A stretch of DNA of 54,432 nt from a bacterium. GTDB taxonomy: Bacteria > SZUA-182 > DTGQ01 > JAFGSM01. Under the pieces are notes generated by a model. The model made no database searches, was not told the origin of the DNA, and was given only the letters and a program-made list of their open reading frames with translations. Made by a program: the position numbers and the translations under genes. The stretch covers positions 1 through 54,432 of the forward strand of contig JAFGSM010000265.1 of assembly GCA_016934595.1 (NCBI GenBank), in the 5' to 3' direction. This document shows positions 1-54,432 of this stretch, piece after piece (positions within the stretch are counted from its first letter, which is position 1; every line of letters starts with the position of its first letter).

Positions 1-106
1 ATAAGTTTAATATTATAAATTTGGTATATATTTTAGCGATATAATCTTGCTTTTTCATCATCAAAATTACTTTTTACGAGGCCATCATCCTTCATCCCTG
101 AAATTT

Positions 107-559
107 CTAAAAGTTCATCACTATGTCATTGCCGCCGCCCAATGCCCCGTCAGGGCCTGGGCTGGTGATGGTTCTCGCATTCGGATCATAGGAGTAAAGA
201 TTTCCCCATGCATCATAACGTACATCCGCAGATTCGGCATTCATATAGGGGCCGTTCCATCCCCTTTTTTTCCATTTGTTCCAGTTGTCAACACCATCCG
301 GTTTTGTTATAAGATCATTCAGGCATTCCGGGGGTTGCCCTACATCCGCTTCATAACCCTGAAATATGAAAACGCCATCGGAGTTAAGCTCGGGATCGCC
401 GATTATAGCCTTTTTCAGATTTTTCATCTCCTCCTTTGTGGTCGACATCCTTGCGGCGTCTTTTGCGCCGTTAAAATTGGGGATCGCCGCTGAAAAGAGT
501 ATGCCTATGATGATAATAGCCAGGACAACGCTTATCAACGTGAATCCGTTATCCCGCAT
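107..559 (-). CDS. GspG-like pseudopilin (T2SS/T4P family) lacking the usual E5
   Basis: Prepilin-like G|FTLISVVLAIIIIGIL; C-terminal WNGPY...DAWG..Y.Y...SPGPDG..G..NDI motifs typical of the T2SSG domain. Confidence 0.85.
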   Translation of the reverse strand: MRDNGFTLISVVLAIIIIGILFSAAIPNFNGAKDAARMSTTKEEMKNLKKAIIGDPELNSDGVFIFQGYEADVGQPPECLNDLITKPDGVDNWNKWKKRGWNGPYMNAESADVRYDAWGNLYSYDPNARTITSPGPDGALGGGNDIVMNF

Positions 560-1783
560 TTAAAATCCCTTCTTTAATGCCCCGACCGACTTAAATACCG
601 GCATATAGAGGGCAAGGGCGACAAAGCCGATGAGCAGTCCTACAAAGGCAAGGATGAAAGGCTCGGCCATAGAGCTGACATGTTTGAGCGATTCGTTTAT
701 CCTCTCGTCGTAGGAATCAGCAAGCTGATGAAACATGCTGGCCAGGTTTCCGCCCTCTTCGCCCACCTTTGCCATTTGCGCCACTATGCTTGGAAAGCAT
801 TTGTATTGTTTAAGTGAGGTTGAGAGGTTCTCGCCATATTCCACCTGATTTTTGATGGTCCTTATCACCTCGGTATAAAAGAAGTTGCCAACGCTTTTGG
901 CGGTGATTTCAAGGGCAGGGACCATAAGGACGCCGCTTTCGATAAGTGTCGCCAATACCCTTATGAACCTTGAGACGATGATATTTCTTATCAGGAGACC
1001 CATCCCAGGAATCTTGATCTTCGCGTGATCCCAGAGTATTTTGCCTGAAGGGGTCTTTAAAAAGACCTTAACGCTGACAATAAGGCCTGATATCATAATC
1101 AGCCCGTATTTCCATTTCCTTTTCGATGAATCGACGATAAAGATAAGCAGTCTCGTCGGCCCCGGCAGTTGTGACCCGACGGTTTCATAAAGCTCTGCGA
1201 ATTTGGGCACTGTAAAGACAGAGATAAAGAATGCCGCCGCTGTGGCAATAAAGAGGATGACCAGCGGATAGATCATTGCGCCTGTAAGGCTGCCTTTCAC
1301 CCTTTCGGAGCGTTCCATGTATTCGCCCAATTGCTTCAGAACCTTGACCTGATTTCCGGATTCCTCGCCGACGGATATCATGTTTATGATCATCTCATTA
1401 AAGGCCGCAGGATATGTGGATAGCGCCTGGGACAGGGATGCCCCCTCTTCTATTTTTTTATCGATCTCTGTGGTTATCTGCCTTACAGCCTTTGTTCTGC
1501 CTTCCTCTGCCAGTATCTTCAAGGCGCTTCTTAATGTTAGCCCCGAGGATAACAAGCTGCCTAATCCCTTTATGAAGTAATTGGCGTCCTTGCGTTTTAT
1601 CCTTGTCTTAAAGAATTCAGGTTCAGCAGAGCGTTTTTCCTTTCTTGCGGCCTTCTTTACCTCTGTGACAAGGTAGCCCTCCTTGGAGAGTTTCTTGAAT
1701 ACGTCTTCTTTTTTCTCTGCGGTCAGCACCCCGCTGAAAATACGGCCCTCTTTATCCCTTACCTTATAAGTATACTGCGGCAT
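560..1783 (-). CDS. gspF: Type II secretion/type IV pilus inner-membrane platform protein (GspF/PilC)
   Basis: Two GspF repeats (LSSGLTL...EGASLSQAL...GEESG; IESGV...GEEGG), MIYP and EP..L transmembrane signatures, 407 aa. Confidence 0.93.
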   Translation of the reverse strand: MPQYTYKVRDKEGRIFSGVLTAEKKEDVFKKLSKEGYLVTEVKKAARKEKRSAEPEFFKTRIKRKDANYFIKGLGSLLSSGLTLRSALKILAEEGRTKAVRQITTEIDKKIEEGASLSQALSTYPAAFNEMIINMISVGEESGNQVKVLKQLGEYMERSERVKGSLTGAMIYPLVILFIATAAAFFISVFTVPKFAELYETVGSQLPGPTRLLIFIVDSSKRKWKYGLIMISGLIVSVKVFLKTPSGKILWDHAKIKIPGMGLLIRNIIVSRFIRVLATLIESGVLMVPALEITAKSVGNFFYTEVIRTIKNQVEYGENLSTSLKQYKCFPSIVAQMAKVGEEGGNLASMFHQLADSYDERINESLKHVSSMAEPFILAFVGLLIGFVALALYMPVFKSVGALKKGF

Positions 1784-1820
1784 GATTTATCACCTTCTCT
1801 TTTTTGATGTGTCTGTAGTT

Positions 1821-2315
1821 TTACGTCTTCCATTTCGGATATATCCTGAAGCTTACGATTATATCGTCTTTTGTGCCCGCCTTTTTATCAGGTCCGGCAC
1901 AGATAATCCTCCTTTTTTCAATATCGTATATATACGGGCTTCCCCAGATATCAGTAAACCTTGTGTTTCCCTTGACATAAGGGCCATTCCATATTTTTGC
2001 CCCTGCAGGTTTCTCCAGGAGTTCCTCCAATTTTTTGGGGTGCATCCCCACATCCTGTTCATATAAAAAAATGGCGTTTTCAAGGATCAGCAATTCCTTG
2101 TTTGTGTTTCTTACTGGATCAATCTTTTTGATTTCAAAATCAGACCCGTTTGATGCGGGGTTTATATTACGGTGCATCATGGCCCCAGGCAGATTGAGGA
2201 TAGGGGCGAAGAGGCTCACTGCGACAAACATGACAATGAATCCTCCAAAAAGCACGCCTGCAATCATCAGGGATTTTTGAATGTTCCCCCTGCCTTGATT
2301 AATGAGCCCTTTCAT
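1821..2315 (-). CDS. GspG-domain pilin-like protein with atypical leader
   Basis: YEQDVGMHP..LEEL...WNGPY...DIWGSPYIY...AGPDKKAGTKDDI; N-terminal hydrophobic helix but no G|FxxxE. Confidence 0.75.
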   Translation of the reverse strand: MKGLINQGRGNIQKSLMIAGVLFGGFIVMFVAVSLFAPILNLPGAMMHRNINPASNGSDFEIKKIDPVRNTNKELLILENAIFLYEQDVGMHPKKLEELLEKPAGAKIWNGPYVKGNTRFTDIWGSPYIYDIEKRRIICAGPDKKAGTKDDIIVSFRIYPKWKT

Positions 2316-3156
2316 TGGTTTGAATCCCCGCTATTTCTAAATATTCTTCCAATACTTTAAAATTATCCTTTGCCATCAAGATGTTGGGATCCAGTTCTAT
2401 AGCCTTTTTATAATGGATCAATGCCTCTTCTATCTGATGGTTTAGAAAAAATGCATTCCCTATATTGAAATATACAGAAGCCTCATTGGAAGATGTGTCG
2501 ATCAACTGGGTATATTTCTTTATCACCTCTTCTATATCGTACTTATTGATTTCCTTGTTAATATCATTGATATCCTTATCGACGGCTGTTTTTACCTCTG
2601 GACTTTGAACGGTCTTCGGGGTCTGTTCCATAGATACGCCCTGCCTTGGCGCCCCTTTTTTCCTGCTTGCAGCCGTCTTTTTCTTTGTCTTTTTTCCCTT
2701 CCCATCCTGGGTTTTAAAAAAGGGCAGGGTGATATTTTTTGAGGCGACACCCCAGGAGGCTGCCCCTCCAGCCAGGAGAATAGCTATGATAACGAGGGAC
2801 ATGACCCTCAGTCTTTTGGCGGGCATTTTCGGTATGGCCTTTTTTTTGTCTTCCTTCTTCCCTGTGTCCCCTTTTGTTTTTTTAAGAGACAGTTTTGAAA
2901 AATGTTTAATAGGCAGTTTTGAAAAATTAAGATGAAATTTGCCAAGAAGTCCCCTTGACTTGCTGGTTTTTTTCGCCCTATCAATGGGCTCAACCGCAGG
3001 AGTGTCATCCTTCCGGATGTTGAGGCTGTCCGGCTTGTCATGGCCGGCGCTGTCTGAAATGGCATTGTCCGGAAAGATTGACAGGTCATCTTCGCATTGA
3101 GGGCTCCCGTTCTCTTTTGGTGCGGGATAATCCTCTTTGATTTCTTTATCCGGCAT
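2299..3156 (-). CDS. Bitopic membrane protein with Lys-rich linkers and C-terminal TPR
   Basis: TM VMSLVIIAILLAGGAASW; TPR VYFNIGNAFFLNHQIEEALIHYKKAIELDP. Confidence 0.75.
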   Translation of the reverse strand: MPDKEIKEDYPAPKENGSPQCEDDLSIFPDNAISDSAGHDKPDSLNIRKDDTPAVEPIDRAKKTSKSRGLLGKFHLNFSKLPIKHFSKLSLKKTKGDTGKKEDKKKAIPKMPAKRLRVMSLVIIAILLAGGAASWGVASKNITLPFFKTQDGKGKKTKKKTAASRKKGAPRQGVSMEQTPKTVQSPEVKTAVDKDINDINKEINKYDIEEVIKKYTQLIDTSSNEASVYFNIGNAFFLNHQIEEALIHYKKAIELDPNILMAKDNFKVLEEYLEIAGIQTNERAH

Positions 3157-3214
3157 ATTTAATTTCGCCTCCGTTTTCTAAATCCTTATCGGCTATAATA
3201 CCTGAAATATATCA

Positions 3215-3712
3215 TCAGTTTTTTATTACAGGGACGCTGGCCTTGACGATATCATCGCCATAACAGATTATCTCTCTGGTTGTATGATCCACCCTGTATC
3301 CTGTGGAATTAGGGTCTGACGCTGCCTGATCGGGGCCGATAGACCATATTACCCAGTTATGCCCCTTCTCATCCCTGTAATAACCGTAGGAATCCCCCTT
3401 TAACTCTCCGAACGGATCGGCCAGTTTTTGCTGGAGGAGCCTGGGGGATGCCTCTATCAAATCGTCCTGCCATATCCTGAAGCTCTCTTCCTCTGTTGAA
3501 TAAGGAAAATCGAATTCGCTGTTTCCAGGATACCTTTTATATCTTTGATTATACGACTCGATCGCTGTCGTTAATGTCCTGAAATCCGCCTCGACCCTTG
3601 AAAGCCTTCCCTGGTCCACCATCCCCCTCAAGGTAGGAACCCCCATGGAGAAGATAGTCCCCATGATCACCATAATGGAGACCATTTCGACATGATCAAT
3701 ACCGCTTCCCAT
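3215..3712 (-). CDS. Pilin/pseudopilin-like protein with degenerate N-methylation motif
   Basis: G|IDHVEMVSIMVIMGTIFSMGVP; AIESY...RYP; DPFG...YGYY...IWSIGPD...DDI. Confidence 0.75.
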   Translation of the reverse strand: MGSGIDHVEMVSIMVIMGTIFSMGVPTLRGMVDQGRLSRVEADFRTLTTAIESYNQRYKRYPGNSEFDFPYSTEEESFRIWQDDLIEASPRLLQQKLADPFGELKGDSYGYYRDEKGHNWVIWSIGPDQAASDPNSTGYRVDHTTREIICYGDDIVKASVPVIKN

Positions 3713-3733
3713 AATATTTTACCTCAAAAAGGG

Positions 3734-5212
3734 CTAAATGGTTTTTGCCATGGCCAAAGGCTCTTCTTCGAGCTCTTTTTTATATTCCTTGTTTCCTGGC
3801 GCATATTCCTTATATCCGTCTTCAAGATCATATTTCTCTATCCTGTAGCATATCTGATCGCGGGTCATTCCAAGAAGCCTTGCAGCATGCGTCCTGTTGC
3901 TCGAGCACAAATCAAGCGCCTGCTTCACAAGGTCCTTTTCAAGGGCGTAAAAGTCTATCCCCTCTGGGGGGAGTGCGCACATGCGCTGTTTTCTTAACAA
4001 ACACTTATCATCACGAAGATCCAATGGCAGGTCCTCAATGACTATCTCTTTCTTATTGCCTAAAAGCATTGCCCTCTCGATGCAGTTGCGAAGCTCCCTG
4101 ATATTTCCAGGCCAGTTGTATTGCATCAGGACATTAAGGGCGGACCTGGATATGGATTTTACATCCTTCCTGAATTTTTTGTTAAATTCCTCTATCAACA
4201 TGTCTGCCAGTATAGGTATTTCCTCTTTTCTTTCCCTTAATGGCGCCAGATTCAGGTTTATTATATTAAGCCTGTAGTAGAGATCCTCCCTGAACCTTTT
4301 TTCCTGAATGGCCGGTTTTAGTTCCTGGTTGGTGGCGGCTATGACCCTGACATCGACATTTATGTCCTTTAGCCCTCCCACCCTTTTGAACGACCGTTCC
4401 TCCAGGAAATACAATATCTTGGCCTGGAGGGTTAGCGGCATATCTCCAACCTCGTCAAGGAATAATGTCCCTCCGTCCGCAAGCTCAAGCAGTCCCTTTT
4501 TGCTGTTTTTCGCATCTGTGAACGCACCCTTTTCATATCCCATAAGCTCGCTTTCAAGTAGGGTTTCAGGGACTGAAGAGCAGATGATCTGCATAAAAGG
4601 GCCGCTTGCCCTGTCGCTGTTCTCATGGATCATCCTTGCAAGCAGGCTCTTACCCGTGCCGCTTTCTCCTGTGATGAGAATTGTTGATGCCCCTGTTTTT
4701 GCTATTTTTGCCACTGTATCAAAGACATCCTGCATGCACCTGCTTTTTCCCACCATCCTTGTTTCCCCGTATTCATGCTGAAGTTTTTCCTTAAGCTCCT
4801 TTATCTCGCGTCTTAATTTTGTGGTTTCCAGGGCGTTATTTATTGTTATGACAAGCTTGTCGAAATTTACGGGCTTTTTAAAATAGTCATATGCCCCGAC
4901 CTTCATGAAATCCACGGCGCTGTCCACGCTGCCGTATGCGGTGATAATGATGACGAGCAGATCAGGATATTCCTCCTTTGTATGTCTCAGAATATCCATT
5001 CCGTCCATATCCGGGAGGCATTGATCGAGCATGATCAGATCAAAGGATTCATCCTTCAGAAGATTCATGGCGGATTTGCCGTCTTCGGCGCCCTTAACGT
5101 CGTATCCCTCCCTTTTCAAGCGCTCCGTTAATGACCATCTCAAGGATTTTTCATCATCAACGATCATGATCCTTTCAGAGTGCATTTTCTGCCCCTTTTC
5201 TATAGAATCCAT
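3734..5212 (-). CDS. Sigma54-dependent NtrC-family response regulator (REC-AAA+-Fis HTH)
   Basis: REC IVDDE/LDQCLP/KKP; GESGTGKS; ESELMGYEKGAFTDA; LFLDEV; FREDLYYRL; WPGNIREL; HTH. Confidence 0.96.
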   Translation of the reverse strand: MDSIEKGQKMHSERIMIVDDEKSLRWSLTERLKREGYDVKGAEDGKSAMNLLKDESFDLIMLDQCLPDMDGMDILRHTKEEYPDLLVIIITAYGSVDSAVDFMKVGAYDYFKKPVNFDKLVITINNALETTKLRREIKELKEKLQHEYGETRMVGKSRCMQDVFDTVAKIAKTGASTILITGESGTGKSLLARMIHENSDRASGPFMQIICSSVPETLLESELMGYEKGAFTDAKNSKKGLLELADGGTLFLDEVGDMPLTLQAKILYFLEERSFKRVGGLKDINVDVRVIAATNQELKPAIQEKRFREDLYYRLNIINLNLAPLRERKEEIPILADMLIEEFNKKFRKDVKSISRSALNVLMQYNWPGNIRELRNCIERAMLLGNKKEIVIEDLPLDLRDDKCLLRKQRMCALPPEGIDFYALEKDLVKQALDLCSSNRTHAARLLGMTRDQICYRIEKYDLEDGYKEYAPGNKEYKKELEEEPLAMAKTI

Positions 5213-5230
5213 TCATTTTTAAGCATCCCC

Positions 5231-6637
5231 TTAACACAGTATATTTTCCCCCTTCATGAGTTTGGGCAGGCTGACAATAAATGTCGTCCCTTTCCCTGGT
5301 TCGCTTTCCACGCTTATCTCACCCTGATGCGCCTCTATGACCCTTTTTGTAACGGAAAGTCCTATGCCCGTGCCCGAGCGTTTCGTAGTAAAGAAAGGGC
5401 TAAATATCTTCTTCATATTGTCCCTGGATATCCCCTTGCCTGTATCCTTTATGTTTATAAAGATATTTTTTCCCTTCTGGGATGAGCTTATGGTCAGGAT
5501 ACCTTCCACTTCATCCATGGCATGAAAGCCGTTTATCATGAGATTAGTAAATGCCTTCCCCAAAAGCCTGGGATCGATCATCACCATAGGGATTGACCCA
5601 TCCATGTCCTTGATGACTCTTATATTGTTTTTGCCTGCGCCGTGTTGAACTATCGAAATGCTTTCCTCAAGCAGGGAGTTGATATCGTAGTTTATAAGCT
5701 CGGGACGAGGCCTCCTTACACAACGAAGAAGGTCATCCACGATCTTGTCCATTCTGCCGATCTGAACCCTGATCTCCCTGATGATCTCCCTCTGTTCGGT
5801 TTCAAGGTCTTGTTCCAGCATTCCGCTCAGGTTGTCTATGCCTGCCAGGGGGTTTCTGATCTCATGGGCAAGGCCTGCAGCAAGCTCCCCTATTGAGGCC
5901 AGATTCTCGCTTTCCTTAAGCTTTGATTCCAGCCTGGTTTTTTCTGTCACGTCCCTCATTATCGATGAATAGCCTGTTATCTTTCCGTCTTTATCCCTTA
6001 TTGCGGTTCTTGTGAGGTTTACCATTATGATTTTTCCGTACTTTGTCATCCTCTCGGTCTGGTAGTCTTTGACGAATCCATTTACATAGACCTCATGAAA
6101 GAGGTTTGTCAATTCCCCTTCTTTTCTCTGCCTTTCAGGAACCATTGTATGAATCGGCTTGCCGATCATTTCATCAGCCATATAGCCGAATATCTCTTCC
6201 GCCCCTTTGTTCCACAAACGAATTATTCCGTTGTTGTCGAAGCTTACGATGGCATCGGCTGAGCTTTCAATGATGGCGGAGAAATATTTTTCAGCGCTTT
6301 CCGTCTTTTCCCTATAGATTTTTGTCGCTGTGATGACAAGGCATAAGGCAATGCCTGACACCAGCATGACCGTCGCTATGGTCGTTATCGCAAACAGATA
6401 GTGCATAGTCGCCCTGTCTGATGCCTTAAAATAAACACTCTCCGTGTATTGCCAGATGGAATAAACTACCCACATGACAGGGATGCTCCAAAGGGTCAAC
6501 CGGACTATAGGGGATACCTTTTTCTCCCTTTCATAGACCGATTTGAGGCCTTCCTTGCCTTTCGTTATTATATCGGAGCCGGGCGAAAACCTTTTTCCAA
6601 AAATCTGGTCTATCTTCCAACAGTTTCCGTTCATCAA
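5231..6637 (-). CDS. Membrane PAS-domain sensor histidine kinase
   Basis: 2 TM, PAS (WNKGAEEIFGY), H-box LAHEIRNPL, DTGKGI, FFTTK, GTGIGL. Confidence 0.95.
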   Translation of the reverse strand: MMNGNCWKIDQIFGKRFSPGSDIITKGKEGLKSVYEREKKVSPIVRLTLWSIPVMWVVYSIWQYTESVYFKASDRATMHYLFAITTIATVMLVSGIALCLVITATKIYREKTESAEKYFSAIIESSADAIVSFDNNGIIRLWNKGAEEIFGYMADEMIGKPIHTMVPERQRKEGELTNLFHEVYVNGFVKDYQTERMTKYGKIIMVNLTRTAIRDKDGKITGYSSIMRDVTEKTRLESKLKESENLASIGELAAGLAHEIRNPLAGIDNLSGMLEQDLETEQREIIREIRVQIGRMDKIVDDLLRCVRRPRPELINYDINSLLEESISIVQHGAGKNNIRVIKDMDGSIPMVMIDPRLLGKAFTNLMINGFHAMDEVEGILTISSSQKGKNIFINIKDTGKGISRDNMKKIFSPFFTTKRSGTGIGLSVTKRVIEAHQGEISVESEPGKGTTFIVSLPKLMKGENILC

Positions 6638-6762
6638 TGCCTCTTTATAAAATTATCTCTAAAGCAAAAACCCCAAAGGCTTTTCGATTATGCGAAAGAT
6701 CCGCTTAATCTTTTAAATCATGCCGCAATATTAAACTATCCTAAAATGGATAATCTTTATTA

Positions 6763-6789
6763 TTATCGGCAAATCTTTTAAATATCTTA
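6763..6789 (-). promoter_or_regulatory. Putative sigma28/FliA-type promoter for the kinase-regulator-pilin operon
   Basis: Minus strand TAAG-N15-GCCGATAA vs consensus TAAA-N15-GCCGATAA, ~125 bp upstream of 6637. Confidence 0.6.
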
Positions 6790-7147
6790 CTATGAAGATA
6801 CATTTTCATCCTCGGTAGCGAATAATTTTTGTTCATGTATTTAATCAGTTAAATCATTATGCATGAGCGCCTCCTGTTTGTACTGACGGTTTTTGAGCAT
6901 ATATAGCATATATAATAAATATAATAAATCATCATAAAAACATATAGTTACAAACTAACATCTACTCAATGGGCCTTTTTATAAGTGACGTATTTGGAAC
7001 ATACCTGCCTTTTACGTCACCTCTCTTAAATCCTTTTGCCTAATAAATAATATCATCAAAAATCAATTTTATAGCTCAAATATATTTTATTTTACAAATT
7101 ATCCTTCCCTTTTTTAAAATTAATCTTTAGCTGCATTATTAAAAAAG

Positions 7148-7162
7148 GCAAAAGATATGCCA
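7148..7162 (-). promoter_or_regulatory. Putative sigma54 -24/-12 promoter
   Basis: Minus strand TGGCAT-ATCTT-TTGC, correct GG-N10-GC spacing, pointing into the 6637 operon. Confidence 0.5.
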
Positions 7163-7316
7163 CTAAATATTTTTATTGGAAAAAGACCATATAAATGCTC
7201 ATCCTGCCCTAACCAATAATACACACTGATCATGATCTTATATTGCCATCTCGCCGATAATAATATAGATATAACTGTTTCTATCTATGGAAAGGTATAG
7301 AAGGATATAAGGGATA

Positions 7317-9689
7317 ATGAGTTTTTTCAGGGAAAAGATTAATCTTGCCTTATGTGCATGCATCATATTGGTTTTTTTTATCTTTATCTCTGCCATTTTG
7401 AAGACTTTATGCACACCAAGGATCATGGAGGATTTCGAAGAGCATAATATTCCAGGGATAATAACCATCTCAGAGATACAGGCGGAAATAGCCAAAATAA
7501 AGATATGGGTCCTGTTTTACCTTCTGCACGGGAATATTGAAGTGGGGGGAGGGGATTTAAAGGGCATCATCAATGCCGAATATGAGTATCTTAAATTAAA
7601 CGTAGTTGAGCATTTAGGCAATGAGACGCACGCCGTAATCGAAGATCAACTGGTCGGAGACAGATTGTTGAACCTGACGAACAAATTCATGCTTATCGCC
7701 AATGAGGTTATGAATCTGAAGGATAGAGGGATCGGCATAGATAAATTGAAGCAGAAGATACGAAACGACCTTCTTCCCCTTTTTTATGAATTGAATGAAT
7801 TGACAACAGAGCACAAATTTTTGCACGTCGAAGAGATAGCGTCGACGGTATCCAGTATACACAGGAAAAACAAACCTTATTTTGTATTTATAATTCTGTT
7901 GAGCCTTTTGTCTATAGCAGGGCTTGTACTGACAGGCTTTTATATAAAGGATTTTCAGAAAAAAATCCTCCTTGCCAAGGAGCAGGAGAATATCATGGCA
8001 AAGACAAAAGAGGAGGCAGAGACGGCAAGCTCCACAAAAAGTCATTATCTCAAGAAGATATCTTTTGAGGCGCGCACGGCATTGAATGCCGTTCTTGGGG
8101 TCTCGGATATGATCCTCACCAGTCATCCAAGCTGGCAGCATCGCGAATATGTGGAGATGATAAAGGGGTCATCAAACTCCCTTTTGACTTTTGTCAACAA
8201 TATCCTTAACTTCACTGAGATAGAGGTCAAGCGCATAAATATTGAAAATAACCCCTTCGATCTCAGAAAGATTCTCGAGTTATCAGCCAGCACATTGGCC
8301 TACAGGGCATACGAGAAGGGTCTTAAATTTGCCTTATGGGTAAAACAGGATGTCCCTGTATCCCTTGTTGGTGATCCTGAAAAGCTGGGCATGGTAATCT
8401 TCAATCTTGGGATCAATGCCATCAATTTTACTGAGACGGGCGAGATAGTGATTATATGCAGGACCGAAAGCCGCACCAACGAGAACGCCCAGTTGCATTT
8501 TACTGTGTCCGACACGGGCGCAGGCATCCAGCAGGAGAAACTGGACAGGATATTTTACAACCTGAATGAGCACAAGGGCACGCTAGCATACAAATACAGG
8601 GCAGAGGGACTGGGCCTTTATATCTCCAAGCAGCTTGTGGAGGCTATGGGAGGAAGAATATGGGCGGAGAGCGAGCTGAATAAGGGTTCGAATTTCCATT
8701 TTACAGCAAGGTTCATGATCGGCTCCAAGGATAATTCGGAAAGACCAGAGGCAAAACTCAAGGGATTTAGAGGCGCCAAAATACTCGTGGCCGAAAGCAA
8801 TGAGATAAACCGCAAGATTTTGATAGAGATGCTTTCTGCCTGGGGTTTCAATTGCGAAGGTGTGAACAAGGGAAAGGCCGTGATTCAGGAGATTGAAAAG
8901 GGAAGCGCGGAGGGCATGCCCTATCAGGCGCTTCTTCTGGATTCCCAGCTTCCGGACACCCCTACCTTAAAGGGGTTAAAGGAATTAAAGGAAGATGAAA
9001 AAATAAGAAGGTTTCAGATCATCCTTCTGAATTCCATCGGCTCAAGAGAGGATATGGACCGTTTCAGGGAACTGGGAGTCGCGAAGTACTTATTGAAACC
9101 TGTAAAGCAGGCAGAACTCATAGATGAGCTTTATGACGCCCTCAATAAAAAGGCCGTTTCAATTTCAACGGAAAAAGCGGAAGATCCTGAAAAACAGGAT
9201 AAAATTCCTCAGCAAGCCGGCGCATCACAAGATATTGAGGCAAAAGAGGATCAGAAGGCACAAGGATACATGATCCTTCTATGCGAAGACAATTTGGTCA
9301 ACCAGAAGATGGCTACCATGCTGCTTGATAAGTATGGGCACAAGGTCACTGTGGCAAAGAATGGAGAGGAGGGCGTTAAGCTTTTTGAGGAAATGCCCTT
9401 TGACCTTGTATTGATGGATGTTGATATGCCGGTTATGAACGGGCTGGAGGCCACTATGAAGATTCGAGAAAAGGAAAAATCCACAGGGACACATTTGCCC
9501 ATTATCGCAATGACCGCGCACGCAATGAAGGAGGACAGGCAGAAATGTCTCGAGGCAGGCATGGATGACCATATATCAAAACCCATCAAGATGTCGGATC
9601 TCCAGGACAGCATGAACAGGGTTATGCCGTCTCTGCGGAAGAAGGCGGAATATCCCGTGGCGGTTGTGGGGGATAAGAGTCCAGACTAA
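7317..9689 (+). CDS. Hybrid sensor kinase-like protein (2TM-HisKA*-HATPase-REC-REC) with H-box His replaced by Phe
   Basis: KSHYLKKISFEARTALN aligns with [17 protein letters not shown]; N box NLGINAINFT, DTGAGI, GLGL; two receivers with D and KP. Confidence 0.9.
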   Translation: MSFFREKINLALCACIILVFFIFISAILKTLCTPRIMEDFEEHNIPGIITISEIQAEIAKIKIWVLFYLLHGNIEVGGGDLKGIINAEYEYLKLNVVEHLGNETHAVIEDQLVGDRLLNLTNKFMLIANEVMNLKDRGIGIDKLKQKIRNDLLPLFYELNELTTEHKFLHVEEIASTVSSIHRKNKPYFVFIILLSLLSIAGLVLTGFYIKDFQKKILLAKEQENIMAKTKEEAETASSTKSHYLKKISFEARTALNAVLGVSDMILTSHPSWQHREYVEMIKGSSNSLLTFVNNILNFTEIEVKRINIENNPFDLRKILELSASTLAYRAYEKGLKFALWVKQDVPVSLVGDPEKLGMVIFNLGINAINFTETGEIVIICRTESRTNENAQLHFTVSDTGAGIQQEKLDRIFYNLNEHKGTLAYKYRAEGLGLYISKQLVEAMGGRIWAESELNKGSNFHFTARFMIGSKDNSERPEAKLKGFRGAKILVAESNEINRKILIEMLSAWGFNCEGVNKGKAVIQEIEKGSAEGMPYQALLLDSQLPDTPTLKGLKELKEDEKIRRFQIILLNSIGSREDMDRFRELGVAKYLLKPVKQAELIDELYDALNKKAVSISTEKAEDPEKQDKIPQQAGASQDIEAKEDQKAQGYMILLCEDNLVNQKMATMLLDKYGHKVTVAKNGEEGVKLFEEMPFDLVLMDVDMPVMNGLEATMKIREKEKSTGTHLPIIAMTAHAMKEDRQKCLEAGMDDHISKPIKMSDLQDSMNRVMPSLRKKAEYPVAVVGDKSPD

Positions 9690-9720
9690 ATACAACCCTT
9701 GCATTAAGGAGCGGTGTATA

Positions 9721-10803
9721 ATGAGCCAAAGAAAATCTGAAAGGGATAAAGAAGGATATGCCATTTTTGATAAGCGTCATGAGGTTGCAATATCTGGGAG
9801 TAGGCGCTTCGGTTTCACAAAACTGTCCATAGCCGTTTTATTTGTTTTTCTTTGTATATTAATTGGTCTATTAATGGCAAAAAAGGGGGGTTCCCTTCAA
9901 AAAGGAAAAGAGATAACAGGAAACACCCTTGCCGCCTTTATAAAAAGTAGCAGAGAAGGGCAGGGAGTTGCGATCGCCGAATCGTCCGCATCATTTGACA
10001 GCATTGTGATACATTCCATTGATTACAAGATGGCCTATATACCTCCTGGCTCATTTATTATGGGAAGCCCTGGCAGGCCGGCCAGGGTAAATATAGACCA
10101 GACACAGCACAGGGTGGTGATATCCAAGGGATTTTATATGGGCATTACAGAGGTTACCCAAAGTCAATGGGAGTCAGTAATGGGAGAGAATCCTTCCTAT
10201 TTTAAAAAGTGCGGAGGGGAGTGCCCTGTTGAGAATGTTTCATGGGATGATTGCCAGGAGTTTATTAAGAGGCTGAACCTTATGGAAGGTGGCGGCTTAT
10301 TTCGTCTGCCAACCGAAGCCGAATGGGAGTATGCGTGCAGGGCAGGCAGTCAGACAGCCATCTATACAGGGCCTATGGATATCAAAGATAACCGTATAGC
10401 AGCGGAGCTTGATCCTATTGCATGGTATGCAGGAAACAGCTGTGCAGATTACCATGGGGTATGGGATTGTTTGAATTGGCCTGAGAACATCCATAAATGT
10501 CGGGGCTGCGGCGTACATCCTGTGGCCCGGAAAGAGCCCAATATCTGGGGGCTTTATGATATGCTGGGCAATGTATGGGAGTGGTGCCAGGACTGGTATG
10601 GAGGATATCCGGCAGATCAGGTCATAGATCCAAGAGGGCCTTCAAACGGCAGACACCGTATATTTCGGGGCGGAGGCTGGATGAGCGGCGCACAATCCTG
10701 CTGTTGCGGATATCGTAACTACCATCATCCTGATTATCATTACAGCACATTAGGCCTTCGTCTTGCAGGAGACCTGCATAATTATAGATTTTCAGATAAA
10801 TAA
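9721..10803 (+). CDS. Membrane-anchored FGE-sulfatase (SUMF1/CLec-fold) domain protein
   Basis: FIMGS, TEVTQ, PVENVSW, RLPTEAEWEYACRAG, NIWGLYDMLGNVWEW, RGGGW...GLRL; start set at ATG 9721 after AAGGAG. Confidence 0.9.
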   Translation: MSQRKSERDKEGYAIFDKRHEVAISGSRRFGFTKLSIAVLFVFLCILIGLLMAKKGGSLQKGKEITGNTLAAFIKSSREGQGVAIAESSASFDSIVIHSIDYKMAYIPPGSFIMGSPGRPARVNIDQTQHRVVISKGFYMGITEVTQSQWESVMGENPSYFKKCGGECPVENVSWDDCQEFIKRLNLMEGGGLFRLPTEAEWEYACRAGSQTAIYTGPMDIKDNRIAAELDPIAWYAGNSCADYHGVWDCLNWPENIHKCRGCGVHPVARKEPNIWGLYDMLGNVWEWCQDWYGGYPADQVIDPRGPSNGRHRIFRGGGWMSGAQSCCCGYRNYHHPDYHYSTLGLRLAGDLHNYRFSDK

Positions 10804-11023
10804 TTACAAAAAATTTTCTTGCATTAATCAGAAATTACAAAAGGTTAGAGAGCAAAGATTGTGTAATTTAATTTCTGAAAATCTATACAATGAGCGCTTT
10901 ATTTTTTATCTGTGCAAAAACATCTTTAAAAATATTCCATATTGACTTTGCCCCATCCATCACACAAATCAACGGCAATAGCAATCGGTTCAATGGATTC
11001 TTCAAAGAGCCATCTTTATCTTC

Positions 11024-11278
11024 GATAATGATTTATTAAGAGAGGCTGCCTGTCGTCAGTGGAAGGGGAACCCTTTTGCAGGCTTGATTTATGCCCATCC
11101 CTTAAAAGTTTCTATTGGAATCTGTATTCGATTCTGCAAGTAACCCCCATAACCTTATAGTCACAACGAAGCATGAAAATGAATAAAAGCAAAGTATTGT
11201 TCGATCATTTTCATAGAAATTGCAAAGGCAGGAGAATTTGAAGATTTATCCAATCAAGTCATATTTTTACCACTGTAG
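11024..11278 (+). pseudogene. DUF5615/PIN-like toxin remnant split by an ~80-bp insertion
   Basis: 11024-11131 reads DNDLLREAACRQWKGNPFAGLIYAHPLKVSIGICIR and 11213-11278 reads IEIAKAGEFEDLSNQVIFLPL* in the same frame; N-terminus mostly lost; family recognised from memory. Confidence 0.65.
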
Positions 11279-11297
11279 AGGAAAAAAGAGGTAAAAT

Positions 11298-11402
11298 ATT
11301 TTAAAAACATTTCAGCATTACAAGGTCAGGTAGAATCTCAGCCAAGTAATGAATGAAGTGGCATTAAAGGATGATGAATATATTGTTTAAAGGGCGGTTA
11401 AA
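11298..11402 (+). pseudogene. Phd/YefM-family antitoxin remnant
   Basis: After GAGGT: ILK...KVR*NLSQVMNEVALKDDEYIV*RAVK, resembling Phd N-termini with two in-frame stops. Confidence 0.55.
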
Positions 11403-11584
11403 AACCTTTTTTGGCGATCATACCGGTTGATTTTTATAAGAGCATAAAATAGGTTATAAATCTTCGATTCACAAAGGGGAATGAAAATACCCAGAAGGGA
11501 TTTTCAGACGAAAATTCCTATGCGATCAATATAAATCAGGCATGCATCTATTCAGAACTCTGCAGAGACTCCCATGGGAATATC

Positions 11585-12217
11585 TTATTTGCCGACCAAT
11601 TCAACAAATTTTTCTTTTAGTTTGTCACAATGTTCAAAAAATGATGAACCATCAAACTCTATTTTTTTCTCATCAAGAGTAATGGCTTTATAATATCCAT
11701 ACCCCATAGAATCTACTACAATAAGGCGACTTACTTTACTTTTTAATTTTTGTTCTAAAAAAATCCAAGTTTTTAAAAATTCAAAAATATATTTAGCATT
11801 TTTCTTATTATCCATATATACCCCACCAAAAGGCAATCTAAAAAAAATTTTACTCCACGAATCAACCCTTTGGTAATAAAAAGCATAACTATTACACCCA
11901 TGTCCCCAGAAACCAATCAGAAAGTAACCTTCCGGACAAGATTTTAAAAAGCTTTCAATGCCAACTTGCACAAGAAAAATATCTTTTTGTGACCCCGTTT
12001 GAATAGATTTGGCAACCTTGGACCCGAAAAGCAAATCAAAGGTAATCGTAGGTTCAACAGCCCATTTTTTTCCATTGTTATCAGTTTCTGTATGTGGCAC
12101 AAAAGACTTGTTATCCTTAGAATTTTTATTGAGCGAAACCAATTTCTCCTTGGGCAACATAATGTTAGGTAAAGGCTTTCCGATATTTTTCTTAAAATAT
12201 TTAAGAAGTTTTTCCAT
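11585..12217 (-). CDS. Hypothetical protein, third gene of AT-rich operon
   Basis: 210-aa ORF with AGGAGA RBS, 14 bp after the MBL gene; GFWGHGCNSYAFYY and PFGGVY segments; no family recognised. Confidence 0.8.
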   Translation of the reverse strand: MEKLLKYFKKNIGKPLPNIMLPKEKLVSLNKNSKDNKSFVPHTETDNNGKKWAVEPTITFDLLFGSKVAKSIQTGSQKDIFLVQVGIESFLKSCPEGYFLIGFWGHGCNSYAFYYQRVDSWSKIFFRLPFGGVYMDNKKNAKYIFEFLKTWIFLEQKLKSKVSRLIVVDSMGYGYYKAITLDEKKIEFDGSSFFEHCDKLKEKFVELVGK

Positions 12218-12231
12218 AAATTATTCTCCTT

Positions 12232-13494
12232 TTAAAAATAAAATTCTTCTTTATCCTTTAACATACACACACTGAATCCTGTAAACTGGTTTTCATATTG
12301 CTCTGGATAGTTTGTATGAATAGGAATAACCGTTTTAGGATTAAGCTTATCAACCATTTTTTTGAGTGTATCAATATCAGCATGGCCGCTAGTATGAATA
12401 TTATGCACGCGCATATTTTTATCTTTAACAAAATCAATAAGTTCCATTGTATGAGTATTATTAAGGTATCCCTGCCAAATCGAATAGATAAAATCGCCTC
12501 GGTCTAATCCTTTGATTAAACGCAGGTCAAATATTACGGACGGCCTTACTAACATAATTATTTTATGTTTTTTCTTAGATATTTCATTTCGGTTAATTTT
12601 GTAATACCTGTAACGATAAATTAATTTTTTTCTGTTCTTTTCAGCTATGCGGTTGGCTAACAAGTGCGGAAAATAAACTCTTACTTCAGGGAAAATACTT
12701 TTGTTTGTATATGGAACGCGGGCATGATCCTTAATTTCGGAAAGGATATTTGCAGTATAAAAATCAATGACAAACAATCGGCTTGATCTTCGAGCCACTC
12801 TGAACAATGTAACCAGGCGGTCAATATTTTGTGATGATAGATAGGCCAATATTATGTTTTTATTTGATGACATGGCAATGTCCAAAATTTCCTTCTCTAT
12901 ATCGGATTCCTTTTTCACATTTTCAGAGGATCTTCCGAACATCGTTCCTTCTATAAGCAGGGTGTCTATATCAGTCGGGCCGTTTCTTATAAATTTGTGG
13001 AATAGTTTTGCTTTTCTGCCGTGAGCCCGGAAATCTCCGGAATAAAACAATTTTTTGCCACCGGCTTCAATCAGAAAAGCATAAGCGTCAAAGGCCGAAT
13101 GGTCTACTAGAAATGGCGTGATGGTGAACGACTTAATCTTGAAAGCCTTTCTGTCTTCTATAGGTTTAAATTGGCCGATATGCCCTTTTTGTGATGTAAA
13201 AAGCACGGTCAAATCTATCAGTTTTTTGGCTGCAGCGCCCACATAATAAGGCATATCATCCCTGAGATGCTCAAAATAGCCATAATGGTCTATATGTGGA
13301 TGGGAAATCAGCATACCATCTATGCCGAGCGGGGCGATTTCATCCTTGTATATACCTTTAATGTCAGGCGGTTTTTTTGTGTCTGGGTCAATTAACGGAC
13401 TGCCTATGTCAACCAGTATACGATCATTACCGTTTACGATTTCCAAGCAACTTCCGCCAATTTCATGAGAACCCCGGTGAATGACTATATTCAT
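12232..13494 (-). CDS. RNase J-like metallo-beta-lactamase/beta-CASP nuclease
   Basis: HRGSHEIGGS, SHPHIDHYG, VDHS, YSGDFR, IEGT, HTSGHA, PIHT. Confidence 0.9.
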   Translation of the reverse strand: MNIVIHRGSHEIGGSCLEIVNGNDRILVDIGSPLIDPDTKKPPDIKGIYKDEIAPLGIDGMLISHPHIDHYGYFEHLRDDMPYYVGAAAKKLIDLTVLFTSQKGHIGQFKPIEDRKAFKIKSFTITPFLVDHSAFDAYAFLIEAGGKKLFYSGDFRAHGRKAKLFHKFIRNGPTDIDTLLIEGTMFGRSSENVKKESDIEKEILDIAMSSNKNIILAYLSSQNIDRLVTLFRVARRSSRLFVIDFYTANILSEIKDHARVPYTNKSIFPEVRVYFPHLLANRIAEKNRKKLIYRYRYYKINRNEISKKKHKIIMLVRPSVIFDLRLIKGLDRGDFIYSIWQGYLNNTHTMELIDFVKDKNMRVHNIHTSGHADIDTLKKMVDKLNPKTVIPIHTNYPEQYENQFTGFSVCMLKDKEEFYF

Positions 13495-14483
13495 TTTTTA
13501 AACATATTTCCTATTTTAAGGTTTGATAAATGGCCTATTTGGTAAAACTCGATTGAATTCGGCAAGTTTTCTTTAAATTGGGCTTTGAGTTTTCCATATT
13601 TTTGGTCATTGTCAAAACCAAAAACAATTAAGATTACTTTCCGGTCTATTTCTTTTGGGTAAGGGAGTCTCATCGGAAACATTTTATTCAAAATGTCAAT
13701 GCAAACATGATATTTTTCAAGTAAGCTCAGTCTTATGGTTTCATTATTGACTTGTTCCTCATAACGTTCAATCTGCTCAACTACTTTTGGAGGTCCTTTG
13801 TCAGCCCAAATTTCTTTATTTGAAAAATGCTTCACTTCGCAGAACATAAGCCGTTGTTTGTTCTTATTAAAAAACAGAATGTCTATCCTGTCTTGCTTTT
13901 TTTCATTTTTAAGACATTTAAGAGACACCTCGATATCCAGTATGACAATATTTTCTTTGGATGATGAATAAGAATATTTATTATATATTTTAGAGACCCC
14001 GTTGGCTTCAATACCGGCGTATAATGAACAGTTCTCTTTTATCCTTTCATAGGCCTCGGCAAAGCTGGTTATTCTTTGACAGTCAGAAATTTCCGATTCA
14101 TAAATGTAAGTATTTTCGTGTTTATAAACAGAAGCAAATTTAATATTCGTTTTAAATCCATTTTTATCATATCCGAAAAGCTTGCTTCCTTTATGATAAA
14201 AATCAATGCAGTTTTTTCTTATTGCCATAAAAACATTGCCATTCTTAATGTCTTCCGACATTTTTTTAAATAATGATTCTTCCTGCAATTTAGCCGTCAA
14301 TTCATCTAATTTAATCGCATAGGAATTTTCATTTTTTCTATGCGGGTTTTCGGGCAGGTTTAACAAAGTCCGCCCGAAGGGCGCTAATTTAATCGCATAG
14401 GAACGTTCATTTTTTCCATACGGGTTTCCATGCAGTTTTTTAGTCTGCCCAATGGTCGCTAATTCAAAATCCTTTTTAGACAT
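13491..14483 (-). CDS. Putative PD-(D/E)xK-superfamily nuclease with N-terminal tandem repeats
   Basis: LDIEV...RIDILF...FCEVK...EQIERY pattern; ATGA overlap with the MBL gene. Confidence 0.7.
   Translation of the reverse strand: MSKKDFELATIGQTKKLHGNPYGKNERSYAIKLAPFGRTLLNLPENPHRKNENSYAIKLDELTAKLQEESLFKKMSEDIKNGNVFMAIRKNCIDFYHKGSKLFGYDKNGFKTNIKFASVYKHENTYIYESEISDCQRITSFAEAYERIKENCSLYAGIEANGVSKIYNKYSYSSSKENIVILDIEVSLKCLKNEKKQDRIDILFFNKNKQRLMFCEVKHFSNKEIWADKGPPKVVEQIERYEEQVNNETIRLSLLEKYHVCIDILNKMFPMRLPYPKEIDRKVILIVFGFDNDQKYGKLKAQFKENLPNSIEFYQIGHLSNLKIGNMFKK
14306..14464. repeat. In-frame ~78-bp tandem duplication with hairpins inside the nuclease 5' end
   Basis: 14306-14350 vs 14384-14428 match at 40/45 positions; protein LATIGQT-KKLHGNPYGKNERSYAIK / LAPFGRTLLNLPENPHRKNENSYAIK. 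Confidence 0.9.
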
Positions 14484-14503
14484 GGTTTATCTTTTATGAC
14501 TTA

Positions 14504-16900
14504 TTAGACAAGCACAGCCTCTTCCGCATTTGAATATTCCTTATAGGAAGAGTCGTTTATTACCTCTTTAATCATTGTAAGAAGTTCCGATTTTTTTATG
14601 GGCTTGGATATAAATCCATCCATGCCGGCCTCAAAACACTTATTCTTATCTTTGCCCATTACAGAGGCGGTTATCGCTATGATCGGGATGTGCCCGCCTG
14701 AGGCCTTTTCTTTTTCCCTTATGTTTCGGGCGGCCTCATATCCGTTCATAACCGGCATTTGGATATCCATGAGGATCAGGTCGAATCCACCTTTTTTCAG
14801 CATCTCCAAAAGGGCTTCTCCATTTTCCGCTGTTTCAACCGAGCATCCGTGATTTTCTAAAATCCTTATGGCAACCCTTTGATTTATATAATCGTCTTCT
14901 GCCAATAGGACATTCAAGGGTTCGCCGTTTTTGAGAATCTTTTCCCTGAGGGTCATTTCAGTAACATTTTTTTCTAAATGTTCTGGATATAACGGACTGT
15001 TTTCCATGACCTTCATAATCGTGTTATACAGACGTGTCTGACTTATCGGTTTAAGCACATACGGATGGTTCTTAAAAAAATCCTCTGGCAGGTCAGATTC
15101 TTTTCTGTCCAGAAAGGACAGAAATATGACATCCGTATCTGCGATGCAAAGATTCTCTTTGATTTTATTATATAACCCGATGCTGTCGTCTCCGGGGATC
15201 TTCAGGTCCAAAAACACAAGGTTATATGGATTGTTTTCCATTATGCCCTTTTCCATCTCTTCCAATGCCGTTTTGCAGTCAGTGGCCTCTCCAGATGATA
15301 TGCCCCAGTTTGAAAGCGTCTCCGTCATGTTTTTCCGTGTTGTTTCATTATCATCGATGATAAGGGCGCGGGCTCCGGTTTCTTTAAAGTGGTTTAGTCC
15401 TTCATTTCCTTCTTTTTGCGCCCAATAACCCAGCCTGACGGTGAAGTGGAAGGCGCTTCCCCTTCCTGGTTCGCTTTCAACCCAAATCCTTCCGCCCATC
15501 ATCTCGGTCAGTTGTTTGGATATCGTAAGCCCCAGCCCTGTGCCTCCGTATTTCCTGGTTGACGACCCGTCCGCCTGCTGAAAGCTTTCAAAGATAATCT
15601 CAAACTTGTCTTTTGGTATGCCAATGCCTGTGTCGGTCACAGAAAAATGGAGTGTAGCAGTGTCCCCATCCCTGTTTTCCAGATCACAGCGCAAGGATAT
15701 TTCCCCTTTTTCTGTAAATTTGACTGCATTGTTTATGAGATTCATTATAATCTGGCCAAGTCTTTTAGGGTCGCCTGTTAATGATGAAGGCACCTCATGG
15801 CTTATATAACTTATAAGCTCCAGCCCTTTCTCCTGGGCCTTTATCGCCATAATATGCATGATAGTTTCCATGACCTGATGAAGATCAAAATGGATCCTGT
15901 CGAGGCGGAGGCTCCTTGATTCTATCCTTGAGAAATCCAATATGTCGTCTATGATATGCAGAAGGGAATCCGCCGATTTTTTCACTATATCAATATATTC
16001 CAGTTGTTCATGAGTCAGTTCGGTCTCAAGAACCATATCCGTCATACCTATAATGCCGTTCATCGGGGTGCGGATTTCATGGGACATGTTGGCCAGAAAC
16101 TCACTCTTTGCCCTGGATGCATCCTCAGCCTTTTCTTTTGAAGCGAGCAGTTCTTCTGCCTTTTTTCCGAGCTCGGCATTGGCTTCCTGCAATTCCAGAT
16201 TTCCTTCCTGGATTTGGTCCAGCATCCCGTTAAAGCATTCGATTAGGAATCCGAGTTCATCTTCGGATTTTTTGACAGCCCTTACAGAATAATCCTTTTT
16301 GTCCTTGACCTCTTTTGCCACATCCGTTAGATGCAGGATCGGCCTGCAGATTATCTTCTGAAGAATCGAATTTATTATGAGACCCAGCAAGATAGAAAGC
16401 AGTAAAAAAATGGCCAGCATATTTCTGTATATCTTCATACGGGAATAAAGATCATCCAGGTTTGATTGTATCAAAAAGCTGCCTATAATTTCGCCTTCGG
16501 AAACCAACGGCCTGTAAGAGATGAGCCGCTTTTTATAGGAATGGATGCCGAAGTTTTTGGATTCTGGCCATAAAAGATCACTGCTGAAGTTTTTACCCTG
16601 ATACTTTACAAACACCTTGCCTTCATTGTCGTAAACATATGCCGCCGTGATGTTATTTTGCGTAGAAAGCGGGGCGAGGGCATTGAATGCATCCTTTTTG
16701 CTTTCGAGAATAAGGGCTGTTGTAATGTTCACTGTCAGAAGGTCAGACAGGATGCCGAGGTCGCCTGTCAGCCTGTTTTTTAATCTGAAAAAGTCATAGG
16801 TGACAAAGGCTGTGAATGCAAGGATCAAAGATATAGCGCTTATAAGCATTATTATAAATGTGAGTTTTTGCCTCAATGTCCGGTTTTTAAAGAAGTTCAT
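14504..16900 (-). CDS. Hybrid sensor histidine kinase (CHASE-like periplasmic domain-HAMP-HisKA-HATPase-REC-REC)
   Basis: [51 protein letters not shown]. Confidence 0.95.
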
Positions 16901-16971
16901 ACAATTCTCCTAAAAAAGATCCCATCCATATTTATTAATCGTCTTTTCAGAAAAAAAAGATCTGATAAATA

Positions 16972-18099
16972 TCACCCCTGTATCCTGTTATGACTCAGAT
17001 ATTTTATGATTCCCAGAATGGCAAGCATGCCCATACCCTGCATTAAAAGAAGCAGGGTCTCTCTTGTATGGGCTTGCCGCAAAAGGAGCGCCCCTGATCC
17101 TATGCATATCTCAAAGAGGAAGATAAACATGATCTCCTGTTTTCTTGTCATCCCCAGCGATTTAAGGCTGTGATGTATCTGATCCGCACTTATGATGTCA
17201 AACCATCCCCTGATGCCTGTCCATTTTTTGCCAACAATGAAGGAGAAAAGATTGTATGTTAATTCGAATATCAAAAGGGCGAAGATGAGCAGGGGAGGGG
17301 CGAATGTCTTAACAGGATTGCCAAGCCCCCAGTTGCCCATAACCGCAACCGATGCGAGCATAAATCCCAAAAAAGTGCTGCCAGCGTTTCCCAATGACAT
17401 GGATTTATCGCCGCTATTTAATGCATAGGGGAGAAATCCCATGCAACTGCCTAATATGGCCGCTGATGTCCATCCCAGGAAGGGGTGTTCTGTCTGGCAC
17501 GCTAAGATCCCCAGAAAGAAGGCCATGATTGCTGAGGAGCCTGTGGCTATCCCGTTTACGGCATCCAGATAACCCAAAACATTTGTTATCCCAATGATCC
17601 AAAAAAAGGTCAGGGCATAATCCATGGTTTTTCCACAGGTCATCGAGGCAAAAAAATTGAAGTGTATCCCGCTATATATGACCAGCAAAACAGGAAGCAC
17701 CTGCAACGGAAGTTTCCATGGGATGCCGAGCCCTATAAAATCATCGAACAGCCCTGTCAATAAAACTATTGTGCCTGCCGATAGCAGGATAAAAAGCTGT
17801 TGCGACAGGATGGAATAAAAGGACAGAGTAAGGCTGAGACCTATATAGACCGCAACGCCGCCAAGCAGAGGGACGGCCTTTTTGTCTTTTTCAGTAAACA
17901 GCGAGGCCTTTTTAGCAGCAGACCTTAATAATGGCGTGACCAGAAAGACTATGCATGCGGAGAGGCTGAGGATAAACGCCCATCTTTGTCCTATCCTCTG
18001 GGATTGGAATCTGAAATCCGGATGCAGGAATACCAGGATCAGGAGAAACGCCACAAAATAGCGCTGAATAATCCTCAATGCCCTTTTGTTTTTTTTCAT
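16972..18099 (-). CDS. MraY/WecA-like polyprenyl-phosphate sugar-1-phosphate transferase homolog with degenerate motifs
   Basis: PLLGGVA, GLFDD, NVLGYLDAVNG, LGNAGSTFLG, DQIHH; polytopic membrane protein. Confidence 0.8.
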   Translation of the reverse strand: MKKNKRALRIIQRYFVAFLLILVFLHPDFRFQSQRIGQRWAFILSLSACIVFLVTPLLRSAAKKASLFTEKDKKAVPLLGGVAVYIGLSLTLSFYSILSQQLFILLSAGTIVLLTGLFDDFIGLGIPWKLPLQVLPVLLVIYSGIHFNFFASMTCGKTMDYALTFFWIIGITNVLGYLDAVNGIATGSSAIMAFFLGILACQTEHPFLGWTSAAILGSCMGFLPYALNSGDKSMSLGNAGSTFLGFMLASVAVMGNWGLGNPVKTFAPPLLIFALLIFELTYNLFSFIVGKKWTGIRGWFDIISADQIHHSLKSLGMTRKQEIMFIFLFEICIGSGALLLRQAHTRETLLLLMQGMGMLAILGIIKYLSHNRIQG

Positions 18100-18138
18100 A
18101 GAGGTTTTTTTTATTTTTCATATTTCATATATTGATAT

Positions 18139-19224
18139 TCAGCAGGCCGGTGTCAGGGCGAATCTGTTTATCTCTGAGGCAATACGGTCAAGGGGGAGCA
18201 TCCTGTCAACACAGCCAGTGTTCTGGGCAGCTCTGGGCATGCCGAACACGACGCAGGTCTCCTCGTTCTGGGCAATGATCATTCCGCCTTTCCTCTTTAT
18301 AGCCTGAATTCCCTGAGAGCCGTCATTTCCCATCCCCGTCATTATGACTCCAAGCATAATCCCGGGCCACACTTGAGCCACCGAGTTCATCATTACGTCT
18401 ACGGATGGCCGGTGAGGGGCATCAGCGGGGTCTTTGCTCAGGGCGATATAGAATTTGTCAAAGGAATTCTGGAGTTTTAGATGATAACCGCCCGGGGCTA
18501 TGTAAACCCTCCTTGGGAGGATGATATCATCCTCTTCCGCCTCCTTTACCTCCAACTGGCATTTCTGATTCATCCTCTGTGCGAGGGAACTGGTAAATCC
18601 AACTGGCATATGCTGAACAACAAGAACAGCGCCGGGATAGTCGCCTGGAATATATGGCAGGACACTTTCCAGGGCTATAGGGCCGCCTGTGGATGTGCCT
18701 ATTGCGACAATAAAAGAAGGATTTTCATCTTTCGGAGGCTGCTCTATGGCAGGTGATGGCGCAGCCAAAGAAGGTTTTGGCATTGAAGTGGATTTTGTCC
18801 CCATCACCTTCCTTATATCCACCCTGGCTATCATCTTTATCTTCTGGATGAGTGATTCGGCGATTTCTATAATATCCATGGTGGTGTGGCATGAGGACTT
18901 GTCTATAAAATCAACAGCCCCGATCTCCAGGGCGCGCAGGGTTATCTCGCCGCCTTCGCTTGTAAGGGAGCTGACCATAAGCACAGGCACAGGGCACTCC
19001 TTCATGATTCGGTCGAGGGTCTGCAGTCCGTCCATGCCCGGCATCTTGACATCCAGCGTCACAACATCCGGCCTGAGCCTCTTGATTTTATCAAGGGCCT
19101 CTAAACCTGTGCTTGCCTCGCTGCAGACCCTTATCATAGGATCGGAGCGAAGCATCCTCTTCATCGCCTTTCGCATAAAGGCGGAGTCGTCCACCACCAG
19201 TACAGAAATCTTATTTTCCAGCAT
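18139..19224 (-). CDS. cheB: Chemotaxis methylesterase CheB (REC + esterase)
   Basis: VVDDSAFMR, GTSTGG, QHMP, HRPSVD, TGMGNDG; start set at MLENK. Confidence 0.97.
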   Translation of the reverse strand: MLENKISVLVVDDSAFMRKAMKRMLRSDPMIRVCSEASTGLEALDKIKRLRPDVVTLDVKMPGMDGLQTLDRIMKECPVPVLMVSSLTSEGGEITLRALEIGAVDFIDKSSCHTTMDIIEIAESLIQKIKMIARVDIRKVMGTKSTSMPKPSLAAPSPAIEQPPKDENPSFIVAIGTSTGGPIALESVLPYIPGDYPGAVLVVQHMPVGFTSSLAQRMNQKCQLEVKEAEEDDIILPRRVYIAPGGYHLKLQNSFDKFYIALSKDPADAPHRPSVDVMMNSVAQVWPGIMLGVIMTGMGNDGSQGIQAIKRKGGMIIAQNEETCVVFGMPRAAQNTGCVDRMLPLDRIASEINRFALTPAC

Positions 19225-20107
19225 GTGCAAACACCCCTTCCTTTTCAGGCGCAGGCTCATTCGCTGATACAGGCTCTCCCTTTTTGTAGATCAGGGCTTG
19301 CGGAAACCTTTTTATCTCAAACTTGTCGAATATGCCGGTCAGTGACTCCGAATGGCCAAGCAAGAGGTATCCTCCGGGGCGCAGGGCGTTGTAGAAATTG
19401 CTTATGGCGGTTTTTATCTTGGCCTCCGAGAAATAGATCAGGACGTTCCTGCAGAATATGATATCATAGCTCAGTGATGGCAGGGGAGAGATTATGTTGC
19501 CGGTCATAAAAGATGCCATATCCTTGATATTATTTTTTATGATATAGGTTCCTTCCAGGGGGGTGAAGAATCTCTCTCTGTATTTCGGGTCTGTCATCCT
19601 AAGGGATCGTTCGTAATACAGGCCCTGGCGGGCGGTTTCCACGGCCTTTTCACTGATGTCCATGCCTGTTATCTTGATATCCCACCCCCCCAAAAAGATG
19701 CCCGTGTCATATGTCAGCATTGCAAGGGTATATACCTCTTCCCCTGTAGAGCAGCCTGCGGAAAGCACCCTGATTCGCTTGTCATCCTTTATAATCCTTT
19801 TCTCCCTTAATTCCGGCAGGAGCTTTTCCTTAAAGATATCCAGTTGGGGTATTTCCCTGAAGAAGTAGGTCTCATTGTTGGTCAACTGGGATATCATAGT
19901 GGAGAGTTCCCTGCTGTTTCCCTGCCCGTATTTAAGAAAATTTATATACTCGTTAAATGACCTGAATCCGTTGGCAACCAGGCGGGGAGATATCTTCATA
20001 TTGATATAGGAGCGCTTTTCCCCCTTGAAAAATATCCCGAACCTCTCATGGATGAACTCCTGCAGCAGCAGGAATTCAAGTTCTGATAATTGGAATTGGT
20101 TTATCAT
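19211..20107 (-). CDS. cheR: Chemotaxis methyltransferase CheR (copy 1)
   Basis: TNNETYFFRE, SAGCSTGEEVY, IFCRNVLIYF, LGHSES. Confidence 0.96.
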   Translation of the reverse strand: MINQFQLSELEFLLLQEFIHERFGIFFKGEKRSYINMKISPRLVANGFRSFNEYINFLKYGQGNSRELSTMISQLTNNETYFFREIPQLDIFKEKLLPELREKRIIKDDKRIRVLSAGCSTGEEVYTLAMLTYDTGIFLGGWDIKITGMDISEKAVETARQGLYYERSLRMTDPKYRERFFTPLEGTYIIKNNIKDMASFMTGNIISPLPSLSYDIIFCRNVLIYFSEAKIKTAISNFYNALRPGGYLLLGHSESLTGIFDKFEIKRFPQALIYKKGEPVSANEPAPEKEGVFAHAGK

Positions 20108-22482
20108 TTACCGGCCTCCAGTTTTTTCAACGCCAGGGCCGCCTCTCTGCGGACATCATCCTCAGGGTCCTCTTTCTGTATCTTGAGCAGGGAGGGTATC
20201 GCCATTGGGTCCCTTATTTCTCCGAGGGCCTTTGCCACTGAACAGCGGACTGTAAAGAATTCATTCTGAAGGAGCCTTGTAAGGAATTCCACCACATCAT
20301 GGCCTTTCAATCTGCCAAGCAGCTCAACCAGCCGGCACTTGAGCATGGTGCTTGACCTCCTGAAGAAGTCATAGAAGAATTCCAGATCAGGTATGCCGAG
20401 TTTTTCCAGTGTGCTTATGACCTCCAGTTGAAGGTTTTCATTCTGGATCAGGGGAAGTATTTTGTTTACCGCATCAGTGGCATTTAATGCGTATAGCGCA
20501 TTCAGCACCTCCTTCTTGATTATATCCTTAGGATCATCTATCCTTTTCAGGATATGTGCCTCGCACCTCTTGTCCCCAATCTTTGCAAGCGCCTGTATCG
20601 CTGCTATCCTTACCCTCCAGTCAGGATCATCCAGGGCTATTATAAGGTAAGGTATGGAAGTCTTGTCCCTCAGCTTTCCAAGAGATTCAAGCGCCGTCCG
20701 CTTCAGATCAGGATCTGACCCTCTGAGTGTATGCACGAGAAACTGCCTGCAGCTTTTGTCCTGTATGTTCCCCATTGCCTCCAGGATCGTCAGGCGGTCC
20801 TTTTTGTCGCAATTCTGAAATATGTCTATAAAATGTTTAATGGCGGATGCATCCCCCTTCCTTCCCAGGGTCTCGATCACAGCGGTCCTCACCTCAGTGT
20901 CCGGATCGCTCAGCAGCTCATACAGCGTATTCTTCAGATTCTCATCCATACCGTGCTCTATGCTGTGCGCCACAGCCCTTCTCACCATCGGGCTTTTGTC
21001 TATAAGCCCCTTGTGGAGTATGTCCTTTGGAAGGTTGTCGGCAAGGATGGAGCTCAATGCGCTGTAAACATAAGCACGGACCTCGTCCGTCTGACCTTCC
21101 AGGAGTCTTTTTAGTGGTGCGCATGCCCTCTGATTCTGAAGTTTTCCAAGTATCTGTATGGCGTTGAGCCTCCTTGTGTATATTTCGGAGTCAAGCTCCA
21201 AGAGGAGTTTATCTGTCAGTCTCTTTGACCTTGACCTGCCAAGTATTTCTATAAGCATCTCACGGATCTCGGGGTCAGGATCATAGAGGAGCCCGACAAG
21301 GGCATCCTCGACCTCTTCCAGTTCCACCCCCGCGGCCATGGTCATGATCGCATGATACCTTACCTCCTTGTCTTCGTCTTTGAGAAAGGGTATGCATGCC
21401 TTTATCCCGTCTATGCTTCCGATCCAGTCTATGCAGCGGATAAGGGATGTCTTGATCTTGGGATCGGGGTTTTCAAGCCGCTCTGTCAATGCGGAAAGGT
21501 CGCCCTCCCCGATCGAGATCAATGCCCCTACTATATATTCTTCCAGATCATATATGCTGAGAAGTTCAAGGAGCTTGCCTACCGCCTTTTTTTCCTGAAG
21601 CCATCCAAGGGCGATGATGGCGTTCTTTTTTACCTCAGGCTCCGGATCATTTAGGGAATTCAGCAAATGGTCGATAAGGGTCACATTGCTCAGTGCGGTC
21701 TTTATGCTGGGAAGGCATGCGCCGTCAGGCTCGACCCTCCTCTGGATATTGATCAGGGCCGCTATGGCGGTATTCCTGATCATAGGATCGTTTTGTGAGA
21801 GGATATCCGCAAATACGGGTATGACCGATATGTCGCCTATCTTTCCCAGGGCCTCCATTACAGGCTCCCTGACCATCTCATCATTTATGAAACCGACAAG
21901 GTGTTTTGTGGCGGAGATATCGCCTATCTCCCCCAAAGCCATTATTACGGAATATTGTATCCAGAAATCCTGGTTGAGACATTCCACCAGGGGACCGACC
22001 GCCCTTGCATCCCCGATCTTGCCGAGGCTCTCGGCCGAGGCGTGCTTCACGTTTTCATCAGGGTCATTAAGGGCCTCTATCAATTGATTCACAGACTCAG
22101 GGTCCTTTATCTGAGAAAAAATGTTGGCGGTGAACAGCCTGACATCCCTGTCTTCATCCTTAAGAAGAGGAAGCAGATAGGGCGTGGCCTTTTTCCCGTA
22201 TAATGGAAAGACCTCCATAGCAGTGCTTCGGAGCTTGGCCTTTGTGTGATCCCTTAAGAATTCTTCGAGCCTTGGGAATATCCTATCGTCAGGGAATGAG
22301 GATAGCCCTTTCAATGCCTCTTCACGGACACGATAGCTTACATCCCCGGCCGCCTTTATGAGGAGCGGGACTGTCTCCTCAGAACGGCAGTCTATAAGCC
22401 CCCTGACCGCCGAAAAACGGATCTCCTCCGTCTCTGAGGACAGGTCTTTATCTATGGTTTTAAACAGCTCTTTATTGTCCAT
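20104..22482 (-). CDS. HEAT/PBS-lyase repeat protein
   Basis: Many DxDxxVRxxAxxALGxIGD units over 792 aa. Confidence 0.93.
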   Translation of the reverse strand: MDNKELFKTIDKDLSSETEEIRFSAVRGLIDCRSEETVPLLIKAAGDVSYRVREEALKGLSSFPDDRIFPRLEEFLRDHTKAKLRSTAMEVFPLYGKKATPYLLPLLKDEDRDVRLFTANIFSQIKDPESVNQLIEALNDPDENVKHASAESLGKIGDARAVGPLVECLNQDFWIQYSVIMALGEIGDISATKHLVGFINDEMVREPVMEALGKIGDISVIPVFADILSQNDPMIRNTAIAALINIQRRVEPDGACLPSIKTALSNVTLIDHLLNSLNDPEPEVKKNAIIALGWLQEKKAVGKLLELLSIYDLEEYIVGALISIGEGDLSALTERLENPDPKIKTSLIRCIDWIGSIDGIKACIPFLKDEDKEVRYHAIMTMAAGVELEEVEDALVGLLYDPDPEIREMLIEILGRSRSKRLTDKLLLELDSEIYTRRLNAIQILGKLQNQRACAPLKRLLEGQTDEVRAYVYSALSSILADNLPKDILHKGLIDKSPMVRRAVAHSIEHGMDENLKNTLYELLSDPDTEVRTAVIETLGRKGDASAIKHFIDIFQNCDKKDRLTILEAMGNIQDKSCRQFLVHTLRGSDPDLKRTALESLGKLRDKTSIPYLIIALDDPDWRVRIAAIQALAKIGDKRCEAHILKRIDDPKDIIKKEVLNALYALNATDAVNKILPLIQNENLQLEVISTLEKLGIPDLEFFYDFFRRSSTMLKCRLVELLGRLKGHDVVEFLTRLLQNEFFTVRCSVAKALGEIRDPMAIPSLLKIQKEDPEDDVRREAALALKKLEAGK

Positions 22483-23429
22483 ATCTCTTTGCCCTTTCCT
22501 GAAAAATTTATGGTTTCCGGTTTTTTATAGATATTTGTCTCTTTATATCTGATATTTTCAAACCCGTGTTTGTATATATGGAGGATCTCTGCGTCCCCTG
22601 TAAAAAGGTATCCCCCTGGTTTAAGACATTCGTAAAGACTGTCCACAAGCCTCTGCTGGGAAGGAAAATCGAAATATATCATCACATTCCTGCAGAATAT
22701 GATGTCGAAACGCTCAAACACCGCAAGTTTTTCAACGGTTCCGTCAAGCCTTGTAAAGAGGCATGTTCCGTCCCTGATGGGGTCTAGGTTCCGCAGATTG
22801 AATATGCGGAATGAAATCTTTCTCAATAGATCGTCCGCAATCACCGCGCCGTCTCCAATCATTTTCATGTATCTTGTTTTATAACAGGCAGGTATCTTTT
22901 TCAGTGAGGATGCCTCATAAAAACCGGTTGATGCCTTGTTTAGGGCCTGCCTGCTTATATCGCTTGCCAGTATTTCAACATCATGCACATGGGGATATTT
23001 GATGCCTTCCATGATGGCCATCGCTATGGTGCATGCCTCCTCTCCTGTTGAACACCCGATAGACCATATCCGGATTGGCGTTTTTTTGAACTTATTCGTA
23101 TCTCCTTGTAATGGCGGTATTTTTGAATTATCCAGGAGGCGTTTTTCAATCATGGGCGACAGATATTCCCTGATGGCATGAAATTGGCCTGGGATACGGA
23201 AGAAATAGGTTTCTTTGGTCGCGATATCCTCTATGAGGGCGTTAAATTCATTCTCGTCTTTCTTCAACAGCCGGTAGTAATCCTCATAGGAGGAGAGTTC
23301 ATTCACACCCATCCTGTGCCGCAGGTGTGTTTTAAGCTTGCCAAGACGCGACTGAGTAAAGCTCATCAGGCACCTTTCGCAGATAAGCCTTTGAAAGCTA
23401 TCAAGCATTTGCGCAGATAGGCTATGCAT
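22452..23429 (-). CDS. cheR: Chemotaxis methyltransferase CheR (copy 2)
   Basis: TKETYFFR, SIGCSTGEE, IFCRNVMIYF; start set at MHSLS. Confidence 0.93.
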   Translation of the reverse strand: MHSLSAQMLDSFQRLICERCLMSFTQSRLGKLKTHLRHRMGVNELSSYEDYYRLLKKDENEFNALIEDIATKETYFFRIPGQFHAIREYLSPMIEKRLLDNSKIPPLQGDTNKFKKTPIRIWSIGCSTGEEACTIAMAIMEGIKYPHVHDVEILASDISRQALNKASTGFYEASSLKKIPACYKTRYMKMIGDGAVIADDLLRKISFRIFNLRNLDPIRDGTCLFTRLDGTVEKLAVFERFDIIFCRNVMIYFDFPSQQRLVDSLYECLKPGGYLFTGDAEILHIYKHGFENIRYKETNIYKKPETINFSGKGKEIWTIKSCLKP

Positions 23430-23928
23430 CCACCGGCCCCTTCTTATCAAGATCTTTCAGACAATCCAGTGCATCCATTTCCCCCCGGCTCAGTATCCGT
23501 TCAGGGGTTATTATGTTTATCAGGCCATCCTGTGTCTTTGCCAGCCGGCTGACGCAGCTTCTTTCCCTGTCACCCAGAACTGCGTCAGGAAGGGTTTCGT
23601 AGTCTTTTTGCTCAAGCAGCAGCACCTTGTATATCTCATCTACGATAATCCCAAGCAGCCTTTTTTGCAGGTCAAGTATCACTATCCTCCTGTTGGCACT
23701 GCCGTTTTCATGGATGTTGAGGCGTTTTTTGAGATCGACTACAGGGACGATCATGTCGCGCACCTCGATAACGCCTTCCACGAAATCGGGGGAGTTGGGG
23801 ATGGCGTTGATCTTGCGAAGGTGTATCACCTCCTGGATCCTGAAGATATCTATGCCATATACCTCCTTGCCCACCCTGAAGGTGACCAGTTGCCCCGATT
23901 CCTTAATCATTTCCTTTTGGCCGTACAT
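23422..23928 (-). CDS. cheW: CheW coupling protein
   Basis: QLVTFRVGKEVYGIDIFRIQEVI, IPNSPDFVEGVI..R..IVPVVDL; start set at MYGQK. Confidence 0.93.
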   Translation of the reverse strand: MYGQKEMIKESGQLVTFRVGKEVYGIDIFRIQEVIHLRKINAIPNSPDFVEGVIEVRDMIVPVVDLKKRLNIHENGSANRRIVILDLQKRLLGIIVDEIYKVLLLEQKDYETLPDAVLGDRERSCVSRLAKTQDGLINIITPERILSRGEMDALDCLKDLDKKGPVDA

Positions 23929-23950
23929 TTTTGGTTTCCTCCGGTATAAA

Positions 23951-23976
23951 ATGGGGCACAGCATGCTGTGCCCCAT
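23951..23976. repeat. Perfect 26-bp palindrome (REP-like)
   Basis: atggggcacagca|tgctgtgccccat between the MCP stop and cheW. Confidence 0.8.
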
Positions 23977-23988
23977 GATCAGTCATCA

Positions 23989-26520
23989 TCACATCTGAAA
24001 ACGCTGAACCATCTCCTGCAGCCCGACGGATTGCCTTGACATATCCTTGGCTGATACGATGAGCTGTTCAACGGCGCTGAGATTCGTCCTGGCTATATCG
24101 CTTATGTTCTCGACCGCCTTGACTACATTTTCCCCGCCCTGTCTTTGCTCGATGGTGGCGTTCTTCACCTGTTCGGTCATCTGGCTCATCTCTTCGGCGG
24201 CCTTTACCACCTGTTTGATGCCTAATGCCTGTTCTTTCGTGGATTCATTCACGGACTGGGTGAGCTTGTTCATCTCCTCGACAGCGGCTATCACATTCCT
24301 GGCTGCGGCGGATTGCTCCTCAGTGGCCCTTGATATATCCTGCATGATATTCGAGGATGCGAGCACAGCGTCCATGATCCTTGATATGGCTGCGCCTGCC
24401 TGGTCTGCAAGTTTGATCCCTTCATGGGAGCTTCTGCCCCCCTCCTCTGTGGCCTTTACCGCAGATGAGGTCTCATTCTGAACCTGTTTTATCACCTCGC
24501 CTATCTCCTTGGTCGCCTTTACGGAGCGCTCGGCCAGTTTTCTTACCTCGTCAGCGACAACGGCAAACCCCCTGCCTGCCTCGCCTGCACGTGCTGCCTC
24601 TATTGCGGCGTTGAGTGCGAGGAGGTTCGTCTGATCGGCTATCTCTTCTATCACCTCCACGATCGAGCCTATTGCCTCAGACCGTTTGCCAAGGTTCTTT
24701 ATCGCCTCGGAGATGTTTTTCATCATCTCACCGATGGTCTTCATCCCCTCTACGGTCTTTATGACCGCCTCGCCGCCTGCCTGTGCCTCTTCCCTGGCCT
24801 TTTGCGAGAGATGATCCGCTTCACGCACATTTTCGGCGGTCTTTTCAATGGTGACGGCCATCTGCTCGATGGTCGAGCTGGTCTCCGACACATTGCTTGC
24901 CATGGATTCCGCCATTTTGGCCACATGTTCCGACGTTGTTCCCATCTCCTGGATGGAGCTTGTGGTCTCATCAACATTGGTGGCAAGTCCCTCTGCATTC
25001 TTCGCCACGTTCTGGATGTTCACGCTCATCTGCTCCATAGAGGACCCTGTCTCATCAGCGGCGGTGGCCTGGGTCTGGGCGCCTTTATTGATCTGTTCGC
25101 TTGAAGCGGATATCTCCTCTGCGGCGCTTGCCACAGAAGATGCCGTGTTGCGAATGTTATCCACAATCTCCCTAAGGTTCTTTATCATCCTGGAGAAGGA
25201 GTTTCCGAACACATCAACATCGGATGCGGGTTTCACGTTTTCGGCCAGGTTGCCTTTCGCCACCTTGTCAGCCACATCCGCCATGCTTCGCAGGTATTCG
25301 ATCATGCCGTTGAGGGCGTCGCCAAGCTCCCTGGTCTCATCCTTTTTATTGATCTCGACCTGGCTTGAGAGGTCTCCTCTTGCCACCTGTTTTGCAAAAT
25401 CGACACACAAGGCTAAGGGTTTCGTTATCCCCCTGGTGATAAGGAAGCCAAGCAGCAATGCGAGCATCACGGCGCATGGCATGAGTATCATCAAAAACCA
25501 GATGGAAAAGTTCTTTGCCTTCTTTGAATCAGACTGGGCAATCATCATCCCCTTATCCGCTGTCCCTTCAAGCTCTTCCAGACAGGCCGTCATGCCTTTC
25601 GACGCCTCGAACATTGATGCCACAGATGCCTTTTCCTGGGCATCGATCTCCCCGATGATATTATCTGCATATTTCTGGATCTTTTCAAAACTCCTGTTTA
25701 ACTGGCCTGCATAACGGGCAGCCCTCAATAACAGGGCATCTTTCTGCTTCCCATCTGCAGCAACTATATTTGATACGGTCTCGTAAAACTTCAGATAGAC
25801 GGAATAAAGCTCATCAAGGAGTTCGGTAAGCCCCTGATCCGGAGATTTGAATGCCGGATACCATGCACCGAAAAAACTTTTTGCCGGATCAAGCTCGCCA
25901 GTGTAATCCACTCCGACATCTACGGAGTCCTTTAATGTCTGAAACTCCCTCCTTTGATTCAGGTCAGCCGCATGGAGAAAGGAAGGCAGGTCATAGTGGA
26001 TATCCCTATAATCAAATATATATTTTACCCTTTCCCGGTGCACCTTGATCAATTCATTCGCCTTTTCAGAGAAGTTTGATTTGAATTTGTCCATATTTTC
26101 GATCAGCGCGATCATATCATTATCGCCCTTTGGCACCCGCACGTTGAGATCATTTTTGAGATAGAGCTTGCCTGCATGGCTGTCTTTAAATTCCTTTGAA
26201 TCCGTTCCTAAGCGTACCATCGCTATAAACATGTTGAAAAGGTCTATATGATCCCTGATCTGACCTTCAATCCTTTCCAGATCGGTTTCCGAAATGATAT
26301 AGTCCTTGCATGCGTTCAGAGCGCGTTCCGCCTCGATTATGGATTCCATTGCCACGTCCTTTATGGGGGCCTTCTCCTCTATGACTATATCCCCGCTCCG
26401 GTCCACCTTCTTGACCATGAAAAGCCCTGTGAGACCGGTTATGACAACTATCAGGGATAAGGCTATGAAGCCTCCCATCAACTTCTTGCCGATTGTCATC
26501 CTTCCGATTGACATCTTCAT
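23989..26520 (-). CDS. Methyl-accepting chemotaxis protein with large periplasmic domain, HAMPs and extended signalling domain
   Basis: [38 protein letters not shown]; 2 TM; start set at ATG 26520 after GGAGGA. Confidence 0.97.
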
Positions 26521-26540
26521 GATATCCTCCAATATTTTTT

Positions 26541-26673
26541 TGATGAACCCGTAAAAAAACCGGAAATTTCCTATTCGTCATTCCGGCGAAGGCCGGAATC
26601 CATTATTTTTAGATATATATAGATTGATGGGTTCCCGCTTTCGCGGGAATGATACGTTTTTACGGATCCGTCA
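26541..26673. mobile_element. MITE-like element with internal inverted REP-like pair
   Basis: Ends tgatgaacccgtaaaaa / tttttacggatccgtca (14/17 inverted); internal gtcattccggcgaaggccggaatcca and gggttcccgctttcgcgggaatga. Confidence 0.7.
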
Positions 26674-26683
26674 TATTCAAGAT

Positions 26684-26775
26684 AGGCATTAAGCTATCAG
26701 CCCTTGTGCTCTTTTAAATGGCCTTTTCCCTTTTGATTTTTTTAAAGCCTTCAGGGCTGATAGCAAAAAATGCCT
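26684..26775. repeat. Long-loop inverted repeat (possible terminator or mRNA structure)
   Basis: aggcatt..gctatcagccct ... agggctgatagc..aatgcct. Confidence 0.6.
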
Positions 26776-26812
26776 GTTTCAAAAAAGAATAAACGGGTAT
26801 TAACCCTGTCCG

Positions 26813-27355
26813 CTAGTCGAGATGTTTCATATGTTCCACAACTTCGGAAAGCTCGTCCTTCATCTGCTCAAGATAATCCTCGCTCTTTGTCTCCTTGTAT
26901 TTCCTGAGACAGACGATAGCTGTGGCCGGATGTATGATGGCATCATAATGGCACATTACCTCTGAGAAATGATCATAACCGGATATATCAATGCCTTTGC
27001 TCTTCAGGAAGCCACCGTCATGCCACTGGCTCTCAAGCTCTTCCAGTGTCAATGACTTCATCCTGCCTGCCGAATCTATGGCGATCGAGAGCAGCTTGGC
27101 TTCTGTCTGGGGTGTCTCTTTCTCGTTCATGTGCTCCTTGCTACCCTGTATCCCTAGATCCATTAATGTCTCCATGTCAGAGATCATGGCTTCAGGATCG
27201 ATGCTTCCGGAGATTATCCTGCCTATGTTTTTCTTGGCCAAAGTTACATACGCTTCCTTGTCGAACTGATGTTCAGTGCCGGCAAGCGCAACATTTGAAA
27301 TCATGCCGGCAACAACTAACGTCAAAATAATCACAAACCATTTCGTCCTTTTCAT
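26813..27355 (-). CDS. Secreted helical His-rich protein of unknown function
   Basis: Signal peptide ending ALA, GGAGG RBS; WHDGG, YDHF, MCHYD, IHPATA, EHMKH. Confidence 0.85.
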   Translation of the reverse strand: MKRTKWFVIILTLVVAGMISNVALAGTEHQFDKEAYVTLAKKNIGRIISGSIDPEAMISDMETLMDLGIQGSKEHMNEKETPQTEAKLLSIAIDSAGRMKSLTLEELESQWHDGGFLKSKGIDISGYDHFSEVMCHYDAIIHPATAIVCLRKYKETKSEDYLEQMKDELSEVVEHMKHLD

Positions 27356-27554
27356 TTTTTTCCTCCTTGATTAGGATTCAATTCTTACGTCAATAAGGAT
27401 CAATTCCACCACACTTTAACCCTCAAAAGCAATATTTTTTTTGATTTATCCTTGAGAACATCACCCCCTTTTTATGGGTCTGCCAGCTAAAATCCCGTGC
27501 CTTATTTATGCGGTTTTCAATATCTTATCCCTTGTTCCTAAAATTGGTCTGTTT

Positions 27555-27678
27555 GTAATAGTTCACCACGGATTTTCACGGAGTTGCACTGGACAATCAT
27601 TTTCCGTGATATTCCGTGTACTTCCGTGGCAAAAATCATGTGTCAACGTAATTTATTCGGCTTACGGTGAACGGTTAC
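27555..27678. mobile_element. 124-bp MITE with IS66-like ends and 8-bp target-site duplication
   Basis: TIRs gtaatagttcacc / ggtgaacggttac (11/13); gtctgttt at 27547-27554 and 27679-27686. Confidence 0.85.
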
Positions 27679-27734
27679 GTCTGTTTTTTCTCTTTATTAT
27701 TTTTTATATGAAAATAATCGAATATGTCTTTGGA

Positions 27735-28460
27735 TCAGTCTCTGCTCCCTTTTCCTATGATCTTGTCAAGGTCGATAAGTATGACCATCCTGTCTTCCAG
27801 CTTCCCTATGCCGCTTATGTAGTTCTCTTTTATCCTGATGACCTCCTGCGGGGCATTGTCGATCTCTTCAGCGGTTATATTCAGCACCTGCGAGACACTG
27901 TCCACCATCAGTCCGAATATCCTCGAGCCGTTCTCCACCACAACTATCCTGCTTTCTTCGCCTATGGAGGTTTTACCCAGGTTAAGCCGGTTTTTCAATT
28001 CTATGACCGGTATGATCTTGCCCCTGAGATTGACCACGCCCCTTACGTGCGGTGGAGAGTTTGGCACACGTGTGATGTCGCCGACCCTTTTTATCTCCTG
28101 CACCTGGAAGATCGGGAGGGCATATTCCTCTTCATCCAGAAAGAAGGTGACATATTTTTCCGCCTCTACATCCTTCAATATCCTGTCTTTCGCCATTAAT
28201 AGGTTTTCTGCATCTTTATCATTTTTGTCAATAGACCTTGTGTCTGTTGATAAAAGACCTCCCCTGGACAATACCGTGCCCAGGATATCATCAGCCAGAC
28301 CGGATTCAGGCAGAGGGGTTTTTTCGCTTTTCTTTTCCATCGCCCCTTTGTCAGACAATGCCGTGCCCAGGATATCCTCAGCCAGCCCGAATTCAGGCAA
28401 GGGGACTTTTTTGCTTTCCTTTTCTATCAACCCTGCGGCGCTTTTGCCTTTATTTTGCAT
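27735..28460 (-). CDS. cheW: CheW with N-terminal 29-aa tandem repeat
   Basis: YVTFFLDEEEYALPI..VQEI, VPNSP..VRGVVNLRGKIIPVIEL; PLPExGLAxDILGT twice. Confidence 0.95.
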   Translation of the reverse strand: MQNKGKSAAGLIEKESKKVPLPEFGLAEDILGTALSDKGAMEKKSEKTPLPESGLADDILGTVLSRGGLLSTDTRSIDKNDKDAENLLMAKDRILKDVEAEKYVTFFLDEEEYALPIFQVQEIKRVGDITRVPNSPPHVRGVVNLRGKIIPVIELKNRLNLGKTSIGEESRIVVVENGSRIFGLMVDSVSQVLNITAEEIDNAPQEVIRIKENYISGIGKLEDRMVILIDLDKIIGKGSRD

Positions 28461-28478
28461 AACTATCTCCTTTTAAGG

Positions 28479-28856
28479 TCAATTGTTTTGCACGATCCTG
28501 TTGATCAGCTCCACTACGCTGGAAGGTTTCCAGGGTTTCTTCAGATAACCTTTAGCCCCCAGTTCAAGTGCCTTTCGGATATCGTGGTCGTCATCCTGCG
28601 TGGTGCTGATGACAATAACAGGGATGTGGCCATACCCGTCATCCTGCATGGCCTTCAGAAAGGATATCCCGTCCATCTGCGGCATGTTTATATCCGAGAT
28701 GATAAGGTCGATATCCTTTTCTATTGCCAGTTTGTTCAGGGCCTCCAGACCATTATTGGCAAATATCTGTTCGCACCCCGGAAATGACCCGAACACCATC
28801 CTGTACATCTTCGCCTGAAGAGAAGAATCCTCTACGATCAAAACCTTTCTAAGCAT
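28479..28856 (-). CDS. cheY: Single-domain response regulator CheY
   Basis: LIVEDSS, ISDINMPQMDG, ST, YLKKP; start set at MLRKV, overlapping the cheA stop. Confidence 0.9.
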   Translation of the reverse strand: MLRKVLIVEDSSLQAKMYRMVFGSFPGCEQIFANNGLEALNKLAIEKDIDLIISDINMPQMDGISFLKAMQDDGYGHIPVIVISTTQDDDHDIRKALELGAKGYLKKPWKPSSVVELINRIVQNN

Positions 28857-30537
28857 ACTGCGCCTCCCTTTTCTTTTCGTGTTCTCCCTGATGTCTGACC
28901 TCATTCATCAGCTCGAGCACATCCACAATCAATACCACTCTTCCGTCTCCCAGAATAGTGGCGCCGGCAATCCCTACAGAATTGCCTATATAATCATCCA
29001 GCGCCTTGATCACGATCTCCTGTTGACCAAGGAGCGAGTCTACTACGATTCCCATCTCTCCCATCGTGCTTTGCACAATGACCACATAATGGCTGGTTTC
29101 ATTATTCAGGGATTCAAGTCCGAACAATGACGATAGCCTTATAAGGGGAAAGATTTTTCCTCTTATGTTTGTCACCTCGCAATTATTCACCATGTGAATC
29201 TCATCATCCCTGACCCTGATGCTCTCTATAACAGAGGTAAGAGGAATGGCATATTGCTCGCCTGAGACCTCCACCATTAGTGCGGATATAATGGCAAGCG
29301 TGAGGGGCAGCTTGATGGTGAAGCATGTCCCTTTGTTGACCTCGCTTTCAACCTCGATAGCGCCGTTTATCCTTGTCAGGCTTTTCTTTACCACATCCAT
29401 GCCTACGCCGCGTCCGGATATCTCGGTTATGCTGTCCGAGGTAGACAGGCCTGAGACAAAGATCAGGTTAAAGACCTCATTTGATTCAGCGTCATCCTTA
29501 ACAGTCAGACCGGCCTTTTTGGCCTTTGCTATCAGCTTTTCCCTGTCAATCCCCTTGCCGTCGTCCTTTACTGTGATTATTATATGACTTGATTCATGGG
29601 ATGCCTTGAGCGTGATATTGCCGGTCTTGGGCTTGCCCAGAACTACCCTTTCCTCGGGAGGTTCTATCCCATGATCAATGGAGTTCCGGATAAGGTGCAT
29701 AAGGGGTTCGCCTATCTCATCGATGACTTTCTTGTCCAGTTCGGTCTCTTCGCCCTCGAATGAGATGTTTATCTCCTTTCCCATACCCCTTGCCAGATCC
29801 CGGACATAACGGGGAAACCTCATGAATACCTGTTTTATGGGCAGCATCCTGACCTTCATGATGGTTTCATGGAGCTCTGTGGTTATTTTGCCTATCTGTT
29901 CCGATGTGTTTGATAGGTCAAGGACGATCCCCTTTTCGCCAAAGGTCTCCCTGAACTGTGAATCTATCTGGTCAAGATGTGTTCTGTGGATGACCAGTTC
30001 CCCCATAAGATTCAGCAACTGCTCCATCCTTTCGAATTCCACCTTCAGGAGATTGCTTTTTTTTCCAAAGGGGTTTGCCGTCTTTTTTTGCGGGGAAAGA
30101 TTTACAACGAGGTTTTCCTGCTGCGGCGATCCTTTTTTTTCCTCAAGGAATCCCTCGATCTCGTCAAGTTCATCCTGGAGAAGGTCCATCTTAGGCATGT
30201 CAGGGATGATTTGTGAGATGGAATGTCTGACGTTCCCTGCGCAATGTATGATAAAATCCACAAGTTCCCTGTCAAAACAAAGTCTTTCCGACTGAAGCGA
30301 CTTGAAGATGTCCTCCAGCTTATGTATGTAGCTTTGCATGCAGGAGAATCCCATCATCCCTGAGTTTCCCTTGAAGGTGTGCAGCAATCCCAGGACGTCG
30401 TTGATTACTGACGGATCAAGCGTTTCATCCAGGGACTGCTCGAACTGGAGGAGAAGCCCGTCAAGCTCATCCAGTATCTCATGGCTCTCCTCGATAAAAT
30501 CCTTAACCATCTCAACCTGTTCATTAAAGTTCATCAA
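28849..30537 (-). CDS. cheA: Chemotaxis kinase CheA without P2 domain
   Basis: Hpt LHTFKGNSG; LMHLIRNSIDHGIE; DDGKGID; SGRGVGMDVV; C-terminal CheW domain; 562 aa. Confidence 0.97.
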   Translation of the reverse strand: MMNFNEQVEMVKDFIEESHEILDELDGLLLQFEQSLDETLDPSVINDVLGLLHTFKGNSGMMGFSCMQSYIHKLEDIFKSLQSERLCFDRELVDFIIHCAGNVRHSISQIIPDMPKMDLLQDELDEIEGFLEEKKGSPQQENLVVNLSPQKKTANPFGKKSNLLKVEFERMEQLLNLMGELVIHRTHLDQIDSQFRETFGEKGIVLDLSNTSEQIGKITTELHETIMKVRMLPIKQVFMRFPRYVRDLARGMGKEINISFEGEETELDKKVIDEIGEPLMHLIRNSIDHGIEPPEERVVLGKPKTGNITLKASHESSHIIITVKDDGKGIDREKLIAKAKKAGLTVKDDAESNEVFNLIFVSGLSTSDSITEISGRGVGMDVVKKSLTRINGAIEVESEVNKGTCFTIKLPLTLAIISALMVEVSGEQYAIPLTSVIESIRVRDDEIHMVNNCEVTNIRGKIFPLIRLSSLFGLESLNNETSHYVVIVQSTMGEMGIVVDSLLGQQEIVIKALDDYIGNSVGIAGATILGDGRVVLIVDVLELMNEVRHQGEHEKKREAQYA

Positions 30538-30672
30538 ATTTAACCTTTCCCTTTTTAATCGTGCGCTTCAAAACCATTAATAACCTGATGAATCCATTGT
30601 ATTTGAGTATTTATGATCTTTTGTCTTTTTCTGCATAGAAAATTTTGTGCGAAAAACCTTTGCATGTATATT

Positions 30673-30699
30673 TTTTCGGCAATTTAAAAAATTTCTTCA
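30673..30699 (-). promoter_or_regulatory. Putative sigma28-type promoter upstream of cheA
   Basis: Minus strand TGAAG-N14-GCCGAAAA. Confidence 0.45.
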
Positions 30700-31072
30700 T
30701 CCTGAATCTAAAATATCAATATAACTTATTGTAAATTTTGAATTTATAAAATGAGATAAAAATGGGACGATTGAAAGGGGCAAAAGCCGGTCATATATAT
30801 TTCCTTATTTAAATAAATAGGCAGAAAGGTGGATTTATGCTTTGCAATGGCATAATCCGAATATCCTGATTTCTTAATATTACAGGATATTACAGGCTTA
30901 TAGTGAAATCGCCATTTTAAAAGGTTTAATTTGTGGCCGTGCATTGATGATGATCCATCAAATTGCCGAATAGAAACTGTTATGATATTGGATGAATAAC
31001 GGCCACAGATACACCGGCATAAGAAGTTCTGAAAATCCAGGATTTTTTAAAAGAAGGGAGGATAAAACAACA

Positions 31073-31426
31073 ATGGGTTCCGAATTAAATATGGATCAGA
31101 TACTTGCAAACTTTGAAGGGAATGTGGAGATGTTTCAGATTATATTCGATACATTCCTTGAGACCTATCAGGATCAGGTAAAGGATATTCAAAGCGCTGT
31201 CCAGGCCGGAGGGGGAGAGAATCTGAGGGCGTCCGCCCATATGCTTAAAGGCGTTCTGGCCAATTTTAATGTTCCGGAGATGACCGATTTGGCATATACC
31301 CTGGAGAAGATGGGAAAGGAAGGCAGGATAGACGGCGCGGAGGAAACGCTTTCCCAACTGGAGGTTATGATAGACGGATTTATCAGATATGTAAAGGAAC
31401 ACCAGACAGAATTGGTTTCTGCATAA
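31073..31426 (+). CDS. Stand-alone Hpt phosphotransfer protein
   Basis: LRASAHMLKG..ANF...LE helical pattern; ATG 31073 after GGGAGG. Confidence 0.88.
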   Translation: MGSELNMDQILANFEGNVEMFQIIFDTFLETYQDQVKDIQSAVQAGGGENLRASAHMLKGVLANFNVPEMTDLAYTLEKMGKEGRIDGAEETLSQLEVMIDGFIRYVKEHQTELVSA

Positions 31427-31445
31427 TACTTTACTTTTATTCATA

Positions 31446-31499
31446 GAAAATAGATTCTATTTTCATGATTCTTGGTGGCCCGAAAGGCCATGGTGTTTA
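31446..31499 (-). repeat. Dispersed hairpin repeat (catgaaaat family), copy B
   Basis: 31446-31471 is the exact reverse complement of 49479-49504. Confidence 0.8.
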
Positions 31500-31518
31500 T
31501 TAAGAATTTGGATTTGAT

Positions 31519-32604
31519 ATGAGCGAAAGGTTAGGGGAGAACAAAGGCCGGCGTTCATGCTGGCCTAAAAGGCGGACAAAGGCAGGTCCTTTGGCCTCTG
31601 TCATCATTCTGAACTGGAACGGCATAAGTCACCTTGCCACCTGCCTCTCATCATTAGCTAATCAGACATACAGCAATATCGAGATCATATTTGTGGATAA
31701 CGGCTCACAAGACGGGTCTGTTGAATTTGTTAAACGCGAATATGGCGGAGTTGTCTCTATTGTTGAAAACATAAGGAATACAGGGTTTGCTGAAGGGAAC
31801 AACACCGGCATTAAACTGGCGAGGGGAAAATATATACTGCTCATCAATAATGACACAAAGGCGGACCCAGGATGGGTTGAGGAACTGGTGAAGGCGGCTG
31901 AAAAGGATGAAAAAATAGGTATGTGCGCGTCAAAGGTGCTGATGTTTGATGACAGAACCAAGATAGATACCGCAGGTCATCTGATATACAGGGATGGGCT
32001 TAACCGTGGCAGGGGAAGGCTTGAGACGGATAGGGGACAGTATAATCATGAGGAGGAGGTTTTATTTCCAAGCGGGGCAGCCGCCCTCTATAGAAAGGAA
32101 ATGCTGGACGAGATAGGCGGTTTTGACAAGGACTTTTTTGCCTATGGGGATGACACGGATCTCGGCCTCAAAGGCAGGCTGGCTGGCTGGAAATGCCTGT
32201 ATGTGCCTACTGCTATAGTGTATCACAAATATTCCGGCTCGACTTCCGCATATTCTCCCGGCAAGGCCTTTCTTGTGGAAAGAAACCGCGTATGGATATT
32301 ATTAAAGTATTTTCCATTTTGCTCCCTTATACTTAGCCCTTTTTATACACTGATTCGCCTGGCATTTCAGTCTTATGGGGCGGTTTTTAAAATGGGCGCG
32401 GCAGGAAGGTTTACGGAGCAGCATTCAAAGGGTGCGCTGATCATTATATTGCTGAAATCATACCTGGCTGCATCGAGGGGGATGCCCAAGATGCTAAAAA
32501 AAAGAAGGCAGATAAGGATGCTCAGGAAGATCCCTGATCGGGAAGTCTTTTCATGGTTCAGGAAATACGGGATAAGCGCAAGGGAATTGGCGCTCAAGGA
32601 TTGA
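31519..32604 (+). CDS. Glycosyltransferase family 2
   Basis: SVIILNWNG, VDNGSQDGS, GFAEGNN, LINND. Confidence 0.93.
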   Translation: MSERLGENKGRRSCWPKRRTKAGPLASVIILNWNGISHLATCLSSLANQTYSNIEIIFVDNGSQDGSVEFVKREYGGVVSIVENIRNTGFAEGNNTGIKLARGKYILLINNDTKADPGWVEELVKAAEKDEKIGMCASKVLMFDDRTKIDTAGHLIYRDGLNRGRGRLETDRGQYNHEEEVLFPSGAAALYRKEMLDEIGGFDKDFFAYGDDTDLGLKGRLAGWKCLYVPTAIVYHKYSGSTSAYSPGKAFLVERNRVWILLKYFPFCSLILSPFYTLIRLAFQSYGAVFKMGAAGRFTEQHSKGALIIILLKSYLAASRGMPKMLKKRRQIRMLRKIPDREVFSWFRKYGISARELALKD

Positions 32605-32667
32605 AAGATATAAAGATATAAGGATGCAGATATAAAAATATAATAAGGATTTTGGGAAAGGATATCG

Positions 32668-33447
32668 ATGGAAATGAAGGAAAGATACAAAAGCCTGGTG
32701 ATAATACCTGCATATAACGAGGAGCGGCACATCGCTTATATCGTGGCCAGGATAAGATGGATGAACAGATGTTCGGAGGTGTTGGTCATAGATGACGGGT
32801 CTTCGGATATGACCGCGCGCAAGGCAAGGTTCGCAGGCGCAAGGGTGATAAGCCATTTATTCAATATGGGGTATGGCGTGGCGCTGCAGACAGGATATAA
32901 ATACGCCTTTGAAAAGGATTATGACTTTCTTGTGCAGATGGATGCGGACGGACAGCATCATCCGGCGTATATCCCTAAGATGATTGATATTTTAGAGAAA
33001 AAGGATGCTGACCTGGTAATTGGGTCCCGTTTCATATATGGGATGATGAAGGGGAATACAGGCCTTTGCAGATACAGCATGGATTTTTCCAAAAGGCTTG
33101 GGGTGATGCTTTTCTCTTTTGTTACAACAAAGATTACAGGGATCAGGGTCACGGATCCGACTTCAGGTTATCAGGCTTTGAACAGAAAGGCGATCGGGCT
33201 TTTTATTCAGGACTTTTTCCCCAATGATTACCCGGATTCGGATATGATCATTACTGCACATCGCTCAGGTCTCAAGGTCAAGGAATTCCCAATGATAATG
33301 TTTGAAAACAGAATGGGAAGATCAATGCACGCCGGTCTTAAGCCGGTATACTACACGTTCAAGATGTTTCTTTCCCTTTTTATGATTCATATAAGGAAGC
33401 GGCATATGGCGGCGCTATGTCAAAGGAGTGTTTTTCACGGGGACTGA
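32668..33447 (+). CDS. DPM1-like GT2 (polyprenol-phosphate glycosyltransferase)
   Basis: IIPAYNEE, DDGSSD, MDADGQH, IGSRF, DPTSG. Confidence 0.9.
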   Translation: MEMKERYKSLVIIPAYNEERHIAYIVARIRWMNRCSEVLVIDDGSSDMTARKARFAGARVISHLFNMGYGVALQTGYKYAFEKDYDFLVQMDADGQHHPAYIPKMIDILEKKDADLVIGSRFIYGMMKGNTGLCRYSMDFSKRLGVMLFSFVTTKITGIRVTDPTSGYQALNRKAIGLFIQDFFPNDYPDSDMIITAHRSGLKVKEFPMIMFENRMGRSMHAGLKPVYYTFKMFLSLFMIHIRKRHMAALCQRSVFHGD

Positions 33448-33817
33448 TGAAATGGATATGTTGTTGAAACAAAAGGTGGCTATGCTTATCATATGCGTGG
33501 CCATATTTGTCTTTATACTGGAATTGGTCAGGCGAAGAAAGTTGAGGGAGGAATATTCATGGTTATGGCTGCTGACCAGCCTCTCGCTGTTTTTCCTGGT
33601 GCTGAAATATGACTGGCTGGTATCGATAACGAAATTGATCGGGGCAGTCCTTCCGACTACGACATTGTTCATAGGCGCCTTGATATTTCTTATGGCGCTG
33701 TGTGTCCAATTCTCCGTGAGGATATCCAGGCTGACAGATCTGGTGAAAAACCTGGTTCAGGAAAACGCATTGCTCAGGGATAAGATAGAGGAATATTTAA
33801 AAGAGGAGAAGTCATAG
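33428..33817 (+). CDS. DUF2304-family membrane protein
   Basis: ELVRRRKLREEYSWLW...LVQENAL; usual partner of DPM1-like GT2; true start may be a few codons downstream. Confidence 0.85.
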   Translation: MFFTGTDEMDMLLKQKVAMLIICVAIFVFILELVRRRKLREEYSWLWLLTSLSLFFLVLKYDWLVSITKLIGAVLPTTTLFIGALIFLMALCVQFSVRISRLTDLVKNLVQENALLRDKIEEYLKEEKS

Positions 33818-33821
33818 AAAT

Positions 33822-34685
33822 ATGTCCGTCACAATATCAGATTCATATACAATTTCTGATTTCATTCCCGAGAGGATTATCAGACCAAGGCGAGGTTTAA
33901 TAGGCATAGATTTCAAGGAACTATGGATATACAGAGAGCTTTTCTGGTTTCTTGCCTGGCGGGATATCCTCGTGCTATATAAGCAGACAGCCATAGGGAT
34001 TGCCTGGGCTGTGTTTCAGCCGGTTGTCACCATGGTGGTTTTTACCCTCATCTTTGGAAATCTTGCTAAACTTCCGAGCAATAACGCCTCATATGCGGTA
34101 ATGACCTTCGCAGCCCTGTTGCCCTGGCAGTTCTTTTCCAATGCAATTACCAAGAGCAGCAACTCACTGATTTCATCACAAAATCTGATCACCAAGGTCT
34201 ATTTCCCGAGGATTATTCTGCCCGCAAGTGCAACAATAAGCGGGGCGGTTGATTTTATGATATCATTCGTGGTCTTGATCGGAATAATGGTGTGGTGCAA
34301 GGCGCCCTTTCGGCTTTCCATGTTTTTACTTCCGTTATTTTTTCTTTTTGCTTTTTTTGCCGCCTTTGGGGCAGGTTTATGGCTTGGGGCATTGAATGTC
34401 AAATACAGGGATGTCAATTATGTCGTTACATTTTTGGTACGGCTTGGAATGTATATAAGCCCTGTCGGCTTTATTTCAAGCGTCATCCCTCAAAGATGGA
34501 GATTCGTTTACAGCCTGAATCCTATGGTTGGCGTGATAGACGGATTCAGATGGTGCATTCTTGGGGAGCAGTTTAAACCCTACTGGCCGGGTTTTTGGGC
34601 GAGTTTTACTATGGTATTGATGATATTGGTTACAGGTATATGTTTTTTTAGAAGCACAGAGAAGAATTTTGCGGATGTTATATAA
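33822..34685 (+). CDS. wzm: Polysaccharide ABC exporter permease
   Basis: RDI..YKQT.IG.AW...QP, LITKVYFPR, YRDV, LNPM. Confidence 0.95.
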   Translation: MSVTISDSYTISDFIPERIIRPRRGLIGIDFKELWIYRELFWFLAWRDILVLYKQTAIGIAWAVFQPVVTMVVFTLIFGNLAKLPSNNASYAVMTFAALLPWQFFSNAITKSSNSLISSQNLITKVYFPRIILPASATISGAVDFMISFVVLIGIMVWCKAPFRLSMFLLPLFFLFAFFAAFGAGLWLGALNVKYRDVNYVVTFLVRLGMYISPVGFISSVIPQRWRFVYSLNPMVGVIDGFRWCILGEQFKPYWPGFWASFTMVLMILVTGICFFRSTEKNFADVI

Positions 34686-34700
34686 ACAAAGGTTAAGCAG

Positions 34701-36029
34701 ATGTCAGGACCAATAATTCGAGTAGAGGGGATAGGCAAAAAATACAGATTGGGATCTACGATAAGCTACGATACCCTGCGTGATCATATAACCGGTAGCT
34801 TTAGATCCTTGTGCCATATAATAAGTGGAAACAAAAAATCAAAAAGAGGCAGGGAATTTTTAGAGAATCAAACACTAACAGACAATTGCGAGTTTTGGGC
34901 ATTAAAAGATATATCCTTAACAGTCGATCAGGGTGAAGTAATCGGAATATTAGGCAGAAATGGGGCAGGGAAATCCACACTGCTTAAGATATTGAGTCAG
35001 ATAACAGAACCGACCGAGGGCGAGATACGTATAAAAGGCAGAGTGGCAAGCCTTTTAGAGGTAGGCACCGGTTTTCATCCGGAATTGACAGGCAGGGAAA
35101 ATATCTTTTTAAATGGTGCGATCCTTGGGATGACAAGGTCGGAGATCAAGAAAAAGTTTGATGAAATAGTAGATTTTGCAAAGCTGGAAAAGTTTATAGA
35201 CACACCCGTCAAGCGTTACTCCAGTGGGATGTATGTAAGGCTGGCTTTTTCCGTTGCCGCACATCTGGAGCCTGAGATTTTGTTGGTTGATGAGGTTCTT
35301 TCTGTCGGTGATGTTGAATTTCAAAAGAAGTGCTCGGGGAAAATGAACGATGTTGCCAAAGAAGGAAAGACTGTCCTTTATGTCAGTCATAATATGGGAT
35401 CTATCGCTCAGTTATGCTCTAAGGCAATCCTGCTTGATTATGGAAAGATGGTGAGATTTGATGCGGCACAGGAAGTTATAAACCAATATATCAAGAATAC
35501 AGGTACTTTGGCCAAAACTGGGGCAATAAAAATTACGGACCGGATGTATACAACAAGGGGCAAAAAAATAAAGTTTAGCCAGGTAACTATGCGTGACTCA
35601 CGAGGAAATGTATGTAACAATTTTTTGTATAAAGAGGATTTCTCGGTAGAGATTGATTTTGATATATACGATAATTTTGAACGGGGAGTGATTGGTATTG
35701 GTATCAGAACACTGAATGGCTCGTTGGTGACCATTGCCCATAATCAGGATAATAATAATGGTAATATCGAAGATATAGCAAGGGGAAGTTACAAGATTAA
35801 GGCAAATTTTAATAATATTCTGCGACCGGGTATATATTCCCTCAACATTAAGGCATACGAACATATTATAAATGGGGAGACAATCGATGTTTCCGATTTG
35901 ATACAATTTGAGATTGCAAATTCCCCGAAAGAAGGCGAGTTAATGCCGGTTAAAATGAGATCGGGATTAGTGGAATTCGAAGTAGATTGGAGCTTAGAGG
36001 AGTTGGCTGCAAGTTTTTCATATATTTAG
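34701..36029 (+). CDS. wzt: Polysaccharide ABC exporter ATPase with C-terminal Wzt_C domain
   Basis: GRNGAGKST, YSSGMYVRLAF, VDEVL, VSH; ~180-aa beta-rich C-terminus. Confidence 0.95.
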   Translation: MSGPIIRVEGIGKKYRLGSTISYDTLRDHITGSFRSLCHIISGNKKSKRGREFLENQTLTDNCEFWALKDISLTVDQGEVIGILGRNGAGKSTLLKILSQITEPTEGEIRIKGRVASLLEVGTGFHPELTGRENIFLNGAILGMTRSEIKKKFDEIVDFAKLEKFIDTPVKRYSSGMYVRLAFSVAAHLEPEILLVDEVLSVGDVEFQKKCSGKMNDVAKEGKTVLYVSHNMGSIAQLCSKAILLDYGKMVRFDAAQEVINQYIKNTGTLAKTGAIKITDRMYTTRGKKIKFSQVTMRDSRGNVCNNFLYKEDFSVEIDFDIYDNFERGVIGIGIRTLNGSLVTIAHNQDNNNGNIEDIARGSYKIKANFNNILRPGIYSLNIKAYEHIINGETIDVSDLIQFEIANSPKEGELMPVKMRSGLVEFEVDWSLEELAASFSYI

Positions 36030-36075
36030 TATTTGAATGAAAAAATTTTATTAAGACTAAAATTTCATCCAAAAA

Positions 36076-36945
36076 ATGTCACCAATAAAGTACATTAGTC
36101 ATATTTACGGTGCTGGCTGTTTTTCATTAAAACACCTGACATCCCGTAATCACAGAATTAACGAAGTCACATTTATAACCGCTTTATTTGATATACAAAG
36201 AGACGAAAAAGGAGACGGCAGAAATATAAATCAATATTTAGAATGGTTTAAAAGAACTTTAAAATTAAACACACCCATGATTGTCTATGTAGAATCAAAA
36301 TTTGAGGATTTTGTAAAACAGAATCGTCCGTTGGAATATAAAACAAAGATCATAATTCAAAGAATGGAAGATTTATCATATTTTAAATACAAAGAACATA
36401 TATTAAGGATTATAAATTCGAAAGAATACAAGGCAAAGATAAGACACCCTGACAGGATTGAATGTATTCTTCCTGAATACGATATTATTCAATATTCAAA
36501 ATTTGGATGGTTAGAGGAGGCCGTTAGAATAAATCCCTTCGAAACAGACTATTTTTTTTGGATTGATGCCGGGATTTCAAGATTTTTTGAAGATGTTAAT
36601 ATCTCTGATTCTTATCCGGGTGATAAGGGTATAAAGATAATAAAAACAAATAAATTTATTGTTCAGGCAAGAAATGATTTATATAGTTATGCTATCAATG
36701 ATAATTTTATTTGGGACAGTGCTAATTTATTGATAGGTACTATGTTTGGAGGATATAAAGATATAGTGTTAAAGATTGGAAATAAAATAAATAATTTATT
36801 TGAAAATATTATGTTAAAAGAAAATAATGTGAATAATGAGCAATTAGCATTAGCCTTAATATGGAGAGATAACAAGGATCTATTCGATATATTTATGAAT
36901 AAAACAGATAAACATTTACCCTTATTTAAGTATTTATCAAAATAG
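36076..36945 (+). CDS. HtrL/YibB-like putative glycosyltransferase
   Basis: VTFITALFDI.R, QYSKF, NPFETDYFFWIDAG, MFGG, NNEQ; strongly AT-rich. Confidence 0.7.
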   Translation: MSPIKYISHIYGAGCFSLKHLTSRNHRINEVTFITALFDIQRDEKGDGRNINQYLEWFKRTLKLNTPMIVYVESKFEDFVKQNRPLEYKTKIIIQRMEDLSYFKYKEHILRIINSKEYKAKIRHPDRIECILPEYDIIQYSKFGWLEEAVRINPFETDYFFWIDAGISRFFEDVNISDSYPGDKGIKIIKTNKFIVQARNDLYSYAINDNFIWDSANLLIGTMFGGYKDIVLKIGNKINNLFENIMLKENNVNNEQLALALIWRDNKDLFDIFMNKTDKHLPLFKYLSK

Positions 36946-36964
36946 ATTAGATGCAGGATTAAAA

Positions 36965-37582
36965 ATGCCACTTGACGAAAAAAACAGGATATTATTTATA
37001 CATATACCTAAAACAGCCGGAACGACTATAGAAACCATATTGGACATAAAGGAAAATCAGAGATTATGGGGATATTGTAAATTAACAAAGTCCTACAAAC
37101 AGCATTATACATATGATGACATTATCAATTACACAGATATTAATCCTGAAAAATATTTTACATTCACTTTTGTTAGAAATCCGTATGATCGATTGATCTC
37201 AGTCTATTTACAAAAAAATAACAAATCTTGTGATAAAGAATTGTTAAAAACCATTGGGGAATATAGTTTTATTGATTTTGTAAGATATAAATTACCTTTG
37301 ATATTAGAAAAAAATAATTTTGAAGGTAGCAATTTACATTTTAGGCCTCAGTATGATTTTGTAAAGGAATACAAGATGGATTTTATAGGCAGATTTGAGA
37401 ATTTAGAATCAGACTTTAATTATGTTGCCGAAAAATTGAAGATTAATAAAAGATTTAATAGGTCTGTCAACCCTAACGGAAATAAAAACAGAAGAGAATG
37501 GGAATTTTATTATACAGAAGAGACAAAAAGGTATGTTAGAAGATTATATTATAATGATTTTGAAAAGTTTGCATATAAATAG
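36965..37582 (+). CDS. Sulfotransferase (family 2)
   Basis: PAPS-binding FIHIPKTAGTT and FVRNPYDRLIS; HFRPQ; IGRFENL. Confidence 0.9.
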   Translation: MPLDEKNRILFIHIPKTAGTTIETILDIKENQRLWGYCKLTKSYKQHYTYDDIINYTDINPEKYFTFTFVRNPYDRLISVYLQKNNKSCDKELLKTIGEYSFIDFVRYKLPLILEKNNFEGSNLHFRPQYDFVKEYKMDFIGRFENLESDFNYVAEKLKINKRFNRSVNPNGNKNRREWEFYYTEETKRYVRRLYYNDFEKFAYK

Positions 37583-37608
37583 AAAACAGTTTGGATGGAA
37601 ACCTTTAG

Positions 37609-38631
37609 ATGTATATTTTGCCGGGATCACAAAAAAGAAAGGGCAGGGATAAGGGAAAACTGGAGATCCTGCTGGTCGGGCCAGGCATTATGCCCATACC
37701 ATGTAAGGGGTGGGGGGCGGTTGAGAATGTTATATGGCAGCAAAAGACTTACCTGGAGATGCTGGGCCATCATGTGACGATTCTGAACAAGAGGGGGTTT
37801 TTGCCTGCATTTTTACAAAGACCGTGGATGTATGATGTCGTTCATCTTCACTATGATGAGCTGGCAAGGTTTTGGGTAAGGCAGGCCGGCCTTTTAGACC
37901 TTCCCCTTTTTATAACCACTCACTATGGATATGCCGCCTGCCCTGAGAAGTGGAATGGCGATTATTACGACAGGATATTTGAGTGGCTTTTGAAAGCAGA
38001 CAGGCTGATTCTGCTAAGTGATGAAATCAAAAAGACTTTTATTGAAAGAGGTTATTCAGGAAATGCCTGTGTGATCCCAAACGGCACTGAGACCGAACGG
38101 ATCGAATTCAAAGAGGAAAGAGGCAATGGCAAGGCCATATGCCTTGGAAAGATAGAGCCGAGAAAGATGCAGGCAAGGCTGGCCGAAAGGATAAAAAACT
38201 GCGGCGGTATAAGTTGCGATTTTGTGGGTCCGATGATCGATCAAGGGTTTAATGCGGATGATATTTATGTAAGATACCTGGGGCATTGGAGCCGTGATGA
38301 GGTATATAAAAATCTTACCGAATATTCCTGTCTTGTATTGGCAAGCGAAGGCGAGGCCCATCCTTTGGTTGTTATGGAGGCCATGGCCGCAGGCCTCTCT
38401 GTTGTTGTTACCCCTGAGGCATCCGCCAATCTGGATAAGGACATGCCGTGGATCTACATTTCCGGCATGGGAGATAATTTTATCGAGAACATAAGACATG
38501 CATGTGAGCACAATCATATATACCGGGGGCGGATAAGAATGTATGCAAGGGAGAATTTTGATTGGAAAGTCATCATGCAAAGATATGTAGATACAGTCGG
38601 CAATGTCCTGATCAGTGAGAACAGGTTATGA
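37609..38631 (+). CDS. Glycosyltransferase family 4
   Basis: PIPCKGWGAVE, IPNG, GKIEPRK, EAHPLVVMEAMAAG. Confidence 0.88.
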   Translation: MYILPGSQKRKGRDKGKLEILLVGPGIMPIPCKGWGAVENVIWQQKTYLEMLGHHVTILNKRGFLPAFLQRPWMYDVVHLHYDELARFWVRQAGLLDLPLFITTHYGYAACPEKWNGDYYDRIFEWLLKADRLILLSDEIKKTFIERGYSGNACVIPNGTETERIEFKEERGNGKAICLGKIEPRKMQARLAERIKNCGGISCDFVGPMIDQGFNADDIYVRYLGHWSRDEVYKNLTEYSCLVLASEGEAHPLVVMEAMAAGLSVVVTPEASANLDKDMPWIYISGMGDNFIENIRHACEHNHIYRGRIRMYARENFDWKVIMQRYVDTVGNVLISENRL

Positions 38632-39683
38632 GCAAAAAAGGGCTTCTTCTATCGACAAATGTGGCCTACTGGCCTTCTGTGGGGGGCACGGAGAGGGTTC
38701 TTCAGAATATACTTGAGGGGGTAAGCGACCTTTTTGAGAGGGTTGTCGTTTTTTGCCCGAGGGAAAACGGCGAAATCGTCTTCCACAATGGTGTGGAGAT
38801 ATTTCCATATAAAAGAAGGGTTCTCAGGGCCTTTGCCAGAAAAAACAGGCCTGCCGTATATTTTCCGAATGTTGTTCATAGCCCCATAACCTATGAAAAT
38901 ATAAAGAAAATAAGCGGATATTCAAAAAAGACCATAGTAAATATGGTAGGCGGCTATGGCATAGGATACCCACTAAGGCTCAGAAAGAGATATCTGGATA
39001 ATATTGAAAGATTTGCTGACTGCGCTGTCCATGTTGACAGGCTTAGCATTGAATATTTTATAGATAATGCGATCAATCCGAATATACATTTCGCTTTTAT
39101 AAACCAGGGCATATCATTTGAGGAGCTGGATAGTTACAGACCGGTGGTCGGTATGAATGATGCCCCTTATTTTGTTTATGCGCACAACCTTTGGGATTGG
39201 AAGAGGCCGGAGATTTTTATCAGGGATATAGTCGCCATGCTGCCTGATATCGATTTTAAGATCGTAGCGCATGACAAGACTGGAAATGTCATAAAGGATG
39301 TCATTGATATGTCTAAGAATTATCCCAATCTGGAGGTTTTGCTTGGCCTAAAAAGGGATGAGTTCCTGAAAGCCATCGCCAATTCGAGCGGAATCATATC
39401 AACCAGCGGGATAGAAGGGGCTCAGCCTAATATAATGCTTGAATCGGGTTATCTGGGGATACCTTATCTTACATCTGCCCCCTATCAGAATTTCGGTCAT
39501 TATCCCCATGTGGAGATGTTCGAAGACGTGCCTCACCTGGCAGAAAGAGTAAAAAAGATAAGATACTCGATATTAAAGGAAAAGGAGAAGGAACTGGCAA
39601 GGGCAAGGGAGTTTTTTTCCAGGGAGGTGTTTTCCTGGGTATATATCATAGAACAATATCGCAGTCTTTTTACTGAAGCTTAA
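38628..39683 (+). CDS. GT-B (GT4-like) glycosyltransferase
   Basis: PSVGGTERV, WKRPE, EGAQPNIMLESGYLGIP. Confidence 0.75.
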   Translation: MSKKGLLLSTNVAYWPSVGGTERVLQNILEGVSDLFERVVVFCPRENGEIVFHNGVEIFPYKRRVLRAFARKNRPAVYFPNVVHSPITYENIKKISGYSKKTIVNMVGGYGIGYPLRLRKRYLDNIERFADCAVHVDRLSIEYFIDNAINPNIHFAFINQGISFEELDSYRPVVGMNDAPYFVYAHNLWDWKRPEIFIRDIVAMLPDIDFKIVAHDKTGNVIKDVIDMSKNYPNLEVLLGLKRDEFLKAIANSSGIISTSGIEGAQPNIMLESGYLGIPYLTSAPYQNFGHYPHVEMFEDVPHLAERVKKIRYSILKEKEKELARAREFFSREVFSWVYIIEQYRSLFTEA

Positions 39684-39723
39684 AAAGAACTGGCCCTCTT
39701 TGATGCCTGGCTGGAAGACATAG

Positions 39724-40608
39724 ATGATTATTGTTAGATTATTTGGCGGTCTGGGAAATCAGATGTTTCAGTATGCCCTTGGACGAAGGCTATCCTATAT
39801 CAATGATTGCCCTCTAAAGTTTGATACACAGTGGTATATGATCAACCAGGAAAAGACGGATAGAAGGTATCTGCTGAGCAGTTTCAATATCGCAGGGGAA
39901 ATAGCTGCAAAGGAGGAGATTGATGCCTTCCTTGAAAAATGGAATAGATTTTACTGTATATTCAATAAGTTATTCAAAAACCGTGGGCGCTGCTCTGATG
40001 TTCATATAGTGAAAGAAAGACATTATCGGTTCGATTTAGAAATCCTTAACATAAAAGGCAATGTCTACCTTGATGGTTACTGGCAGAGTGAAAGATATTT
40101 TGATGAAATCAGGGATCTGATCCTTCAGGATTTTATGGCTAAGGAGGCATTGACAGGAAAGAACAGTCACCTTGCTGAAAACATTCTGAATTCCGATTCT
40201 ATAAGCATGCATATCAGGAGAGGCGATTATATATCCGATGAGAGGAGCAATAAATATCATGGCGTCTGTGATCTGGGTTATTATGAAAGGGCATCGTCAA
40301 AGATCGCCCAACATGTCGCGAATCCTGTATTTTATGTTTTTTCAGATGAGGTGCCCTGGGCAAGAGACAATCTTTCCATTGACTTCCCATTGGTGTTTGT
40401 AGATCACAACCTGCCAGGAAAAGAAAGTGAAGATATCAGGTTGATGGCAATGTGCAGGCATAATATCATTGCAAACAGTAGTTTTAGCTGGTGGGGGGCA
40501 TGGTTAAACAGGAATCCCGAAAAAATGGTTATAGCTCCTCAAAGATGGTTTACTGACAATAAAATCGATACAAGGGACCTGATACCAAATTCCTGGATCA
40601 GGCTATAA
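39724..40608 (+). CDS. Alpha-1,2-fucosyltransferase (GT11)
   Basis: GGLGNQMFQYA, GYWQSERYF, HIRRGDY, FSD, NSSFSWWGAWL. Confidence 0.93.
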   Translation: MIIVRLFGGLGNQMFQYALGRRLSYINDCPLKFDTQWYMINQEKTDRRYLLSSFNIAGEIAAKEEIDAFLEKWNRFYCIFNKLFKNRGRCSDVHIVKERHYRFDLEILNIKGNVYLDGYWQSERYFDEIRDLILQDFMAKEALTGKNSHLAENILNSDSISMHIRRGDYISDERSNKYHGVCDLGYYERASSKIAQHVANPVFYVFSDEVPWARDNLSIDFPLVFVDHNLPGKESEDIRLMAMCRHNIIANSSFSWWGAWLNRNPEKMVIAPQRWFTDNKIDTRDLIPNSWIRL

Positions 40609-40619
40609 AGGTCAAAGAT

Positions 40620-41723
40620 ATGCCTAAACCAAAGATTACGGTGCTGATGCCGGTATATAATTGCTATAAATATATCGGATGTGCGGTTGAGAGTATACTG
40701 GGTCAGACATACAGGGATTTTGAGTTTTTGATAATAGACGACGGCTCTAATGACTGTACACTGGATATTGTTAAGCGCCTTCAAAATAGGGACCCCCGTA
40801 TAAGATTGATCCGTAACGAAAGGGAGAAAGGTGTTGCCGGAGCGCTGAATACCGGCATAGATAAAGCGCAGGGGGAGTTTATAGCCAGAATGGATGGCGA
40901 TGATATCAGCCTTCCGGATAGGTTTAAGTTACAGTCAGATTTTCTGGACAGGAATAGTGATGTGGGCGTATGCGGGTCATGGGTAATACAGATAGGTTGT
41001 CAGCCAAACAGGATAATAAGGTATCCGGGGGGCAATGAGGAAATAGTGGCGAGACTTTTGTTTGAATCGGTAATAGCCCATCCTGCTGTTATGATGCGAA
41101 GAGATCTGTTTGATTCAGGAATTAGGTATAACACAGAGGCAAGACATGCTGAGGATTATGATTTATGGGTCAGGTGCAGGACATCGACAAGATTTCACAA
41201 TATACAAAAGGCGCTTCTTTTATACAGGAGACATCAGGAAAATATCAGCAATAGATGCATTCATCCTCAGATCGAGTATTCGAACAGGATAAGATATGAT
41301 CAATTGAAAAATCTGGGGTTTTCCCCTTCAAGAGAGGAGATGATTATTCACGACTCCATATCAAACGGGGCTTATGAAAAGGGCGAGGATTATATAAAAA
41401 GCGCGCAAAACTGGCTGATAAAGCTTTACAGGGTTAACAATGAGACGTCTGTATATGACAGAAAAACATTTACTGATTTCCTCATCAAAAAATGGTTTGA
41501 GATAGCCTTTTATAACAATGAAGGAGTAATTAGAGCTTTAAAGACCTTTCTGGGATCGTCTTTGTTCAAATCTGTTAGCCGGTCTAAGTTTAAGGGGTTT
41601 ATGCTTGTCATGGAAAGGACATTCGAGGATGTCTCAGACAGATTATATACCTTGATCCATTGCCATCAATCGAAAAGGACTATATATGCCAAAAAGATTT
41701 TCTTTGATAATCCCAACATGTAA
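40620..41723 (+). CDS. Glycosyltransferase family 2
   Basis: VLMPVYN, DDGSND, ARMDGDD, EDYDLW. Confidence 0.93.
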   Translation: MPKPKITVLMPVYNCYKYIGCAVESILGQTYRDFEFLIIDDGSNDCTLDIVKRLQNRDPRIRLIRNEREKGVAGALNTGIDKAQGEFIARMDGDDISLPDRFKLQSDFLDRNSDVGVCGSWVIQIGCQPNRIIRYPGGNEEIVARLLFESVIAHPAVMMRRDLFDSGIRYNTEARHAEDYDLWVRCRTSTRFHNIQKALLLYRRHQENISNRCIHPQIEYSNRIRYDQLKNLGFSPSREEMIIHDSISNGAYEKGEDYIKSAQNWLIKLYRVNNETSVYDRKTFTDFLIKKWFEIAFYNNEGVIRALKTFLGSSLFKSVSRSKFKGFMLVMERTFEDVSDRLYTLIHCHQSKRTIYAKKIFFDNPNM

Positions 41724-42612
41724 CAGGCCTAAGGGGATTTCGAGGACCATTGAATTTATCATGGCGAATACCATGAAGCCTTTTGAGACAATAGTGGTTG
41801 ATCAGAGCGATGACGATGAAACCGAAGCCATTGTCAAAGGGTTACAGGGCGCAGACATGTGCATAAGATACATAAGGGACAGGAAAAAGGGCCTCTCAAG
41901 GGCGAAAAATATCGGGATCGGCAGCGCAACTGGCGATATCCTGATTTTTTTGGATGATGACGGCTATACCGGAAAGGACTGGCTGGAAGAGATGGCCAGG
42001 GCCTTTGAAGACAAAAGGTTTGATGCAGGGATTGTATTCGGAAGGGTTTTGCCTGTATATGAGGAGAAAAACACATCCTGGGAGATGCCTGAAAGGTGGA
42101 GATACCTTTTGCCTGCATACGATCAAGGGGACAGGCTGGAGAGGATGGCGGAGGATTCCCTGCCAGGCGGAGGAAACACCGCTATACCGAGGGAAGTCTT
42201 TGACAGGGTAGGGGGGTATAGAGAGGAACTGGGAGTGAATTTTTCAAAAGATGCACAGTTATACGGGGAGGATAGCGAATTCGCCTTAAGGGTCAAAAAG
42301 GCGGGATATGACCTTGTTTACAATCCTGGGGCTATTCTCTATCACCCTGTTCAGATGTCAAGACAGAATCAGGGATTCTTGAACAGGAGGCTGTATGCCG
42401 AAGGCATCAGCCAGATATATATACATCTTGCGGCAAACCGGTTTTCGTTTATTTCGAGGGCAAGATCCCTTGTGACATCCCTGCGGGTGTCATGCATGTT
42501 TCTTATAAAGGCATTGTCAATGTCAAGGACTGAATATTCAGGGGAGACCAGCTTTGTAAAGGGTGTCTGGGCAGGCTGCATAAATTACGCCCTTTTAAAT
42601 AAGGAGATGTAA
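41686..42612 (+). CDS. Glycosyltransferase family 2
   Basis: SLIIPT.NR, GLSRAKNIG, FLDDD, GED.EF. Confidence 0.9.
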   Translation: MPKRFSLIIPTCNRPKGISRTIEFIMANTMKPFETIVVDQSDDDETEAIVKGLQGADMCIRYIRDRKKGLSRAKNIGIGSATGDILIFLDDDGYTGKDWLEEMARAFEDKRFDAGIVFGRVLPVYEEKNTSWEMPERWRYLLPAYDQGDRLERMAEDSLPGGGNTAIPREVFDRVGGYREELGVNFSKDAQLYGEDSEFALRVKKAGYDLVYNPGAILYHPVQMSRQNQGFLNRRLYAEGISQIYIHLAANRFSFISRARSLVTSLRVSCMFLIKALSMSRTEYSGETSFVKGVWAGCINYALLNKEM

Positions 42613-42690
42613 GACCAACATGAGACCCCAGCCAGGCCATCCTATTCGATGGGGTCATAGGCATTTAAATAATGAGGATGTGAGATTAGC

Positions 42691-43863
42691 ATGGACCATT
42701 TGAATCCCTTATATAACCTTGTGGATTTATCCAGATTTCTCCTTTTCCATGGGATGCTTGACCGTATTTCACTAAAAAGAGTCCCTGCAGCTATAAGAGA
42801 AAATAGCGTTCTCATCGTCCGTTTGGATGCCATAGGCGATTTTATCCTTTGGCTGGGGGCGGCAAAAGAACTTCGAAGGCTATATCCCGAAGGCCGGCAT
42901 AAAATAACCCTGCTTGCAAATACGGCATGGTCTTCTCTTGCAGGGGGCCTGCCATACTGGGATGAGGTTTGGGCCTTTGATAGGAGTAAATTTTTGTGCA
43001 ATCCCGTCTATCGTATGCGGATGTTGAAGAGGATACAATCTGCCGGTTTTGAGACGGTTATCCATCCCGCCTTTTCCCGCGATTTTTTTGCGGCGGATTC
43101 GGCCGTGCATGCATCCAGCGCCAGAGAAAAGATCGGTTTCACAGGAGATATATCCAATATCAAACCATATCAAAAACGGATCAGTGACGGATGGTATACC
43201 CGGCTTATCCATGCATCGCCCTATCCACTGATGGAGTTGAGGCGCAATGCGGAATTTGTAAGAGGCATTACCTCTAATGGATTCAGGGCAGGGCTGCCTG
43301 TTATTGATATTGAAAATTCAAAACCTGCTCTGGATCTTTCGCAGGAATTCTACATACTTTTTCCTGGAGCAAGCTGGAGGAAAAGGATGTGGCGGGCTGA
43401 AAATTTCGCCATGCTGTCTGAAAGGATATACCGGAAGACAGGCTGGACAGGGGTGATATGCGGAAGCACAAGGGAGGCGGATGCAGGCATATCCATAAGG
43501 GAAATGTCTCACGCGCCGTTGATAGACCTTACAGGGAAAACAAATCTCATTGATCTTGCCTGTATAATAAGAAAGGGGCGATGCCTTGTTGGAAATGAGA
43601 CCGGCGCTGTGCATCTTGCCGCTGCCCTTAACACGCCATCGGTTTGCATCACAGGGGGCGGGCATTTTGGACGGTTCATACCTTATGATCTGGAGATTGA
43701 AACGGATAGGGCATTGCCGAGGCCGGTTTTTAAAAGGATGGACTGCTATGGGTGCAATTGGATATGCAGGTATGGCAGTCCCAAAACGGGCCCGTTTCCA
43801 TGTATAGACGGTATATCTTTGGATAACGTCTGGGATTCTGTGCTGGAGGTCTTGGAAAAATGA
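42691..43863 (+). CDS. Glycosyltransferase family 9 (heptosyltransferase-like)
   Basis: RLDAIGD, PGASW..RMW, LTGKTNL, GNETGAVHLAAA, Cys-rich tail. Confidence 0.9.
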   Translation: MDHLNPLYNLVDLSRFLLFHGMLDRISLKRVPAAIRENSVLIVRLDAIGDFILWLGAAKELRRLYPEGRHKITLLANTAWSSLAGGLPYWDEVWAFDRSKFLCNPVYRMRMLKRIQSAGFETVIHPAFSRDFFAADSAVHASSAREKIGFTGDISNIKPYQKRISDGWYTRLIHASPYPLMELRRNAEFVRGITSNGFRAGLPVIDIENSKPALDLSQEFYILFPGASWRKRMWRAENFAMLSERIYRKTGWTGVICGSTREADAGISIREMSHAPLIDLTGKTNLIDLACIIRKGRCLVGNETGAVHLAAALNTPSVCITGGGHFGRFIPYDLEIETDRALPRPVFKRMDCYGCNWICRYGSPKTGPFPCIDGISLDNVWDSVLEVLEK

Positions 43864-44642
43864 TGTTTTCCTTTGTCATACCTACCCGCAATCAGGCAGG
43901 GTTTCTGAGCCGCTGCATCGACAGTTGCCTTGCGCAGGGGATCGTTGATAGCGAGATCATAGTCGTGGATGGGGCTTCAACGGACGGGACAATTCGTGTC
44001 CTTGATTCCTACGGCCCCAGGATACGATGGATCTCCGAACCGGATAAAGGCCAGTCGGATGCCCTCAACAAGGGGATAAAGATGGCCCAGGGTGAATTCA
44101 TAGCATGGATCAATTCGGATGACTATTATCCGTGTCCTGATGTCCTGAAGCGGGTGGAATCGGCGATCGAAAAAAATCCCAAACTGGATATAATTTATGG
44201 AGACGGCATGATGGTGGATGGTGAGGGGAAACCCTTCCGCCGTTTTTACAGTTATCCGGTTTATTCGGCAAAGGACATCCTGATAAGGCCTGTTTTTGTG
44301 CTGCAGCCGGCCCTTTTTTTTCGAAGAAGGATTTTTTTCGATGCAGGGGGTCTGCGCACAGACCTTCACCTTTCAATGGATCAGGACCTTTGGCTCCGGA
44401 TGTTTCCGCTTGCCCGTTCAACCCTGTATATCCCGGAGATATTTGCCCACGCCGTTTACCATAGCTCTGCCAAGTCCGTCAAAGACCTGTATGCCCAGGT
44501 GAATGAGCTGTGGGCAGTCAAAGACGCCCACAGGAAGGAGATAAGGCTGAATCTGTACGAGCGCATCCGTTATCGCATGGGCATGTCAAAGATGTACGCC
44601 TATGTGGCGGCTGTAAAGCTGGGACTTTGGAAGCACTGTTGA
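43860..44642 (+). CDS. Glycosyltransferase family 2
   Basis: VDGASTDGT, SEPDKGQSDALNKG, WINSDD. Confidence 0.92.
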   Translation: MMFSFVIPTRNQAGFLSRCIDSCLAQGIVDSEIIVVDGASTDGTIRVLDSYGPRIRWISEPDKGQSDALNKGIKMAQGEFIAWINSDDYYPCPDVLKRVESAIEKNPKLDIIYGDGMMVDGEGKPFRRFYSYPVYSAKDILIRPVFVLQPALFFRRRIFFDAGGLRTDLHLSMDQDLWLRMFPLARSTLYIPEIFAHAVYHSSAKSVKDLYAQVNELWAVKDAHRKEIRLNLYERIRYRMGMSKMYAYVAAVKLGLWKHC

Positions 44643-44684
44643 AGGCGGTCTACAAAAGAGTATTTTTGTCTCGAAAATAGCATC

Positions 44685-45851
44685 CTATTTTGAGAGTATC
44701 TTCTCTTCTATGCCTTTAAAGACCTGTTCCGGAAAAATCCTTTCCATGCATGGCCGATCGGGCTGGCGACAGTTGTAAGGAGAACATGGATTATATCTGC
44801 AGCCTGGATCGAAGAATACAAGGTCTTTTGGTCCGAAATGTCCAAAGACTTCAGGTATGCCAGGGCCAAAAAGCTGTACAACGGGTGTGCCTGTAGATGC
44901 GGCAATGTGAGTCAGACCGCTGTCATTTCCAACAAAAAGACCTGCCATTGCGATAAGAGCCGTGGTCACTGTGAGCGTGAGCCCCCCGCACAGGTTTAAC
45001 AGACGGTCATTGTGTCTGCATTCATATTCCACCTTGCCGGCATTTGCAATATCCCCCTTTGATCCCACAAGACAGACAAACGCTCCTCTTTTTTCTATAA
45101 GCAGGTCGGCCAGCTCTGCAAAACGGCCAGGAGGCCATGTCTTGGTCTGATGCATAGCCCCGGGAGCAAATACTGCCAATAAACGCCCGTCATATCCACC
45201 CTCCTCAAGGGCCTTTTTAGCCAGACTGATGTCATCCATGGAATAAAAGGACTCCATAGGATATGCCCTTACCTCCATCCCTAAAGGGGAGAGCGCTTCT
45301 GCCATGATTTCCCTTATTGAGCGGTTTTTAAGATCCCTTTTAACAGGGTGGGTCAGAAAAAATCCGCCGCCCATACTCGTGTGGCCAATACGCCATTTAG
45401 CACGGCTGCGAAAGGATGCCCAGCAGTTGGCAAGCCCCCCCAGAAAATCTATGCAAAGGTCATATTTTCGGGCGGTGATATCCTGAAAGACCTTTTTAGC
45501 TTCGGCAAATCTTCCCCGTTTCATCTCACGTACCCTGTATATCGGGTTGTCTAGAAAAAAGATATTTTCAAAGCAAGGGAAAGTCTTGATTATATCATGG
45601 GCCCTTGGACCTGCCAGGGCATCCATCCTTGCATCAGGAAAACGCTCCTTTAAGGCGCGGATGCAGCCTGTGCTCAAAACTGCGTCACCCATACCGCATG
45701 TGCACATAACAAGGATGGAATTTATATTAGATGTATCCAACGGCTTTGACATAAGCCTATGGGGCGCAAATGCCAACCCCCCAAGCCCGTCGATAAGGAA
45801 TAAAATATACCTGAACCGGTTTTCTATGAATTCATATTTATGCGGAAGCAT
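44685..45851 (-). CDS. Glycosyltransferase family 9 (heptosyltransferase-like)
   Basis: GMGDAVL, PGA...KTWP, GNDSGLTHIAA, LFGP, C.PC. Confidence 0.92.
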   Translation of the reverse strand: MLPHKYEFIENRFRYILFLIDGLGGLAFAPHRLMSKPLDTSNINSILVMCTCGMGDAVLSTGCIRALKERFPDARMDALAGPRAHDIIKTFPCFENIFFLDNPIYRVREMKRGRFAEAKKVFQDITARKYDLCIDFLGGLANCWASFRSRAKWRIGHTSMGGGFFLTHPVKRDLKNRSIREIMAEALSPLGMEVRAYPMESFYSMDDISLAKKALEEGGYDGRLLAVFAPGAMHQTKTWPPGRFAELADLLIEKRGAFVCLVGSKGDIANAGKVEYECRHNDRLLNLCGGLTLTVTTALIAMAGLFVGNDSGLTHIAASTGTPVVQLFGPGIPEVFGHFGPKDLVFFDPGCRYNPCSPYNCRQPDRPCMERIFPEQVFKGIEEKILSK

Positions 45852-46011
45852 CTATAAATACCCTCCCCTGGATTATGTATCATGTTTCCATATAAAAATT
45901 CAAACCAAATTTGAGAAAAATATCACGAATTGACGATATAAATAATAGGATATCCATAAATTAACTGTAATTTTAAATTCGTAAGTCACATAATTTTATT
46001 AATTAATCCGA

Positions 46012-47370
46012 ATGAATCCCAAAGCAAATTTATTGATAATAGACGATGAGAAGCCCATAAGGGAACTTTTACGCGATGTTATGGCAAATGACAGGTTTGT
46101 CAGGATAGAGACAGCAGAAAACGGCAGGGATGCCCTGGATAAACTGAAAGGATTTCCTGCCGACATCATAGTAAGCGATATTATGATGCCTGAGATGAAT
46201 GGACTCGAGTTAATGAAGAATTTAAGGGCTGCCAATTCGGATGCCTATGTGCTTTTTATCACTGGATACGGGAATATTACCAATGCAGTTGAAGCTATGA
46301 AGTTAGGGGCTTACGATTATATCACCAAACCTTTTGACCCGTCGGATTTGCGCACCAAGATTCAAAGGATAATCAAGCGGGAGATGTTTTTTGAAGATAA
46401 TAAAACTGACGGAAATATCTGCCATTCTTTTGAAAATCTTATAGGGCAGAATAAAGTTATGGTAGATATCTATAAAACAATCAATCATATAGCCCCTTCA
46501 AACGCCACTGTTTTGATAACCGGGGAAAGCGGCACGGGAAAGGAACTCATCGCCGAGGCAATACATCATAGAAGCCTGAGAAAGGGAAAGCCGTTTATTA
46601 AATTCAACTGTGCTTCATTGACAGAAGGGCTGATAAACAGCGAGCTTTTCGGTCATGAAAAGGGGGCGTTCACAGGAGCGATAAAACAGAAAAAGGGTAT
46701 CTTTGAACTGGCAGACAAAGGGACAGTATTTCTGGATGAGATAGGAGATGTACCCCCCTCTGTTCAGATATCCCTATTGCGTTTTCTCGAGGACAGGACG
46801 TTTAAGCGCATCGGGGGAAATCAGATACTCAAGCTTGATTGCAGGGTTATCTGCGCCACAAACAAGGTTATCCCCGATCTCGTAAAAAATGGAAGTTTCA
46901 GGGAAGACCTTTATTACCGGATCAAGGTAATCACAATAAATGCACCGCCTCTTCGTGAGAGGAGATCGGATATCCCCCTTTTGGCAAACTATTTTCTTAA
47001 GAAGTATTCAGATGAGAACAAAAGGCGCATATCACGCATCTCCCCATCCGGCATGGATATGCTTATTGCCTATAGCTGGCCCGGCAATGTAAGGGAACTG
47101 GCAAATGTCATCGGACACGGCGTGTTGATTTGCAACAAGGAAGAAATAACACCCGCCTGCCTGCCCAGTGAGATAAATCCGGGATGCAATGGAGGGGGAT
47201 TTTCTTTGACCCTAAGATCAAGATCCATCCCCCTTGCCGAGTCCATTCTTGTAAAAAAGGTTCTGGAAGAGAATAACTGGAATTACAAAAAGGCGGCAAA
47301 AGACCTGGATATAGCCCGTAACACCTTGTACAGCAAAACAAAAAGATACGGTATTAAAAAGCCTCAATAG
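46012..47370 (+). CDS. Sigma54-dependent NtrC-family response regulator
   Basis: REC, GESGTGKE, SELFGHEKGAFTGA, FLDEI, WPGNVREL, Fis HTH. Confidence 0.96.
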   Translation: MNPKANLLIIDDEKPIRELLRDVMANDRFVRIETAENGRDALDKLKGFPADIIVSDIMMPEMNGLELMKNLRAANSDAYVLFITGYGNITNAVEAMKLGAYDYITKPFDPSDLRTKIQRIIKREMFFEDNKTDGNICHSFENLIGQNKVMVDIYKTINHIAPSNATVLITGESGTGKELIAEAIHHRSLRKGKPFIKFNCASLTEGLINSELFGHEKGAFTGAIKQKKGIFELADKGTVFLDEIGDVPPSVQISLLRFLEDRTFKRIGGNQILKLDCRVICATNKVIPDLVKNGSFREDLYYRIKVITINAPPLRERRSDIPLLANYFLKKYSDENKRRISRISPSGMDMLIAYSWPGNVRELANVIGHGVLICNKEEITPACLPSEINPGCNGGGFSLTLRSRSIPLAESILVKKVLEENNWNYKKAAKDLDIARNTLYSKTKRYGIKKPQ

Positions 47371-47782
47371 ATCATTTTTCCTCTCAAGATAGTCTCTATT
47401 TTCACTGAAAATCCCCCTTTCCGAATTGAAGATTAATGAATGTTTAATTTTTTTATTCCCGCAAACTGGCATGATATTTTACTCAGAATTCACATTTATC
47501 AAAATATATCATAATACCTGTCCTCCCTATGTGTATGCTGGAGAAAATGTCATACAGGGTTTATCGCCTCATGCAACAGTGTTTTCTCCATGCGCATAAT
47601 GGCGTAACATTCTGAAATGCTGCGCAAAACAGCCTCGCCCATTTTTAGCTTTAGGGTATTTGAATAATGATTTGGAAGATTTGAATAACGATGAAAATAT
47701 CTTTATAATACAGCGCATTAAAAATTTGATGGATGCAGGCCAGGAAGATTTATCATGCAATAACCGGGAACGGATCAAGGAA

Positions 47783-48430
47783 ATGTACATTATTATTATA
47801 GGATGTGGAAGATTGGGATCGGAGCTCGCATTTATGCTTTCCGAAGAGGGGCATGATGTTGTTGTGATCGACAAGAATAGCCAGTCTTTCGCCAGGCTTG
47901 GATCAGCATTTAACGGGATTACGATCACTGGCAACGGATTTAACTGTGAAATCCTTGAAGATGCGGGTATAAAAAAGGCAGATTCCCTGCTTGCTGTAAC
48001 GGATGAAGACAACACCAATATCATCGCCGTCCAAATCGCCAAGCAGGTATACAATATACAGAATGTAATGGCCCGTGTGTACGACCCCAAAAGGGCGAAT
48101 ACATATAACAAATTGGGCCTGGATATCATAAGCAGCACCACTGTTTTTGCCCGTGTCCTTCGTGATCAGCTCATCAAAAACAACATAGAAAAGGCGATAT
48201 CGCCATATCAGGGCAGGATTGCATTATACACCTTTGAGGTAGAAGAGACACTGGCAGGGAAGATGGTGAAAGACATCAATAAACCCGGTATCTTTATTTT
48301 ATCCATGATCGAAACCAAAGGCCAGATGATATTGCCGCATCCGGATTATCCCTTGACTGAAGGGGACAAAATCACTGGAATCGGCACAGTGGAAGGCCGT
48401 GAAGAGATCCAAAAGATGTTCAGCGGATGA
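47783..48430 (+). CDS. trkA: TrkA/KtrA-type RCK potassium uptake regulator
   Basis: IIIIGCGRLG, DAGI..AD, DNTN, ARVYDP; start set at MYIIII. Confidence 0.9.
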   Translation: MYIIIIGCGRLGSELAFMLSEEGHDVVVIDKNSQSFARLGSAFNGITITGNGFNCEILEDAGIKKADSLLAVTDEDNTNIIAVQIAKQVYNIQNVMARVYDPKRANTYNKLGLDIISSTTVFARVLRDQLIKNNIEKAISPYQGRIALYTFEVEETLAGKMVKDINKPGIFILSMIETKGQMILPHPDYPLTEGDKITGIGTVEGREEIQKMFSG

Positions 48431-48593
48431 AAGGGTATGCGCTGGAACTATTCGCTAAGGCAAAGGCCGGAATCCGGAACAATTTGAAAAAACGGGATTC
48501 CGTGTCAAAAAGGAATGATACAATAAGGTAAAATCGGATCTTTACGGGATCATTGCGTCTTTGTAAAAGACATGCCTCGGGGGCAGGTATGGT

Positions 48594-49268
48594 ATGAATA
48601 TTATCCTTGTTGGCGGAGGACAGGTAGGATTTTTTTTGGCTAAATCCCTGATAAAAAACCGTCACCATTGTGTATTAATAGAGAAGGACGCGTCCATATG
48701 CCAGGAGATAGCTAAAGCGCTTGGCATAACGGTTATCAACGGGGATGCATGCGAAGGGAAAACCCTTGAGGATGCCGGCATCACAAGGGCGGATGTCCTT
48801 GTGGCAGTGACAGGCTCGGATGCGGATAATCTCGTTGCCTGTCAGCTTGCCAAGCAATTCTTCAGGATCAAACGCACCCTTGCGAGGGTGAACGACCCCC
48901 AAAATGAAAGGCCATTTTCTCATCTGGGGGTCGATGTACCAATCAACAGCACATCCATCTTGACAAAGATCATTGAAGAAGAGGCCACCCTGAGCGATCT
49001 TGTGACTCTTTTCAGTTTTAAGCGGGGCAAACTATCGGTTATAAGGATATCCTTAACTGACGAGTCCCCTGTGGCGAATAAAAAGATACAGGATATAAGG
49101 CTGCCTGCCAATTCCGTCATCGTGTCGATTTTAAGAGGAAACGATATCATTATCCCCAAGGGGTCGACGGTGCTGAAACCCCAGGACGATTTGGTTGCGC
49201 TTACGATGATCGAGAATGAAGGGGAGCTATTTGATCTTCTCGTGGGCAGGATAGATAATATCATTTAA
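48594..49268 (+). CDS. trkA: Second TrkA/KtrA-type RCK protein
   Basis: LVGGGQVG, GDAC, DADNL, ARVNDP, RCK_C IIPKG.T.L. Confidence 0.92.
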   Translation: MNIILVGGGQVGFFLAKSLIKNRHHCVLIEKDASICQEIAKALGITVINGDACEGKTLEDAGITRADVLVAVTGSDADNLVACQLAKQFFRIKRTLARVNDPQNERPFSHLGVDVPINSTSILTKIIEEEATLSDLVTLFSFKRGKLSVIRISLTDESPVANKKIQDIRLPANSVIVSILRGNDIIIPKGSTVLKPQDDLVALTMIENEGELFDLLVGRIDNII

Positions 49269-49274
49269 AGATAT

Positions 49275-49386
49275 CTCTATTTTGCACTTTTTTAAAACAA
49301 GCTATATTTTTCAATAAGATATGCGATCAAAACAACATAATTTGTCAATATTTTCATAATGTTACACAAAAAGTGCAAAAGTAGAG
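49275..49386. mobile_element. 112-bp MITE with 6-bp target-site duplication
   Basis: TIRs ctcta-ttttgcactttt / aaaagtgcaaaagtagag; agatat at 49269-49274 and 49387-49392. Confidence 0.8.
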
Positions 49387-49446
49387 AGATATATAAACGC
49401 TCATAAACACGTTGTTCAGCCCCGAGGATAAAAAGTATTTTCATGG

Positions 49447-49504
49447 TAAACGCCCATGCCGCTTTTTAGCGGCGCCACGAATCATGAAAATAGAATCTAT
49501 TTTC
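49447..49504 (+). repeat. Dispersed hairpin repeat (catgaaaat family), copy C
   Basis: taaacgcccat-gccgct/agcggc hairpin-gccacgaatcatgaaaatagaatctattttc. Confidence 0.8.
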
Positions 49505-49666
49505 GTACCAAAAAGCAGGAAGGCCAAGATATCATGCGAATACAGATGGTTAAAATAAACATCCTTAATTCCCTACGCGGGATGATAGTCGAATGCCTGT
49601 ATTCTATCATTCTTATATTATTAACCCTTTTTATCGCCTTTTTTTTCCATATAGCGCTGTCCATAA

Positions 49667-51169
49667 ATGTTTAAGCCCATCCGTGCAGATTATAGTACCA
49701 TAGGTTTTTATTCAGGCAAGATTGTCATAGGCATCGGCCTTCTGATGCTAATCCCTGCTTTTACCTCATGCCTTTTTGGAGAATGGCTGGCAGTTTTGGA
49801 CTTTATGACAGGTTTTTCCCTGTGCTTCATCATAGGTTTAGGTCTGCAGATATTCACATCCCCACAAAAAGAGATCAACTGGATGCTCGGAATGGTTATC
49901 GCCTCTGTTTCCTGGTTTGTTTCAACCTGTATCGGAGCGGTGCCTTCATGGTTAAGTGGTCAATACGGATCTTATCTGGACGCCTGTTTCGATGTAATGA
50001 GCGGGTACACAACCACAGGCCTGATCCTGATCCAAAACCTCAATCATACCTCTAACGGGCTCAATATGTGGCGTCACCTTCTCTCCTATGTGGGCGGGCA
50101 GGGGATCATAGTGGTGGCTCTGACATTCAGCATGAAGGGTTTTGCAAATACTTACAGCCTGTATGTCGGAGAGGGAAAGGATGAGCGGCTGCTTCCAAAC
50201 GTGATCCATACCGCAAGGATAATATGGATTATAAGTCTCGCTTATATGGGCATAGGCACTTTTTTTCTGACCTTCGCCATTCGTTTGGCAGGAATGAGCT
50301 GGACGCGGAGCTTTCTGCACAGCCTCTGGTTATTCATGGGGGCATGGAGCACGGGCGGATTTACCCCCATGTCACAGAACCTGATGTATTATCATTCATC
50401 AGTAATAGAGATCATCACCCTGGTCATATTTGTAGCCGGATCATTGAATTTTGCCCTTCATTTCACAGTATGGCATATAAACCCAAAAGAGATACTCGAT
50501 AACCTCGAGATCGTTTCTTTTACATGCACTGTGCTTATCACCTCCGCTTTTGTCCTCCTTGGTTTGGAGCGTTCAGGCATCTATCCCACGGTTTTATCCT
50601 CATGGAGGAGGGGATTTTATCAACTCGTTTCAGCGCATACAACGACCGGAAATATGACTATTTACGGCACTACATGGATTGGCAACTGGGGGTTTATCTC
50701 ATATTCAGGCATAATCATAGCAATGGCCATAGGAGGAAGCGCCTGTTCCACAGCCGGCGGGTTTAAGAATCTAAGGATAGGTGTGATTTTTGCAGCGCTT
50801 GTTGAAGATATAAGGCGGCTCATCTCACCCGAATCCTCTGTGTTTGTCCAAAGGTTTCATCATATTAAAGATCAAGTTCTGACTGATAAATATATCAGGA
50901 TGATCATGCTGATAGTGCTATCATACATCGGTCTATACGCCGCCTCTACCTTTATTGCTGTAGCCGAAGGTTATCCCTTTCTGGAAGCCGTGTTTGAAGG
51001 TATTTCCGCAGCAAGCAACACAGGCTTGACTTGCGGGCTTACTTCGCCCTCCATGCCTTCGCTGATAAAGATCGTATATATATTCGCCATGTGGGCGGGC
51101 CGCCTGGAATTTATGGCCCTTTTTGCCTTGTTCGGATTCATAGGCTGCATAATCTGGGGAAGGAAATGA
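49667..51169 (+). CDS. trkH: TrkH potassium transporter
   Basis: Four pore loops YTTTG, STGGF, TTTGN, SNTGL; GGS..STAGG.K.LR; GRLE. Confidence 0.95.
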   Translation: MFKPIRADYSTIGFYSGKIVIGIGLLMLIPAFTSCLFGEWLAVLDFMTGFSLCFIIGLGLQIFTSPQKEINWMLGMVIASVSWFVSTCIGAVPSWLSGQYGSYLDACFDVMSGYTTTGLILIQNLNHTSNGLNMWRHLLSYVGGQGIIVVALTFSMKGFANTYSLYVGEGKDERLLPNVIHTARIIWIISLAYMGIGTFFLTFAIRLAGMSWTRSFLHSLWLFMGAWSTGGFTPMSQNLMYYHSSVIEIITLVIFVAGSLNFALHFTVWHINPKEILDNLEIVSFTCTVLITSAFVLLGLERSGIYPTVLSSWRRGFYQLVSAHTTTGNMTIYGTTWIGNWGFISYSGIIIAMAIGGSACSTAGGFKNLRIGVIFAALVEDIRRLISPESSVFVQRFHHIKDQVLTDKYIRMIMLIVLSYIGLYAASTFIAVAEGYPFLEAVFEGISAASNTGLTCGLTSPSMPSLIKIVYIFAMWAGRLEFMALFALFGFIGCIIWGRK

Positions 51170-51681
51170 AAAAAAGACTCAGGTTAAGACCTATGGCGAT
51201 ATGCCTCTTTATCCCTGTTATATGGATGTGTTGTTGCCCTGTATCCACAGTCGCAAAAGAGATCAAGTTAAAACAACTTGTTGAACGGATGAAGATATTC
51301 GATGGAAATCAGATAGAAATAAAAGGCGAGGTTGCCGGAGACATTATGAAGCGCAAAGGCGGCATATGGTTAAGTATAGATGACGGGAGCGAAACCATGG
51401 GGGTTTGGTGTCCAAAGGATATCCTGCCCAAAATATCTTTTATTGGAGGATATAAATCAAGGGGCGACATCCTGAGGATAAGGGGGATTTTTAACATGGC
51501 ATGTCCCCTGCACGGAGGGGAGACGGATATCCATGCGATTGAAATATTCAGGGTTCAGGAAGGATATCCCCTGCATCACCCTGCGTCACCGGAAAGGATA
51601 AAATGGGCCCTCATATTATTAGCGCTCACGGTTTTCACAGCAGCCGCCTACTGGTGGAAGAAAAGCCTTATACCTAAATAA
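51166..51681 (+). CDS. Exported OB-fold-like protein with C-terminal TM anchor
   Basis: ATGA overlap with trkH; signal-like N-terminus; I.I.GEV.GD, DDGS, HGGETDIHA; C-terminal TM. Confidence 0.7.
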   Translation: MKKRLRLRPMAICLFIPVIWMCCCPVSTVAKEIKLKQLVERMKIFDGNQIEIKGEVAGDIMKRKGGIWLSIDDGSETMGVWCPKDILPKISFIGGYKSRGDILRIRGIFNMACPLHGGETDIHAIEIFRVQEGYPLHHPASPERIKWALILLALTVFTAAAYWWKKSLIPK

Positions 51682-51754
51682 GTATTTAGAATGTTAGTCG
51701 TTGGATTTGACCTTTACAGAACAACAATGATTTATAATGATATTATAATATGAG

Positions 51755-51864
51755 GAGTGTAACCAAAATAGTGCAATTTCTCATTAATCATTAGGGATGA
51801 AGCTGGAATCAAGTATGTCTGGAAAAACTGGAGGATACAATAATGCTCTATTTTGGTTACACTC
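51755..51864. mobile_element. 110-bp MITE-like element
   Basis: 17-bp perfect TIR gagtgtaaccaaaatag / ctattttggttacactc (20/21 extended); no TSD seen. Confidence 0.7.
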
Positions 51865-51876
51865 AATACGGGTATT

Positions 51877-53685
51877 TCATGCAGGAGGAATCTCGTCGCT
51901 CACCCCGAACCGCTTGCAAAGTCCCTGATACTGCTGCCATAACTCCAAAGGCAGGCGCTTGCCGAATTTAATAAAGAACTCCTTGTGCCCTTTCATCTCC
52001 TCGATCCATGCCTCACGGTCTATGCTTAAAAGGGCGTTTATATCCTTTTGCGGGATATTGAGACCCGTCAAATCAAGACTCTCAGGCGTAGGCACAAACC
52101 CTATCGGAGTCTCCATGGCCTGGGCTTCGCCACTGCACCTTGCAAGTATCCATTCGATTACCCTCAAATTCTCTCCATATCCGGGCCAGAGGAATTTTCC
52201 ATCCTTGTCTGTCTTAAACCAGTTGACATGATATATCCTGGGCTGTTTCTTCATGCGCAGCCCCATAAACAGCCAGTGTCTGAAGTAATCGGCCATATTG
52301 TAGCCGCAGAAAGGAAGCATAGCCATCGGATCTCGGCGCACCTCCCCAATCTTGCCGAACTGGGCCGCCGTGCGCTCGGAGGCCATGGTTGCCCCTGTAT
52401 ATACGCCATGTTCCCAGCCAAATGATTCATAGACAAGGGGGGCGACCCTTGCCCTGCGCCCTCCGAAGATGATGGCGGAAATAGGCACTCCGTGATGCTG
52501 CTCCAAGCGGAATGATGCCGTAGGACATTGATATATAGGAGCGGTGAACCTGCTGTTAGGATGCGCCCCATGGACCGGCTTTCCATCATCATCCTTCATG
52601 CCAGGTTGCCAGGGATTGCCTTTCCAGTCTATGCCTTCCTCAGGAGGGTCTCCGTCTCCATCCTCCCACCATACAGTCCCGTCGGGTTTTAAAAGGACGT
52701 TTGTGTAAATCGTATTCTTCTTGATAGTCTCCATCGCGTTAGGATTTGTGCGGTAATTGGTGCCGGGGGCAACGCCAAAAAATCCCGACTCCGGATTGAT
52801 CGCCCACAAACTTCCGTCCGTATCGATCCTCATCCATGCGATATCATCCCCCACGGTCCAGATTTTATATCCCTTATGTTTTAGCGCCTCGGGCGGAACA
52901 AGCATGGCGAGATTCGTCTTTCCGCACGCGCTCGGAAATGCGCCTGCCACATACATGATCCTGCCATTTGGTTCCTCCACTCCAAGGATGAGCATATGTT
53001 CGGCCATCCACCCTTCCTGATGGGCCATATAGCTTGCAATGCGCAAAGCAAGGCATTTCTTGCCAAGCAGGACATTCCCTCCATATCCGCTCCCGACACT
53101 CCAGATCGCATTGTCTTCAGGGAAGTGAAGGATTAACCGCCGTTTGATATCCCGGTCAGCCTTGCCGTGAAGGCATTTGGTAAATTCGCCTGCAGGCCCC
53201 AATTGATCGAGCACATTCTTGCCCATACGCGTCATGATGCGCATATTCAAAACCACATATATGCTGTCGGTCAGCTCCACGCCGATCTTGCTGAAGGGTG
53301 AACCGATTGGCCCCATGGAAAAAGGCACAACATACATTGTGCGGCCCTTCATTGAACCTGAAAAGATCGCCCCTGCCTTGCGATACCCCTCTTCAGGCGT
53401 CATCCAGTTGTTCGTAGGCCCTGCATCCTCTTTAAGATGGGTGCATATAAAAGTAAGGTCCTCCGTCCTTGCCACATCATTGACGGCCGTGCGGTGATAC
53501 ACACACCCTGGAAGTTTCTCCTTATTCAATTCAATCAATTCCCCTGTGGAAAATGCCTCCCTGCTGAGCCTTTCTTTCTCTTCTTCCGAACCATCGCAAA
53601 TAACGATTCTGTCGGGCTTGCACAGATCCGAGCACTCCTGTATCCATTCACGAAGCGCCGTGTTTTCCAGGTTTTCAACCTTCAT
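51877..53685 (-). CDS. pckG: Phosphoenolpyruvate carboxykinase (GTP)
   Basis: GSGYGGN.LLGKKC.ALR, AFPSACGKTNLAM, VGDDIAW, HPNSRF, DPMAMLPFCGYN. Confidence 0.98.
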   Translation of the reverse strand: MKVENLENTALREWIQECSDLCKPDRIVICDGSEEEKERLSREAFSTGELIELNKEKLPGCVYHRTAVNDVARTEDLTFICTHLKEDAGPTNNWMTPEEGYRKAGAIFSGSMKGRTMYVVPFSMGPIGSPFSKIGVELTDSIYVVLNMRIMTRMGKNVLDQLGPAGEFTKCLHGKADRDIKRRLILHFPEDNAIWSVGSGYGGNVLLGKKCLALRIASYMAHQEGWMAEHMLILGVEEPNGRIMYVAGAFPSACGKTNLAMLVPPEALKHKGYKIWTVGDDIAWMRIDTDGSLWAINPESGFFGVAPGTNYRTNPNAMETIKKNTIYTNVLLKPDGTVWWEDGDGDPPEEGIDWKGNPWQPGMKDDDGKPVHGAHPNSRFTAPIYQCPTASFRLEQHHGVPISAIIFGGRRARVAPLVYESFGWEHGVYTGATMASERTAAQFGKIGEVRRDPMAMLPFCGYNMADYFRHWLFMGLRMKKQPRIYHVNWFKTDKDGKFLWPGYGENLRVIEWILARCSGEAQAMETPIGFVPTPESLDLTGLNIPQKDINALLSIDREAWIEEMKGHKEFFIKFGKRLPLELWQQYQGLCKRFGVSDEIPPA

Positions 53686-53917
53686 GACTTTTCTCCCCTT
53701 AATGTCTAAAAGTGTCTAAAATTATTATTTAGTTTTATTATAAAAAAAAACGTCAAAAACAGCAAGTTGCAAATTGCGCCATCGACTATTAGAATGACTA
53801 AATAACATGATCTCCGGCTTTGCAGGAATGACTGAAAAAGGTATTTTTGCGCCCTGATATGCTTCAATATCTCAGAGATCATAGGTTTTATGAGTGACCT
53901 TTTAAGGGAGGATATTT

Positions 53918-54337
53918 ATGAAAAGCTATAGAAAGGAACTGTTATTCAACATACCTCAACGGCGCGCGTTCTTGAATATTACGCATGATGTCGAGGCCTG
54001 CCTTCGAGAGAGCGGCATTAATGAAGGTTTTGTGCTGGTGAACGCCATGCACATCACCGCCTCTGTCTTTATAAATGACGACGAAAGCGGGCTCCATAAG
54101 GATTATGAAGAGTGGCTGGAAAACCTTGCCCCCCATGATCCCGTAAGCCAATATCGCCATAACCTTACAGGGGAAGATAATGCAGACGCGCACCTTAAAA
54201 GGCAGGTCATGGGAAGAGAGGTGGTTGTGGCTGTGACAGATGGCAGGCTGGATTTTGGGCCATGGGAGCAGATTTTTTACGGAGAATTTGACGGGCGCAG
54301 ACCCAAGAGGATACTGATAAAGATCATCGGGGAATAG
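53918..54337 (+). CDS. yjbQ: YjbQ/UPF0047 family protein
   Basis: [28 protein letters not shown]. Confidence 0.93.
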
Positions 54338-54382
54338 ATGGCAAATACTCATGGCCCCTTGGGCTATAATAAATCATTGAGA

Positions 54383-54432
54383 ATGGAATTTTACGCCCAC
54401 AGTATAAAAGGAAGGCCGGTTAATGAATGGCA
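54383..54432 (+). CDS. Truncated ORF start resembling the Cas3 HD-domain N-terminus
   Basis: MEFYAHSIKGRPVNEW(Q/H), running off the window; in-frame alternative ATG at 54338. Confidence 0.5.
   Translation, partial: MEFYAHSIKGRPVNEW

Follow-up and report, generated by a model that had tools for sequence, protein, structure and literature searches.

The window, a 54,432-nt stretch of bacterial contig JAFGSM010000265.1, carries three consecutive minus-strand genes (Table 1) that an earlier note, made from the sequence by a model, had proposed to be a defence system composed of a PD-(D/E)xK-like nuclease, a beta-CASP metallo-beta-lactamase (MBL) nuclease and an unrecognised protein. The coordinates bore out the tight arrangement described in that note, with genes 1 and 2 overlapping by 4 nt (13491-13494) and genes 2 and 3 separated by 14 bp (12218-12231), as well as its observation that the trio is more AT-rich than its surroundings (G+C of 0.33-0.38 across 11-15 kb versus 0.44-0.47 in the flanks). 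The locus had also been said to start 20 bp after the last of a run of che genes. That distance stood, as measured from the stop of the upstream gene (14504) to the ATG of the gene 1 ORF (14483), but the neighbour is a CHASE8 hybrid histidine kinase gene and the che genes start two genes further on. Within the window the surroundings of the pair formed by genes 1 and 2 are signalling genes, with no defence island. A scan of the locus for promoters and terminators returned nothing above shuffled sequences. One DNA sequencing run contains this stretch and may be its source; in two metatranscriptome runs from the same study next to none of its sequence words occur.

Table 1. Features of the three-gene locus and its repeats (window coordinates)
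Feature	Position	Strand	Description
Gene 1 ORF	14483..13491	minus	330 aa
Gene 1 5' extension	14306..14483	minus	dispersed hairpin repeat, two copies in tandem
Gene 1 conserved part (~residues 60-330)	13491..14306	minus	predicted PD-(D/E)xK nuclease, RecB/Cas4-like D..ExK..QxxxY
Gene 2 (MBL) ORF	13494..12232	minus	420 aa
Gene 2, conserved core of the pair	12232..13494	minus	beta-CASP metallo-beta-lactamase-fold nuclease, 420 aa
Gene 3 ORF	12217..11585	minus	210 aa
Gene 3, facultative neighbour	11585..12217	minus	small uncharacterised family, 210 aa
Dispersed repeat copy 3' of gene 3	11443..11536		96 other places, 75 contigs
AT-rich non-coding stretch	10780..11226		two more dispersed repeat families

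Residues ~6-60 of gene 1 (its first ~59 codons) are encoded by two direct copies (14306-14361 and 14384-14439, 86% alike) of a repeat of ~86 nt that is dispersed and intergenic; 68 further occurrences are spread over 54 contigs of this genome. Homologs of gene 1 align from about residue 52-73 onwards, leaving residues 1-51 unaligned, and the 5' extension is probably not native coding sequence. The true start of gene 1 is uncertain, and with it the 20-bp coupling to the kinase gene. Since insertion of the repeats may have disturbed both the start and the promoter of gene 1, this copy of the module may be poorly expressed. A 27-nt arm (11510-11536) of the repeat copy just 3' of gene 3 is the inverted complement (85% complementary) of 14304-14330, so that inverted repeat arms bracket the trio. 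The toxin-antitoxin remnants that the earlier note had placed beside the trio found no support: ten stop-to-stop peptides from 10.8-11.58 kb gave no Pfam match at E<=1 other than one at 0.041, and no paralog of them was found in the genome. That stretch contains three dispersed repeat families instead, among them those at 10780-10890 (11 places on 10 contigs) and 11129-11226 (42 places on 38 contigs). In Rfam, 10.5-14.7 kb matched nothing at E<=1 apart from a single miRNA row, of chance level, within gene 1.

The beta-CASP enzyme and its partner

Gene 2 has the complete set of motifs of the beta-CASP subfamily (1-4, A, B and C). The MBL residues H65/H67/D69/H70, H132 and D154 were invariant in an alignment of 25 sequences, as were the beta-CASP residues, namely the acidic E182 of motif A, H371 of motif B and, within the IPIHT of motif C (where the subfamily has His or Val), H393, in agreement with the earlier reading of a fully equipped enzyme with a motif-C histidine. 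The two Pfam matches, Lactamase_B_2 (1.4e-14) and RMMBL (6.2e-10), are both above the Pfam cut-offs. Homologs across phyla are 37-49% identical with all catalytic motifs invariant, and the family comprises 762 clusters at 50% identity (E<=1e-30). In profile comparisons with solved structures the closest relative was 2AZ4 (EF2904, function unknown; 1.7e-31), RNase J chains following at 6.5e-21 and weaker, and among solved structures that have been named, RNase J, CPSF73 and Integrator-11 come closest. With the branch formed by RNase J, CPSF73 and 2AZ4, gene 2 has in common the MBL domain, the beta-CASP insertion and RMMBL, as well as motifs 1-4, A, B and C with its His.

One explanation of such resemblance is that gene 2 is simply a paralog of housekeeping RNase J whose neighbours are there by chance, as the name 'ribonuclease J' given by JGI to many of its homologs and a partial match to TIGR00649 would suggest. 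However, gene 2 scored far under the family cut-offs of the RNase J models (71.9 bits versus 400 for TIGR00649 and 60.9 versus 820 for NF047419), the best model stretch spanning positions 8-249 of 546, and at 420 aa it is shorter than RNase J and without its C-terminal region. Nor is it vertically inherited. Among 20 genomes of the phylum, a true ortholog was present only in the window's own genome (1.4e-186), seven other matches being of about 1e-6 over 45-110 positions, and the MBL tree mixes phyla and is incongruent with taxonomy. In addition, nearly every locus couples gene 2 or its homolog to a PD-(D/E)xK gene, as described below. These results support the conclusion that gene 2 is a beta-CASP enzyme other than housekeeping RNase J; the earlier note had allowed for its grouping with vertically inherited RNase J, which it does not do, and we regard the probability of the paralog explanation as negligible.

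The assignment of gene 1 as a PD-(D/E)xK nuclease is supported by its motifs and, less firmly, by its best fold matches. The motif pattern noticed earlier was recovered as D183, D201 and E216-x-K218 followed by Q-x-x-x-Y. Six columns are invariant in alignment A3 (R15, Y22, D109, D127, E142 and K144), equivalent to R89, Y96, D183, D201, E216 and K218 of gene 1, and in the 71 partner proteins of alignment A2 conservation reaches at least 90% at D201 and K218. The superfamily pattern, an acidic residue on one strand and (D/E)xK on the strand after it, is thus present in both alignments (D127 and E142-x-K144 in A3; D201 and K218 in A2). The D...ExK core is all that those 71 partners share; identity per column averages 8%. 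The predicted structure of gene 1 (pLDDT 81) has a small N-terminal beta domain preceding the nuclease, and the best fold matches to model residues 83-256 were PD-(D/E)xK nucleases, at Z-scores of only 6.2-7.4 (Bax1 nuclease, SduA, Upx, BstEII, MunI and Can2), with receiver domains next at Z 5.1-5.5. Foldseek against the PDB returned nothing for gene 1 at E<=0.001, the partner sequence profile had no PDB match below E 0.1, and Pfam HSDR_N_2 scored 19.5 on gene 1 versus a cut-off of 25.

A conserved pair with exchangeable partners

Loci with MBL homologs number at least 523 among one-genome-per-species bacteria and archaea. In 71 of 80 such loci, which come from many phyla, a same-strand ORF lies no more than 100 nt upstream of the MBL gene, mostly overlapping it by 1-4 nt, and in four of the nine exceptions the MBL gene is at a contig end. 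Genes downstream of the MBL fell into 63 clusters with no other conserved neighbour. The conserved unit is a pair, in which a PD-(D/E)xK gene lies directly upstream of a beta-CASP MBL gene of ~430 aa, and not a trio: the co-occurrence implied by the earlier note applies to genes 1 and 2, whereas gene 3 was found in none of the 80 loci.

The partner of the MBL is exchanged freely. In six of the 80 loci the gene immediately before the MBL is a homolog of gene 1 itself (37-49% identity), and the BLAST cluster of gene 1 takes in 27 loci. When partner cluster labels were placed on the MBL tree, 29 changes were counted versus a mean of 30.1 for shuffled labels, and partner types are randomly distributed over that tree; near-identical MBLs, such as those of loci L014, L022 and L015, have partners of different clusters. 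The 150 best representatives include 21 long forms, of which seven are fusions of an MBL with a partner-type domain, known from protein sequences alone, in the order MBL-partner in six cases and partner-MBL in one, and involving five partner subfamilies. In some variants the MBL is fused to or paired with an AAA+ ATPase. Some of the long proteins contain DNA_pol3_finger and FtsZ_C domains and look like chimeras produced in gene calling. Predictions of a complex between MBL and partner (alignments A1 and A3) scored 0.00 in both runs, which is no verdict either way.

Acquisition of the module by horizontal transfer, proposed in the earlier note, is supported by its low G+C content, by its having the sole true MBL ortholog among the 20 genomes of the phylum, by the mixing of phyla in the MBL tree and by the occurrence of relatives in plasmid records, and genes 1 and 2 very probably represent a pair of nucleases that is both conserved and mobile. 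Being a compact operon of two genes that is passed on horizontally and on some plasmids adjoins toxin-antitoxin genes, the pair might be an addiction module of that kind, in which one nuclease is toxic and the other protein neutralises it. We consider this very improbable, as the catalytic motifs are kept in both proteins (25 MBL sequences and the core of 71 partners) and fusion forms are atypical of toxin-antitoxin pairs.

Gene 3 is an optional neighbour of several unrelated nucleases and lies outside the conserved pair. As stated in the earlier note, it is unrecognised, having no match in Pfam (E<=1), NCBIfam or PADLOC, and no Pfam domain was found in 52 homologs either. It carries an insertion of ~35 residues relative to these homologs of ~175 aa, and homologs within the phylum were found in the window's own genome only. 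Its predicted structure (pLDDT 87) gave no convincing fold match: Foldseek against the PDB had none at E<=0.001, and the best matches of a wide search, VtrA (Z 6.2) and a hibernation factor (Z 6.0), were set aside as resemblances in a common arrangement only. Despite its absence from the 80 loci, gene 3 could be integral to a three-gene system, for instance as an inhibitor, immunity protein or nuclease regulator. It follows the MBL gene by 14 bp on the same strand, and its family adjoins a partner-MBL pair in two other independent loci (L096/L097 and L108), where partner subfamilies and gene order differ; members also lie beside GmrSD in three independent contexts and beside DUF2779 nucleases in two. 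Moreover, its language-model look-alikes are SUKH/SMI1 immunity clusters at 0.89, under the 0.9 mark, with no SUKH structure among the listed fold matches. However, the MBL occurs in only three of 75 gene 3 loci, the lack of a Pfam or convincing fold match offers no function for gene 3, and the recurrent adjacency may just reflect common residence in variable islands. We view a three-gene system as distinctly unlikely.

Genomic context and known systems

Relatives were found in 12 plasmid records, all of them distant (27-36% identity), and examples adjoin methylase and GIY-YIG genes, DUF262/WYL genes, Tn3/TniBQ cargo or a PD-(D/E)xK-UvrD pair. A scan of 148 of 281 selected neighbours from 45 loci, whose counts are by family and not by distinct neighbour, gave matches to mad2 (4), WYL (3), MTase_II, AriA and resolvases/recombinases, as well as to histidinol dehydrogenase, EPSP synthase and AcrB. 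The neighbourhoods of the pair combine genes of defence or mobility with housekeeping genes. No match was found in 50,697 phage records, a result of little weight for or against any role.

This context also bears on whether the pair, instead of providing immunity, works in the processing of DNA ends, in repair or in recombination on behalf of mobile elements such as plasmids and transposons. Some of the plasmid relatives are inside Tn3/TniBQ cargo and some adjoin MobF, resolvases or a metallophosphoesterase, resolvase/recombinase genes occur among the neighbours scanned, and an AAA+ ATPase accompanies the MBL in the variants mentioned above. Nevertheless, rapid non-orthologous partner swapping would be unusual in a repair pathway, as would be the absence of a conserved recombinase, ligase or helicase neighbour, and the plasmid relatives are distant; such a role appears improbable.

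The earlier claim that no named system matches the trio agrees with our searches, in which no PADLOC model matched at a convincing E-value and the pair was not described in the literature searched, although the supplementary tables of PMC13069673, 10.1101/2025.09.30.679545 and 10.64898/2025.12.08.692795 could list it. Neither the trio nor its flanks contain a linked DNA methyltransferase, as a restriction-modification system would; elsewhere, N6_N4_Mtase was present in two of the 148 neighbours.

The C-terminal domain of gene 1, which has the D..ExK core, may be of the same fold class as Shedu SduA (Z 7.4), Upx (7.3), BstEII (6.9), MunI (6.8) and Can2 (6.5). Stand-alone PD-(D/E)xK defence nucleases, in contrast, are without an MBL neighbour and have an N-terminal domain unlike that of gene 1, which showed no significant sequence match to them. 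SduA_C/DUF4263 was not matched by gene 1 and by only two of 71 partners, at E 0.0017 or weaker. Models of PDC-S11, a PADLOC candidate, matched ten of the 71 partners (best E 1.5e-8), whereas gene 1 had no match; since the two matches seen in detail are short and limited to the nuclease core (36-44 of 359 profile positions), membership of the partner in PDC-S11 was rejected.

Conserved MBL-fold nuclease modules with exchangeable partners in immune loci are described for Hachiman (HamMAB), Avs2 and Canu (PMC12799240, PMC13069673). These MBLs are reported to be pro-nucleases activated by a trypsin-like or caspase protease and are likened to DNA-uptake (ComEC-type) nucleases (PMC12799240, PMC13069673). 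The MBL of the window differs in being a beta-CASP enzyme with no protease encoded: all three proteins are without a protease domain, and PADLOC gave no Hachiman or Avs match. The '6A-MBL', tried as a further relative, is unrelated, being described in a review as ubiquitin-related. Cas14 of type VII CRISPR provides a case of a beta-CASP nuclease in prokaryotic immunity, but its model NF045584 scored 31 bits on gene 2 versus 800, and neither a CRISPR array nor cas genes were found near the trio.

Possible roles of the pair

Potentially, genes 1 and 2 form a widespread mobile two-gene nuclease module with an immune role, in which one enzyme cuts and the other chews, and to this reading as a whole we assign roughly an even chance. 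A fast-swapping PD-(D/E)xK nuclease, translationally coupled to a conserved beta-CASP MBL, would most likely act with it, perhaps as a complex. The variable partner would act first, recognising the target and making the initial endonucleolytic cut that leaves 5'-phosphate ends, and the beta-CASP enzyme would then degrade the nucleic acid, which may be DNA or RNA, from those ends in the 5'-to-3' direction. As there is no linked methyltransferase, invading phage or plasmid DNA would be discriminated in a type-IV-like manner or by structure sensing. Seen in this way, the pair may be considered a credible candidate anti-phage or anti-plasmid module; the division into a DNase and an RNase that the earlier note proposed is, like the anti-phage role, a hypothesis.

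The nature of the substrate is the point on which another explanation differs, namely abortive infection through RNA, in which the RNase J-like MBL would degrade cellular or phage RNA once its partner senses infection or is triggered by it. A His in beta-CASP motif C is typical of RNA-acting members. H393 and the match to RMMBL, an 'RNA specificity' domain, point to RNA more than to DNA as what the MBL acts on, and the closest of the named solved structures (RNase J, CPSF73 and Integrator-11) are consistent with this. On the other hand, the predicted fold of the partner is one of DNA nucleases and its QxxxY motif is of the RecB/Cas4 kind, 2AZ4, the closest solved relative, is without an assigned substrate, and the pair of the window contains neither a sensor nor a signalling domain. 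We consider the RNA-targeting explanation unlikely.

A more far-reaching form of the cut-and-chew reading, which we hold to be possible but doubtful, is that hundreds of lineages have, in this pair, a hitherto undescribed system of innate immunity that does not depend on methylation, in which the PD-(D/E)xK protein recognises and nicks and the beta-CASP enzyme destroys from 5' ends, while small proteins of the gene 3 type would be optional brakes on the nucleases of several unrelated systems. If so, a beta-CASP nuclease would be an immune executioner outside CRISPR type VII. Any immune role would make the pair a compact and very widespread two-nuclease system, with a module for specificity that is exchanged as readily as the specificity subunits of restriction systems, and a new paired-nuclease family with possibly programmable or exchangeable recognition; beta-CASP enzymes of bacteria would then do more than turn over RNA. 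If the pair is not immune, it would still be a large unnamed mobile gene pair, for which the current annotations ('MBL fold metallo-hydrolase', 'ribonuclease J' and 'hypothetical protein') are uninformative or wrong.

Gene layout and dispersed repeats

Genes 1 and 2, which encode a PD-(D/E)xK nuclease (the partner) and a beta-CASP metallo-beta-lactamase (MBL) nuclease, overlap by 4 nt, and 14 bp separate gene 2 from gene 3, in agreement with the tight coupling described in the earlier note. The AT-richness described there was also found (G+C of 0.33-0.38 over 11-15 kb versus 0.44-0.47 on either side), and that first observation was largely right. The ATG of gene 1 lies 20 bp after the stop codon of a CHASE8 hybrid histidine kinase, in wider surroundings devoted to signalling and chemotaxis (a PAS kinase, hybrid kinases, an FGE-sulfatase-like gene, a glycosyltransferase, CheB, CheR, a HEAT-repeat protein and an MCP), which are not a defence island. 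The protein at 20104-22482, within the chemotaxis cluster, consists almost entirely of HEAT repeats (12 HEAT_2 stretches) and is flanked by two CheR genes.

Features of the window; counts for repeat families are other places in the same 3.16-Mb assembly
Feature	Coordinates	Strand	Description
Gene 1	14483..13491	-	ORF, 330 aa
Gene 2	13494..12232	-	ORF, 420 aa
Gene 3	12217..11585	-	ORF, 210 aa
Tandem hairpin-containing repeat copies	14306-14361, 14384-14439		86% alike, 78 nt apart
Dispersed repeat family	10780-10890		11 other places
Dispersed repeat family	11129-11226		42 other places
Dispersed repeat family	11443-11524		96 other places
Dispersed repeat family	14298-14471		68 other places
Repeat arm	11510-11536		27 nt, inverted complement of 14304-14330
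HEAT-repeat protein	20104-22482		792 aa

The start of gene 1 is doubtful. Residues ~6-60 of the ORF are encoded by the two tandem copies of a repeat whose 68 other occurrences are spread over 54 contigs, and homologs align only from residue 52-73 on. Among the possible starts are an ATG at residue 75 and two TTG codons, close to residues 62 and 66, with no convincing ribosome-binding site at any of them. The catalytic part of gene 1 is intact, and the trio's conserved coding sequence (11585-14290) is free of repeat copies. The 11510-11536 arm, which belongs to another dispersed repeat, inverts 14304-14330, and inverted repeat arms therefore bracket the trio; this bracketing may be a coincidence, since there are roughly 100 repeat copies per genome. 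The four dispersed families are short (about 60-110 nt), some contain hairpins (e.g., a CGCATAG...CTATGCG stem), none has an Rfam match, and short matches to some of them occur in related genomes.

Catalytic features of the two nucleases

Gene 2 matched Lactamase_B_2 (1.4e-14) and RMMBL, the MBL 'RNA specificity' domain (6.2e-10), in Pfam. The full set of catalytic motifs previously read from it, including the motif C histidine, was borne out by alignment with 24 homologs, in which the MBL residues H65, H67, D69, H70, H132 and D154 and the beta-CASP motifs A (E182), B (H371) and C (H393) are all invariant. Gene 2 stands apart from RNase J, as it scored 71.9 bits against an NCBIfam family cut-off of 400, and among the 20 genomes of its phylum in the collection only the window's own has a true ortholog; its score for Cas14 was 31 bits (cut-off 800). 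By profile, the nearest solved relative is 2AZ4, the function-unknown protein EF2904 (1.7e-31), followed by RNase J, CPSF73 and Integrator-11. The family is large, with >5,820 matches from 8,000 candidates scored, with 4,266, 2,137 and 762 clusters of 50% identity at E <= 1e-3, 1e-10 and 1e-30, respectively, and with at least 523 confirmed MBL-homolog stretches in a collection with one genome per species.

All model matches to gene 1 were sub-threshold and all were to PD-(D/E)xK families (HSDR_N_2 at 19.5 bits, cut-off 25; DUF234; PADLOC CARF_PDDEXK, 5.5e-4). In an alignment with 23 homologs, an R, a Y, D109, D127 and E142-x-K144 are invariant and are followed by a mostly conserved Q/H-x-x-x-Y/F, a pattern (D..ExK..Q/HxxxY/F) that we take to be the RecB/Cas4-type signature. 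The AlphaFold model (pLDDT 81.4, pTM 0.75) has an N-terminal beta unit of four strands and an alpha/beta C-terminal domain. Foldseek alone gave no match to it at E <= 0.001. The best structural matches to residues 83-256 were the Bax1 nuclease (Z 7.4), SduA (7.4), Upx (7.3), BstEII (6.9) and MunI (6.8), with VC1899, a XisH-like protein and Can2 also matched; these Z values are middling, yet PD-(D/E)xK nucleases consistently occupy the highest ranks.

Conservation of the pair and diversity of its partners

Comparison of 80 MBL-homolog loci from many phyla revealed that the conserved unit is the pair. In 71 loci an upstream ORF on the same strand ends no more than 100 nt from the start of the MBL gene, mostly with an overlap of 1-4 nt. 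Among the nine exceptions, the MBL lies at the edge of a contig in four (L009, L018, L051, L066), the gap is wider in four (L034, L035, L044, L080) and the neighbour is on the opposite strand in one (L057). The earlier proposal of three genes as one conserved system was wrong, as no gene 3 homolog was found in any of the 80 loci, and the genes downstream of the MBL are mutually unrelated (63 clusters). Its reading holds for the first two genes, which form a mobile, undescribed nuclease pair; the immune function and substrate that it assigned are putative. Full-text literature searches gave no description of a PD-(D/E)xK and beta-CASP pair, in keeping with the earlier note, which recognised no named system with the trio. 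Published reports liken the MBL nucleases that are linked to proteases in Hachiman, Avs and Canu to those of DNA uptake and state that they require a protease (PMC12799240, PMC13069673), present '6A-MBL' as ubiquitin-related (PMC13276650) and list an 'MBL fold' neighbour of CoCoNuT loci only in a figure legend (PMC11090510).

The partners are highly diverse. In six of the 80 loci the gene before the MBL is closely related to gene 1 (37-49% identity). The BLAST cluster of gene 1 takes in 27 loci, and the others are spread over 24 further clusters. When gene 1 was aligned with 70 partners, mean column identity was 8%, with D201 and K218 conserved in at least 90%. Pfam matches among partners were to HSDR_N_2 (4), PDDEXK_9 (3), SduA_C (2) and NucS_C, PDDEXK_4 and EcoRII-C (1 each), and one partner-position protein is an AAA ATPase. 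PADLOC matched its candidate system PDC-S11 in at most ten partners (best 1.5e-8) and Cas4 in five, these being short core stretches in the ten partners examined singly. At L002, the upstream partner position is taken by an AAA protein. At L039, partner-type genes (4737-6005 and 7357-8991, 38% identical to each other) flank the MBL.

The two domains also occur in other arrangements. At L076 the MBL precedes the partner as a separate gene, and 21 of the 150 best MBL representatives are at least 520 aa long. Six of these carry a C-terminal partner-type domain (P0225, P0237, P0265, P0290, P0291, P0316) and P0304 an N-terminal one; BLAST matched the fused domains of those six to partners from the MBL-homolog loci at E 1e-89 to 3e-19, that of P0291 matching gene 1's own subfamily. 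Two representatives (P0182, P0297) and two loci (L038, L068) have the MBL fused to an AAA+ ATPase, and certain further long proteins, with DNA_pol3_finger and FtsZ_C domains, are probably chimeras of gene calling. The fusions, seen at the protein level, may in part be read-through artefacts. The AAA+ fusions (L038:1205-4180, L068:4656-7649, P0182, P0297) have a classic C-terminal AAA+ domain (PF00004, about 1e-22).

Partner swapping and transfer are both seen in the phylogeny of the MBL. On a tree built with FastTree from 78 MBL sequences (60 labelled with nine partner clusters, 18 unlabelled), partner labels required 29 changes versus a shuffled mean of 30.1, with 57 of 200 shuffles equally good, partner cluster 1 being a loose single-linkage group. 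MBLs less than 0.15 branch length apart have partners from different clusters (L014/L022 vs L015, L055 vs L065, L053 vs L054), and phyla are mixed on the tree (Paceibacterota with Gammaproteobacteria, Cloacimonadota with Desulfobacterales). At the DNA level, none of 30 relatives matched the trio.

Genomic contexts and gene 3

Among 148 neighbours scanned from 45 MBL loci (281 selected), PADLOC matches at E <= 1e-8 included mad2 (4), WYL (3) and several MTase_II models, AriA, RT-protease and Cas3c (2 each), and Pfam matches included resolvase (4), recombinase (3), AAA_15, AAA_21 and N6_N4_Mtase (2 each), as well as AcrB, histidinol dehydrogenase and EPSP synthase. MBL relatives occur in 12 plasmid records (27-36% identity) and in no phage record. 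The annotated contexts on plasmids comprise an N-6 methylase, Eco57I-type methylase and GIY-YIG cluster with MobF; PP2C, RmuC and DUF4011; two DUF262 genes together with a 3'-5' exonuclease and WYL, the MBL being followed immediately by a metallophosphatase; a PD-(D/E)xK-UvrD pair; Tn3/TniB/TniQ cargo with a metallophosphoesterase; and IS-rich DNA. On a Prevotella plasmid (L092) and a Cereibacter plasmid (L178), both with distant MBL relatives, a metallophosphatase or metallophosphoesterase gene comes directly after the MBL and overlaps its stop, which suggests a three-gene variant.

Gene 3, previously called unrecognised, remains so: none of its 52 homologs (typically ~175 aa) has a Pfam domain, and its model (pLDDT 87) gave no convincing structural match. 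Its start is common to the homologs, it has a ~35-residue insertion that is low-confidence in the model, and a language-model search pointed to SUKH/SMI1 immunity clusters at a score of 0.89, under the tool's mark. An MBL is present in three of 75 metagenomic gene 3 loci, L096 and L097 (the same context in two samples) and L108, in the order gene 3, partner, MBL, with partners from two different subfamilies. The gene 3 family is also found repeatedly next to GmrSD-type restriction enzymes (L099/L100, L101, L113) and DUF2779 proteins (L136-138, L142/143), as at L099:3485-5266 and L136:3397-4875, and in L099 and L136 it forms part of longer proteins (334 and 359 aa). Unrelated nucleases are thus repeated neighbours of gene 3, which we regard as a facultative accessory or an island neighbour.
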